Position numbers and translations under genes: made by a program. The notes beneath the pieces are model-generated. The model saw nothing but the letters and a program-made list of their open reading frames with translations, was not told where the DNA came from and ran no database searches. A stretch of 63,559 bases of DNA, filler included, from Gonapodya sp. JEL0774 (taxonomy: Eukaryota): the NCBI GenBank assembly GCA_027604505.1. It is 52 parts of 52 records of this genome, joined end to end, with 100 filler letters (N's around TTAATTAATTAA, not from the genome) between each part and the next. Parts side by side here need not be neighbours in the genome. Positions count along the whole stretch, not along the records: positions 60,008 to 61,125 come from JADIIX010003842.1; 51 more parts are not named here. One strand, 5' to 3'. Positions 1-63,559 of the stretch are shown here, piece after piece. Each line of letters starts with the position of its first letter. Positions within the stretch are counted from its first letter, which is position 1.

Positions 1-388
1 TTACGGAGCAGCTTCGTCTTGTTTGTATGCCCTTCTTGTCGCAGTAAATTTAGTGCCCACTGGCTGCGTGGTGTGTCTTATGAGTATAAACCGGACTGGC
101 TTCGCCCGGTATATATCTCGATCACCGAAACGATATGTATAACTGTGACTGACCGCATGGATCGATAATCAATATCCCAAGATATTCGTCTGAAACGGTG
201 AGACTGAGGGGTGTGTTGGTCGAGACTAATTATCTACATTTTTACTGGTCTTCATCGTGCATATCCGAGATGAAGAAAGTGTTGAAAACGTTGCGTGCAT
301 TTCGGCTTGACTTGCACTTAGGCCACGAAATGGGTTGAGGGGACGCACCACGCAATCTACGGCAGCTTGGACGTGCCATCAAATCCCA

Positions 389-1132
389 ATGCTATCTCTC
401 TGGTCTGGACTGGGATCGTTTTCTCCATGGACATGGTTTCTGGAGTCAAAAGTGAGTGACTGACGGCTCTTTGCAACTCCATGCACGTACTGGATCCTTC
501 TGTGATTTGCAGCAATCTGCCAACACTCTCCCGGACGAGCTTCTGCTCCTCGTTTTTCTCAATTTACCACCTACCGATATATTATCAGTTGTCCCGCTCG
601 TCTCTCGAAGATGGAACCGTATACAGAGTTCCGTGTTTGGAGAGGGTGGTCGACTGCCAATCGAAGTAGAACTCTTGCTCACACCTCGGCTGATCGAAAA
701 GCCGGCGTCCCGAGACGCATTTTCGATTTGTGTTTCGAAAAAGCAGTTTGGTCGGCGACTGAAACCAGTTGAGCACCCTCGCGGGAGCGGCAAGTTGATT
801 CCTGTTATTGGCTTCATCCAGCTTGAAGTTCCAGCAAACGCCTTCTCTGCTGTTGGCGAGCTCGAGGATGTAGTAGCTTCCTTGACATTGGCCACGTTTT
901 CCACCAATCGGATATTCCTACCCGTGCTCCGCTCTGTCAACATCATCGGGATCAATAGCGATGTCTTTCGAGTCGCAGCTGAGGCACTGACGTTACACCA
1001 GCCGCAACACGTTCGCGCAACATATACTGCTCTTCAAGCATGGCGAACCGGCGGATTGATGCCCGAACGTTCAGTTGCTAATCTTGATCTATGGGTCTTC
1101 CGAAGAACCCCCTCGGAATCGATCACCGAAGA
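389..1132 (+). CDS. F-box domain protein, 3'-truncated (exon 389-451, intron 452-512, exon 513-contig end)
   Basis: F-box motif LPDELLLLVFLNLPPTDILSVVPLVSRRWNRI. A phase-0 GTGAGT...TTGCAG intron joins the ATG at 389 in frame. Confidence 0.75.
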
Positions 1133-1232
1133 NNNNNNNNNNNNNNNNNNNNNNNNNNNNNNNNNNNNNNNNNNNNTTAATTAATTAANNNNNNNNNNNN
1201 NNNNNNNNNNNNNNNNNNNNNNNNNNNNNNNN
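1133..1232. other. Artificial contig-joining linker (44 N + TTAATTAATTAA + 44 N); first of 51 copies separating 52 contigs
   Basis: The same 100-bp spacer recurs about every 1.22-1.23 kb. TTAATTAATTAA puts stops in all six frames. Contig lengths fall monotonically from 1132 to 1117 bp. Confidence 0.99.
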
Positions 1233-2930
1233 ATAGAGAATAAAAGAGTGGAAGTGATGGTAGTGTGGCGAAGTCAGCGGCATGCCTGACAGGCACACAA
1301 GGGACGAGAGAAGGCAGCACGAGCACCATCACTCCGATTGGGCAGAGAGCAACTCGTCTGGACTGGGCAGCTTGGAATCTTCAATGATGGGCCGGAGCGA
1401 GAATCAAGTGAGACAGGATTGAACTTCCCCATCCCACTCTTTAGTTTTGAAGACAGTTTGAGTACGGAATGGTCGCTGAAGCTTTGATTACGGAAGGTCT
1501 CGACCAACGTAGTCACTAGATATTATCTAAATACATGTTAATCGAACTTATTGGATCAACATATGTCTATAATCGTGTCGAAAGCAAGCACTTCCTGTCT
1601 GCAAATTTCGGGGAACGACCAAGAAGGGACCGGGAAGACATGGAAGCCACTAGAGTGCAAGACTTTATGAAATACAGTTTGATTTTGCGAGCGGTGGAAT
1701 TGTACGAGGGAAGTCTGATAATATTATCGCATGTGTGCGTTTGCATATGGGACATGACCCATCACATTCCGGAATTGTCCTTCAAATATGTCCTTGAATG
1801 TGATGGGTTGCTCAAGCTTGCAAAGGCACAAAATGTGATGGATCCCCTGGATTGTACGAACAAGAAAACCAGAAATGTGATGCCCCCCCCCCCCCCGTCC
1901 CTCCACATAACCAACTCCCCACTCCACCTTCCTTTCACATGTGCCATCCACCGCAACCAAATCACACATTTTGACGCTTTGCAGAACGAACAAGAAAAGT
2001 CGAACTATCTCCTACGTGTTGGCAATTTGGAACCAAGGGAACACTGGTCATGACATCGGAAAGTGGAGCCGCAGGGGATTCGTCTGCAAGCGACGATGGC
2101 GATCGGAACGTTGGAACAGGTACGTCATCTTGTTCTTGTATAGCTCTACTCGCTCCTATACTGATCCTGCGCTGACCCTGTGGTTCTGTCACACGTGAAT
2201 CGTGTTGCTGACATCAACCACCTCGAATCAATGAAAGCGTCTGCCCCTCACCACGCGCCAAAGCTTACGGCGCCATCTAAAGTATCTGGACCAAAGGCAT
2301 ACAAGACGCTCATGGAGTACGGAGTGGATGTCTCCCGGTTCTCTCCCGGGAATCGCAATGAATTNNNNNNNNNNNNNNNNNNNNNNNNNNNNNNNNNNNN
2401 NNNNNNNNTTAATTAATTAANNNNNNNNNNNNNNNNNNNNNNNNNNNNNNNNNNNNNNNNNNNNATTCGCCTTAAGTCTACCATTGCAAGTGGCAGCAGC
2501 ACTAATGGGTGAATGATATGGTGAGAATCATCTGATGAGGGTGATCAGCGTCTGTCGTGTGTGATCATAGGTACTTCCGGTAATGCATACGGAAGTGAAT
2601 CTGGATTCTCATGGAGCGTCCGCACTGTGGGGGATGATATTGATACGGCATTAGAATTTATGGCCACATTTTAACGAATGCAATACAAATACAGTGAAAA
2701 ATTTGCCCAACTCGGCGTGTACTCTTTGAAACGGTTCCTTAATCGTGAAAAGTTTGGACATCTCGATAAACTACAAATTGGTACAGAACTAACGCCGCGT
2801 CCTACAAAGAGGTCATACAGATATCTCGGATAAAAGTGTGAACATAAATCCAAGAAAGAAAACTATATTTCTGGCCATTGGCCAAGTAACTTGTTCGCCG
2901 GTGCAAGGCGCGCATACATCAGGAAACCAA

Positions 2931-3095
2931 CAACCGCATTCAACCGCATTCAACCGCAGTTGAACGCTTCACCGCCAAGATTGGTATGTACGTTTCTTCT
3001 ACTGTGGTTGAATGCAGTTCACTGCTTCAGTTGAACAGTTCACCACCGGTTGAACGTGGTTCACCACCAAATAAGTACACTTCACCGCCGTTTAC
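2931..3095. repeat. Cluster of short direct and inverted repeats (CAACCGCATT x3, inverted GGTTGAATGC, several TTCACCRCC)
   Basis: 10-bp tandem at 2931-2960, an inverted degenerate copy near 3004-3019, and repeated TTCACC/GTTGAA units. Confidence 0.7.
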
Positions 3096-6000
3096 CAATC
3101 CCAAGTTATTTCACTGTGGTCCCGCCCAGTGATTTGAACACCATGCATTGAATGGAGATTTTAATGTAGACCTTCAATAATATTACATCCCTCTACAATC
3201 CATTATTTTCAAGTCATGGCTACACTATGAGGGTATCGCAGAGCTTAAACACATGAAAAGATCAGAAAACACTCACCTTTGAGCTTGCGTTGGAGGGAAA
3301 GTCGGAACTCCGAACTCACAACGAGGGGACGTGGGGTCTTGTGATTGGAGAAGATTGGGGAGCATTGGACATCTGAAGAGTAAGATGGCAAAGTGGTGAG
3401 AGAACTAAGAAAATAATTCAAAGTGAAAGGGAACTGAACAAATATTAAGTCCGTGACTAGTTACTGCCCAAACAGTGGGGCAGACCCATAGATCACCATC
3501 AGATCACCATCAATACTGATTTTCTGACTGCTCCCCTTTGCACATATATGTATTTGAGTGTTGGGAATTCGGATTTGTAATTTGTATTGATGTGGGNNNN
3601 NNNNNNNNNNNNNNNNNNNNNNNNNNNNNNNNNNNNNNNNTTAATTAATTAANNNNNNNNNNNNNNNNNNNNNNNNNNNNNNNNNNNNNNNNNNNNGCAG
3701 TGTCGCTTCCACTGCCGATATGCAACATCCCGACAAAACCTCCGAACTCGAACAGCCCCTTGCGAGTGGCCAACCAGCTTCTGATGGTGGATCCAAAGGT
3801 ATACCGAATCAAAATGCAGCTTCTCCCACCAGTTATATCAGTGCAATACTGGAATCGCAACGAAGGTTCGGGCATGCTGGCGCAGAACCGTTACCTTTGC
3901 AGAGCGCTGGCACTACTTCTACTGCCACCATTGCACAGGTTTTGACCTTACCATCGGAGGCCACGGAAACGCGGGGTGTAAACGTCATCCTCGTAGAAGA
4001 TTCATCTAACACTGTGGTGCAAGACCTAGCTTTCTTGGACCATTGCCATGTGGGCTTGTCGCCGATGTCTTTTGCCAAGGAACCCGAGCCCGGACGGCAG
4101 CAACGTCCGTCTAATATTCGCACTCTGGAATGTGACATGCCCCAGAGGCCAAATGCCTCTGGATCCACACCGAATGCTACTTGCTATCTAGCTGAAGGGA
4201 CTATCACGGATCCCGCTGAGAGCTCGATGGAAACTCTTGGCGGGGACTTGCCGGAGACCGCAAAGACGTCTCTGACAAGCATCGTGCCTCTCAAGGATCC
4301 GAGCAGCGACAGTAAAGCAAAAATTCAAAGACGTGTTTGGTGGCTGGAAGAAGATGATGGTGAACAGCAAGAGGGTGTTGAAGTCCTTGCCGACCGGACA
4401 ACATTCGTGACGGGCTACTCCGATCAACGCGCAGCTTTCCGTTGCTGCAGGCAGGGAATGACCGAACATCGCGAACATATTGCAAATCCGTCGGATGAGC
4501 GGTGAGTTTTCTTCTCCCTGACGTAATTGAGCTCGACGAGTCCAATTATTCACAGTCCTACCATTGCTCCAGGTCAACACCAGTATCCATACCCAAGAAG
4601 AGTGCCTCGAAGCGCATCAAGGATCTATTGCGATCTCTCAGTCAGGCCACTCAATCCCTCTTTTTCAGAAGCACGCAAGGCGGACGCGAGCCGAGGCAGT
4701 TGTAGCTTCGTCCACCACATGATTGCGATATACATTATGTATGAAAAAGACCATTTGACACTCGGCTCTGGAATCGTTTCCCATGCCATGTAGATTCCCG
4801 TTAAGGCTCCGCTCCCGCAGGTGATGTGNNNNNNNNNNNNNNNNNNNNNNNNNNNNNNNNNNNNNNNNNNNNTTAATTAATTAANNNNNNNNNNNNNNNN
4901 NNNNNNNNNNNNNNNNNNNNNNNNNNNNGAAGGGATTTGCGGTGGGTGCGGTTGCTGACCTGGAACGGGTGCGGACTGGCAAGGACGGCAGGAGTGGATA
5001 CGAGTCCTCGAGACCGGGAGAAGACATTGAATTTGTCCCCACTGAGCGCAACTCGAGTTTGCGGTTGGGGTCGCTGAAGGGTGAGAAGGACCTACCTCCG
5101 TTAGCGGCCCCTACTGGTGATCGAAGCTGGGGTGACGACTTGACACAAAAGTTGGGAGAGGTGCGAGCTGAAGATCGATCTCAAGCACGAGCTGATAGGC
5201 AGGCGCGTTACACTCGCAGTATCAGCCAACGTCGAAGTATGGTGCGAGGTGTTTCGCCTCCGAACCTGAGAATCCGAACGGACTTTTCCAGTCCCGCCTC
5301 GGAGGACGTCCGCGGTCGGAACAATGCTCCTCCACCTCGCGTATTGGGAATCTCTCAGAAAGGTGACAACGCCGAGGGGCGGCGTCCCGGCCGAGGAGAG
5401 GCGCGCAAGAATGACCCGAGGAGTGTGCCCGACCGTGCAAACACCAGTGGAGCTTTGACTGGGTCCGGTGCTTTGAACACCGGAAGTGGGTCTCGGTCAC
5501 GGAGTCAATCCCGAGGTGGCTGGGGGAGCAAGGTGTTCGGTAGCATCGGACGAAGTATCACTAGGCTCGGGAGCAGTCCCAAAGTTGATACGAGCCCCAA
5601 AGGTTCTGGGAGCTTTAGGAGTCTACGCAGCAACGATGGGAAGGGCAATGCCGTCGGTGCTGGGAGGTCCGGCGAGTAAGCTCCGGTGACAGCTGGACTG
5701 CCTCCGTGGCCCTTTTATTCTCTGTCATTATAGATGATTTTACCTGTATAACGTAATGTTCAATCACAATTGCATGTTCTTGTCATCGTTTACCGTGCGG
5801 TGGATCTTTGATTCGCTAAATTACATGTGATCTTTCCCATCACTGAAACTGGACGTACACGTCGACGACTCCACCCCGCAGAAACATCGCCTTCAAGGTG
5901 AGTAGGGATCATTTCAGTGAGTATTGAAGGTCTCAACATTTCAGCTCTACATTTTCGTCCACTTTTGATCCCCGAATGACGTCACTTCAATCCTTCTTTC

Positions 6001-6779
6001 GCACGGTTGAAAGCCTATTCGCGAGTACTGTCTTCATCGCCCTTGAATGGTGTAGAGAANNNNNNNNNNNNNNNNNNNNNNNNNNNNNNNNNNNNNNNNN
6101 NNNTTAATTAATTAANNNNNNNNNNNNNNNNNNNNNNNNNNNNNNNNNNNNNNNNNNNNTCAGCTTTCTGTGGAAGCTCAGCCCGACATTATCGGATCCA
6201 TTCAATGTCAGAATTTTTCTGTCGTCAGGCCGGAACGAGTACTACATTCTATCCGAAGGCAACTTCCTCTCGGTTGGCAGCGGGTACGCAGGTTTTAGGG
6301 CGTCTTTCTTTGACAGCTTCCCTCTCTGATCCTTGTAACTGTGATTCCTCTTTGCAGAGAGGGCAAGTACGGGCTCTACCTTGACGCTTTCTTGGATCGA
6401 GGTCACTCGGAGCCGTGCTTGACGTTTGAGAACGAGGTTTTGGCCGGTGCAGAAGAGTTCAACTGTGTTGGATGTGAACTTTGGGGATTCAAGTTGTGAA
6501 AAACTGTGACGAATCTGCACTCTATACGGGATGGAAGTTTGATTTTGTGAATACTGCATTGCATACTTGCCGCGCTAGACAGTAGCTTAACTACTGAAAT
6601 TGTTCGCATTTGCTGAAAAATCCTGTAGTACCCAGTCAGTTGGTAGTTGGGCGTTGCTGTGGTCTTCGCCTGGACTCATCTTTGATCGAGCAGATCACTG
6701 ATAGCGCATTCTTCTCACCAATCGCCATCGATCGCACCAAATTCAATCACAAACAACCAATCACCTATACAAGATCAGT

Positions 6780-7290
6780 ATGTCCACCAACTGGAAGGAA
6801 CGCATTCTGCAATCAGGACATCTCGTCATAAAGGTGACTGAGCTCGCGCTTTACCATTGGAGTCGGTGATTCGGAATAAACGAACAGCAAACTCCTCGTT
6901 TCAGAATATTCTTATTGCAATCAATTTCATGACCCTCCTTGCTGGCATCACCATGATTTCTGTGGGTTGTGCAAGTCGTCAGGCACAGGGGGAACATCCG
7001 TTGTAGTGAAACCAGATCCGAATCGTCCCTCCATCATCGCGGACCAGGTTGGCGCCTATCTACAAACCAACCAGCAGTCTGCCTTCCCGGACAACCTTTC
7101 CTCCCTCCCAGGTGGTGCCATCTTCGTCGGCGTGGTTGTGACCTTCGTTTCGTTCTTGGGATGTTTCGGTGCAGCGAACGAGAAATCTGTGGTGCTCAAA
7201 TCCTACTTTGCCATAGTAATCGTGATGATCATACTGCAGTTCGTGATCGGTGGGGTCGCGTATTCGAAGAAGGGAGATGTGCCCAAGGCA
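6780..7290 (+). CDS. Tetraspanin family protein, 3'-truncated (exons 6780-6833, 6905-6961, 7048-contig end)
   Basis: The spliced product gives TM1 (KNILIAINFMTLLAGITMISVGAY) and the TM2-TM3 signature GAIFVGVVVTFVSFLGCFGAANEKSVVLKSYFAIVIVMIILQFVIGG. Both GT-AG introns are phase 0. Confidence 0.88.
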
Positions 7291-7390
7291 NNNNNNNNNN
7301 NNNNNNNNNNNNNNNNNNNNNNNNNNNNNNNNNNTTAATTAATTAANNNNNNNNNNNNNNNNNNNNNNNNNNNNNNNNNNNNNNNNNNNN

Positions 7391-8407
7391 TCCCCGCCGG
7401 ACAAGACCCCACCGGGGCGCAGCTGGGGGCCATCATCGTCCGATGCCTCGGGGGTGGCGATGTTGAGGGCTCGTGCAGACGGGGTGCGTGTATTGGCATC
7501 GTCCTCTATGCTGGAATTTGATGCCTGCGAGCTGGCAGTGGTCCAGCCATGGCGCATGAGGCGACGGCGCTCACGAGTTGCTTCGACTTCTTCTTCAAGG
7601 CGTTCCAATGGGCTTGACATAGAGCGGGTCCTGCGACCCCGAGCTTCAGCCTCACGGAGCTCCGCCTGGATTTGGGCCAACTCGACCTGTTGTCGGAGGC
7701 GACGTACTTCGTTTGCATGTTCCTCCTCTGTGCGAAGTGGCATTTGCGCTAAGACAGAGACAGGAGAGCAGAACGGAAAAGGGGGGTGTCACCAGAGGTG
7801 TTGACAATCGAGACAGCAGGCAACCCTCCATGCTGGGGGGCCTGGCCGTCTGTCCCCAGTCTGGCGCTGTCTGGCGCAGATGTTGTGTCACCAGCGAGAA
7901 GTGTCGCTGCTTCTGTAACCCAGGAGTGACCCGCCCGGCAGTTTCTCTCAGACCTCTCTGAGGAGTCTACACCGTGGCTGTCGTCAAACCTCTGCTGCTA
8001 TCATCGTGGGTCTTACTCTGCGAAGAGCATCGTACCTCACGGATGACCTGTCTGTCATCGGCAGACACCGTCCACTGGCTTCAGCCCCCACGTAGCGCAG
8101 GGTGTGCCTGCTCACCTTGATTCACAGCAGTAGCGCCAGAGGCAAGTGAATCTGTCATCGTAAATGATGTGTAGGTGTGACGGTTGGACTTCCAGAGAAG
8201 ATGGAAGTCGATCGGGAATGCCTGAAAGGGTGTATGGTAGGCGAAAAAACAGCCGTGTCTTGTAACCCCATCCGGAACGTCCGCGACGCATGCCCGCAGG
8301 TGGGATTAGCATCGGAGCATCTCGAATCACGAGTGCCAGGTGACGTCCAGATGTATCGGGGCGGGGAGACGTGGCATGTTTGCCGAGTGGGGAGTCTTGA
8401 TTCGACA
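7391..8407 (-). mobile_element. Putative 5' end of an LTR retrotransposon: about 610-bp LTR (7799-8407), PBS-like TGGTGACACCCC (7781-7794) and start of a gag-like ORF (ATG at 7743)
   Basis: The minus strand reads TGTCGA...TCAACA (5/6 terminal inverted match), then CCTC-TGGTGACACCCCCC. An intronless charged ORF (MPLRTEEEHANEVRRLRQQVELAQ...) starts about 40 nt later. No diagnostic protein domain is visible. Confidence 0.4.
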
Positions 8408-9850
8408 CACCACATATTTCTTGCGTGCACGGTTCACATACATTTTACGTAGCTAGCTTTTGTAGTAGCCATGTTTTAGGGGAGACGTAAAATGCATACC
8501 GAGTTGGCACGGCAGAGTCGNNNNNNNNNNNNNNNNNNNNNNNNNNNNNNNNNNNNNNNNNNNNTTAATTAATTAANNNNNNNNNNNNNNNNNNNNNNNN
8601 NNNNNNNNNNNNNNNNNNNNACACGTCAGGTATGAAGCGGGGGGCATTGGGCCGCCAAGCGGTCCCTTTGGGGAACAGCGACTGAAAGTTCATCCGGTCC
8701 ATGACAACAGGCTCTTGAATCCGGATTGAATGCACAGAAGCACGATAAGCGTAAGTCCTCCATCTCGCATGTAGTGTCAGAGCGAAGCATCACGTGGGTG
8801 ACGATCGAACCTTCTCATCCCTGCGGCATGGTGGGCAAAACTCAGGGGGCTCCTCACTGCCGCTGTTGGTTTAAACATCTTGTCACATATCATACATACA
8901 GACTCGCTCACAATAAACAGCATGACTTTTGAACCTGAATGCACGTTCGCATTTCATCCAGTTGCGGTATCGTGGATAATCCCTAACTGAACAAAATGTT
9001 CAGCCGAAACAAGATGTCTCCCATAGTGATTTAAGATACAGGAATGAACTCGCTGCTCTGACGTGTGTTACTTCACCATTCATCGCAGAGCAATCAGACC
9101 TATTCCAGCTTGTGCTGGGCCCCGTACACGAGCATAAGAGGTAGACTTTCTAACGTTAACGGTACAGCTGGGAAACCTCCCGCAGCTTCTCAAATGCATG
9201 AACTGAAAGGATATAGTTTTTTTTGCTGAATCCTACGTCCATCACTCCACTAGTTTCGCTCACCGTTTCCCCCGGCGAAAGGAGCTGGTGATCATCAAAT
9301 GAAGCCACAGCGGACGGCTCATCTTCAGGCAACACAATGCAAGTGCTCTCTGCCTGAGTTGGCAAGAAAACTTCGGTGGGCTGAGTCACAGCTTGGAAAA
9401 ATTCAGTAAAACAGTGCACGGTAGGAACTCATCGCGATACCGATCACGGATCAGGGTTTCAATCGCATGAAAGTATCTCCACCACGGGCTATGACAAACT
9501 GTAATGACGAGGACCTTCTAGTTTATGCCAACTAGTATGAGATCCTGATGTGATTGACACTCACATTCAGCTCAACCGGTACAACGGGAACGGCGGGGAA
9601 TGCAGAGTCCTCTCTCCGCGTTTGCTCCAAGTGATGAACTACAAAAAGAAATCTGCTGGTCCATTTCGAATTGCGCTGCTTGGACATGGCGATAGACTTG
9701 GCAGCACGTGCACAGTCGGTCATTCTCATGCAGATTGAATTGACAAGGTTNNNNNNNNNNNNNNNNNNNNNNNNNNNNNNNNNNNNNNNNNNNNTTAATT
9801 AATTAANNNNNNNNNNNNNNNNNNNNNNNNNNNNNNNNNNNNNNNNNNNN

Positions 9851-10979
9851 CAAAATTGGTCGTGACCAATTTGGTCCAGCGGACCGTGCACGCGCAAAAC
9901 TCGGTCCATGACAAGTGTGCCCATCATCGCTTTATACCATGTGGTTTGGCTTGTCGTCATCGGGTCCAAACTTCGTGTCAATTTCATGAGACTCGTCACA
10001 CCACTCATGTCTCTATGGTCCCATCAAACTCTCTCGAAATCTGTCCGTGGTCGCTCAGCGAGGATGTTGTTCTTGTGCAGGATAGTTCTGGCGGTGTGCG
10101 GAATGGCCTTTTGGATCGCCTCAGGCTTACTGATATTCCTCGTCAAACCGGAAATGTGGGTAGTTGGGTACAGCTTGGATCGCACTCTGGATTTCATGGA
10201 ACTTGATCTTGAACTGGTCCCAGGTGAGTGATCTTCGGGTACTTGTGATGGCAATATACAACTCACCATGCACCTAACTTTCCTCTTGCTGGTAGAGCTC
10301 CCCACTTCGCAAACGCACAGAAAAGGCTTGACTGATCGTTCGATGCCGCTTGATCCTCCGATTGCACTCTCTTCTGGGCTTCGTATTCACTGCTCCCCTG
10401 CGGACTTGAGTTTCTTTGTGTTCGACGAACAGTTCGCGCACTCTTTGGTTATCTCTGCCGAGTTGGATGACATGAACATTACTGAGTTTGGTGGCTACTG
10501 CCCAGAAACCGATCGTTCGGAGTTCTCTGCGTTCCCTCGGGTTATTCATACCACACAATCGTCAGAGCGTGTCGACTTAAATTCTCCAGGATTCGCATTC
10601 CATTGGGCAATAATGAATCCTTGGCACCATTTTGTGGCGTGGTCGGATGAGACTCTCCATGATTTTGTCGAAATGTGTGTTCCTTCATTACTGGACGTAT
10701 ATGAGAGCGCTCCACTAGACGTGATGAGGTATGACCTTGCTCGCTATCTCCTACTGCTGGTTTTTGGAGGCGTGTGGGCAGATTGGGACGTGATGCCGCT
10801 TCGAGAGATAGATGATTGGGTACGGGGTGTCGCTCGACTGACGGACAGCTCTCCAATCCGACCTCACGAGGTTCGATTGGTGGTTGGAATCGAAAACGAC
10901 TCTCATAAGTGGAAAGACTGGTGGCGGCACTATCCGCGTGAGCTTGGTGTAGCCCAATGGACCATGGCGGTACGACCAC
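9851..10979 (+). CDS. GT32 glycosyltransferase, Och1/Hoc1-like alpha-1,6-mannosyltransferase (partial)
   Basis: Motifs FPRVIHTT, NPWHHFVAWSD, MRYDLARYLLLLVFGGVWADWDV (DxD), LVVGIE and QWTMA are typical of the Och1 family. An upstream exon with a TM-like segment ends at a GTGAGT near 10224. Confidence 0.85.
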
Positions 10980-12307
10980 NNNNNNNNNNNNNNNNNNNNN
11001 NNNNNNNNNNNNNNNNNNNNNNNTTAATTAATTAANNNNNNNNNNNNNNNNNNNNNNNNNNNNNNNNNNNNNNNNNNNNGACGTGTCCTCGCGTTCCTTT
11101 CACGCAATGGTGGGACATCCAAAGTCACAACTACAACGTGACATGGAATCAGCTGCTGCATGAGGATGGTGGGTGCTGAGTCACCGTCCACATCCAAGGT
11201 TGACACTCGTTTCACACTTCCTACACCAGGGAGTTTAGAGATATGAGTGAGCACCTCGGTGTCATGCGCCTCGCCTTCAAATGCAAAGCAGATAGTGTCA
11301 CGACTGTGATCTTTCTGCGAGAGAGGTGTTTCTTGAGCTGGCGAGTGAACTGAGTGCAACGCCTTCCCTCTCCCCATTCGTTCGATCGCCCAATCGTACG
11401 CAACACGAGTGTCATTGTAAAAATTATACCGGGGTGGGCGATGCCGAAAGTTGTGGGAGTGGTCGAATTCCGCAATTGCTGGATGAAAGCCAACAACCAC
11501 ATTCCGCAATGCGTAGAGACCGCTTTCCTGAAGACCAGCGTGGTCTTGAGCCAAGATGTCAAAATTTATCGCCTGCATGTAATCTTGAACGGAGCCTAAG
11601 GGCTCGTCCAGGTTGAGTAATCGTGCTCGAGGAAGAGTTTCACTACTGGGTGAAACAAGTGGGGTAAGCCTTATGACTGAAAAGGCAGCAGATATCCAAC
11701 AAAAGAGAAGTTCAATTGAGCTAAAGCCACCACCACGGTGCCATGAGTGACTGAATGCGACTGGCAGCATCTGACTCTGAGACGTTGGTATTGCATCACC
11801 CGTTGCTGAGCGTGGCGGTTTCTCACCGACGTGGATGACAAGAACCCCCAGGCGAACTCCCACCGTTGCATGTGACGTTTGTGAAAAGTCCCACCCAAGC
11901 AGCAGAGGTACCCGTCGGGGTTGGGCCTCCACTTGGTGCTCGGGATTGTATGCACCTCCCTCTGGAGGGAGAAAAACGTGAAAAGTATGGGGATGCACCC
12001 CACGATTGGTATGAACCGAGAACATTGGTCTGACAAAAGTCAAAGAAACGTGGCAGGCGAATGCAAACATCGACAAGTCTTCCTCGGTCCTCCCACTTGT
12101 TCCTTCCGCGCTCGTGATCGCTTTCCCCTCACACCTGAGCGCTGTAAAGCCTGCCTCAAGCTCCTCCGCAGTCGCTTCACGCGTAGTACAGAGCGAATGA
12201 GTTCCTGNNNNNNNNNNNNNNNNNNNNNNNNNNNNNNNNNNNNNNNNNNNNTTAATTAATTAANNNNNNNNNNNNNNNNNNNNNNNNNNNNNNNNNNNNN
12301 NNNNNNN

Positions 12308-13170
12308 GACATCAACTGCATTCCTCCTGACGTGAACCCTTTCTTCGAGCCTCTGGTGCCATGCATTCTGGTCAGTTCGACGCCATTAGGCATCGCAAAC
12401 TCATCCGACACAAGTGTGTCCGAAGCAGATTGACCGATCCCGTGAGCGGTGGGGGGGAAGGTACTAGGAGTACCCGCCCGGAGACCCTCCGCGAAAGCAA
12501 TTTGCGCGAGCACGTCGCCGTCGAGTGATGGACTTCGCCAGTGCGCCGCTCCGGGTGACATTACTCGAGTCCGTACGGCCGCTGCATCTGGCGTCTCCAT
12601 CCTCGTGAAGTTGTGCGTTTCGGGAACGGGGCTCCTGAATCCGAGACCCGACGAGCTCCTCACCGCCGCTCCGATGCTCGACATCTCGTGCTCGGAAAAC
12701 GGCGAGGCTCTGCCGAGCATAGACTGGAGATCATCTGGTGTCTCTCGTACGAGCCTGAAGGGATAGTCTCGATGCTCCAGAGATTCTATCAATGGATTTC
12801 GAGGAAGTTCCCCGTTCTGCTGCCTCCTGATGTCTCGCCTTTTCAGCTCCCGACCCCATACAGTCATGCCCAGCAAGTACAGCAAGACAATACCACCAGA
12901 GGCAAGCAAGACTCGATTTTGGACCAGCCAGACAGTGGTGTCACTCGGGCCTGGATTGACATTGGGAGGTGGAACGTTTTGCGTGGAGGATTCTGAGGCA
13001 GAAGGGAGGGGAGATACCGAAGCAGGAAGCGAAGTAGAAAATGAAGCGGCAGCAGCAGCCGAGGTCGGTGAGAAGGTAGGAGATGCGTCGGCCGAAGAGG
13101 TGGGAGATGTGACTAGGAGACGTTGGGGAGGAGACATACAGTTGAGACCCAAAGTCAAGGAGCGGGGCAC
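12308..13170 (-). CDS. Hypothetical single-pass membrane protein (Ser/Thr-rich stalk, TM, cytoplasmic tail; partial)
   Basis: Long ORF with an S/T/P-rich region, hydrophobic VLLASGGIVLLYLLGMTVW, then basic RELKRRDIRR. Confidence 0.5.
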
Positions 13171-13570
13171 TGTTACTCACAATTATCCAGCACTATCGTA
13201 TACGAAGGCAAGATAAACCAACTGGATATATTAGTCATGACTGGAGAGGTCCAGTCGATCCGGGTCAGTGGAGGTGTGTTTGAGGTGTCTCACATCAAGC
13301 AACAGGGACTCCTCAGTTCAACTCACTGATAGCCTCCAACACCACGGTTGACCCTGGGAGCAAAGAGCTCGCCGACCACGTGAACGAGCTCGTATTCTTC
13401 TCGACGGCGCTTGTATGTTGCAATCCCCTGCCCTGNNNNNNNNNNNNNNNNNNNNNNNNNNNNNNNNNNNNNNNNNNNNTTAATTAATTAANNNNNNNNN
13501 NNNNNNNNNNNNNNNNNNNNNNNNNNNNNNNNNNNGATCAGGCTGGCATTATAATTTTTTACTTTTGGGG

Positions 13571-14591
13571 CTAGGCGGCACCCGCAAATCCTATAACTAC
13601 GCTATTGTCCGACTCATCCCCAAATACATTACTCTCATAAATCTGCGGAGGCCTCGAATAAGTCGAAATTAGTTGCAAGGTACTGTGCCGGTCCTTGAAC
13701 TCTGATAGACGTCTGTCTGATAAACAAGGACATAGGGACACGTTCAAATAAACCCATGTTCTTCGTGCAGTCATTCCTTCCCCCGCCCGCCATAGTGACG
13801 TTCTACCGGTCCAAAGATCGTCCAAAAAGTCCAAAGTCCTCTCGGTAACTCCCTCGCAAGCGGCGACTGATACCCGGCTCAACATTCGGCCCCGGATGGC
13901 CAGAAGCTCCAGCCCTCTATCAGAAACATCCGTGCAATCCATAATCAAAGTCCTTAGCTTGGTACAGCGAGTGGTAAGGATATCTAATCCCGAGCTTGTG
14001 AGTTGGGTCCACGACACGTCTAGCTCCTCCAGTCCGCTCGCACTTGCGCTCCATTTGGCGACACCTGCATCGGTCACACCCCCAATTCTGGAGAGTCTCA
14101 GAGTTTTCAGGCGAGGTGCAGCCAAGCAAATTGAGGAAACACCCGCGTCGGTGATTTTATCGCATTCCGACAAATCCAACTCTTTCAAACCACCAGGTGC
14201 GAAGAGCGAGAGGGTAATGAGGCCTTCATCCGTGATGTTCGAGCAATAAGCAAGGCTTAGGGAGCGAATATAGCCGAAACTTTGATCATCGTGAGGTCTT
14301 CCCGGAATGATCGCAGAAAACTGAGTGCTTCCGAGCAAGAAAAGGCGAGAATCGTCCACGATTGGCCGCAAAGGACTCAGATCGAGATTCAAGTAAAACC
14401 TTGAGTCTCGAGAAATTGTGTGAGCACGGTAACAAGTCTGATTCGACAGTGTACAATTTTTGAGATCTATCAACCGTGGTGATTGAGATCGCTTTTGAAC
14501 TCACCACTGCGAAACGACACAGCGCAGTGATGGAAACGTAATGAAGGACGTGGACGAGAATTTCGTCGGGCAGTCCCATGAGTGAGGTCAT
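13571..14591 (-). CDS. F-box/LRR (FBXL-type) protein, apparently complete (exons 14591-14505 and 14437-13571)
   Basis: F-box LMGLPDEILVHVLHYV is joined by a 67-nt GTGAGT...CAG intron to cysteine-containing LRRs (LSLAYCSNITDEGL, LDLSECDKITDAGV, LIMDCTDVSDRGL). Confidence 0.9.
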
Positions 14592-14762
14592 GGTATCAAA
14601 AGAGACAAAGGTGGTGATCGAACTGAGTGATAAATTCATCAATCCCAGTCACCATTGGTATCNNNNNNNNNNNNNNNNNNNNNNNNNNNNNNNNNNNNNN
14701 NNNNNNTTAATTAATTAANNNNNNNNNNNNNNNNNNNNNNNNNNNNNNNNNNNNNNNNNNNN

Positions 14763-15889
14763 CGTCCACCCCTTCATCAGTCAATTTTCATGCCTCTACT
14801 GCTCCAAGGGAATCTGAAATGGAACCGTTTAAGCCATTCTCCCTCCCTTCTGCTCTTGAGACTATGAGGGCTTTGGTCTCTCTTATTGATGTGAAGAATC
14901 GCCATCACACAGACTCTAACCATAGAATTGTGGCCCTTGGCCTGTTGACAATTGCGTTTGAAGTTGCTGGAGCCAGCATAGCAGACTGGGTGCAATATGG
15001 CAAGAAGGTGGCTAGATGGTCCCAACAGTTAACACTTGGTGCCACATCTGCAACATCTGACATTGACTTAAAGTGCGTGTCGGGCCAACAGAGGAATCAT
15101 CTGAAAGCAGTCACAAACTCTGCCCCAGACAACTCTGATTTGCATTCAGAAAGAGCAATTGCTTTGAATTATCTAGAGCTTTCAACACACTCCAATTTCT
15201 CATCACTTATTTGTGATGACCTGTGCCATCATCTTTTTGCAATCTTGAGAATGGAGAATGTTACATTTGGAAATCCTCCATCATCAATGCAGTTGACTTT
15301 GATTCAGTCTGCTCTTCAATGTGGTGTAGCACTGTTTGCAGCTGCTAGAAGAGAATTAAGGGTGCAATGGGAGTTCTTCTTGGATTTCTTAATGACAAGG
15401 TGTGAACAGGGAGTTGTTGGTTGGGATGTTGGGGAATGGGGACGTTCCTCCAGCCAGCAGTCTTCTTCAGTACCAAAGTCGCTTGATCTCCTCAGTGATA
15501 GAAGGGGGTTAGTTAATGTCCGCTGGCCACTCACAGGGGAAGTACGGGAGTTGATCCTGGAATCACTGACCCAAGTACAGTTTGTGACTGTGAAGGAATT
15601 TGTGTTGCACTATCAAATGACAGTCCTCTGTTTCTGGCTTAATTTATCCAGTTTGCTCGCATCCCAACTTTCTTGCATGAATTGTATGTCAATTTTGACT
15701 GTAATCTGCACTCGCAGTACCATCTTTATGAAGATGTTGTAGAGTTCTTAGCCAAGGTGTGTACTTGATGTGGTGACTCGAGGTATAGTTATAATTTGCT
15801 GACATCTGCTGCGAACATCAGCACTCATTCCCAGATGCCACACCTGGAGGACCTGTCACTTCATTGCAGCACCAAACTGTCTGCTTAGA
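14763..15889 (+). CDS. GEA2: Sec7-family ARF guanine-nucleotide exchange factor, Gea/GBF1 type (internal fragment, HUS region)
   Basis: KPFSLPSALETMRALVSLIDVKNRHHTD...AFEVAGASI, and after an intron FARIPTFLHELYVNFDCNL (HUS box Y-x-N-Y/F-D-C). Confidence 0.85.
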
Positions 15890-16365
15890 NNNNNNNNNNN
15901 NNNNNNNNNNNNNNNNNNNNNNNNNNNNNNNNNTTAATTAATTAANNNNNNNNNNNNNNNNNNNNNNNNNNNNNNNNNNNNNNNNNNNNACAAAAAGTAG
16001 GGATCGGTGGGAAGGAGGAGGAGGGCCGGGCATCAGGCTGGACAAGCAGACGGTATCCACCCGTCCTGCCTATCCTAGTCGCTGTGGTACGTCACACCTC
16101 ATCGGAGGACGAGAACATATCCTGTCATCCTGCTTGTCCTAGTCCTTGCGGTATGTCACACCACACCGGACGAAAAGGTCGTATCCTGCTGTCCTGCCTG
16201 TCCTCGGCCGCTCCTTGGCCCGTGCACTCGCTCCGAGGAAGGAACCGTGTGGAACACCCTCGAACATTCCTGAAAGAACTTTCGAAGACTGTTGGAAACA
16301 AAAGATGCACCCAAATCCCTGACCCCCTTCCAAACGAAAATCTTTCAAAGGTGACATTCGAGAAG

Positions 16366-17116
16366 ATGCCAACCACGGTGAATGACGGTTCTCCGATGGA
16401 CATGGACGACGACGAAGACACCAGAGGCAGCAAAGATGGGGTGTACAGAGAGAGCCAAGTGAGCGATGCTCTCAACCGCGCTCTGGGTTCACCGGTGAAA
16501 ACGATGTGGACCGAACGAGGCGGCCGGCTCTGGTCCAGCGGTACGAGCTGTTGGTGTCCATCGTCGCATCGCGAGCGTGGTCTTCCTGGAAGCGACAACC
16601 TCGACGACCTCGACGACCTCGACAACCGCGATGGTCGCTGCGTCGAGTGGTATGTGAACGTTCACGATGACAGAACAGTGACGACGTGGTGTGCTTAGCA
16701 CGGAGAACGGCAGTTGGAACTACCTGTAGCGTATGCCGTCCACCTCGCGGTCGGCACAGTGTACGTTCGAATGACCGAGGGCGCGACGGAATATGAGGCC
16801 CTCCGCGGCACAATGTACAACTACGCAAGGGTTCACGGACTTCGCCGGGACGGCAGCACGGGGGACATCTACGAGCCTGTGCAAACGAGAAGTGCATGGA
16901 CTCCAAGACGTTCCTCTTCCGGGTCTTCTCGCAGGATTACCGCATGTTGGCTAAGAACCGACGGTACCAGCGCGACCTCGTCGAATCCCTGATGACCACG
17001 CCTGACCCCCGTTTACCGGTGCTGCGAGTGTGCAAGCGTTACTTTGGCTTCCGCAACGGGATCTACAACATTGAGACCTGCGAATTCACACCTCGGGATA
17101 AGGTGCCGGTGGTCGT
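16366..17116 (+). pseudogene. D5-like primase-helicase N-terminal region of NCLDV (giant virus) type, disrupted
   Basis: Conceptual product YARVHGLRRDGSTGDIYEPVQTRSAW / KTFLFRVF...DPRLPVLRVCKRYFGFRNGIYNIETCEF matches the D5_N-type F-x-N-G-[VI]-Y-[DN] motif. It has an in-frame TAG at 16696-16698, a frameshift near 16890-16905 and no evident introns. Confidence 0.65.
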
Positions 17117-17309
17117 NNNNNNNNNNNNNNNNNNNNNNNNNNNNNNNNNNNNNNNNNNNNTTAATTAATTAANNNNNNNNNNNNNNNNNNNNNNNNNNNN
17201 NNNNNNNNNNNNNNNNGAGTTGTCAACACGACGGATGTGTGGGAGGTGGTGAGTTTTAAGTATCTTGTGGAGAGTGTTGCAACTGTAATACCAATTTGGT
17301 GAATTGCAA

Positions 17310-18343
17310 CAGACTCGTGTAGCCTATCAACGCATCGCCAATGCCGTCGGCCCCCCACTCCTTGCTTACCTTGAACCCCTCATCTCCATCGGGCTTCTCT
17401 CTCGGCGCAATCACCGTGAAATGTCCGAATTCCTTCCTTCTCTCGGTATTCTCATGTACAAGTTCAAGGTGGCTTTCATGCCTTACTTGGATGCAGTTAT
17501 GTGGCTCATTGTAGAAAGGACGCTTGAATACTTGGGGGAGCCGGATGGCACAGATGGGAACGATGACAGGAAGGAGCTAAGAAAAGCATATTGTGGCTTT
17601 TTGGGCGCAGTGCTCGGAGGAGAATTGGAAGAGGTGTTCACCAGTCCTCGTAAGTGTGAGCGGCGGTGCAACCAGTGAGGTCTACCAACCCACCACCTTC
17701 TTGACTAGGAAATCACTCCCGTCTCAATCTAATCTTGGACTCTGTCCTTCTGCTTGCTGGGGACTCCACAGAACCTGTCAGCCAAAGAGCGGCTCTTACA
17801 GTGCTCTCCCGCGCTGTGCTCGTGTGGGCAGGATCAGCCTCTAATCCCCTGGCCTCCGGTTTCCACGGCATGCTCTCCACTTCGCCTTTATCCTCATCCC
17901 CTCCGTCGCACGGGCTTGCCGGGAAAATGGCGGCCAAGGCCAAGAAAGCCAAACAGCCGATGGTTGGATCTTTAATCATCCCGAGACCCAACCCCATTCC
18001 TGGCTTCGGATCCTTCGTGTACGAGAAACTTGTGCCAATTGCTTTTGATGCTCTCTTAGCCGCTGGGGAAGGGCAATCTCAATTGGTGGGTTTGGCGAGC
18101 ACTTACAATAGTCAATGTCGACCGCCGCGCTCACGTCTTCTGCTCTTGAAGACAATCGCAGAGGTCGCGCAATTGTACAAGGCCATCTTGATCAAGCAGG
18201 GCGATGAATTTCTGGAGTTTCTGCGTTCCAGATTCCTCCCCTCCCGCAACTGCCCACCTCCAATCTCCGAAGGATTCTTGGACGCTCTCCGTAATCCAGA
18301 TCTCAAGGCACTCCGCAAGTATATGGAGGTAGCCTTTCTAGGT
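17310..18343 (+). CDS. LOS1: Exportin-T (tRNA export receptor), C-terminal part
   Basis: EFLPSLGILMYKFK, GTDGNDDRKELRKAYCGFL...LEEVFTSP, PIPGFGSFVYEKLVPIAFD and KQGDEFLEFLRSRFLPSRNCPP match exportin-T C-termini. Introns are present. Confidence 0.85.
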
Positions 18344-19670
18344 NNNNNNNNNNNNNNNNNNNNNNNNNNNNNNNNNNNNNNNNNNNNTTAATTAATTAAN
18401 NNNNNNNNNNNNNNNNNNNNNNNNNNNNNNNNNNNNNNNNNNNGACATCGGATATGACGGACATTTCGGCGATATCTGCCGTTGAAGAGGAGCATCCGGA
18501 CCAGTCGCCCTCGGACATACAATCACTGAAGATACAGGAAAAGGTATGTGGTAGGTGAGAATGTTTCTCCCGAAGATTCCAAATCAAATCGGGATTTTGT
18601 TGGCTTCGCTCCCCGATTTGCGTGACTCAGTGCAACCTCAATCCGTGACGCCTCGCCACTCCCGAGGGACCATAAACCAGCTCAAAAAGTAAAGCATACT
18701 CTTCCCAATGATAGAGAATGTACAGATCGTGTATATTGTGGTTGCCATCTCCCGTCTTGGACAGAATCGGTAGCCAAATCCCTCTCCCCAGTTCTCCACA
18801 CTACCCTGGCAAGCCCCCCAACACCAACTCACTCAAGCATCGAATCTTCCACGAAATCCATTTCCAAGTACTTTTGCTGACCAATTGTTTCCATTTTCCC
18901 GGTCGATTGAGTCTGGTGGCGAGAACAGTGCGAGGACCGTCGGAATAATGTGTTGGCGCCCATATTGCCGCGGAAATCGACCGCTGAATCAACTCACCAG
19001 ACACTTCCTCTTCGCCCTAATAGGAGATGGAAATCGGTTTTACGCTATGCCGTCGTCCAGAGTTCACAGAGTGAGCGCCAGGATTGAATTTCCCGCTGAT
19101 TCCGTAGGGCGGCTCTGGACCAGGAACCCTCGAACACGTTTTGCCCATGGCTGTGCCACACTCGATTCCGAATGGGAAAACCGAATTGTTGGGATGGACG
19201 ATGGCCCGATCCGATGACGACATACATTTTAATCTACGCCAGTTACGGAGAAATATTCGCGGATTTTCAAGTTTCGGTGTTCCGTTCAGCCGGAGGAGTG
19301 AACACGACGTGGATCGTGTCCTGCACGTCATATGACATGTACGTAAACCGACCGTCATACCGGAGTCGACCGATCACCATGATCTTGTCCTACAGAATTC
19401 GATTGGCGGTTCGTCATTTGTGCCTGTCATTGGAATGTCGATTATCACTTTTCAATCCACCGAGTATCGATTTTCATTTTTTACAATGAGAATTTTGTTA
19501 TTATTATTGACGACATTATGTTTTGTTTGTTGGCAGACATTGCAAGTTATTAATCTTCTTATAACACAGANNNNNNNNNNNNNNNNNNNNNNNNNNNNNN
19601 NNNNNNNNNNNNNNTTAATTAATTAANNNNNNNNNNNNNNNNNNNNNNNNNNNNNNNNNNNNNNNNNNNN

Positions 19671-20795
19671 GTTCTACCAAACACTATTCAAAGAATACAA
19701 AGGCGCCAAACCCACAGAAGCATACCTCGCATACACCCCCAAACCCGGCCTTTCAAAACTACCACCTGACCACCCCCTTCACCGAAAAAGAGTTCAACAT
19801 GGCTGTCACTGCTCTCAACACCAACAAGGTCACAGACATGCGAGGCAAAGAACCACAGCAGAACACATCATCTATCTTGATGCTGAAGCCTGTGATACCA
19901 CCCTTGTTGTGCTCAACAACATTCTTGCCGCGGGTGCCGTCCCGCAAGAACGGACCAACTAGTACCTCACCCTCCTACCAAAGAAAGGCTATCTCTTAGA
20001 CCCAAATAACTACTGCACCGTAGGAAGCATTCCCCTCACCTTGCTCATCCTCCACTGACTCACCCGCTTCTCCCTGAAAACGGGCCTCATCCCAGAAACA
20101 CAATTCGGCTTCACAAGCAAAAGAAGAGCAGAAAACTCCCTGCTCTACCTCCACATGCAAATTGCCGATGCCATGCTCAACCACCCAGGCAAACCCAAGG
20201 AACGGAAACGTGCACTCCTCGCCGCCTTCATCGACTTCAGAAAAGCCTTCGACTCCCTCCCTCACAAATACCTCGCACTCAAACTTGAGAAAATGGGCCT
20301 CACTGGCAGACTCCTGCAAGTCATCTCCTCCCTCTTCAAACAGGGCATACTCACCTTAAGGTGGTTTGGGGAAATTGACGAAGCCTGAATCAGGCAAGCC
20401 CGCAGAGTCACCCAGGGAAATCCCCTGTCTACCCTCGTCTACAACCTCATCAGGGCCAACCTTCCTGCATTCATTGCTCCTGCGCTTGGCTCCAAAAACG
20501 ACACAGTAGCCTTTGCTGACGACTTCTTTCTCCTGGCCCTCAAAGCCGCCATCCTCCGACCTGCCCTCAAGCGTCTAGCAGAATACTGCCTCATATCGGG
20601 GCTAACTGTCAACGTACTCAGAACCATCACCATGTACTTTTACGCGCACAATGTGGACACACAAGCGTCACAAGATCCTTGGTGGAACAACTGACAAAAC
20701 TTCATTACAACAATAAATACATCAAACCCTCAGACGAGGTCAAACTCCTCAGCATCCGGCAAGAAAGACATGGCCGCTACACGCATACCATCTCC
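19671..20795 (+). mobile_element. Non-LTR retrotransposon (LINE) reverse transcriptase, pseudogenised
   Basis: Ordered RT motifs LLPKKG..DPNNY, ETQFGF, AFIDFRKAFDSLPH, VTQGNPLSTLVYNL and AFADD, with several in-frame stops. Confidence 0.92.
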
Positions 20796-20910
20796 NNNNN
20801 NNNNNNNNNNNNNNNNNNNNNNNNNNNNNNNNNNNNNNNTTAATTAATTAANNNNNNNNNNNNNNNNNNNNNNNNNNNNNNNNNNNNNNNNNNNNAGACA
20901 GTGCTCAAAG

Positions 20911-21144
20911 TTCGTCAGAAAATAGTATTCGCGGGGGTCAGGAAAAAGGTGTTTCCAAGGGTCGGGAAAAAGTCGATCAGCACTGGGTCAGAATAAAGTC
21001 ATTATTTAGCCGCGTCAGAAAGAAGACACTCAGGGTCAGATTAAAGACACCTGGGGGCAGAATAAAGAAATATTTTGGCTGACCAGGGTCAGAAAAAAGG
21101 TGCGCCAAGGGTCGGGGAAAAGAACTTTTTGGGTCGGATAAAAG
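20911..21144 (+). repeat. Array of about 9-10 degenerate GGGTCRGA(W)AAAG motifs spaced about 20-30 bp apart
   Basis: Copies seen: gggtcaggaaaaag, gggtcgggaaaaag, gggtcagaataaag, gcgtcagaaagaag, gggtcagattaaag, ggggcagaataaag, gggtcagaaaaaag, gggtcggggaaaag, gggtcggataaaag. Confidence 0.85.
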
Positions 21145-21473
21145 ATTCATGCTCGAACACACCGTACAGAGAAAGCTTAATCTACTTTATCCGACGGCCA
21201 TAGCACCGTCCTCCAATGTGTGCACCAAGTTACCCACGTTCCCTAGTGTAGCTCACTAACCAATAACGCTAGAACAAAACTGTAAAGAACAAACTTGTAG
21301 AGCATTCTACGGCAAGTAATTTTACTCCATTAAATATCCCCGAATTCCAGCTCCCTGTGGCGCTAGAGCCGTCCGAAATAACAAAACCTCCCATATCTCA
21401 ACACCACGGAGCTAGGGTCGTCGGATAAACTAGATTAAGCTTTTTCTGTATGACGTGTTCGAATAAGTGAATC
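21144..21473. repeat. Imperfect inverted repeat pair of about 66 bp (21144-21209 and 21406-21473) around a spacer of about 195 bp
   Basis: Left arm GATTCATGCTCGAACACACCGTACAGAGAAAGCTTAATCTACTTTATCCGACGGCCATAGCACCGT. Reverse complement of the right arm GATTCACTTATTCGAACACGTCATACAGAAAAAGCTTAATCTAGTTTATCCGACGACCCTAGCTCCGT. Confidence 0.9.
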
Positions 21474-21896
21474 ATGACCGCTCAACACACCCCGACCCAA
21501 CCTTGGTGTTGTGGAGTGCACCCTATGTAAATCCCTCTTGTACTTCTTGCCAGCCTTGCAAAACTCTCCCCAGTAAGGTTCATCAGACCAATGATCTTCT
21601 GCAAAGTGGTACATCCCACCACATTCCCTGCACTGCATGAAGATCTCCCTCAATTTGCATTCCAAACAATCCCTTGCAAGCTTCTTGATGCCATCATCAC
21701 CACAATGTTTGCAGATCTTCTCACTGCTGCACTGAAACGAATAGTGTCCCTGTCCCTCGCAATTCATGCAAATCTGCTTTGAGCTGCAATCCATAGAAGA
21801 ATGACCCAATCCCTCACAGTTGTAGCACCACAATGGGCTGAAACAGTCCCTCTCAAAATGGCCACTGCCACCACAGTTATTGCATCCAAAATCCAT
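21435..21896 (-). CDS. Multi-CCHC zinc-knuckle (nucleocapsid-like) ORF inside a copia-type LTR element
   Basis: Three perfect CX2CX4HX4C knuckles, one degenerate knuckle (CKHC...DC) and one CX2CX4HX4H. The ORF starts about 95 nt after a PBS. Confidence 0.85.
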   Translation of the reverse strand: MDFGCNNCGGSGHFERDCFSPLWCYNCEGLGHSSMDCSSKQICMNCEGQGHYSFQCSSEKICKHCGDDGIKKLARDCLECKLREIFMQCRECGGMYHFAEDHWSDEPYWGEFCKAGKKYKRDLHRVHSTTPRLGRGVLSGHDSLIRTRHTEKA

Positions 21897-21992
21897 CCTG
21901 TTTGATCCTCAGACGAAACCGGTTAAACGGCTCAGATACCACTTATTGTTGTCAATCGTCCAAAACGTCCAGATCTTCAAAGTTGAGCAGCC

Positions 21993-22020
21993 GGGCTCAT
22001 AACCTGTTGAAACTTGACTT
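21993..22020 (-). mobile_element. Copia-type 5' LTR end (...TCAACA) followed by primer-binding site GGTTATGAGCCC
   Basis: The minus strand reads AAGTCAAGTTTCAACA-GGTTATGAGCCC. The PBS is complementary to the anticodon arm of initiator tRNA-Met, as in the half-tRNA priming of copia-type elements. Confidence 0.88.
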
Positions 22021-23345
22021 NNNNNNNNNNNNNNNNNNNNNNNNNNNNNNNNNNNNNNNNNNNNTTAATTAATTAANNNNNNNNNNNNNNNNNNNNNNNN
22101 NNNNNNNNNNNNNNNNNNNNACAATGTCGTTTTTGTCGACTACGGGATGAGCGACGTCATCGTGCCACATATTGTTGGCAAGTAACCAAACAAGCACGGC
22201 GCTACCGCAGCGCTCCACAATCAAACCGCATTCTGTTTACTCGTTCATGACCACGGTCGTTGTTCATCTCGTTTAGATTCTTTCGTGGCTTTTTGTGATG
22301 TCTTTAGTTTTTGTTTGAGGCGGAGGCGTCTGCTCATTGATCATCCATTCTTTTACGCATGTCAGAGGGACGAACCAAGGCAGCTGTGGTTGAGTGTAGT
22401 AGCGAATCATGTTTTAGATAGACATTATGAGAAGTCATGTAAAAACAAATTTCAAAGAGAAGGGAGGAGTTCGGTGAGGGATCCTCAGCACCGACCCCAG
22501 CTGGTGCACCCATCATACTGAACCATTTCCCAGTCACATGACCACCACGACCACACCCTCGACAAGAGATGTGATCGAGAAGCTGGCAGAAATGACTAGC
22601 AAGGTAGAAGCGCTCCAGAGCATCGTTCGACAGGGTGAGTAGTTGGCGATCAGGGAGCTGACTCTCGGTCATATTCATTCGCGGGACACTCATGGGAGAG
22701 TGGAGTCACGAAGATGATGATGGTGATTTAAGTGACGAGTGAATCCCGTCGCTCGACCCTGTTTAAAAGAACCCATTTGGCTGTCTTCTCGTCACTTTGT
22801 GCGCATGCCACCTTCCACCGTGACCGGTAGGCGACAGCATGGACCTTGGCCGGATGAAGCAGCTCGAGAAAGAGAATCATGAGCTGAAAACCACGATCGA
22901 GAAGCTAGAGGTGTGTTTTCGCGATTCTTTTGGGGGGAGTTGACGACTTCACTGATGACAGATGCGAGTGGCAGTTCTTCTACGAACCTTGAGCCAGAAA
23001 GACGAAGTCATTGAAAATTTATTGAAGAAATCAGCGTGGAAATGATAACTTCGATGTGGGACAACTGTTGTGGACTAGCGAGTTCACAAGGGGCCAGCCT
23101 GTTCGTCTTACCCTGTCAACGAACATCTATAATGAAATACAACCCTGGCGTCCATTTACATTATTCAACTATTTGCTTGGTCTCAATATTCTCTCTTGAT
23201 TTACATTCGAGAGTCGGCACTCGACAAAAGACTATTGGTCTCCGANNNNNNNNNNNNNNNNNNNNNNNNNNNNNNNNNNNNNNNNNNNNTTAATTAATTA
23301 ANNNNNNNNNNNNNNNNNNNNNNNNNNNNNNNNNNNNNNNNNNNN

Positions 23346-24110
23346 GGATTCCCCAGTAAAGTGAAGCGCCGCAATGCCCGACCAGTAAGCTTCTGGGAGA
23401 CCGCCTGTGCCAGGTTTTCTCCGGCCTTTACCAATGGAATCACTCGAAACGCCGTTTGCGCCGATCACTCAGGAACTCACGGAAGAGCAAAAGCAGGAAG
23501 TGAAAGAGGCTTTCGAGCTGTTTGATACGGACAAAGACGGAAAACTGGACTATCATGAGCTCAAGGTGGGCGCTTGCAATAAATTGTTGAGTTGCCGACT
23601 CCAATTCAAGACTGGTCTCGCTTGACAGGTGGCCATGCGAGCATTGGGATTCGAGGTGAAGAAAGCAGAAGTCCTCAAAATCTTACGCGAAGTGGACAGG
23701 GAGGGTCAGAATCTCATTGCGTACACAGATTTCGTGAGAATAAGTGAGTTCGACCAGTTGAACCGTATGCACTCTCCTCTCCAATAACACCCTAAAACGG
23801 CTCTTCACGCTCAGTGACGGAACGAATACTTGCTCGTGACCCCATGGACGAAGTACGCCGGGCTTTCAAGCTCTTTGACGATGACGGGACTGGGAAGATC
23901 ACTTTGCGGAATCTTCGGAGGGTGGCAAAGGAAATTGGGGAACAGCTCGATGACGAGGAACTCCAAGCAATGATAGATGAGTTCGATTTAGACCAAGACG
24001 GAGAGAGTGAGTTCAGATACCGCATTTTCTCTCGCGAGCGATTCCTTATCTGACCGATTCAACAAGTAAACGAACAAGAATTTATTGCAATAATGACCGA
24101 AACAGACTGA
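23346..24110 (+). CDS. CDC31: Centrin-3/Cdc31 EF-hand protein, 5'-truncated (exons 23346-23384, 23473-23565, 23629-23743, 23815-24006, 24067-24110)
   Basis: [47 protein letters not shown]...[38 protein letters not shown]...[21 protein letters not shown]. All four introns keep the frame. Confidence 0.95.
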
Positions 24111-24732
24111 CACTACATGCATTGCGTCCACTAATCTGTACATAATAATGAATCATCATCCAATCATCGTGGACTGAGCCACTCGTACTTAATCTGCCTT
24201 CATCTTCTGCACCCACCGCTTCACCCAAACCATTCCTGCTACGCTAGCTATGGATACCAGCAGTCCTACCGCGAGCTCAATGCCTTGAGTCGTTTTGGAC
24301 GTGGTCATGAACACGCGGAATCGGGTGCTATACCACCTGTGATGATCAATGAGGAGTACTTGTTCAGCGCAATCGTACGTTGACATTTCACTTCAAAACG
24401 ACTCGCCTGCTTTCGGTCCAAGTCCCTTTTGTTGGATCAACAACAGTCCAGTACCCCTTAGCATAATCANNNNNNNNNNNNNNNNNNNNNNNNNNNNNNN
24501 NNNNNNNNNNNNNTTAATTAATTAANNNNNNNNNNNNNNNNNNNNNNNNNNNNNNNNNNNNNNNNNNNNGACCGTTGACAGAAAATCGTACAATCATTTT
24601 CGATATTTTGCTCCTTTCAAGGTGGAAGCGTCAGGTGGTGGTGGAAGGGACTGTGGGACACACAACGCCACGAACCAACGAGGGGCACGGACCACTCAGA
24701 CACCCGTCTGCACCGATAGTTCCTCGCGACCA

Positions 24733-25693
24733 ATGGACGAACTGCCTACGGAACTTGTCGCTAAGATCGCCTCTCTAGTTTCCGTCTCTGATGTTGTTGC
24801 TCTGGCTAGCTCTGGTCGTTCCATCCGCTCGAAGATCGAAGCGTCTCTCTCAGAAGTGTTCACCGCGCTCGCCATATCGGACTTTGATTTATATCCCATA
24901 CCTCCCTCCAATCAAAATGCTACCGATTCTAGTGTCTCCGGGTCTGAGAAAACCGGGCAGCATCCCTGGAGGATGATATCCGCCCCGTTTCGCAAGCTCC
25001 ACGACCGATACCTCCTCCGTCAAGCCCTTTTGGTTGATGACACCTCCTTAACGATCAGCCAACTAGTCACACTGTCCGAGATGCTCGCGGACAGTCGCAA
25101 CTACCAGAATGTAATGTTCCTGCTGAGGCCGGTCAGGCAAAAGCACGGGGAGCGGTGGATCACCAAGGCATTACTTCCAGAGAACATTCTGGCGAACGTG
25201 TGGCGGACGTGCATTGGTGAGCATATGTACCCGCTGGTCGCACGTGATTTACCCAGTCGCGGAAATCACGTACGGCGTGACGCTGGGGAGCGAAGTCGTG
25301 ATGCTTTAGGAGCCGCATTTGGGCTCCTTGTTTTGTTCAATACTGCATGTGAGTCCTCACACCTCAAACAAGACCGATGCGCGTCTGTTTTCTCACCCCT
25401 GAACTTCGCCTAAGGTAACCCAACTTCTCGGATCCTCCAGGTACTCTCATTTGAGTTCCATTTCCTGGAGAGAGTGAAGCGCCAACGTGGTGCCTCTATA
25501 ACTGAAAGACTCCTCGCTGCATCTACTGCCGCAATCCACGTCTGTCGGCGTCGGCGCCTAGCTGACCAAGTCAGAGAATTTCGTGCTTCTCTCAGAGATA
25601 GTCCGTCCAGAGCCTTCATGGCGTCTCGAGCTGAAGTCTCGCACGTTCCAATGCTGCCTTGGCTTGTGTCTTTTGCTGATCCGCCAAATCTGG
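24733..25693 (+). CDS. F-box domain protein (partial)
   Basis: N-terminal MDELPTELVAKIASLVSVSDVVALASSGRSIR; GTGAGT intron near 25349. Confidence 0.65.
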
Positions 25694-27052
25694 NNNNNNN
25701 NNNNNNNNNNNNNNNNNNNNNNNNNNNNNNNNNNNNNTTAATTAATTAANNNNNNNNNNNNNNNNNNNNNNNNNNNNNNNNNNNNNNNNNNNNTACGTGC
25801 GTTCATTTGCGATCTTTGTGAAATCTTTACAATGTGAGGGTCATCTACAAGGTCGCCGAGTCTGCAAGATGATGAAGCTCTTCGGCATATTGTGGTTTAT
25901 CTACACTCGCGCAGTGTGTGCGTCCTCCTCTGAAATACCGCGCGATTCGTCCTTGAGAATCATTTGGAAACAACCGTTGCGGGCGACGAATCAACTGCTG
26001 AAGATTCGGGATCATGTCATGACCCAAGAATGCACCACGTACTATAATTTGAATATTTTGCTCACGTTTCTGGGAGCTCCCTTGTGCCGGCGGGACCGGC
26101 ATGTCCGGCCATTTGACATGCATGCATCGCTCTTCTTTTGGGATTCGAGGAGTCAATCCCGCCAGATGACGGCCACAACCTCCCCAAGCTCGCTTGCCAC
26201 TGAGTAGAAGTAAAGACCGGTGGTTATTCGTCGATGAGGAAGTATCGTCAAACGGCCGGTGGTTATTCGTGATTAGACAGGTGGGTTTTCGTCGGGGAGG
26301 AGGAAACATCGGTGGTTTTTTATATGTTCATGCGAGGATTGCAGCGAGAGCCCAGAGGGAGTGAGTGATTCAAGGGAGCATATTTGAATGGTGGAGGGAA
26401 TCAGATGTCGGAATTATGAAAGAATTGATCAAGTCATCGTACTCAGCTTGTAACAAAGCAGCAGCTCACATACCATTGCGGGCACGATGTTTCGTAGCAC
26501 ATTATTGACTGATGATGTAAAGAGATGGAATATTCGAATAACGTGGCTCTTTTTGCAGATTGCGAAGGACTGCGAAGGAGATCCCCTTTATATGATCCAA
26601 CGTTGCTGAGTCATTCACTGAATGGTGACTGGAGTGATGACAAAGAGAAAGAGCACAAACTTTCGTAGCGATTCCACGTTCTTCCAGAACTTGTTTCCGA
26701 TTCCGTCTTGCCTCTATCGGTGGCTAGGCTGATTTGGTAGATGTGCTATGTGATATCGATGCCGACCGAACCAACGAGAACAACAGCGCATGCAACGTCC
26801 ATTACGAGCTGTTGGCGCCATCGGTCTACTGAAAGGTAGCGGAATGGCAGCTCACAAAAGCCATACAGAGCCATAGAGGTATTTCATGCTATTGCGAGGC
26901 TGTCCGGCGCGAATGCGNNNNNNNNNNNNNNNNNNNNNNNNNNNNNNNNNNNNNNNNNNNNTTAATTAATTAANNNNNNNNNNNNNNNNNNNNNNNNNNN
27001 NNNNNNNNNNNNNNNNNTCTTGCTGAGTGCTGTGATTTGTGCTTGGATGTAG

Positions 27053-28141
27053 GTCGAATACTCGTCCCTTGCCTCGCAGAGCGACCGCTCGGGTGGGTTC
27101 GCAGCCTTCAACCCTCAGCGCTTCGGAGCGCGGTTTGTGGAACGGGTAGCCAATCCGAAAGAGGTGCTGCAGTTTTTTCGACGGAAGCAGCCCGCGCGGA
27201 AGGGAGAGGGGCGTGAGTTGATGTTGGTTGAGATATGCGTCAGAACTGCATCCTTGATCATGTGGCCGACGCATAAACTGCCCACTCCCAACCCCAGTGA
27301 AGAGAGAACCTTCGGTACTCGTGCCTGTACCTTCTATGCCTGACCCCTTGGACGCCCTGTCAGTCCAAGACATTGTCCTCGCCCACCTGACCTCTGCCCA
27401 ACTGTCCATCCTCCCCGAAAACGAGCTCTCGGACGCCGTCCGAGCGTTCGTGGACAAGGACGACAAGGCCGTTATCAAGGAGTTCGTGCAGGAGAGTTTG
27501 CAGAGGACTCGAGAGAGGATGAGGGAGCAGAGGGCCGAGGCGGACGGGGAGGGGAACGGAAAGCCGCCCGAGGAAGAGGACGAAGTGGCGGAGGCAGTGA
27601 GGGTGGAGAAGGAGAGGTATGTAGAGGAGTATGCTAAGAGGGACGGGACGGCGAAGCGGAAGGGAAAGGCGAGGGAAAGGGTGGGAGGGGTGGGTTTCGT
27701 TTGGTGTTAGAACGAACACGTGAGGAAAAATCTCACTTTGAGTTCTTTCCACATCTTACATTTCGAAAACATCTCGTCAAGGATGATGGCGATGAGGACA
27801 TGGGTGCAGAGGGGGCCAGTGACCGCGACGATGACGTGGACGACCGACCGAAGCCCAAACGCGGCCCGGGCTCTCGTGGGGGAGGAAAAGCCGCCGGCAC
27901 TACACGCGGTCGTGCCGGAGCTGCTGCATCCCGTGGTGTTGGGTCTCGAGGTGGACGGGGCGGAGCAGGTGGCGTGCGGAGTCGGAAGAAGAAGGACCAG
28001 AGCGAGGACGAAGAAGAAGAGGACAACGATCGAGGGTCAAAAATGAGTGAAGAGGAAGAAGACTTTTCATTCATGGATCTGGATGACGAAGATGAGCCAC
28101 CAGCTGCGCGAGCGGCGCAAACGAGGAAAACCACCAAGCCG
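27053..28141 (+). CDS. MRE11: Mre11 DNA double-strand-break nuclease, C-terminal region with GAR motif
   Basis: VEYS...GGFAAFNPQRFGARFVERVANPKEVLQFFRRK, then LSILPENELSDAVRAFVDKDDKAVIKEFV, then an RGG-rich and acidic tail. Confidence 0.93.
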
Positions 28142-28241
28142 NNNNNNNNNNNNNNNNNNNNNNNNNNNNNNNNNNNNNNNNNNNNTTAATTAATTAANNN
28201 NNNNNNNNNNNNNNNNNNNNNNNNNNNNNNNNNNNNNNNNN

Positions 28242-29365
28242 CTCGGTTTGTAGAGTTCTGATCTCGCTATGAGCTTTGACTAGCTCAGCTCTGGCAGCCA
28301 TCTGGCTTGCCTCCAAATTTTTGTTTTCGGTTGTTAGGTCAGAATTTCTCTGACGCAATGCCTCGAGGGTTTCTTTTGCTGACTGAAGCTGGAATGTAGA
28401 TGTTTCGAGCTCCAATTGAACAGCTGAAAGTTTGCCTTCTGCCTCCATCTTGCCGACCATTTCTCTCTCAACTTGCAGGGCGTACGCGGTGACAAGGTCT
28501 CTCAACTGATCCAGATCTTGACCCAACTCCCTCCCACTCAGAATTTGGTCGGCAACAGCGTCTTCTGCTGCCTGCAATTGGCGATCACGAAGCTCCATTT
28601 CCTTGGTGTACTTGAACACAATATCGTTCGTTTCTTGGCGATGAGCTGCGACTGTTTGATTTATCATTTCAAGAGCACGAGCTTCCGTCAAATCACTTTT
28701 CGCTTCTGAATCAGCCAATTCTCGCTTGAGGTTAGGTATAATAATGCCCGTCAAATCAGCAATCTCGGCATCAAGCTGCGTTATTTTTCGGTCGCATTCA
28801 TCATTCCAGAGAGCCTTTGCTGCAGATTCGTCCTTCGCATTGGTCAAATCCGTATTGAGATTGTGGACTTCCTGATCTCGCAGGGTTAGCTTAGCGGCGA
28901 GTGAATCAATGTCTTCTTCCAATGTTTTCACCGTCTGTGTGTATTGTGTGAGTCTTGTAGAAAGCTCTGTTTCGCGAGCTGCAGCTGCTGACAGTTCCTT
29001 CTCCCGGGTCACAATAACAGTGCAAAATTCGGCGTTTGATTTCTAGGGAATCAAACAAGATGGACGTGAGAGGTGAATAAAACCGTAGTGGATCGAAGAA
29101 AAATAGCCCTCGTCCTCACATGTGCATCCTCTAGACTTTTGCGACATCTGGCCAATTCCTCCCGTACCGTTTGCAAGCTCTCAATCTCTACATGTGCCGC
29201 TTGCAATTTCTCGCTCGCTTCATGCAGCATTGTTCGAGATTTGGTCACGTCTCGCTCCTTCTGTTCCATAGCGTCTTGCAATTCGCACAGTCTAGCCGTC
29301 AGGGATACGATTTCGGCTTCGCTCTCGACCATGCGGTCGGTGGCGCGGGATAATTCTGCTCGCAG
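28242..29365 (-). CDS. Long coiled-coil protein fragment (unassigned)
   Basis: Two E/K/Q/L-rich heptad ORFs (29051-29332 and 28242-29012), probably separated by an intron. Confidence 0.6.
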
Positions 29366-29465
29366 NNNNNNNNNNNNNNNNNNNNNNNNNNNNNNNNNNN
29401 NNNNNNNNNTTAATTAATTAANNNNNNNNNNNNNNNNNNNNNNNNNNNNNNNNNNNNNNNNNNNN

Positions 29466-30589
29466 TTGTAGACACAGAACCGGCCACTCCCACCAAGGGG
29501 GAACATGAAGCGCCGTTGCTTCTCCCAGAGGCAGAGCTCCCTGCTAGTGCTACCGCGAATAGCATCGCTTCTGAGATGGAGCTTGACCCGCCTGTGGACT
29601 CTGGGCAAGTACCCACCTCATCGAGCGTCATCGGTTCTTCGGAAGATATGGAGGAGGAAGCTGAAGCATCGCCCCGTAGAGAACTCCCAGTACACGACAT
29701 TTTCACGCCGCCCGACGAGGCAATGGCGCCCGAACCCGACTTTCCTACTACACCTGCACCCAACCCACCCTTCCTTCCACTCTCCCTTTCAAGTCTTACT
29801 GCATCACTCACCGACACGCCCTTCACGGCTCAAGAGCCTAGTCCCGACTCTCCTACTTCACCACCCCGCAGCCCCATGGTCCCGCAGCTCACATTCACTG
29901 CCCCGTCAGACGGTGACCCAGAAGAGCGAGTCCGAGATCAGGATCTTTCTGATTCCATGTCTGGAAGTGGCAGCGAGGAAGGTGCAGTACAAACGGAATG
30001 GATGAAAGTATTGGCGGAGATGGAAGAAGAGGAGGCCGGAGAAGATTTCGCCGCGGATACTCACACAGCCGGGGAGGACGGGGAAGCTGCCAAGGCGGCG
30101 GATGACGGGTGGATGGAGGGGGTTTGGGATGTCAGGGGACCGGGCACTGTGGTGGTCGCGACTGCAGACGGGATAGACGTCAGGCATCCGGCCAGTGTGT
30201 TGGTAGAGCGCCTGGAGCAGTCAGTGGGGGATGTACCGCCGTCAGAGGGGAAGACGAATGTCGAGGATGACGTCGATATTGGGAACTTGGCCGAAGATGG
30301 GGTCGTGCCTGTGGAGAGAGAGGATTCAGAAGACGAGGATGGAGTACTTGTGGAAGATTCGAACGTCAAGGACAATGAAGTAACTCTCGTTAGCGAAAAA
30401 GATCTCGGTGCAGATGTGCAAGCATCAGTGGAAATTGCAGCACGCAATAGCGACGGGGTTGAGGTGAAACCCGAAACAAACCTCCCTGAAGTAGACATCG
30501 TGGAGCTTCCCACATCTGCTCACGAGACTACTCAGCAAGATGTGGTAGTTGTAGCAAGCGAGGAGTCCGAAGGAGCCGGGAGCAGTGAG
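29466..30589 (+). CDS. Acidic low-complexity protein fragment (unassigned)
   Basis: The frame is open across essentially the whole contig and is E/D/P/S-rich. Confidence 0.55.
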
Positions 30590-32275
30590 NNNNNNNNNNN
30601 NNNNNNNNNNNNNNNNNNNNNNNNNNNNNNNNNTTAATTAATTAANNNNNNNNNNNNNNNNNNNNNNNNNNNNNNNNNNNNNNNNNNNNCAAAAACAAGG
30701 CTGGACAAGATCTCTATCTCGTGGGAATGCAGCATCCAGAGCGGCTTACTTCCTTGGACAAATTAAATGGAGGCCCACAGGCGTTGGAGGGCTTTGGTGG
30801 ACGAGTAGTGCCTGGAGCAGCGGGGGCTGCAATTGGTGATTCAGATGTCGTAGTGAAAACCAAGAGGCAGCTCGGTAGCTGTAAGAAAAATGTGCAAGCT
30901 GTGTACTAATAGGAACCGAAGAACGGTTACTCTCGCTTAGTCTGGGGAGCAGAATTCCCAGTGTTGCGGAAACAACACGAATAGCATCCTTGCATAATGC
31001 ACTTACTGCATTGTTATAGTGTTTTTGTCATGTGCGGCGCGGTCAAGTTTGGCGGATCGTAATTTGGGTGCGCTCATGATCTGGAACTCACAGTGAATCT
31101 TCTGATCAGATCCAACTTTTAGAAGGAGTAGTCATTGTCCTCGAGATCTCATCTATTCGTCTGATCGGACGTAGGTATGCGCCCAGCTGATCGTTCACAC
31201 AAGAGTACTGGCGTGCTCACTCTACTAGATTGTTCGCGATCGTTGGGTGATCGATGACTCCTTCCCCTGAATCAAACAGATGGGCAACGCCGCTCTGCAA
31301 CCTCTTGCGTATGTGCATCCACAGTTTGCTTTTCACGGTGGGGATGCATCGGGGGAAGATCAGTGCGCTCAACACGATCATCGCGATCAATGGACGGATG
31401 GGGAACTCGGTATGTTCCCGGTCGATTATTCCGATAACGCACTCAGATATTAAGAAGCGCTTGCTGCGAGATCACTTTCTGACAGGAATCGTCCACCTGC
31501 CGGCTGATTTCGCTTGTCCACTATGCAAAAATGAAATCTCGCGCCAAACTCTGGAACTAGCCCCCAGCAACCTCCCCACGACTTCTCCAGCAAGCTTCGA
31601 CAATTTGAGCCACCTTTCTCAGCGTCTTTCCGGACAAAGCGCTAGAGTTACTTCCTTCTCGTTGGACCTATCCCGTCCTACATGGTATCTTGACGCGAAC
31701 TCCGGCGATGGGAGTCTCCACTGCAAGTGTTGCGGTAATCGATTTTACTCATTAGTGAGAGATAAGTGGCTGACTGGACCTAGGGCGGGCAATAGTGCGA
31801 ACGTGTGCCGGAGNNNNNNNNNNNNNNNNNNNNNNNNNNNNNNNNNNNNNNNNNNNNTTAATTAATTAANNNNNNNNNNNNNNNNNNNNNNNNNNNNNNN
31901 NNNNNNNNNNNNNGGGAGGGACGAGCCGACGGTGAGGGTTCATGCCCATTGGCTCCGTGTTGTGCGTGATTTGCTCACAATGTATTGCGTAATCTTGCAG
32001 GTCATTACGTGAGGGCAGAGAATGTCAGCGACTTGTAGCATTTGCAGTTCTTGAGTCTGGTTCATTGCCAACTTGCCGATCGAGATAGGTAAAGTGAGCA
32101 TGATGTATGCATCATGAATAATACGTAATTCGAATATTGCTAGTCTGATGCTGCTGTACCCCCTTCAGAGAGATCTCATAATAGTATCCTCGGTGTGGTA
32201 TGGTGTGAAAGTGCTGGTCCCACAGTTTCTCCAGGCCCAACATCAAGATTTCTTACCTAACATCTTAAAACGCGC

Positions 32276-32976
32276 ATGGAGTCTAAGATCGAGACCAAGA
32301 CAAGCAAATCGAAAAGAAAGCGGGAGGAATCCGCTGCCAGTGGCCTCGGCCATGCCGTATTGCAGAGTGGACGTCCGGGTGATCGGAAGAATGTAAACAT
32401 GATCTCTTCAACTACGAAGAAGGCCAGGACCAACAAGGACCCCACAAAGCGGTTGCAAAGGGATCAGAGTCAGGAAGCGGCGCATCAGAGCCCATCAGAA
32501 CTCCAGCCTTCTGTGCTCTCACAACCTACTATGCTCCCTATCTATTCTTCTCCTTCGAATCCTTCTTGTGATGTTGTTCCGCCCTCTTCAAAACCACACG
32601 CACCACCTTCGAAACGCCATAAGCGAGCTCCTCTGCACGTACCTACTCGAGAAACGGATATCTATGTATCCCGGAGGAGCTCGCGACCGGCTCTGCTTGA
32701 ACGGGCAAGAAAAATGATCAATTGTGGCAAGTTGGTACTACTCCTCTCATTTCTGCTTCTTATAGAACTGTTTTCGGTATCTGAACGAATGATTTTCCTC
32801 GTGCCGCGTCCGTTCTGTGTTTATCCAGGCCGCCGACTCTCCATGCGCTAGGCCCTGCATGCAAAGATGTTGTATCCATCGTTCTCCACCTCCAAGCGGA
32901 GTATCGCGGGAGATTAATCACTACATCATGGACGGACACACAGGAAGTGGTCGATGACGTGGAGCCGGATGTTGAG
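32276..32976 (+). CDS. POP7: RNase P/MRP subunit Pop7/Rpp20 (Alba fold), partial; start codon uncertain
   Basis: KRAPLHVPTRETDIYVSRRS...LLERARKMI, then after an intron TLHALGPACKDVVSIVLHLQ...TDTQEVVDDVEP, matching Rpp20 motifs (DIYV, HGLGAA, TVELVDD). Confidence 0.78.
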
Positions 32977-33294
32977 GTGTGTGAGCTCACTTAATTTGAA
33001 ACATGGACGTACTCTCACTTGTGCCTGTTTCCACTCCNNNNNNNNNNNNNNNNNNNNNNNNNNNNNNNNNNNNNNNNNNNNTTAATTAATTAANNNNNNN
33101 NNNNNNNNNNNNNNNNNNNNNNNNNNNNNNNNNNNNNTGAGAAGACAAGGATGACCCCACAAAAAGGGGGGATCTCCAATCATATCCCGAGATCTCACCA
33201 TGATAAAAACAGCTTCTGCACTCTCAAAACTTGGCAGAGACACGATAACTCAGAATCATTTTTTCCTTAGGGAATCAATCCGAATTTGCGCGCT

Positions 33295-34261
33295 ATGACT
33301 CTTCCGCAGAACCTCCCAACCGCCCTCCTGTGGATTCTCTCCATTCTCATCTTCCCTACCTCCTTGGTATTCATCATCTTTCTCTTCGAGAGGAAGTCCT
33401 GGTGTTTTGCCGATGAGTGTTTGGAAGGCAAAGGAGTTCACAGGAATCCCATCTACATCATGGCTGGAATCTTCTACGGGTACCTTCTCATCACCGCAGT
33501 TGTTGCCTTGGCTGCAAGGGTATGTTTTTCATGGGTTGGGACTTTGTTCCAAATAATTGAGGATTTTCATCATGCTTTCTGCCTTTTCCACGGCAATAGC
33601 GAGTAGAGCGTCTTAGGAAATTTCTCGAACGCACCATTTGGGCTGATTCCACCATCAACGTTGCTGAGCTGGCGTGGTTTATCGGAATGAACATACTCAT
33701 CTATCCTGTCTTCCTATGGGCCGTTTGGGTGAGTTGAATTGAATGTTTGTTTCTTCAAATCCTGGACCGCATTCCGATGTTCTTTGCCTTCTCGTCACTG
33801 CCCACTCATTAAGGACATGTACTGGGCTAGTGAGTACAACCGTTCATTCGGATAGAAGATCAACAGAACGATCAAAAATCTGTATTTCAGACGAGCTGAA
33901 CAAGATGGGCCGCAATGGTTCAACTACACCATGGGTCAGCTACTTTTACGAGGCTCTCACCTATATTTCAGGTGTGTTTTTCTACAGTCCAATCTTTCCT
34001 GTTCCCGAAGCCCACCTGATCACATCAACTCGAATGTTTGCAGGGGCTATGTGCGCCGGTGTCATTGGCTTTCTCCTCATGCCTACTCCAAAAAACTCAG
34101 TCATCGCTGACTACCTGCGCCTTCCGTACACTGCCACCGTCCGCATGCACCGCTGGATGGGCTGGAACATCGTTTTCATCTCCGTCGTTCACACCGTCAT
34201 CTCGATGCTGTGGAAGGCGAACGACGCCACGCCTCTTTACCAGCTCATGTGGACTCTCCCA
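33295..34261 (+). CDS. Ferric reductase-like transmembrane protein, N-terminal part
   Basis: Several TM segments over multiple exons, and GFLLMPTPKNSVIADYLRLPYTATVRMHRWMGW...VVHTV with heme-ligating His spacing. Confidence 0.8.
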
Positions 34262-36136
34262 NNNNNNNNNNNNNNNNNNNNNNNNNNNNNNNNNNNNNNN
34301 NNNNNTTAATTAATTAANNNNNNNNNNNNNNNNNNNNNNNNNNNNNNNNNNNNNNNNNNNNGACCTACAGTTTCTATGTACTCTTCCCGGTCATAGAGGA
34401 CGACGGGAAGATCCATGGGAGGAGTAGAAGCGTTCCCGTGCGTTCGACAAGAATCCGCCCAGCTGTCCAGTCCAAATAATATCCGGAAGTTGATTGTGGA
34501 GGGCAAACTGTCAAATCACCCCATCAAGAAAGGGACAGGGTTCCCCTCAAATTTCGGGCTGATTCGCACAGCGATTGAGATTGAACGGTTGTATCCTTTG
34601 ACTCTCAAAATATTGGTTGCCTGTTCTGCAAGAAAGTATGAGAAGGCTATGTGCAGCTAATTATTGGTAAAAGGGAAGTGCAAGCGATGGGAGACTTCTG
34701 TGAATCTCACGACGACTCCGAGAAGCCAATGAAGCGCCCATCTATTAGTGCAGCGATCGTAGTTCTCCACCTGCTGTCCCTGGTTGGCATGGGAAGATCT
34801 CTTCCAAGCTGTGATATGCTGCCTCCCGGATGGTCCAACGGAACAGGAATTCGAACCATTACGATTCCGTCAGTGATCTGTTCGATGGATATAGTGATTG
34901 TGTGCCTTCGAAGGCAAATTGCGACACCACTCTCTTCGTTATAATAGGAATGAAGCTTCAATTGCAGTCGCTAATGAAACGTTTATTCTCGGTTCAGAGA
35001 CTCAATGGGAATGGACAATCATTTCACCATCTAATGATTCCTTTGCGGTATGGGCGTCTAATCCTCAGTTGATTCTGGCGTGGGACCCGTCAAGTTTCGT
35101 GTGTCCGGCCAATGCATCCCCTCCCGCAGGTGCTCCCTCCCGGCACGGAAGGTGCAAAAGGTGCCATCCTTGCCGGAAAATCTTCTCCAAACTGCCAACA
35201 TGGCTACGCCGTGGTACAAACCTCGGTGATTGTTGGGTCCACCACGTTGGAGCCATCAATTAGTCAAAGCCTTAACGTCACGTGCAAAAATAACGGCACT
35301 TTACCATGCCGACTGTCCTACTATTTGAATGTGACCACCCAAGCAGGTATTCGCTTTGCGCCCGCGTCCTCGAGGCTGTTTGTTGAATATTTTTGCTCCA
35401 ACGAAACTTTCGACTCAGCTCCGATTTACGGATCACAAGACTTGAACGCAAACTCTACACTGAACATTCCAACTGAGGTGTTCGGNNNNNNNNNNNNNNN
35501 NNNNNNNNNNNNNNNNNNNNNNNNNNNNNTTAATTAATTAANNNNNNNNNNNNNNNNNNNNNNNNNNNNNNNNNNNNNNNNNNNNGTCTGGTCCTCCTGG
35601 ATAACAGTCGGGGGACTTCCCCCCGAAGTGGCAATGTTCTGTTGAGAATTCGATCGTGACATTTTGTATGGTTGGCTCTGCGGGTGAGCTGAATCGTAAG
35701 TCTGTCGTATTGTTCCAGATGACAGAACTGAAGGGTTTTTAGTCAGTTTGAGGGCGATGGGAGGTGGGAAACGGGATGGTCACGAATGAAAGTCCGATTC
35801 AACCGATGCGCGGCAGCAAAGCACGCAGGATTGACAATACTGGAGACCGCGCAAGCTTCGAGAAGCATCTTTGGCGATATGCACTCAACTGTTCATTCTA
35901 TATCATTGTGTCCGGCAATCCCCCGAGGATCTCAAAAGATCAAGCTGGTTGTTTCAGAAGCTCTCCAACAATTACATTATTCGTAGTCATCACACATCAG
36001 AAGGAACGTTTATGTCGATTAAAATACATATACATAAGACTATGGAAAACGCACGTGGCAAAACATGAGAACTACGTAACTGGTGGCGTTCTTATCAAAA
36101 CGGGTGTTCTGAAATCATACATGGATGGACAGAATC

Positions 36137-36583
36137 CTATGTTGTTTCAGCGATTGGCTCATATTGATCGCTGGAGGAGTCACGTTCAGAGAGGTCATCC
36201 CCGTCACCGTCTGGTTCTTCGCAGAGTCGGGAACTGACTCCATCGATAGCCGGAGAGATCATCCCGTCCTTTCCGCGACCCCCTGCACTCTTGTGCAGGT
36301 TGCTGAGACTTGCCATATCGCTATCAAATATCATGTCTGTCTCGAACGAATTTCCGACGGATAAGGTGTACTCGACAGGAACTTCTGTAGGCGTTTCCAC
36401 GGCAGTATTGTATGCCTGCAAGAAGTCGAAGTCAGGAGACACCTCCAGAAATGGGTGATCCAGCAATTCAGCGGCGGTGGGTCGAGAACTTTCGTCACGA
36501 GAGAGACAGATCTCCAGAAACGAGCGTGCTTCGTTTGATAGAGTTTCTGGGAGATGCGGGCGTGCAAGGCGGTCCGTGAACAG
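36137..36583 (-). CDS. Ser/Thr protein kinase, last exon (STE/MAPKKK-like subdomain XI)
   Basis: RPHLPETLSNEARSFLEICLSRDESSRPTAAELLDHPFL. Confidence 0.8.
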   Translation of the reverse strand: MFTDRLARPHLPETLSNEARSFLEICLSRDESSRPTAAELLDHPFLEVSPDFDFLQAYNTAVETPTEVPVEYTLSVGNSFETDMIFDSDMASLSNLHKSAGGRGKDGMISPAIDGVSSRLCEEPDGDGDDLSERDSSSDQYEPIAETT

Positions 36584-36938
36584 CTGGCGATTGACGGAAC
36601 AAATGAGCATGTTGAGAGCATATAAACGGAGAGAATGAGTTTTAAACTCCTACACACCCGATAAATTAGTTGAGTCGACCGGTCACGGCCGCCACGAGGT
36701 TGAAACTCGNNNNNNNNNNNNNNNNNNNNNNNNNNNNNNNNNNNNNNNNNNNNTTAATTAATTAANNNNNNNNNNNNNNNNNNNNNNNNNNNNNNNNNNN
36801 NNNNNNNNNGAACTGGTGCTGCTTTGGTCACTCCCTGCTCCTGCACATGCCGTGTGATCCTCGTGAAGCGTTCTCAGACAGGACGGTAAACATTTTTCCA
36901 CTAACTTAATCGCCCTTGACTTCATCGAAGATTCGTAG

Positions 36939-37932
36939 ATGAGCGGAAAGAATCGCAAGCAGAAGCTGCGTGTATACGTGGGACCTTCAAGCGCGGTGAG
37001 TTTGAGAGAGCTGGAGGGTCGGTCACCTTCGCCCTCTGGCTTCATTCCCGAGAGGTCCAGCTCAACAGTATTTGTCCCCAAACGCAGACCAAGGCGATTC
37101 ATAATGTGAACGATGATACCAATCCGGTCTTTATCGAGTCGCCCCATTGCGCTGCAAACGTTGTGGCGAGAATACGAGACTTTGCCGGGGTGACCCCCTA
37201 TAACACTCCTCCAATCCCTTCGACACCGTACTTTGGGACCAGGAAACGTGTTTTCTCCATGCAGATGCAGGTCCGATTTAAGAAGCCTGTCAACTCGGAC
37301 TCTGTGAGTGTTGTGTGCTGGTAGCACGTGCCTGGTTGTCGTGGATGTGTGTGCGAAATCGGTGAACTCTTCTTACCCCGGCGTATGCCATATGTAGCTT
37401 ATGTTTGGGGGTATGTTCGACGGCAAGGTTTCCCCGCCAATGGGTGCTTGGGTAGCCTTGAAGTTCGCCAGTCTGATAGACCCAGCCATCGCGTACGATG
37501 TTTACGCAGACCGACCATGGGTCCTGTCGCCCGTCTTTTGCTCCATGAACATTGTGGACGTTCGTGATGCTCAGTACTCGTGGAAGGAACTCGAGGAAAA
37601 GTTTGGCTCCACGTCCGTAGTGGATCAAGTGACCAGTTTAAAAAACTCCTCTCGCAGTGAGGGTGCCCTCAACGGCTCCGACAATGGCTTGCTCAAAAGC
37701 AAGGCGAAATCCTCGGATCCCGTCAGCCCTCTTCTTTCCACCGCCAACCCTCTTACCCGTGTCAGTAGCTTCCAAAGCACTCGGAGCAATGAAGGCTCAT
37801 CGCGGTCTTCCTTCTCCTCCATTCGCTCAGTGGCCGCCCCAACAACCAACGCCGCTCTTCGTGAAGTGGCTCTCCAAGCCAGCGAAGTGCTTAGAAAGGC
37901 GACGCGGCCAACTGTAAAGGACATTTTAGGCG
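36939..37932 (+). CDS. DUF1769 family protein (partial)
   Basis: VNDDTNPVFIES...VARIRDFAG...YFGTRKRVFSMQMQVRFK and FGGMFD...PPMGAWVALKFASLIDP...DVYADRPWVLSPVFCSMN. GTGAGT introns are present. Confidence 0.8.
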
Positions 37933-38032
37933 NNNNNNNNNNNNNNNNNNNNNNNNNNNNNNNNNNNNNNNNNNNNTTAATTAATTAANNNNNNNNNNNN
38001 NNNNNNNNNNNNNNNNNNNNNNNNNNNNNNNN

Positions 38033-39155
38033 GCAGCAGAAGCCTGGGATGACTGCAAGAGAGATTCGACTTCGGCGATCTTTGTTTTCAGCTCCCCAAC
38101 TTCCTTCTGGAGGGTTTCCACAAGTGTCACGCTAGATGCGCGTTCCGACTCTGCAGTTCGGAGGAGTAGAGCTCGCTGATTTGATTCATCGGCAAGCGTT
38201 GTTTCCAGCTGACGATGGCTCTCAAGTAGTCGTTCGTGCTCTTCTTTCGCTGTTGCAAGATCCCTTCAAGCGACACAAGACGTTAGATGTAAAAATCATG
38301 CATTTGAAAAAGGTCACACTGCATACTTCAGAAGTGATTGTCCTTCAGAGTTCTGGCGGTCAGTCTGAACAGCCATTTGTGCTGTCAAACCAGTCACGGT
38401 GTCTGTCAGTTGCTTGAGTTGAATCTCCAACTCGCGTTTCTCTTCAACTAATGCCTGATTCTGGGATTCTGAAATCTCGAGTTGTTTTCGAAGACTGTAT
38501 CAAGAACATGCCATTAACAGAGCTGTGTTTGAGTCGGATAGTCAAACCTGAACACTCACTTTTCCGTAACTTCATCTTTTGCTGCATCCGCAAGTTGAAT
38601 CTTCGCAATCGCTTCGTGAAGTTCTTTTTCACGGTCATCAGTGGTGCCTCTTGACAAAACTAGGTCCCTCTCCATCTCCTGCAGGTGCGCTTGAAGGCCA
38701 TCAGCATAGCTCTTCCATTGTTCTGTTTGCGTCCTCAGCTCTTCAGTCTCTTTCCGGAGGGCCTCCACTACCTCGGTACCTTGATCTTTTTCCGCGATAA
38801 TCCCCTCGAACATAGTGAGCTCACTCCGGAAAATTTGGTTTGTCTGCTCGAGTGCAGAAAGCTGATCTTTCAAGGTCAAGTTCTCCTGTTCAAGCAATCT
38901 TACTTTCGCCGCATTCCCCTGAAGTGCTGTTACCTGCCCCTCAACGATCTCGAGCCTGGCTACAGAATCCTTCAAACGGGAATTCTCTTGTTCCAGCTCA
39001 GCGATGCGAGAGAGATTGCCTTGCTGGAGATCATTTACTTGAGCCTCCATTTCGTGGATGTGTTCATTGAGTTCACGTTGAGCTTCCTCAGCGCGGGACT
39101 CCGCTTCCAGGGCACGGGACTCCGCTTCTTGCGCGCGAGAATCTGATTCCTGCGC
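38033..39155 (-). CDS. Long coiled-coil protein fragment (unassigned)
   Basis: E/Q/L/K-rich heptad ORF 38556-39050 plus downstream exons. Confidence 0.6.
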
Positions 39156-39255
39156 NNNNNNNNNNNNNNNNNNNNNNNNNNNNNNNNNNNNNNNNNNNNT
39201 TAATTAATTAANNNNNNNNNNNNNNNNNNNNNNNNNNNNNNNNNNNNNNNNNNNN

Positions 39256-39992
39256 CGCGGCGAGTTTGGTGACGTTCGCGGTGTCGGCGTTTTGGCACGG
39301 GTTTTGGCCTGGGTATTACGGTGAGTTGCATGTGGTGGGCTCGGTACACCCTCCCACATGTGATCCAATTTGTTCCACACTTTCCACACGTGTTACCCTC
39401 TCGTGCAACATCCACATATGCCACCACCCCAAAAACGCGCATGCAAGTCCTCTTCCTTTCCTCCTCTCTCGCCCTCCACCTTTCCAAACTCTCCCGCCGC
39501 TCGCTCCGCCCGCTCTTCTACCCTCCGTCCCCGTACGCCCGTTTCCTCCCCCTGTACCACCTTCTCACATGGTTCGCCACCCTCTCCTTCATCAACTATG
39601 TCGCCATGGGGTTCGTACTCCTCGAGTGGGACGCGACCATAGCGGGGATGAGGAACGTGGGATGGGCAGGGCATGTCGCGGTGGTTGGGTGGTGGGCCGT
39701 GCTCGAGGTGGGAGGGGTGGGGAGGTGGTTGAAGGGCGTGCAGAAGGGGTTTGGGGCCGGAGTGAAGGGTAAGACTGTCGATGGTGGTGGTAGTGTGGAT
39801 GCTAGGAGCGGAAACGGCACTACCTTGACGCATGGGGACGGCCGACCTGCCAACGGGGCGATAAAGTTGGGGCGAGTATCCCTTCACGATGACCACCCCG
39901 TGGCTGAGCTGAGAGACCGGACGGGACGACGATACGATGATGGCGCGTTGGGGGACCGGGCGGTGGTGAAAGGGAGTGCGGATGCGGCTTGA
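39256..39992 (+). CDS. ALE1: MBOAT lysophospholipid acyltransferase, C-terminal part
   Basis: TFAVSAFWHGFWPGYY (catalytic His motif), an intron, then VLFLSSSL...RRSLRPLF. Confidence 0.88.
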
Positions 39993-41148
39993 ACACTGAA
40001 CAGCGGCGGACAAGTTTGTCGCAGGGAGCAGCATTTATCGGTGGTGAGATTCGTAAGCGGTACCTGAGACGGTTCGATGTTGTATTTTATTCCACAGTCA
40101 CGTAAACAGATTCGGACACCGGGGGTCAAGTAGATTTAGCGGCGTACGTTGGGTCTATCACTGGGTACTGACACGCATGATTCGGAGGAACTGGGACTTA
40201 GTCAGTGAAACTTAACTCATGTAATGGAAAAAGGTCAAATTATTGCAGTTCTGGAAGGGGTTAGTGGTGGATCGGTGACTGAAGCGAGAGTACATCACGT
40301 ATGTATGTACCGCCATGCGGTGGTTCTTCGACCGTGTTAATTACGGTCGCAAAGGGAATCCAATTTTGCTTTCAGATANNNNNNNNNNNNNNNNNNNNNN
40401 NNNNNNNNNNNNNNNNNNNNNNTTAATTAATTAANNNNNNNNNNNNNNNNNNNNNNNNNNNNNNNNNNNNNNNNNNNNGTGCCGCCGGTTTCTTGATTGG
40501 TTCTCGCGGCCCGTGTGGGGGGGGGTGGTGGTGTTGGGGGGGGGGTCGGGGGGGGGTGGGGGGGGGTGGGGGGGCACGGGTGGAGAGCGGAGGAATGAGG
40601 GACGGGAGGGGACTCACGACGGAGGAAGAGGGGCGGACCATCTGAAGCAGAGAGTGGGGAAGGTGGAGGGAAGGGAAAGCGGTGGATGAAATGTGTTTCG
40701 GGGGAGTTGAAACGTGGGGGGGGGTATGGATGGAGTTGTTGGGGATGGAGTGCGTTGGTTAAGCCGTCGACACCCCACAATACATAAATCAACAGGACCA
40801 GTTTCTAGATAGAGACCGAATGCAAAAATAGAACAATACTGAGTCGTGTGTTTCTGTATGGATGGAATAAAGCGACACCCGTGTTTCTGTTAATTCTGCA
40901 TGGACAGCACAGTATGGAATATGTTGTTGGCTGAGAAGAGATGAGAATGAGTAGGGCACCAACCCCGGGACTCAAACTGTACTTCGTAAATATTATATGG
41001 ACATTGTATAGAGTCGATGACTTTGTGTCTGTGCGAGTTGGTGGAATACACAGTGGGGTGCTGTGGTCACGATCCCTACGCACGGTGCCTGTCACGCCTT
41101 GTGGAGCACGAGGACCATCGGCAACCAGGTTGAAGGACAGCAGCAAAG

Positions 41149-41601
41149 ATGGTGAGGGAGTGCGGGACGAGAGTGGCAGAGGCAGAGTCGGATAAGATGG
41201 ACGCGGAGACGGGAAGAGGAAGGGAAGGGGTGGATGGATGTGGACGGGCGGAGGTTTTAAGGGTGGACACACGGGGACACGGGGACACAGGGCGGGAAGG
41301 CGAGACGGGAACAGCGGGGAAGGGCGCACACGGACACGGACATGGATGGACACACGCGATGGAGACTCAGAGGCAACGGAAACTCATGGAACACAGAGTC
41401 GAGTTGTCCCCATTCTTCCCCATCTCACCCGCACTCCACAACACACCCCTCCCCTCTCCCCTCTCCCCTCTCCCAGGGCCGCGTACGCACTAAAACAGTC
41501 AAGAAGGCCTCCCGCGTTCTCATCGAAAAGTACTACCCCACCCTCACGACAGACTTCCAGACCAACAAGAGGAGGATCGGCGAGGTCACCATCGTCGCCA
41601 G
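41149..41601 (+). CDS. RPS17: 40S ribosomal protein S17 (ATG-only exon 41149-41151, intron 41152-41476), 3'-truncated
   Basis: [33 protein letters not shown], with CAAAG-ATG|GTGAGG donor and CCCAG acceptor. Confidence 0.95.
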
Positions 41602-42439
41602 NNNNNNNNNNNNNNNNNNNNNNNNNNNNNNNNNNNNNNNNNNNNTTAATTAATTAANNNNNNNNNNNNNNNNNNNNNNNNNNNNNNNNNNNNNNNNNNN
41701 NAGCAGCCGATGGAGTCATCTGAAGAGCTTACACCTGTCCACTCCCCAAACATCACTAAACCTCACCACAAGCAACATAAAGAAGATGTCCGTGGCCCCG
41801 TTATTGGGGGAACCGAAACTCCCTCAACATCGAGCCTTGTGTTCCCGAACCCCCCACGTGGTCGATCTAGCTCTGTCAAGAGTCCCAGCGTGATCGCCGA
41901 GCCTGCGCATCCAGCATCGACAACTATCAAGAGAACCATGCCGGTGCTGGCTGGTCATGTCGTCCCGGGAGTAGAGAGGAACGGAACGGAAAGAAGTCAA
42001 ACTGCAGAAGTTGAGGCAGTGAGCTCTCGTAGTGAGAGCGAGGCGAGTGAGGACGAGGACGAGACTCGCGACCAAGGCAAAGCTTCCAGGAGCTCGGGTT
42101 CCGTAATGGGCAAAAAGGAAGTGGATAAGGAGTTCGACGAGCTGTTCAGGGAATTGGAAATGCTGAAGATATAGAGATTAGCGCCAGATCGAGCATCTAT
42201 CATGAGATGATCGTTAAGTCCCTGAGTTACAGGGTAATTTTAGTTTGGGTAATCAGCGAAACAATCATTGTTGACCCAGTAGTAATATACATTCACTTGT
42301 TTACTAAACTATGGTGGTTGTGTCCGCCATGACCCTCGCATCTCCTCGGTTGGACACCGATGATGCAAAAGCGGCCCGGATCATTCTTATTGATGGTATT
42401 AAAACCGGTACCATGGTCATACATTAACAAAGCGAGATC

Positions 42440-42823
42440 TCATTTCTTCGCCCTTCCCTTCTTCTTGCCTTTATCAGAACTCTCCTGCACACCAACCACA
42501 GTCCCACCCTGGAGTTCTCCCTTCTCTTGGACAACTTTTCCCGCTTCCAAAAAGAACATTAAATCGCGAACTTGCTCTTTCAAATCCGACACCTCTTTAT
42601 CCCGCTCTGCCAAAGCTTTGTTTGCGTTCTCCACTCGTGCAATCAAGTTTGCATTCAGAGACTGTTCCACCGACAATGCAGCCTGTAGTTGTGACACCTG
42701 TCCAGTGGCCTTGGCTAGTCCGCGCTCGAGTGCTTGCTTTTCCTTAAGAAGAATGGGCACGGTTTTGTCTTTCAATTCAGCAAGCTCCATGTCCGCACGT
42801 GTGCGGGCCTCACGCAAATCGGC
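42440..42823 (-). CDS. ETP1: BRAP2/IMP/Etp1 RING-UBP protein, C-terminal coiled coil
   Basis: KEVSDLKEQVRDLMFFLEAGKVVQEKGELQGGTVV followed by a basic tail. Confidence 0.8.
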   Translation of the reverse strand, partial: ADLREARTRADMELAELKDKTVPILLKEKQALERGLAKATGQVSQLQAALSVEQSLNANLIARVENANKALAERDKEVSDLKEQVRDLMFFLEAGKVVQEKGELQGGTVVGVQESSDKGKKKGRAKK

Positions 42824-42923
42824 NNNNNNNNNNNNNNNNNNNNNNNNNNNNNNNNNNNNNNNNNNNNTTAATTAATTAANNNNNNNNNNNNNNNNNNNNN
42901 NNNNNNNNNNNNNNNNNNNNNNN

Positions 42924-44045
42924 CCATTCACTAATCAATAACGAACATAAGCTTGACAAACAAAAACAAGACGCCGCCCTCTACAAGCGGTACGAGGCCG
43001 ACCCTGATGCCGCAGAGGGTTTCTCCAACGAGCACCAAATGTGGGAAGATGAGCAGATTCGCAAAAGCACCATGAAGACCGGAGCCAAGGACAAGGGACC
43101 GCGAAAGGGCGAGGTCGACTATGAGTACTTGTTCGATGAGGAACAACATATTGACTTTGTTTTGAGTGCGACAATTGCGGGGAAGGACGAGGTGGATGGA
43201 GTGGAGGCCTTGGATGAAGCGACCAAGAAGAGTGAGATGGAACTGTCGATGTAGTACTGGTGGCTCCCTTCTTCTCACATACCCTCCCTCTCTTCTGTCC
43301 GCGAATAGAGCTTTCCATGGCCGAAGTTCGCAAGTCGCTTCCAATTTACCCTTTCCGCCAGCAACTTCTCGATGCCGTCCGCGATTACCAAGTGTTGGTC
43401 ATCGTCGGAGAAACAGGCTCCGGTAAAACGACCCAAATTCCTCAATACCTGTATGAGGCTGGATACTGCAAAGATGGGAAGAAGGTTGGTTGCACGCAAC
43501 CTCGACGAGTGGCTGCTATGAGTGTTGCTGCTCGTGTGGCAGAAGAGGTTGGGACAAAGCTCGGGTACACCGTAGGGTATTCGATCAGGTTTGAGGACTG
43601 TACGAGTGACAAAACCGTGGTCAAGTATATGACAGATGGAATGGTATGTTTTTCTTGGAGGTTCCAGTTCAAGTTCTGCCGTGGAAATTTTTTTTGATGT
43701 GTACTTGCTTCGAATACTTACTCAGCTCTTACGAGAATTTCTTACCGAGCCCGATCTTGGCAGCTATTCGGTGCTCATGATTGATGAAGCTCACGAACGT
43801 ACCCTCCACACTGACGTTTTGTTTGGGCTGGTGAAGGATATCGCCCGTTTCCGACCTGACTTGAAACTGCTCATTTCCTCGGCGACCATGGACGCGAAGA
43901 AATTTGCAGAATACTTTGACGACGCACCGATCTTCAACATACCCGGCCGCATGCACCCTGTCGATGTGTACTACACCGCTGCGCCAGAAGCCGACTACTT
44001 GCAGGCTGCTATCACTACAGTGATGCAGATTCACATCAGTCAACC
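42924..44045 (+). CDS. PRP2: Spliceosomal DEAH-box helicase Prp2/DHX16 (S. pombe Cdc28), internal fragment
   Basis: WEDEQI...[92 protein letters not shown]. Confidence 0.95.
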
Positions 44046-44145
44046 NNNNNNNNNNNNNNNNNNNNNNNNNNNNNNNNNNNNNNNNNNNNTTAATTAATTA
44101 ANNNNNNNNNNNNNNNNNNNNNNNNNNNNNNNNNNNNNNNNNNNN

Positions 44146-45267
44146 GCTGCAATGTACACATTTCGAGGGGACCCCGCCAGAATCGCCGGAGTGCATCAGA
44201 ATCTGTTGGTAATCGTGACAGCTCTCCGTGAATGTGGGCGAATCTGGCCAACAGCCAGTTCAGCAGCGCAGGAACTCAAGGGGCAAATCGAAGCCATTAT
44301 CAGCTTGGAAACGCCTCCTGTCAAACTCGAAAGGATGCCATCTAGTGTCTTTCACATCCCACTTCCACGAGCCCATCCAGTTTCATTAACTCCACCGCAA
44401 CCGTCAGTTACAGCCATGCAGCTCAACCACATCGTTGGCGGTCCTTTCTTGTCGCACCAGCAACTGGTCAATCTCGCTGCTACTTCGGTGCAACAGTTTC
44501 CTGGCGTGCAAGCGCCGATTACGAGTGGTCTGGGATCGCAAGCTCACCTGGGAGGAAGTGTGGTGCAATGGCCACTTTCCAGTGTGCAGACAGTACAACA
44601 GCCTTACACAACCGGAGGAAGCACACCAGGGATGCTCGTCGGCGCCCCACATAATCATTTTCAGGGCTATCCTGGCGCAAGTTATGTTGTCTCGGTCCCC
44701 TTGACACCTTCTGTTCCAGCCAGCTTTGGAGCTGGCCTCGCTCCAAATCCTCTCTTGGGGTTCAATTTCAATGTCTCTACCACCACCCTGCCCACTTCGG
44801 CTACCGCTTCGTCCGACTTGGAGTCAGCTCCTCGTGTGACAAATACAGAAGCAGCAGCTCAAGGCTCGCTCCCGATGACACGGCAAGCATCTGGAGCTAG
44901 TGTCCTCAATTTATATCCATACGAGCCACAATCAGCCACCGGGCACACTCTTGTAGAACCACTTCTCGACCGGCCTACACCGTCTTCGCGACCTCACACC
45001 GCTTTCAACGGTATCCCGTTTAATTCAGCATCGCCGTACCCGGTGCTCTCCGCCAACTCGGGTCCGTTTCTCACTAATTCCGCAAAATACTCGGACATTT
45101 TCAGCATTTCCGGATCTCTCCGAGAGAGCACCGCAGCGCCGGAACTGGAGTCTGTTTCGGCAGCTGCCTCTCCAGTAATATTCCAAGATAGGGAGCACTA
45201 CCTCCTGTCGAGTTTGGACAAGGAGGATCTCAGCCTGGATTGGGCTGAAGGGTTGCCCGCAGGCGGG
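44146..45267 (+). CDS. Hypothetical protein fragment, possibly the C-terminus of a fungal Zn2Cys6 transcription factor
   Basis: The frame is open across the contig. LRECGRIWPTASSAAQEL resembles the end of the fungal TF middle homology region and is followed by P/S/A/Q-rich sequence. Confidence 0.4.
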
Positions 45268-45603
45268 NNNNNNNNNNNNNNNNNNNNNNNNNNNNNNNNN
45301 NNNNNNNNNNNTTAATTAATTAANNNNNNNNNNNNNNNNNNNNNNNNNNNNNNNNNNNNNNNNNNNNAACTCCACTTCTCGCAAAAAATCCGCAATCTTT
45401 GAGGCAAAGCTCAGCCATTTCGGTGTACGATAGCTTTCCGAGCTGGCCCTGGGCTAATCTGCGACCCTTTTGCAGGAGCCAAAACCCTGCTTCTCAGGCG
45501 CAAATGTGCCGTTGGTACTGCATCCACTTCCACCATCGAGCAGATTCTTACGCCTTACTTATACGAACGCCGAAATCTTCGACTAGGACCTCATCAAACT
45601 CAC

Positions 45604-46317
45604 CGGTGCAAGCCACGTACGCTTCCTCGTCAATACCGGTCACGACCAACGGGGCCTTCTTCGTGGGCTTTTTTTCCGACACGATGATGGGGAGCAGCGA
45701 TTCGAAGGGTACTTTCCCATCGAGAGCTTCGAGGTACTCAAACCGTTCCAGACCAGTGGCAACTTCAAGGTTGGTAGGGACCTTGCCGGGTGCGGATGGA
45801 CCGGGGAGGTTGGTGTAGATGGGAGTGGGCATGCCGGTTGCGGCATCGGCCTCTACGTATCCCTCGTCAAGACGGGTAGGGGTGCGAGAACCGCCGGCGG
45901 CAGCAACTAGGTAACAGAGTTGATTGGATGGGTGAGGTCAAGCTTCGGGGATGACCCATGGCACTTCCCAAGAATTCCGGAATTAAGTTTGAGTTCGTGT
46001 AAATCGGGTCTTGACTCCATGTAACTTCCTCGGTGACCTTCTCCGCCATCTCTCGCACAAAACCAGTCGCTCCTCCCAATTTCCGCACCCATCCCGACCA
46101 CACACACGTCTGCCAAGCTTCAGGTTTAGCATGCCGCTATTGTCAACATCACAGCCTCTTTGGATGTCATTTTCTGAGCTTCCCGGTTCTTTTCGTTTGC
46201 CTCCAGAACTGTGGGTTTCTTTTTGTGACCCCGAGACTCACGGACCCTAGGAGCGGCAGAGAACGCTCTTTTCTGAGCGAGGGATGCAGCGACACGGCGG
46301 ATGGCAAGTGACTGCAT
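45604..46317 (-). CDS. COX4: Cytochrome c oxidase subunit Cox4/COX5B, first two exons
   Basis: Mitochondrial presequence MQSLAIRRVAASLAQKRAFSAAPRV, an intron of about 335 nt, then GPSAPGKVPTNLEVATGLERFEYL...YVACTG. Confidence 0.88.
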
Positions 46318-47809
46318 TGCGACAGGACAGACAAGAGTTCGCCAAGTGGACTGGACAAGGCTGAGCACAAAACTGTGGTCGGAGAAAGTTGACTCACCCA
46401 GCATGCATATTCTTCTCATTTCATCTCGAGGGAGGTTTATTTGATTAGCAATCCACGTATGGATAAGAGTATAATTTAACTTTGATCTNNNNNNNNNNNN
46501 NNNNNNNNNNNNNNNNNNNNNNNNNNNNNNNNTTAATTAATTAANNNNNNNNNNNNNNNNNNNNNNNNNNNNNNNNNNNNNNNNNNNNTAAAGATCGCCG
46601 ACTTGACCCAGAAAATGCTCGAAGTGGACCCTAATTTTAGGCACAACAATTTTTTCACCGCATTCATTTTGTTTGGTGGGTTCAGCAAAAATCGAACATT
46701 GTGCCGTCTGTGACACAGTCTTGGTTTTCCCACGCATACATACATCAACAAGAGAGCGGGTCAGTCAAAGTTCATTCAAATCTGCCTGTAGCGTCTTTTA
46801 TTGCTGACTCCCCGAATCATTCAGAATGGTACATGTGGTCAACTGCCTCAAACAACCATACCCCACAGTGGACCCCATGATAGCAAGGGTTGTTAAGAAT
46901 AGGTCCGGTAACAATCTCACCTTTTTGCTCGTCGCTTTATCGCGGTTGATGCAATCTTGGACCACTGCCGAAAGGTGAGTTTGTTACAGTCATGGTAGTA
47001 CTCATTTGCGCCAAGCTTGGGAAGAATACACTGATTCGATCTCTCTATTTTTGCACTCGCAGATACTACACGACTTTGAAAGGTCTGGCAGAACTGGCGG
47101 GAATCGAGACTTCCTGACTTGTGGAGTGGAACAATACATGCACGCAACACTCCGGTGAACACTATTGTGATTAAAGATTATATAGCATCAATTTATTATG
47201 TAAATGAGATACACAATTGTAGTATAATCTCAATTTTTATATTTGAATAAAGCGTGACAAATAACCCAAGGCTCGCCTTGGGTTAACGTCAAACCAGGCT
47301 GATGCTATTGCACTCACGGAGACTGAATGGCCATAATTTGGTCAACGTGGCGATCTAGTTTTACTGGCGTACAACAACCTCATCATCTCCTCAGGACAAG
47401 TATCGAGTCGTCACAACATCTCGCTTCCCCTCTGGCAACCAGTTCACATCTCCGAGCTGTGCCAACGGCACCGAAAACTCGAAGGATGCAAGCGGGGAGG
47501 AGCTGGACCCGCGCCGAGGGAAGGGAAGCGAGGTGCACAGGCAATGGTAAAGATTCGTATGGGGATCGCATTGGCCAACCACGAGATCGAGCAAGCCGAT
47601 GAGAAGACATATTGAAATCTGCTCTAGCGTTCTGCGAGAGAAGTCCATTCGTGGTTGATCAGAGCTGTGGTGGCGGGGTTTGCCAAGTCTGGGCGGTGAT
47701 TTATCCTAANNNNNNNNNNNNNNNNNNNNNNNNNNNNNNNNNNNNNNNNNNNNTTAATTAATTAANNNNNNNNNNNNNNNNNNNNNNNNNNNNNNNNNNN
47801 NNNNNNNNN

Positions 47810-48930
47810 TGTTCAGATTGTCAAAAATATTACTCACCTGGATCAAAGTATGAGGTTTGCATTTGTGCAATAAGTTTTCTCATACTCTCTGGGGGAGCAA
47901 GCTTGGCAGTGTATCCTATTGCAACTCCCATTGATTTTCTAATTGCAGCATTGCGATCCTTCATGGCAGTCACCAGTGCACGAAGAAGGAGTTCAGAATG
48001 TGGCTGAAGAAGACTGGGTATTTGTACAGTGAGGGATACTAAAATCTTGGCGGAGCCTGCCTGTTAAATGATGTCAACGGTTTAGGTGCTTTGAAATACT
48101 GGGGTAGTGACTCATGGTGTACCTTTGTGGGGAGTCCAACTCCACGACGGATTACCTCAGCAAGCTTTGGTGCAAGATTATTCATGACTCTTTCGTCAAT
48201 TTGAATAATGCAAGTCTCCATTGCATCCATCTGATACCAAAGAGGGCAATTTTGAACTTTTGCTTCTCAGCAAACCTTTGAGGAAAAGACACTCACCATG
48301 GGAGACATTTTGGCAGCACTTAATCTTGAGCTATCAATTTGCTCTTGAGTGAGGTTATACTTCTCAGCATGAAATGTCAGGTAGTCTATGGGTTTTGTCA
48401 GAAAATTCTCAGCCATCAATAAAGCCTGAGTTCTTCATCATATGTGCTCACTCATTGCTTGAGGTTCTAATGTGGAAAGACTTTCCAGTAAAACTGTGAC
48501 TATGTCAGGAATATGGGGTTTTAGGAGTATACCGCCACGTTTCACAAGTTTGAGAATTGTTTGAAGACTGAACTTCTTCACATCTTCAGCCATATTGGCA
48601 AGTCCCTTTGGTGAATGAATTAATGAAAGTCAACTTTCATTACATATACTAGGGTTCAAAATATCACCTTTTGGAGCATGAAGGGAAGCACAATATCAAC
48701 AATCTTTTGACCATCTGAAGCTGAGGCAACAGTGGGGTCACAATATTTGATGGTGACAGTTGTCAAAGAACGGCATGCTGACAATGCTGCAACCCTTACA
48801 GACTCTTTTATGTCATCTAAGCACCGAAAGCACATTGTCCAGAGAACGGCCATGTTGGTCTCCAGCTGCTCAAGTTGACGGCCAGTCAGCAAATCTGATA
48901 GAGCAATACAACTAACCATTTCACAAGTCT
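47810..48930 (-). CDS. ECM29: Proteasome adaptor Ecm29, internal multi-exon fragment
   Basis: SCIALSDLL...LWTMCFRCLDDIKESVRVAA, LLESLSTLEPQAM, RLSAAKMSPM, IRRGVGLPTK. Confidence 0.93.
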
Positions 48931-50250
48931 NNNNNNNNNNNNNNNNNNNNNNNNNNNNNNNNNNNNNNNNNNNNTTAATTAATTAANNNNNNNNNNNNNN
49001 NNNNNNNNNNNNNNNNNNNNNNNNNNNNNNTGGGTGAGATAAGAAGTGCTTTTGGAAGTCTTGCGGGATGGGGGGGAATGGTTGGGCATTTCGGTTTCAT
49101 AGCGGTGTGGTTTCCCCACTGTTGAAGACGACCACAGCACCACCAGAAACAGATTTGCAGCCCGCATTTGGGAGAACAACGCACAACTATTTGGAGACCA
49201 ACAATTTTGTCAGCTGCCGTACTGACGATTACCCGGCAAGTATTTCCTCATGTGGAGCTACGGGCTTTGAGGGCCTAGAACAGCAAACGATCAACGAGAA
49301 CTAGACTGTGCAATCTTTCTTCTCATCGTTCTACTTCTAATACCAACACTAGACGAAGTTGATGAAGTCGTAGGGACGAACGGAAACAACATATTCAATG
49401 CCGAGCCAACGAGTCCTCCGTCTCTGTTGACGGGGTTTCGACCACCACAATGAACCGGAATGCCGTGATATGCAATGTCCGTCTGTGAATGTCCAGCGCA
49501 ACCTTTTCCTCTCAGGGCTATAAGTGCACCACGTCAAGAACCCCTCAAGAGTGTGCTGTATCATAGGGTTATGGCCCGATCTGACATCTCATGGTGCTTT
49601 CACTTACAACGTGCCAAATTTCCTTATGCGTGTACACAAAATCCATCTCAGAATCTGCTGACCGAACGCCGCTGTTTGGGTAGCTGAGCATGCCCGAAAC
49701 TGACCTTCCGGATTCACATTCCCCACAAGCATTCGAACAGAGCATTCATACACATTGTATTACCGAGAATAGAGAGAAGCTCCATTGAGATTTACAAATT
49801 ATCCGGATGATTTAAAGCAGTACGGGGCGCTCGGGACTTCGGTTTGCAGGTTTTATTGTTAGGGAACCAAGTCGAGGTCCCCTGCGGCCCCACAGCAGAT
49901 CATTGATTACTCCGGACGCGCCGGTTCAACCGACTAAAAGTCGATTTCTATGATCAATTCATTTCCTTTTGGCACTTGTATAAATTTAATTAATTTAGTC
50001 CTGGTGTTGGGTTCCCGGATTGGGCGGAATGGATGCCCAAACACGCCGAATTCGAGGCTTTTGCAAGAGCGCACCAGAAACTCAAGTCCTGTATTAAGTC
50101 ATCGAGTGATGACCAAGTAGCGGCGACGTGCTGGAACGCTTGGTAGGCGTNNNNNNNNNNNNNNNNNNNNNNNNNNNNNNNNNNNNNNNNNNNNTTAATT
50201 AATTAANNNNNNNNNNNNNNNNNNNNNNNNNNNNNNNNNNNNNNNNNNNN

Positions 50251-50948
50251 TTTGTAGACCACACTGCTTGGAAAACCTTATCCTTCGTTGAAGCTCCAGT
50301 CAACAAAGGAAACAACTGTTCGACGAGATAAACGTCGTTATTTGTCCAAAGAATATCAGAAAACAACATAGAGAAAGCTCGTGTATGAACAGTGTCCGTG
50401 CGTGTGCACATAGGGATGCCTCCGCAACTGTACACTCCTGAAAGTATGGACATCAACGCCTTCGAGTATTCATCCTTTGTGTCCGAACATTCCTGCTGTG
50501 AAAACACGTGAAGGGCGAATAGGAGGAAGCATGAAGGGCAGATCCATCTTCGAAATACAACTTCAAGGATGCGGACGCGCGATTGGATCTCTTTTGCTGG
50601 TACTGGTTTGCTCAATTTGCGAACTTTAACCACGGTGGCGACGATGGAGAGGAGCGCGACGCAGAGGGGTTTGGAACATAGGGTATGGCGATCCATCACG
50701 GCGACTTGCTCCATGTAGTCCAAAACAAGGAGTATGTCGTTTGGGTGCCATTTACCGTAGACTGAGCTCAGGAAATCCCCCAGGGGTTTCTTAGCGGCGA
50801 TGTAGGGCAGCGCGAGCTTGGCGGTTCTCTCTTCTTCCTGGCGGGATCGCCCATCGAGGCAGACACTGAACAGCTCCTTCAGTCTCCTGTTCGCCCAACA
50901 CTTCACCCTGATGTGGTACGGGATGAACGATCCGATTCTGACAATCAC
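50251..50948 (-). CDS. Hypothetical helical protein fragment
   Basis: Open frame of about 230 codons with ordinary composition; no recognised motif. Confidence 0.4.
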
Positions 50949-51470
50949 TTCGTTTGGAAGACTCTCTTCGAGAACGAAGGTGGAAAGTTAGCGGTGCGCC
51001 CTTGACCCGGAGGAACTTGGAGCCTTACCCAGAGTCATATCCAAGAGTTTTGGTGTGAAAGTAAGGCAAAAATTGGGGGCTGAGTTGGATTTTGTGCTTT
51101 ATCGTGATCTCACATGATCCTTTGCCGCATGTTTCGTCAGTCGGGTACGGCCCGCGTGTTTGGAGGACTAAAAATCGGCGGAGGCACGACGGTACTGTAA
51201 AACCCTTTTCATGGCTTTCATTTTTTTTTTTGCATATGTAAACCAATAAAATGTCCAATCTCTCAGCGTTTTATGACAACGACTATGAGTATGAGCAACA
51301 GCAAAGCTGCGATGAGGTAATTGACGTTGTGGTCGCCGCTAAGTAGAATATCGCTCATATTCACAGACGCNNNNNNNNNNNNNNNNNNNNNNNNNNNNNN
51401 NNNNNNNNNNNNNNTTAATTAATTAANNNNNNNNNNNNNNNNNNNNNNNNNNNNNNNNNNNNNNNNNNNN

Positions 51471-52192
51471 AAGTTGCGTTGAGTACTTTACTAAACAAAT
51501 ATGATGGGGTGACGGGACAGGTGGGTCTCATATCCATTTTAAATTCGAGTCGTCGCTTGTTGAAAATTGTAAAAATCATCAACTTTTTGCTGTGCGTGCC
51601 ATTGAAGGAATCCGGCAACCTCCTCCGCCGTTTCAAACTTCTGTCGATCCCTAAGTATCTTGTTTTCCACATCAAACGTTTCACCAAGAACAATTGGAAC
51701 GTGGAAAAGAACCCAACTATAGTCACCTTTCCCATCAAGAATCTCGATATGAGACCACGTGGGTTATGGAGCAACAACACCAGCGTAGCCACCGGCTTAA
51801 TCCCACGGCAGTTACTCGCGCGGCTCACCTTCGCTTTGCTACGTTACGTTTCCCACCAGTGCTCCCCGCTGCTCCTCCCACCCTTGAAACACGCTATGAC
51901 CTCATTGCCAACATTATACACGAAGGCCGATCTGACCAGCTAGGCACTTACAAAGTCCATCTCCGAGGACCCGTCACGGGAGAAACAGAGCAGTGGTTCG
52001 CGATACAGGATTTAATTGTGGAGGAAATTTTGCCACAGGTGGGTGTCCTTGTTCGTGAGACTTCTGGAGGATGACTCCAAAGATTTGGAAATGTCTTTTC
52101 GTTTACATCATGCTTAGATGATTTTCCTCTCTGAGAGTTATGTACAAATATGGGAACGCAAGGACGTACAAGGTACTCCACTAAAAGTTTAA
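51471..52192 (+). CDS. SAD1: U4/U6.U5 tri-snRNP protein Sad1/USP39, C-terminal exons
   Basis: LLNKYDG, PKYLVFHIKRFTKNNWNVEKNPTIVTFPIKNLD, YDLIANIIHEG, WFAIQDLIVEEILPQ|MIFLSESYVQIWER. Confidence 0.95.
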
Positions 52193-55100
52193 ATCCACAA
52201 CGCTGTAAAGCATATTATACGATATAAGCAACCAACTGCAATAATCAAAATCACTCTCTGCGAGGTTTCGGGTCATTGTGATCTCACGCCGAAGTGTGTT
52301 ATCACCGCGTGCCAAACCAACTACCCCATCCGGTGCTTTTGTGTTGAGGTTGGGTTGGCGATAGCGCTGCTATCTTGCCTCGCAACTTTGCACAGAAATA
52401 CGAAAGACAATTACACTCATGATTATTAATTCTGAACCAAAAGGCTCCATCCTGTAAGATTTGGCCGACACATACCTCCTCCACATCCTTCTGTCTTCCT
52501 CTTCGCTCTTCGTCCAGCATTGTCGCCAGTGCCACTATTTGCGTATCGGAGGATTGCGATTGGAATGACTCCAGCTGGGCAGTGAGTTTGNNNNNNNNNN
52601 NNNNNNNNNNNNNNNNNNNNNNNNNNNNNNNNNNTTAATTAATTAANNNNNNNNNNNNNNNNNNNNNNNNNNNNNNNNNNNNNNNNNNNNCACGGTGTCG
52701 AGTGCGAACTTGACACCCTCGGAGAGTTTGACGGTTCCTTCCCGCTTCAAGGAACTCTTGGTCGCGATCTTTGCGAGAACTTCCTTCTTCGAGACAGGCG
52801 GCGGCACTTCCTGGTGCGAATTAAAAACGGTTGAGCGTTGGTCTCGGTGTTGTTTGTTTGATCCCCACAGTACTGGCAAACATCCGCATCCACACGGACC
52901 GGCCCGCGTTTCCAGCGATCGGAACAAGCAATCAGGAGAACAACTCACCTTTGGAGCGACCCCGACAGTCTTGAGAGTTTCCCAGGCTCCTCCCTTCTTT
53001 GGGTTGACCGCGCGTGCGTTTTTACTTCTGCCCATGAACCTGAGAACGCCAGTTCACCACGTTCAAACCGTCCGCACTCCCAGTGCTGAAACCGTCTTCT
53101 TCAACGAGTGGCAGTTCCTGGGACGTCGCGGGTCACGCAGGCCGAGTTCTTCAAGGGGAAAGAGAAAACTCGTTCAGCGAAAGGTGTGGCACGCACGAGC
53201 TTATCAGACCACAGCAGGCCAGGCTAAACTAAACATCGGGGAATCTTTGTACTTTCACAAGTATCAGCAAATTACCCAGCCGAGAGGAAATATTGTAATT
53301 GCAATGGCAATTTCCTGCAACTGCGTTCGATGGTTCTCTTTCCCCGTTCAGGGGAACCGGGATGATCTCCAGTATTAATACCAACCTGAATTCTGGGAAC
53401 GGATCAAGTCAATCATCTTCGGACTATTAATGAAAGGAAATGCAAAGTTCGGGTCTTCGCCGCTCTGTCAAACCGTTCCAAACACCATTCAGGTCCCCCG
53501 GACTCGCTCACAAAGAAAGTTGATTGCACAAACCCCCTGATCGTAATGTATCTGTCTTTTACTAATGTAATTGCTATATTCAGCACCTCTTTTGTGTGGT
53601 ACTCTTCTGTTGAAGCGGCGTGCCAGAATTCTGGGCTTGCTCCGCCACAGCTGTCACAAAATTCTGTACAGTGTGCCTCCTCAGACACAAAATTATGTAC
53701 CGCGAACGTTCTCATAAAAGGGCGTTTCCAGCTCATTTTATCGTGCGTCCTCTCCAGCCTTCAGCGCTTCTTCAATATCCCTCGCAAGCGACCGGGTTTT
53801 TCACCGCTGGNNNNNNNNNNNNNNNNNNNNNNNNNNNNNNNNNNNNNNNNNNNNTTAATTAATTAANNNNNNNNNNNNNNNNNNNNNNNNNNNNNNNNNN
53901 NNNNNNNNNNTAACTGGTTCTTGAGGAAGGAGCATCGGGAAACCGTGCCAGAAGACCGGTCAAAATGAGGGCTCGTAGACAATTCACGGCTGAGCTTCTA
54001 CATCTGGCTGATTTCTGGACCGCCATCTTGCGTTAGACGGCATCGGCGGAAGAACGATATTGTCGGATTTGGCGGTACGAAGAGCACCCCCGACCGAGGA
54101 AGACATCGCGTTGCCTTAGGTCATTCGGCCTGGACCGTGCACAAGCAGCGGACGACAGCAACTTCACTGTGTCGGTGACTGGCATTGGGCAGGCCGAAAA
54201 CACCAGCCCAAGCTCTCCAGAGATAGTCTGAGTACCAGATCGTTTCCCCAGTTTTTGGTTCCCAGCCGCACTTAATGAAGCCGTACACCGGACCCTAAAA
54301 CTCTTGTTATTGTAAAACAATAGTGTCCTGATACAAGCTGGTCGATCCCCTGCTACTCCAGAGGTTACTTCGGTGTTTCTAAACATTGCGAAGATAGGAG
54401 GCCAACCGACCACAGCCGTCGTCAGCCAGTCCAGTGAACAAACCTCCACGCAAAGTACTTCAAGACAAATCAATAAGACATCAGTAATGCACTTCTCCCC
54501 CGTAACGTGTCCACCTCACACTTCTTTTCGCTTTTGAATTAGAGGACAGACTGTCTCCCCTTTTGCACTATTTCTTTTTGCTCCCCAACAACGACACATT
54601 CTCAGCCATCAACCGGTAGCTGCCAAAACGCGTGCGTCGAGACAAGATCTCTTACTCTGTTACACAGCCCAGACGCCATCACATTCCCCTTCTGAGGTTC
54701 GACGCAGCTGTCTTTGAGGTCCTCGAGGAGACGCCCACAAACATATTTCAGTCCACTCCAAGTATGAGTCTCATTTGCCGGTATGTTGCCAGTGTCGTGT
54801 TATTACAACCCCCACAGCGAGCAGTCCGCTCCTGCAGTACACGGACCGTTGTTGGGGCTGAGCTTTTTGTCCTTCATTGGCAGGCGGCGTTTATGTTTAC
54901 AGCGCACCAAGCCCGAAACCGACAATTCACCCAAACCCGCAAACCAGCCCCAATATTGCCTATCAAAAATCGCGAATAACATATTTGGAATCTCACAACA
55001 ATTATCTACCAATTAAGATTAACTTGTTTTNNNNNNNNNNNNNNNNNNNNNNNNNNNNNNNNNNNNNNNNNNNNTTAATTAATTAANNNNNNNNNNNNNN

Positions 55101-56350
55101 NNNNNNNNNNNNNNNNNNNNNNNNNNNNNNAGGAGCCTGCCAAACAATCGAAAACAAAGACCACAACCACTTACCCCTCTTCTACCACCGTCTCTGTTAT
55201 CACGCCGTCTCCGTCCCGACCTCCGACTAACGGCGATCGACGAAGGATGTATGGAGTAATTGTCCTCGTCTACACTTTGGTCTTCTTTTCGGTGATCGTG
55301 GTCACTCTTGGGGCGAATCTGGCAGCGAAAATGGGTGCGATAATCACATCGACGGCATTTGCTTCGGAGTGATGTGGGAGCCAGGAGAAGCAGATTTGGG
55401 CCAACAGCTGTTTTGTGTGCAACCATCGCACATAGTCTGCAAGGCTTTGGTTGCAAATCTCACTTATTTATTTATAGATAGCCATCTACTCTTGTAGAAA
55501 TTGGGTCGTTACATAAAGCTCAGAACGCGCTTAATTTGGTGAAGTCCTTTTTTTGATGCTGATGAATTCCTTGAGGAATGGCTATCACTGTCAAGCCCCC
55601 AGTACCCGTCTTCACCAACATGACCGACCCAGCGCAATCCCAGTCACACAAATCCAAAATAAATGTCACCGTTCTGGATACGGTTACTGCGAGTCCTCCT
55701 CAGGCTAAAGATCTACCGCACAAGGCAGCGTCAAACGGTGACGTAGCTTCAGCCACAGAGCCAGAAGTTGAAAAGAGTACGGGTACGAAGGGTGAGATAA
55801 CAGCTTTCGTATTAATCTGTCGCTGTTGGCTGGGACTAACCGGGATCTCGGTCTTTCAGGGGACGTGGAAGGGAAGTCAGGAGAAGCTGACGTCATAATC
55901 AAACCACGCGAAACGCAGACCAAGACCAAGGAGAATACAACCAGGAACTCTCTGGAAACCAGCGTAGGAGCTCCATCAGAGCAGAACCTTCCAGTCGATG
56001 AGGTGGAGGTTCAGCCGGGCGAAAAACCGGAAATCAGTCCCGGACCTTCTGCGAAAGGCGAAACCACATCTTCCACCACTACTGAACCAGACACGGCCGC
56101 TGCAATGTGTGGAGCTACTACTACAACACCCAAGTCTAATTCTATCAACTCCGATGGTGCGATTACCACGGGGTCAGCAGCAGCTGAAGGCCGTGCCTTT
56201 TGGGGCTCTCTCCCGCCTGGGTCGATCGAATCGGCCACCGAGATCCTCCCNNNNNNNNNNNNNNNNNNNNNNNNNNNNNNNNNNNNNNNNNNNNTTAATT
56301 AATTAANNNNNNNNNNNNNNNNNNNNNNNNNNNNNNNNNNNNNNNNNNNN

Positions 56351-57469
56351 AGAGTGTGGGAAAAGGCTTGTATGTCAATCTGGGTGTGGTGAAGGGCATA
56401 ATTTGTAAGCTCAGTTGTGTGCACAGAAAAAATATAGATAAGCAACCCAACATCCATCTCAACACTTTGAGACCTGCGACTCTTGCTGGACCCCAAATGT
56501 CCACATGAACACGCCCTCCAGGGTTGGATGCTCTTCTTCTTTCTGGTTGTGAATAAGGGAACTGTGCTGCTTTTCCAATTTTGCATCCATAACAAAATAA
56601 TGAGTGCTGCAAATCATTCAATTTGACATCCTTCATCTGTCCTGTTCTCACAATACTCTCCAGATCACGCTCATTTACATGCCCTAGTCGGAGATGGGCT
56701 AAAGCATGGTGCATGTCTGCAGCACTTTCAACACTTAACACCTTCGCAGTATACTCTGCAGGGTTCAACTTTGCTGTAATAGGCATCTCGTATAATCTGC
56801 CATTTGAAGAGTGTCCCCTGCAAATCTCCTTGCCATCAGCATCAGCCAGAATGCAAAGATTGGTTTTGGCAGGAAAAGAGACACTGAAACCAAGTTTCTG
56901 CAATGCAGTAGTTGCCAAAAGTGTAGATCGTGCTCTTGGATCATAAATCACTCTGGGAATGTTGATCTCAGTCTCAAAGCCCTTTCCATGAAATGTGACA
57001 CCCAAAATGCCCCTCCCAACTGCAGTTGATTTCTGACCCTTTGCAGCCAATGATAGAAAGATGTTCTCCTGCTTAAATGAACTAAGACCCTGTCCAAGTG
57101 GTGTAATACAGTCTGATGCACCAGAATCAATCAGAAATCGATGTCCCTCATCACTGACAAGAAATGTCATTGAATCTGTATTGGCTGGATTGGTGGTATC
57201 AAATGAGTATGAAAACAAGTTTGAGCAGACGTATCTTCATATTGGCCTTGCTTGGTTGGGTCAGACACAAGCAGTCCCTTTTTAGGGGGACAAAGGCCTG
57301 AATGCTCCGGCACACCCCGACCCAACCTTGGTGTTGTGGAGTGCACCCTACGTAAATCTCTCTTCATGTTCTTGCCAGCTTTGCAGAAATCTCCCCAGTA
57401 TGGCTCTTCAGACCAATGATCCTCAGCAAAGTGGTACATTCCACCACATTCCCTGCATTGCATGAAAAT
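56351..57469 (-). mobile_element. Ty1/copia retrotransposon fragment: zinc-knuckle ORF end, aspartic protease, GAG-pre-integrase, start of integrase
   Basis: FLIDSGASDCITP (protease), LAHLRLGHVN...CYGCKIGK (HHCC) and RVHVDIWGPARV (integrase start) in copia PR-IN order. The upstream knuckle ORF is in a different frame, and homology is lost after about 56450. Confidence 0.93.
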
Positions 57470-57569
57470 NNNNNNNNNNNNNNNNNNNNNNNNNNNNNNN
57501 NNNNNNNNNNNNNTTAATTAATTAANNNNNNNNNNNNNNNNNNNNNNNNNNNNNNNNNNNNNNNNNNNN

Positions 57570-57763
57570 TTCAGTAAGAAGTCCCTGAAACCAGTTGCAT
57601 GAATACCGACGTAAGAACCCTTCTTGACTTCCTTGGAGTCCCCGCCGGCGGCTCCGTTAGACCCTGCGGCCGGTGCAGCAGCAGCTGAAGAAGGTGCGGC
57701 AGTTGTGTCTACGACTTCCTCCTCCTCCTCGTATGCGATGAGATCGTCGTCGTTGTCTGCCAT
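57570..57763 (-). CDS. SUB2: DEAD-box helicase Sub2/UAP56, N-terminus
   Basis: MADNDDDLIAYEEEEE...KKGSYVGIHATGFRDFLL. Confidence 0.93.
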
Positions 57764-58788
57764 TCCTTGTAATAGAACTGAAGGTTGAACGTTTGCGGAT
57801 GTCTGAGAGTGGAATGAGTGCAGACATCAGTTAGCATTGCCCAGAGAGCAGACGAAGCTCCAAAGTAGAAGCAAGCGTGAATGAAAGTAAACAAGAGCTC
57901 TGAGAACGCGGTGGAAAGCGCCAGACTCATAGACCTTCCCAGTCCTCACGGTCAGCGGCAGAATCCAATCACGCCAAAAGCGTCAGCGACCTGGAATCAA
58001 GCCAGCAATGCACATTTGAAGGGTTTTTGCTTCCTCTGCTGGGTCTTCATCAACTCACAGTGGCGGGCTTGGGAACTAGACGTTCTGCTGCGGAAAGCTA
58101 AGCAGCAAAAGATTTCGTGTCACTTGCGCCCGTGCACCTTTCACCCAAACAACGATTCCATCCAGAGCCCAAAACCTGGACTCCCGCCTAGTTTTAAATG
58201 AGAATCTGAGAATTTACAGTTCCTAGTGAGAAGCAAGGCTGGTATCACCGCGGTCGAGAATGTCCGTGCATGATCCGCGGTGGCATTCACATGCAGACGA
58301 TAGTGACTTCTTGTATCTATCCATTCAAGTTATACCATCTCAGTAACAAACGGGTTCCAAACCCCGACGGTAATCCTCCTTTGAGACTGGACAGTGGCAC
58401 ACAGTGTGCATACTGTTTTTGTGATGCACACTCACATGCACGATCACCAGCCAGCGGTCACCGGTAAAATCGGAGTATCACTAGTCAAATCGGACTTCCG
58501 ACCGGACCCGCCGGCTTGATTACGATTAGTCAATGTTCTGGACTCGCAGAAGATGAAATGGAATGTGGAAGGGAAACGCTGAGCTGAGGACTCGTGATCA
58601 TCAAGGCGGATTGCAGAATTTACCCGCTTCCATCATTTGAATGATATCACATAATGAAAGCTCAGCTACCAGAATCTCATCGAGTTCANNNNNNNNNNNN
58701 NNNNNNNNNNNNNNNNNNNNNNNNNNNNNNNNTTAATTAATTAANNNNNNNNNNNNNNNNNNNNNNNNNNNNNNNNNNNNNNNNNNNN

Positions 58789-59907
58789 CCATCTGCAACC
58801 GATCCGCGCCAGGATTCTTTTTCAAGTAGTCGATCACGTTGCCGTTTTCGTAGTACGGCAGGACCATCATGGGGCTATCGGGACCGTCCAGGACCGCGCC
58901 GAGGGGTGTGCACAGGTTGGGGTGGGTGAGGTGGGGGAGGAGGGAGAGGAGGGACGAGGTGAAGAGGGTCTGGGGTGGGAGGAAGGGGGCGCGGGCGAGG
59001 GGTGAACAGTGAGTGTGAGAAAAAGAGGAACTCGGACGGATGACGGATGGCAACACACAAAGAGGAAGAATATACCTGAGTTTGGTCCCCCTCCCCGTTG
59101 CCTATCCGTCTGACCTTCTTCACCGCGACTCTGTTGCCCTTGTACACGCCGTCGTACAAGTCCGCGAAATCACCCGAGCCGATCTGGTTCCGCAGGGTGA
59201 CTTCGGAGGCGAAAATTTGCCATGAGTAGTGCTTGTGTTTGGGGGAGGTGGAGGTGGGGGGGGTGGGGAGTGCGGGGGTTGAGAGGACGAACTGGAGAGG
59301 GTTGGGGATGGGGACGGGGGGGGGTAGGGAGTGTGTGATTGGGAGGAGGTGGAGGAGTGAGATGGCAAAGAAGGTCCATCATCAGCGTCGTAGCCGCAAC
59401 ACACCACAAGGGAAGTGTCAACCTCCAACCACCAACCCTGGTACCCTCTTCAAGAGGATCCCAACCTCAACCGCCGTATCCAAAGCCCCAACCACCCCAC
59501 TCGAGGAATGAGATGGCAAAGAAGGCCCGTCACCAGCTTCAGCCGCAACACCCCACAAGAAAGTGTCACCCTGCAACCCCAACACCGGTACCCTCTTCAA
59601 GAGAATCGCAACCTCAAACCGCCGTACCCAAAGCCCCAACCCCAACCCCACCCGCCCCCACTCACATGGTAATCCGCTATGATCCGTTGCAATTGAACAT
59701 GGAACTCCTTGATATCGTTTGCGGTTTTCTGGCTGAAGCTCAGCGACCCTCCAGCGCGTGCGGTGATCGAGAGCTCTTGCGCCCAGGCACGGAACGATTC
59801 GAGAAATCTGAGGGGGAAAAAAGAGAGGTTTTTTGTCCAGATGGAATGAGTGTATGCATAGTTCAAGTGAGGGGGGCACACGAATTGGGGGACGCGGGAA
59901 AGCGTAC
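58789..59907 (-). CDS. Tyrosine-kinase-like (TKL) protein kinase with a helical N-terminal domain, multi-exon fragment
   Basis: WQIFASEVTLRNQIGSGDFADLYDGVYKGNRVAVKKV and HPNLCTPLGAVLDGPDSPMMVLPYYENGNVIDYLKKNPGADRL. A phase-0 intron at 59665-59292 links to an upstream helical exon. Confidence 0.85.
59356..59645. repeat. Diverged tandem duplication (unit about 150 bp) inside the kinase intron
   Basis: Two copies start with TGAGATGGCAAAGAAGG (about 59358 and 59509) and share GCCGCAACAC, AAGTGTCA, GGTACCCTCTTCAAGAG and CCGCCGTA.CCAAAGCCCCAACC. Confidence 0.9.
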
Positions 59908-60007
59908 NNNNNNNNNNNNNNNNNNNNNNNNNNNNNNNNNNNNNNNNNNNNTTAATTAATTAANNNNNNNNNNNNNNNNNNNNNNNNNNNNNNNNNNNNN
60001 NNNNNNN

Positions 60008-60846
60008 GCATTGTCGTACACTCGTGAACGCATGCCAATCGTAGGTTTATACACATTAGCAAATTCGAAATCCCACAATTTGGCAAGGACACCAGGAAAA
60101 CGAACGTGAAACACGAGTGTATCGCCCTTGACTTTATCCACCCACTCGTATCGTACATATGTTGGGGGAATTCCACGTTGCTCTTCCTCCTCTGCACTCA
60201 GAAGCGATGTGTCTAGTAAAACATTCCCAAAGTGTGTGTCCGCATGAACCAGGCCATACTTGTCTTGTAAAATTGCAAGTGTCCACATTACACTAAACAC
60301 TGTATAGCGCCAAACTTCATCGCTCAACTGTTCGGGCGCGTTGTCTATGACGTGGTCCAAGCCACCTCCACATACATACTCCGACACCAACACGTTCGCA
60401 TCAGGGTACGGAGAGCACTTTTTGTACCGCTTTGTGCGAAACGATTGGAAGGCCGGAGACTCCAAGTCCGCAGTCAAATCACCAAAACACGCCGTCAGGT
60501 GAGGGGTTTCTCTCACACAAGCTTGTAATGCTCGCAGGATTCCCGACTCCAAAAAGGTTGGGTGTTGAGTAAGATTGTAACTCCTCGATAGTGGATTCAG
60601 CTTCACCACATATTTGAGAGCGTCGTGAGGATGATCATAGACACAAGCCAAAATACCTTTGAGCTCAGAACTTCGTCCCTTGTGAATGATAGACTGATAT
60701 CCAAAACCAAACTGCGGCTTCTGAACGTCAAAGCGCTTGCCAACTTTCTTGCCAACAAGTCGTGCCCTACCCTTTTTTATAGCCGTCAGTCGCTCAGATA
60801 GTGTAAGATGGGGAGTACCTTGGGTGTCGATATTACTCATTACCAT
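60008..60846 (-). CDS. NCLDV (Mimiviridae/Imitervirales-type, F10-like) Ser/Thr protein kinase, 3'-truncated
   Basis: Intronless ORF with YVVK, ETPHL, NVLVSEYVCGGGL, WRYTVFSVMWTLAILQDKYGLVHADTHFGNVLL and FHVRFPGVLAKLWDFEFA. The motif order matches the conserved giant-virus kinase, which has DFxFA instead of DFG. Confidence 0.8.
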
Positions 60847-60912
60847 CCTATAAAACTTCTCTATGATTTTTTCACTTTAATCATCATTTCAATCACACAA
60901 AATTTTCCGTAA

Positions 60913-61125
60913 TTACTTTCCCGCCCATACTCCGCAGTTGACCGTCCCGGTCGCACTCGTTGCGGACCACCCAGCAACACTCGTCGCTTGAGACCCGGCG
61001 GAATTCGTTTGAGAAGAGGCGCCGGAAGAGTACGCTGGGGCTGCCCACCGGGCAGGACCAGGACTGAACAAGGGCGCAGCAGCATTACATGTAGCCTTCT
61101 TTTGCTGCGGCACAGTTTGGTTCAC
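60913..61125 (-). CDS. 3' end of a hypothetical ORF immediately upstream of the viral-type kinase
   Basis: Open to the contig end on the same strand. Its stop is only 66 bp (AT-rich) before the kinase ATG. Confidence 0.4.
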   Translation of the reverse strand: MNQTVPQQKKATCNAAAPLFSPGPARWAAPAYSSGASSQTNSAGSQATSVAGWSATSATGTVNCGVWAGK

Positions 61126-63559
61126 NNNNNNNNNNNNNNNNNNNNNNNNNNNNNNNNNNNNNNNNNNNNTTAATTAATTAANNNNNNNNNNNNNNNNNNN
61201 NNNNNNNNNNNNNNNNNNNNNNNNNTTTGAAAAAAGCATAGCACTCGTTAAGAGTTTTGTGCCTTTGTTCGATAACAGGTTTATACCGCCTTCTCCACCG
61301 GTTCAACAGCCGAGACTCTGATTAAAGAGGAAACTGTTTGTCAACTCTTCGAAACAGGCCAAAGCTTGAAGATCCATGGTTGGGCGTTCCTTTTGCCAGT
61401 CTTTTATGGTCACCTAGAACACGTCACTCAAAAGATCTCTCAACTTATTCGTTAAGTTAACAACTTACGCAGCTCACGCAGCCTGTAAACAGGCCCAGCG
61501 TTTGCCAAGCGCTCGCTATCAACATACAAGAATGTCAAGAGCTTGAAAGAGAGCATTCTTCGGAGCAAGCTGTCGACGTGAGCACCGGATACAAGTATCC
61601 ACTAGCTTCAAGAAGACATTCTTGCAAAGGTGTCTTAGTATAATGTTACCCATAGGGCATCAATACACTGAGATCCTCACAGCGAGATGAATCAATAATG
61701 AACCAACTCGCGCCTTGTCTACCTGGCCATTCCAGTTCTTTCGAACCTTCATCCAGATAGAAGCCAAAAGATATAAGACGTGTCAAACATTAAAAATGCC
61801 CGACTATCTTAATTACCAGTCAGCTTACTGCCTTCTATTAAGCCAACTGTTTTCACGCAAAAGGGCCAGGTGTGCATAGACACACAACGTTGAAAGAGTG
61901 ATTTAAACCCGCGGTTTGTTAAGCCCCGGCCTCTTATTAACGCTTTACCAACCCTTCTCATGGAAGACGAGCCATTAAACAAATATGATGACTTGGGAGA
62001 TTGCTCTCTTATACTCATCTTATTTGCTTTCTGGAATCGCCTTCCATACATATGGCGCGGCCCCTGATTTTTGGTAAAATGGTCACCGGGGGAACAGACC
62101 ATACGCAGGGACCATGTGGACCAGGCACTGAACTGGTGCACAAACCACCTGCACAAACCCTTCCCGCATTGCGTCCAACCCTTCGCTCCCACCACCGCCC
62201 CACAACAGAAGTTCATCTAACTGTCTGACTGTGAACATAACCCATTATGTGCGGGAGTTGTTTGGGTACAGAACCAACCCACGGGGTTGACTATAACTCC
62301 GGGAATGATATGCCCGAGCCACCTGCACCCTGCACCAACATGNNNNNNNNNNNNNNNNNNNNNNNNNNNNNNNNNNNNNNNNNNNNTTAATTAATTAANN
62401 NNNNNNNNNNNNNNNNNNNNNNNNNNNNNNNNNNNNNNNNNNTGGACAGCCTCCCATTCCTATCAATGAGGACTTCGTGGAGCCCTGAAGTTTCAAAGGA
62501 AATGGGCGTATAACTACATAAAACAGTCCTTGCGTTCGAATCTACTATTGGTGATGCAAACCATTTGGATCTGGGATATTTTCGCCCCCTTGTAGGGTTT
62601 GCGGTGTACGAATAACAAATTAACTGAGTGCAAATTATATAATAAACTCAAGATTTATGGTTGACAGCCACAAATATATCATTGGTCTATTCCTGTGACC
62701 TGGGTCTATCGCGGCTGCGCTTGGGGGGTCCAAGTGGAAAGACCAATAAACCAACCCCACCGAAAGGTTTTGAGCGACATCCGGTTTCGCCATTAGGAAC
62801 GCGGTTCCATGGTTTCTGGTTCTCCAGAAGATTACGAAAGTAGTGAGTTTCAACTTGGATGTTCTTCACGACCTGCGAGGCATCGGGAGTGGTGACCAGC
62901 ACGTGGTACGTAGCGCGCGCGGACCGGGAGCGACACCGATAAAGATTTCTTCTACAGCATATCGATGTGTGAAACTGCATGTCTTTTCTTCATCCCAATT
63001 GCAACCAGAACCCAAGTTTGTGTCTTGGCATACCCCCCGGGTCACGAATCCACCAAACCAGCTCAACAGGTTCCTTTTCGAAAGGACTGGCGATTTCTTG
63101 GGTCTAAGAGAAGCGTAAACAAACTCATCAGTGGAATTTCATTTTTCGTGAGTTTGTTCAACAGGCGATGGCAACGCTTCCAATACTCAATATGCCTTTA
63201 CATTAACCTCCTTTGTCGTCTCAGTGAAGTATACAATGGAGCACCCTTACGCAGCAAACATTTTTGCAAAGCGGAAGTCGGAGCGCAGGCTCTCGCCACT
63301 CAACCCGGCTGCGACCTCTTCCTCCGGCTCCCCTCATGGGACAACACCGGGTTCTCCGCTCGCCAACCAACTTTCGCCATCCTCACCCACTTCGCAGGCA
63401 TTCTTGGATATGTCGCTATCCCAAATGAGCTACTTGCCATTGCCGGGTCCAATGCTTGTTGGGACTGGAGGGGCTTCGGCTTCCCCAGTGGCACCTTTAC
63501 ACTCGCCGCCTGCGGGTGGTGGGTCATTTTCAACGCAACCAACACCCGCAGCAACTAAT

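Follow-up and report, generated by a model that had tools for sequence, protein, structure and literature searches.

Is the short stretch of D5-like coding sequence found in an assembly of the zoosporic fungus Gonapodya sp. JEL0774 a working gene, a contaminant or the decayed remains of an integrated virus and, in the last case, what kind of element carried it? D5-type proteins are hexameric SF3 helicases, usually combined with a primase, that drive viral DNA replication. The initial annotation of the locus, made from sequence alone, had proposed a decayed D5-like primase-helicase left by an endogenised large DNA virus. The window (the whole stretch of DNA analysed, 63,559 nt) comprises 52 contigs of 1,117-1,132 bp each, sorted by descending size and joined by an identical artificial spacer, N44-TTAATTAATTAA-N44, which contains stops in six frames. 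Because these spacers occupy every join, reading gene neighbourhood across them is invalid, and adjacent contigs were ruled out as genomic context of the helicase fragment, which constitutes an entire 1,127-bp contig bounded by spacers on both flanks and thus has no true neighbours. Neither a host-virus junction nor a second viral gene was found on this contig. Pfam scanning of 128 reading frames (from each contig, at most the three longest that reach 90 residues) identified eukaryotic exportin-T, COX5B, Mre11, Duc1 and F-box/LRR proteins as well as retrotransposon parts on other contigs, and no viral hallmark at E ≤ 0.001 across the 52 contigs. The eukaryotic genes, together with homologs of the fragment at 85-91% identity from Gonapodya sp., identify a zoosporic fungal host.

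Judged by its sequence, the copy is the broken middle part of a D5-like helicase gene, comprising a putative zinc-binding region and the D5_N region. The features of the contig are as follows.

15990..17116, no strand assigned: carrier contig, 14th of 52, 1,127 bp, with the spacer N44-TTAATTAATTAA-N44 on both sides, ending at 17116
16054..16181, + strand: imperfect direct repeat (2 x 64 nt, 72%) upstream of the gene, showing no homology to the helicase family
16351..16455, + strand: N-terminal leader with an ATG at 16366, 81% to the sibling P0003; not a primase domain
16456..16695, + strand: piece A, degenerate putative zinc-binding region, with the Cys/His pattern of the family as seen in the alignment
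16593..16628, + strand: 9-bp tandem repeat (3.4 copies) within about 16-21 inserted in-frame codons that the relatives lack
16696..16698, + strand: premature TAG, interrupting a conserved C-x-x-H-G-like block of the putative zinc-binding region
16699..16884, + strand: piece B, comprising a linker and the beginning of the region with D5_N, 92% to P0003 over 62 aa
16884..16887, + strand: frameshift, net 16 nt shorter than the open sibling P0003
16887..17116, + strand: piece C, D5_N region with FGFRNGIYN; 43% to P0005, 32% to the environmental homolog L011, matched by the family profile

The reading frame is thus not intact, being interrupted by the TAG at 16696-16698 and the frameshift at 16884-16887. 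The in-frame TAG was found where it had been annotated, as were both peptides quoted at that time, FGFRNGIYN included. A change of frame had been placed at 16890-16905; the change itself is real, and comparison with P0003, which follows frame 1 as far as 16884 and then frame 3 from about 16887 onwards, moves it to about 16884-16887. At this site 5 nt stand in place of 7 codons of P0003, a net loss of 16 nt, and a homopolymer is absent, so the difference is not a homopolymer slip. With the frameshift at this position 'TRSAW' becomes out-of-frame text, and the likeness to a YEP..AW block perceived in the first reading is therefore partly accidental. The contig end at 17116 cuts the gene before the SF3 helicase core, and no primase or helicase catalytic domain and no Walker A motif was found on the 1,127-bp contig. 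In the upstream 460 bp, none of three frames matched the relatives that bear a Prim-Pol domain, and frames upstream of the gene reached z ≤ 3.0 against four relatives. Piece A, weak by itself (z = 2.1 against P0005; no match to L011), gains support from two comparisons, namely a joint tblastn alignment with P0005 and a match to the sibling P0004 (62% identical over 45 aa).

Family membership of the two downstream pieces was established with a profile built from nine relatives, the sequence of the window being excluded. This profile matched piece C (E = 2.7e-14, profile positions 309-389) and piece B (E = 2.6e-6, profile positions 249-310, adjoining those of piece C), and the remaining 1,869 of the 1,871 six-frame fragments gave E ≥ 5.5 or nothing, so that no further helicase pieces were detected elsewhere in the window. 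Shuffle z-scores against the 787-residue P0005 were 18.9 for piece B and 21.9 for piece C, and the alignment to P0005 continues on either side of the TAG as well as of the frameshift (29% in a stretch of 197 columns, 43% in one of 77). The Pfam D5_N profile, with which the annotated identity was to be checked, matched piece C alone with E = 0.11, under its curated cut-off, and likewise remained under cut-off in the relatives (E = 8e-4 to 1e-2). The D5_N assignment, below cut-off by Pfam, is supported by the family profile, by an ESM Atlas search with a sibling and by fold. In that search, residues 74-200 of P0004 retrieved a D5_N cluster as first match (0.96); a second ESM Atlas search returned mostly unnamed clusters, one of them with D5_N on 22% of its members. 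Sequence searches of the PDB with P0004 and A2 as queries returned nothing meaningful, and PHROGs gave only E > 0.1 for the fragments.

The alignment-based structure model of the metagenomic relative P0007 (pLDDT of 71.6) provides the fold evidence, the single-sequence model of P0003 being unusable (pLDDT of 37.9). In a viral structure library, ranks 1-3 were D5-type helicases of Aureococcus anophagefferens virus, Tetraselmis virus 1 and Pandoravirus salinus; phage proteins lay lower, a virophage helicase came 48th, and 10 of the 20 top rows were unnamed. Matches in the PDB were the SaPI5 primase-helicase, mpox E5, ASFV PrimPol and vaccinia D5. The predicted fold of P0007 thus appears to share the D5_N and SF3 core with poxvirus D5/mpox E5, ASFV C962R PrimPol and the SaPI5 primase-helicase, although identity to P0007 is 11-17%, and the N-terminus of the family differs from theirs in being a Prim-Pol domain (PF09250, pRN1 ORF904-like) that is apparently missing from the Gonapodya branch. 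With these matches, the D5-like identity put forward for the fragment stands.

Homologs of the fragment were found in two zoosporic fungi. A first search, over 32 candidates, gave two matches, P0003 and P0004, which are Gonapodya sp. JEL0774 gene models on contigs of 1,388 and 2,738 bp, with 85% and 91% identity to the broken copy; in a shared block of 48 residues the three copies are identical pairwise at 43, 44 and 45 positions. A profile of the two sibling stretches then gave seven matches among 6,004 candidates, namely P0003, P0005, P0006 (861 aa), P0007 (683 aa, metagenomic), two Zopfochytrium polystomum proteins and the distant fragment P0010. Sibling region 74-198 as query found nothing among 205 candidates. 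P0005 (KAJ3335126.1) is an uninterrupted protein of 787 aa from the same Gonapodya proteome, encoded on a 10.4-kb contig and 43% to piece C. A third Zopfochytrium polystomum protein sits in the same cluster as the two profile matches; the three (P0008, P0009 and P0011) are near-identical, internally deleted or truncated models on contigs of 313, 119 and 37 kb. All named cellular carriers of the family are zoosporic fungi (Gonapodya and Zopfochytrium).

In full-length P0005, P0006 and P0007 the SF3 helicase region, DUF5906, passes its cut-off and D5_N does not; DUF5906 was also above cut-off in the environmental loci L009 and L011. Prim-Pol is above cut-off in P0006, P0007 and P0008 and missing from P0005, and the Gonapodya branch accordingly seems to be without a primase domain. 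P0005 also has a C-terminal extension (residues about 580-787) with no Pfam match and missing from all other members, which we take, by its motif, to be a candidate PD-(D/E)xK nuclease. The multi-copy state and the apparently primase-less branch go beyond what had been claimed for this locus. In the parts of the literature on Gonapodya, Zopfochytrium, Mycodnaviridae and polinton-like viruses that were available the multi-copy family was not found; the strain table of PMC13533422 may list these fungi.

Both siblings look disrupted as well, apparently each at its own sites. Part of the P0003 model is read in a frame that the family does not use, and the match is taken up again one codon past the TAG position, so the stop may be common to both copies. 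The P0004 model omits about 100 residues, and the 7 residues at its end agree fully with what the Walker A stretch of P0005 would give in a shifted frame, the sole match among 5,880 comparisons. P0004 thus likely enters the helicase core and breaks there at Walker A, which would indirectly supply a frameshifted Walker A for that sibling. The TAG lies within aligned coding sequence and so counts for decay, and, with the 16-nt frameshift and the apparent breakage of the siblings, the locus combines disabling mutations with diverged multiple copies, bearing out the decay originally proposed. A domesticated, intron-containing host gene, in which TAG is a splice acceptor and splicing removes the apparent breaks, would account for the match of P0003 resuming exactly one codon past TAG, as at an intron end, and for the uninterrupted 787-aa paralog with a new C-terminal extension in the Gonapodya proteome. 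This explanation is highly improbable. Coding homology runs upstream through TAG in the same frame, so that an intron ending there would delete conserved residues; the out-of-frame part of the P0003 model is typical of a predictor avoiding lesions; the 5 nt between matched blocks at the frameshift are too short for an intron; and P0004 appears broken at Walker A.

To which lineage the family belongs was approached through its environmental relatives. An alignment scan of metagenomes (166 candidate stretches) recovered L009 (65% to P0007, 2.6 kb) and L010 (10.3 kb), and a scan of viral contigs (108 stretches) recovered L011 (56% to P0007, full length) and two distant phage loci. Against P0005, L011 aligns with 32% over 535 aa (E = 6e-90) and L010 with 28% over 367 aa (E = 8e-34), the latter alignment leaving out the putative zinc-binding region. 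Viral contigs searched with P0003, P0004, P0005, P0007 or the P0006/P0005 alignment, and metagenomes searched with a piece of the broken copy alone, gave no confirmed locus. The contig of L011, on which the helicase gene neighbours S1/P1 nuclease, ankyrin-repeat and T5orf172 genes, belongs to bin GVMAG-S-3300005689-16. Two marker groups counted for this bin, NCVOG0023 and NCVOG0038, we take to be D5 and PolB, respectively. The bin is a high-quality assembly of 217 kb in 16 contigs from lineage MGVL29, with 11 of 20 marker groups and with NCVOG0022 (capsid; PMC13533422), NCVOG0023 and NCVOG0038 counted 2 each (PMC7162819). Also placed in MGVL29 is GVMAG-M-3300015360-128 (PMC7162819), one of three IM_02 genomes (PMC8575486), IM_02 corresponding to Mycodnaviridae (PMC13533422). 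Yet 32 bins of MGVL29 are published and one GVMAG contig was matched in the viral scans, so the family may not be the core D5 of the lineage. The large-DNA-virus affinity originally suggested is nevertheless supported, with L011 in a giant-virus bin and giant-virus proteins as top structural matches of P0007; the epithet 'phycodnavirus-like' applies loosely, the closest relative with genomic context belonging to the MGVL29/IM_02 (Mycodnaviridae) lineage.

Several features of these loci were recorded alongside. L010 (positions 1-10316) is polinton-like and encodes a D12 methyltransferase, an A32 ATPase, a ResT/TelK-like recombinase, the D5-like helicase and a weak Tet-like gene, with no capsid recognised by Pfam or NCBIfam. 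Of the anatomy of a polinton-like virus, a 15-25 kb element with capsid, A32 ATPase, integrase or recombinase and terminal repeats, a part is displayed by this distant homolog alone. Directly after the helicase stop codon there is an inverted repeat in L009 (1436-1533; 35 nt, 97%) and in L011 (5127-5240; 38 nt, 100%), for which a terminator hairpin, an origin and an element end are candidates. In L011 a T5orf172/MUG113 gene lies between 30-nt inverted repeats (5273-6236); its end duplicates, at 88%, the final 213 nt of the helicase gene, and it is possibly a small mobile cassette in the giant-virus bin.

In a tree of 18 rows, the broken copy and its two siblings group together (98/100 support, end branch of 0.048) and are next joined by P0005 (84/95). 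An 11-row group with P0006, P0007, L009, L011 and the Zopfochytrium copies received 84/95 and is not starred; L010 and P0010 fall outside it on long branches, and five phage rows are set apart at 99/98. No named giant-virus or polinton-like virus protein is among the rows, and the tree by itself therefore cannot decide origin. Six phage-type primases matched by the broken copy, mostly on the short NG-x-YN motif, were rejected as too distant in the tree. A P4-type primase of phage or plasmid type was not recognised, TIGR01613 giving 44 and 58 bits against a cut-off of 108.7. Bacterial contamination, which the initial annotation had named as the alternative, was likewise rejected, as 50,697 phage records gave no match, 0 of 38 candidate stretches in prokaryote species genomes was confirmed and the phage rows lie outside the group in the tree.

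The same loci bear on whether the carrier was a giant virus or a polinton-like virus or other small integrating DNA element with a Prim-Pol/SF3 helicase, inserted often and now seen as decayed copies. Such an element would fit the copy number, since at least three close Gonapodya-linked copies and three Zopfochytrium copies lie on separate contigs; primase-SF3 fusions are common in polinton-like viruses, ATPases of which occur in chytrid genomes (10.64898/2026.06.19.733378, in the part of the text available). It would also fit the A32 ATPase, ResT/TelK-like recombinase, DNA methyltransferase and Tet-like gene adjoining the L010 helicase, as well as the long inverted repeats located after the gene in L009 and L011. 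Five mycodnavirus contigs carry polinton-like integrases (PMC13533422), implying that polinton-like viruses and mycodnaviruses swap genes. However, L010 is more distant from P0005 than L011 by the E-values given above and does not align over the putative zinc-binding region, the neighbours of L011 are not polinton-like genes, and the top structural matches are giant-virus proteins, with the virophage helicase far down the ranking. A small integrating element is thus an unlikely source, and from one binned relative, L011, we infer a giant virus as carrier instead.

Composition places the fragment apart from these viral relatives and close to the host. GC3 of the three pieces is 0.66, 0.69 and 0.80, as compared with 0.16 in L011, 0.34 in L009 and 0.50-0.73 in eight host frames, which run stop to stop and are partly intronic. 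The 30 MGVL29 bins listed have 23-37% GC (PMC7162819). The high GC3 relative to L011 and the AT-rich bins implies either that the donor was no close relative or that the sequence stayed long in a GC-richer genome. Codon-position asymmetry is still present in the pieces of the broken copy and, as this bias and CpG are both kept, function was probably lost recently. A long separation from the AT-rich environmental relatives would thus have been followed by a recent loss of function.

Some of these values could also come from a contig that is not integrated but derives from a free virus, as a defective piece or through mis-assembly, or from another organism in the assembly. The contig is 1,127 bp long and without a host gene, its GC (0.574, rank 5 of 52), CpG observed/expected ratio (1.11, rank 2 of 52) and trinucleotide distance (rank 5) lie at the edge of the 52-contig range, and the CpG signature of three other contigs is very different, which may point to an assembly of mixed origin. 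This account is nonetheless decidedly improbable, since both siblings, on other contigs, also appear broken, each at sites of its own, GC3 resembles that of the host frames and is far from that of the viral relatives, and no phage or prokaryote carrier was found in the searches described. Moreover, base-calling errors do not typically take the form of a 16-nt difference or a clean nonsense codon.

We therefore consider it probable that a giant virus related to Mycodnaviridae left the fragment in a zoosporic fungus, as one of several copies that decayed recently. The intact ancestor would have served this virus as its replicative helicase, a hexamer driven by ATP, judging from its resemblance to poxvirus D5/E5 and ASFV PrimPol. 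Such a virus would integrate into the fungal nuclear genome, as mycodnaviruses do, and duplication or repeated integration would yield several helicase copies which, under no selection in the host, would each gather their own lesions. The present copy could encode at most a 110-residue N-terminal peptide, predicted to be without enzyme activity. Eukaryotic large-DNA-virus affinity of the fragment is supported, and the fragment is probably a relic of an already published kind, its place in Mycodnaviridae being tentative. Against this reading, the Mycodnaviridae link is indirect and runs through one contig of a metagenomic bin; the near-identical copies in two fungi and the Prim-Pol N-terminus fit a small mobile element equally well; and the homolog L010 (28%) lies in a polinton-like 10-kb contig. 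An improbable variant is that, in Gonapodya, a mycodnavirus-type D5 gave rise to copies without a primase that now spread through the fungal genome as an element of their own. A helicase-nuclease of the P0005 type could then copy and insert itself, which would explain the dead Gonapodya copies of about 90% identity, the three Zopfochytrium copies and the inverted repeats of L009 and L011.

The favoured reading, a giant-virus relic, has precedents in several described systems. Mycodnaviridae (IM_02/MY_02) have zoosporic fungal hosts and count a D5-like helicase-primase among their hallmark genes (PMC13533422), and L011, the nearest contextual relative, comes from a lineage that holds an IM_02 genome. 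The same source, in the portion available, describes isolated 'viral fossil' genes and active proviruses in zoosporic fungi and giant-virus capsid genes in two Monoblepharidomycota genomes. In contrast, the present case is a pseudogene fragment on a tiny contig, multi-copy, GC-rich and apparently primase-less, with no capsid, PolB or junction on that contig. A Phycodnaviridae-like DNA polymerase and D5 were tabulated for Gonapodya prolifera in 2017 (PMC5294986 Table 1, by column position), and D5 of Allomyces macrogynus is named in the running text of that paper. The G. prolifera gene belongs to the genus of the nearest homologs and is the same gene type, a eukaryote-borne NCLDV marker; both cases concern other species and are likened here by description, and multi-copy decay was not found in the available portion of PMC5294986. 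Fundsalphaviruses and fundsbetaviruses likewise provide a D5 helicase-primase in fungal genomes, with stops and frameshifts as evidence of endogenisation (PMC7017919). Fundsalphaviruses differ in being Pithovirus-related, and Gonapodya does not occur in the main text of PMC7017919 as available; both groups are set apart from Mycodnaviridae in PMC13533422. Polinton-like viruses share the primase-SF3 fusion, multi-copy integration and occurrence in chytrid genomes (10.64898/2026.06.19.733378), but the sole polinton-like homolog found, L010, is more distant and has another N-terminal part, and no polinton-like gene lies on the contig of the fragment.

The fragment would be a further trace, decayed not long ago, that large DNA viruses infected a monoblepharid-type fungus. 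Relics of this sort have been published before, and the case is of little surprise unless the copies turn out to be self-moving. The analysis also ties a Prim-Pol/D5_N/SF3 family of Gonapodya, Zopfochytrium and environmental contigs to the MGVL29/IM_02 lineage, a small independent hint of fungal hosts for these metagenomic viruses, whose host is left open in the available text of PMC13533422. In fragmented chytrid assemblies, degraded giant-virus relics could be sought with the family profile as a marker in addition to capsid, and the Zopfochytrium copies P0008, P0009 and P0011 are good material for carrier anatomy.

Two further observations concern other contigs of the window. Long open frames on the minus strand at 60010-60876 (289 aa) and 11081-12205 (375 aa) have no Pfam or NCBIfam match. 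The CpG observed/expected ratio is 0.22-0.27 in three contigs (14763-15889, 47810-48930 and 56351-57469), against a mean of 0.87; one of these carries a copia-type retrotransposon piece (0.22), one a weak Sec7-like HUS match and one no Pfam match, and their composition could reflect either methylation-driven CpG loss or the DNA of a second eukaryote.

Follow-up and report, generated by a model that had tools for sequence, protein, structure and literature searches.

Giant viruses of zoosporic fungi have been described as the Mycodnaviridae (MY_02, formerly IM_02; proposed order Mycodnavirales; passages of PMC13533422 and PMC13524828). According to the consulted passages of the family paper, these viruses are integrated in Allomyces chromosomes, the provirus genes of Allomyces Burma1F are silent, and Dimargaris gives the one non-zoosporic capsid hit (PMC13533422). 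The order was placed basal to Imitervirales in the available sections of PMC13524828, and giant-virus-type sequences in eukaryote assemblies are mostly inserts according to the excerpts of PMC5294986. With regard to kinases, two subfamilies out of three in the haspin-related kinase (HRK) family are viral (excerpts of Kannan et al. 2007, PMC1821047), and vaccinia F10 is packaged and needed for morphogenesis (passages of PMC4213562). A kinase is mentioned 0 times in the searched text of the Mycodnaviridae family paper (PMC13533422), and our search of the literature on viral F10-like and haspin kinases found no treatment of the kinase clade reported here. The searched part of a phase-separation preprint (10.1101/2024.09.01.610734) held nothing relevant.

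In this study, we analysed a window, that is, the whole stretch of 63,559 nucleotides from Gonapodya sp. JEL0774, which consists of 52 contigs of 1,117–1,132 bp each, joined by a fixed linker (N44 + 12 bases + N44). Because the contigs were joined artificially, adjacency in the window is not adjacency in the genome. Contig 50 (60008–61125, 1,118 bp) lies end to end between two such linkers (59908–60007 and 61126–61225). We believe that this contig is probably a fragment of a Mycodnaviridae-like giant virus that was integrated in the fungal genome without domestication, a judgement that covers origin and integration jointly; the viral origin of its kinase, taken by itself, is nearly certain. 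The contig resembles the described family in carrying an intron-free viral-type gene in a fungal assembly (passages of PMC13533422 and PMC13524828), but differs in that it holds one partial gene only, with no capsid or other marker.

The contig carries the first 279 codons of a haspin-related kinase gene with relatives on giant-virus DNA. On the minus strand, a frame of 279 codons without a stop opens with the first ATG at 60846 and continues up to the contig edge (60010–60846), where it is cut shortly after the DFE motif. This confirms the initial annotation, which had described about 280 uninterrupted codons without introns. None of 500 base shuffles of the contig reached at least 279 codons (longest 224). 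The same annotation had called the gene intact; this applies to the visible 279 codons only, because the frame has no stop codon and the contig end truncates the gene. The nearest relative (P0004) has 477 aa, of which 276 are covered by the contig kinase (P0001) at 42% identity (E 7e-51), and since the contig ends within the frame, about 40% of the gene lies beyond it. The kinase family has no match in any other frame of the contig, and therefore there is no hidden frameshift. No repeats of note were seen in the contig.

Of the motif series on which the viral assignment had originally been based, TPHL (residue 114), VLVSEYVCGGGL (residue 152) and KLWDFEFA (residue 256) were present as written, whereas the third motif matched only with looser spacing (residue 179). 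Lys82 (60601–60603, minus strand), the beta-3 lysine, forms a positional pair with Glu100 (60547–60549) and is invariant in 27/27 aligned clade members. The catalytic loop HADTHFGN (60223–60246, minus strand) contains His201, Asp203 and Asn208, all invariant in the alignments, and is without the HRD arginine; the metal-binding Asp259 lies in the DFE motif (60064–60072, minus strand), which is preceded by a beta-hairpin insert common to haspin. All six of these residues were thus kept, and they are invariant in the clade alignment of 27 rows. Of 39 family-conserved columns, 33 are retained in the contig kinase, which places it fourth from the bottom among the 27 rows. Judged from its sequence, it is divergent yet without visible decay.

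The AlphaFold2 model, built with 27 sequences, had a mean pLDDT of 88 and a protein-kinase fold, and Pfam gave sub-threshold kinase matches only. A kinase-like fold, the Lys, the Glu, HxD, the Asn and the metal-binding Asp, which are the features of a Nucleocytoviricota haspin-related kinase, were all found. A Lys-Gly pair is conserved in the kinase family, and the GxGxxG loop is absent. Full-length clade members also carry, in the region beyond the contig end, a long Ser/Asp/Glu-rich C-lobe insert with a short conserved Y-x-T-D-E core (alignment A5, columns 400–640).

Haspin is the cellular kinase that the contig kinase resembles most. It occupied the top 12 ranks in the Foldseek search against the PDB (TM about 0.5) and led the wide structural search (Z 14.8 and 14.4, with PINK1 next at 13.9). 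The alignments with the haspin structures 3dlz and 9wgw (Z 14.4–14.8) span 206–210 residues; the fold is shared, as is the hairpin that is inserted after the catalytic loop and before the metal-binding Asp. Profile searches were also led by haspin (E 2e-6 and 4e-15), hairpin insert included. These best solved-structure and profile matches would suit a fungal kinase of ordinary type, for example a diverged haspin (Alk1/Hrk1 type). However, the identity to haspin is 12–16%, compared with 30–42% to viral-type relatives; HAD and DFE replace the HRD and DYT of haspin; the Pfam Haspin_kinase profile gave no match at E up to 1; and the 837 bp hold no intron. We consider an ordinary fungal kinase extremely improbable, and the first assignment of the gene as not of the fungal protein-kinase type was supported.

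The family itself is haspin-related, so a haspin-like appearance does not refute a viral origin. Among 96 relatives examined at E 0.05, 59 matched Haspin_kinase and 3 matched Pox_ser-thr_kin, and we conclude that the kinase is both haspin-related (HRK type) and viral, and that it is not poxvirus F10 by Pfam. The viral HRK subfamilies likewise have haspin as the nearest cellular relative and no GxGxxG loop, but they lose N-terminal elements, whereas the contig kinase keeps the beta-3 lysine (excerpts of PMC1821047).

All 9 listed nearest Atlas clusters were 86–100% viral, mostly Nucleocytoviricota, with scores of 0.94–0.98. A phmmer search over 1.84 billion proteins returned 108 matches, the query's own record included, and none of the 107 others had the haspin-type DYT or DYS motif (11 of the 107 had no motif called). 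A third protein search found no further named fungal member. Scans of IMG/VR with the relatives gave 42 and 72 overlapping loci, and 17 of the first 42 were named GVMAG. In the first 40 loci (L001–L040), a divergent 128-aa neighbour was common to 37 and a SNF2-RING helicase to 29, while a Ulp1/I7-like protease lay within 10 kb in 26 and a P9 minor-capsid-like gene in 24, counts that include near-duplicate loci. These IMG/VR-type kinases were 27–33% identical to the queries and formed a sister clade. In the structure search against viral models, giant-virus kinases came on top, with a Mimiviridae protein best (TM 0.69). The explanation as an ordinary fungal haspin was rejected as a candidate, being contradicted by the viral Atlas clusters, the giant-virus loci of IMG/VR and the tree described below.

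Members of the narrower clade of the contig kinase were found in other collections. IMG/VR scanned with single-protein and two-sequence queries gave no match, and clade-specific patterns were found in 0 of 30 candidate stretches there and in 8 loci among 132 candidates in metagenomes. The 8 metagenome loci were gene-dense (0.70–0.97 by a crude ORF count) and contain genes of the RING, ankyrin, NUDIX, adenine methylase, papain-like, eIF2B/5, TnpB-like and histidine-kinase types; the 51 of their 77 ORFs that were scanned included none for a capsid, a polymerase or an ATPase. The phage collection and PHROGs gave no kinase match, and a scan of roughly one half of the prokaryote collection turned up 2 loci, namely one contig of a 'bacterial' MAG and a weak Nocardia match. 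The former (L119, RFTN01000011.1) carries the kinase with 5/5 tested giant-virus neighbours and is a mis-binned giant-virus contig. In one metagenome locus, the clade kinase is split over several frames by decay or assembly error (L111:1446–2591), and another, on a gene-dense clade contig with a GC of 0.55, has a TnpB/Fanzor-like gene with a hybrid histidine kinase (L115:16916–20397).

A maximum-likelihood tree was built from 50 rows picked for spread from about 165 proteins and from the loci, with only the columns covered by the contig kinase; its groups were named after earlier trees. This phylogeny, like the protein search, had been proposed as a check by the initial annotation. The contig kinase and P0004 formed a pair (96/89) nested in a clade of 29 rows (98/95), to which the Catenaria anguillulae protein ORZ29935.1 also belongs and which is sister to the IMG/VR-type kinases. 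When the long-branch neighbours P0004, P0082 and P0085 were dropped, it stayed in the clade (99/98). Its branch is long (1.09–1.39), and a FastTree run gave no starred grouping for it. The kinase had been proposed to be Mimiviridae-related; the Nucleocytoviricota type was supported, but a forced position in the Mimiviridae-like IMG/VR clade was rejected (AU p = 0.016), and the kinase belongs to the sister clade instead. This sister position matches the published place of Mycodnavirales basal to Imitervirales.

The Catenaria protein provides the one named anchor for this placement. ORZ29935.1 (strain PL171) is 35% identical to the contig kinase, lies on a 71,494-bp contig, and passes the Pfam Haspin_kinase threshold (29.7 bits vs 25). 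This contig has the length of Catenaria scaffold_116, to which we link it on the basis of the equal 71,494 bp and neighbouring accession numbers. Supplementary table 7 of PMC13524828, as far as consulted, scores this scaffold as viral between bases 3 and 71,493, counts 44 viral hits among its 86 ORFs and names the markers D5 and MCP. The capsid ORZ29943.1 (MCFL01000116.1) is listed beside Blyttiomyces, Dimargaris, Gonapodya and Synchytrium capsids in the MCP tree of PMC7017919, a listing taken from the PDF labels and not from the drawn tree. Catenaria was absent among the MY_02 genomes in the table of PMC13524828 that was searched, and was not named in the Mycodnaviridae text searched, including passages of PMC13533422 and PMC12247965. 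Since the Catenaria scaffold was not found under MY_02, membership in Mycodnaviridae is likely, not shown. The 636-aa model of ORZ29935.1 (P0166) matches a 415-aa record at 99% identity across 413 aa, and the remaining stretch of about 220 residues at its end may belong to a neighbouring gene that the gene caller joined to it.

We also considered that the fragment might come from a different giant-virus lineage of fungi, either a Pithovirus-related fundsalphavirus or an unsampled family outside Mycodnavirales. Fundsalphavirus is defined by a Pithovirus-related PolB with linked RNA polymerase genes (passages of PMC7017919), and at least five giant-virus PolB clades are associated with fungi (passages of PMC13533422). 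Within the clade, the contig kinase and P0004, its sister, diverge early, most clade rows have no known host, and the contig has no marker gene, all of which would leave room for such a lineage. However, the Catenaria protein belongs to the same clade, whose sister group is formed by the giant-virus kinases of IMG/VR, in line with the published position of Mycodnavirales, and Pithovirus kinases appeared in the structure search only from rank 15, with TM 0.55 or lower. We therefore regard another lineage as highly improbable and the Mycodnaviridae-like reading as the better one.

The surroundings of the kinase were then compared with those of host and viral genes. The Duc1 domain has a fungal range. 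A Duc1 domain in the window contigs points to a fungus, and a Cox4 in the window matched yeast-type entries (E 1e-10) more closely than it matched mammalian COX5B (7e-5), so that these two sequence markers point to a fungal host. The other window contigs carry eukaryotic genes, and no ciliary families reached the threshold in the 252 window frames scanned. In host genes on other contigs, 9 of 11 hand-picked intron candidates (59–94 nt) restored a stop-free frame, which bears out the frequent short introns noted at the outset; the set was picked from consensus matches and is biased to canonical ones.

Upstream of the kinase, an Ala/Ser/Gly-rich frame of 70 codons plus TAA (60913–61125, minus strand, GC 0.60), open at the contig edge, ends with its TAA at 60913. 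It is separated from the kinase ATG by a 66-bp A/T-rich spacer (60847–60912, GC 0.26), exactly as the initial annotation had described a co-oriented ORF ending 66 AT-rich bp upstream; the GC of the kinase segment is 0.47. We believe that the upstream frame is likely, though unproven, the end of a neighbouring viral gene, and that the spacer is likely a viral intergenic or promoter stretch. The upstream frame gave no Pfam or PHROG match and is therefore counted as an open frame and not as a shown gene; it also had no match to any ORF of the clade loci or IMG/VR loci. In other window contigs, only deubiquitinase and helicase genes of host type matched ORFs of these loci. The spacer lacks the early promoter octamer of mimivirus, and visual inspection of the clade loci revealed no upstream motif in common.

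The same stretch can be read as a 69-nt GT-AG intron (60848–60916, minus strand). In this case, the fungus would have domesticated a virus-derived kinase that gained an intron (60916–60848) and was joined in frame to the low-complexity upstream exon. Removal of the GT-AG stretch indeed gives a 349-codon frame without a stop, 69 nt fits the host intron range of 59–94 nt, and the long branch and host-like composition agree with domestication. Lone viral capsid genes have also been found among host genes in three chytrids (passages of PMC13533422). Among tandem gene pairs, a GTR...YAG in-frame bridge was found in just 7 of 330 from IMG/VR and in 2 of 15 from the clade loci; since these are real viral pairs, such a bridge is uncommon, not rare, and any GT-AG bridge was present in 49 of 330 and 6 of 15 pairs, respectively. 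The composition of the stretch argues against an intron. Its C and A contents are 0.03 and 0.42, pyrimidines make up 0.30 of its final 30 nt, and it has 4 additional AGs, whereas the 9 frame-checked host introns have C 0.16–0.34, A 0.14–0.34, pyrimidines 0.48–0.70, and 0–2 AGs. It thus lies outside all 9 host introns and within the 18 spacers of related viral contigs (C 0.03–0.33, A 0.19–0.46). In addition, most relatives start within about 15 residues of the 60846 ATG. We consider domestication quite unlikely. A fuller version, in which the spacer turned intron, the low-complexity exon was fused, and the product became a second, virus-derived haspin acting on the fungus's own chromatin, is very unlikely.

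An undomesticated viral gene could lie in the fungal chromosome or in free viral DNA. Integration is favoured because of published precedent only, namely the Allomyces cases and the predominance of inserts among such sequences in eukaryote assemblies. The composition of the kinase contig did not set it apart from host contigs: GC was 0.484 (rank 13/52), the CpG ratio 0.97 (rank 37/52) and the trinucleotide make-up rank 29/52, all host-like. The same viral gene might be unintegrated and come, in a low-depth assembly, from a giant virus that was replicating or was sequenced together with its host, this host being the fungus, a prey organism or a contaminant. This would suit the 837 bp without a lesion and without the CpG loss seen in the copia contig (CpG 0.22), and the viral contigs of Allomyces Cali8 were found at about 50-fold depth (passages of PMC13533422). 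Two CpG-poor contigs with eukaryotic genes (0.25 and 0.27) may also signal a second organism in the assembly. However, a broken D5-like gene in the window is CpG-normal as well (1.05–1.11), and therefore the CpG ratio does not tell resident DNA from free DNA. In most of the fungal genomes studied, the depth of viral contigs was like that of the host (passages of PMC13533422), and an abundant free virus would be expected in longer contigs. We regard an unintegrated virus as possible but unlikely, and the integrated fragment remains our preferred explanation. The insertion would be recent, or the provirus still latent, because the 837 bp show neither a stop nor a frameshift and all six catalytic residues remain.

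The product would be an ATP-dependent Ser/Thr kinase, as its residues suggest. Because the HRD arginine is lacking here, activation-loop phosphorylation would likely be no switch. We speculated that the kinase would phosphorylate the virus's own proteins during particle assembly, and we hold the balance for this role to be even. It is favoured because of the analogy with vaccinia F10 and because a minor-capsid gene and a Ulp1/I7-like protease lie near the sister-clade kinases. Like vaccinia F10 and the NCLDV 'F10-like' kinases, whose orthologous group we take to be NCVOG0295, the contig kinase would be a viral Ser/Thr kinase with a possible analogous assembly role. However, it has no Pox_ser-thr_kin match, and the 'F10-like kinase' of Tupanvirus was a weak structural match (rank 14, TM 0.58, 16% identity); as Pfam gives no support for F10 orthology, the assembly role is an analogy only. 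Haspin phosphorylates histone H3 at Thr3. A haspin-like action of the viral kinase on host chromatin by histone H3 mimicry is doubtful, and other roles take up the remaining probability. A proviral copy of the kinase gene would, like the provirus genes of Allomyces Burma1F, probably be silent.

These results indicate that the kinase is a real, divergent fragment of a fungus-associated giant virus, of a kind already described between 2017 and 2026. Because giant viruses in early-diverging fungi are already described, it is one more divergent footprint (42% identity to the nearest relative). The association of a giant-virus kinase with a fungus, as first suggested, was supported by the 86–100% viral Atlas clusters, the relatives among giant-virus genes and the clade with Catenaria. 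The kinase clade, which was absent from the IMG/VR scan and present in metagenomes and on the Catenaria scaffold with its capsid gene, may be useful as an additional marker of fungal giant viruses where assemblies are fragmented. Automatic annotation can file such viral kinases as fungal haspins, since the Catenaria protein passes the Pfam threshold. If the kinase acts on host histone H3, by analogy with haspin, this would offer a testable route to interference with fungal nuclear division.

Other contigs of the window also deserve mention. No capsid, polymerase or ATPase genes were found in the 252 window frames scanned, which are a tiny part of the assembly. The contig at 15990–17116 carries a broken D5-like primase gene (16366–17116, plus strand) with an in-frame stop at 16696–16698 and a frame change near 16900, followed by an end that resembles D5_N (E 0.11 in Pfam; 0.95 to the D5_N clusters of the Atlas); its IMG/VR matches cover only a 16–18-residue motif. 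This contig is possibly a second, decayed virus- or polinton-like piece. The contigs at 14763–15889 (Sec7-type) and 47810–48930 (ECM29) have the CpG ratios of 0.25 and 0.27 given above, compared with a window median of 0.89 and 0.22 in the copia contig (56351–57469), and may be methylated duplicates or belong to a second organism in the assembly. A 375-codon frame spans the whole contig at 11081–12205 (minus strand) and had no Pfam or PHROG match. Two diverged copies of one zinc-knuckle region lie at 21438–21908 and 57170–57469 (minus strand), the latter just upstream of the copia-type pol frame (56352–57236).
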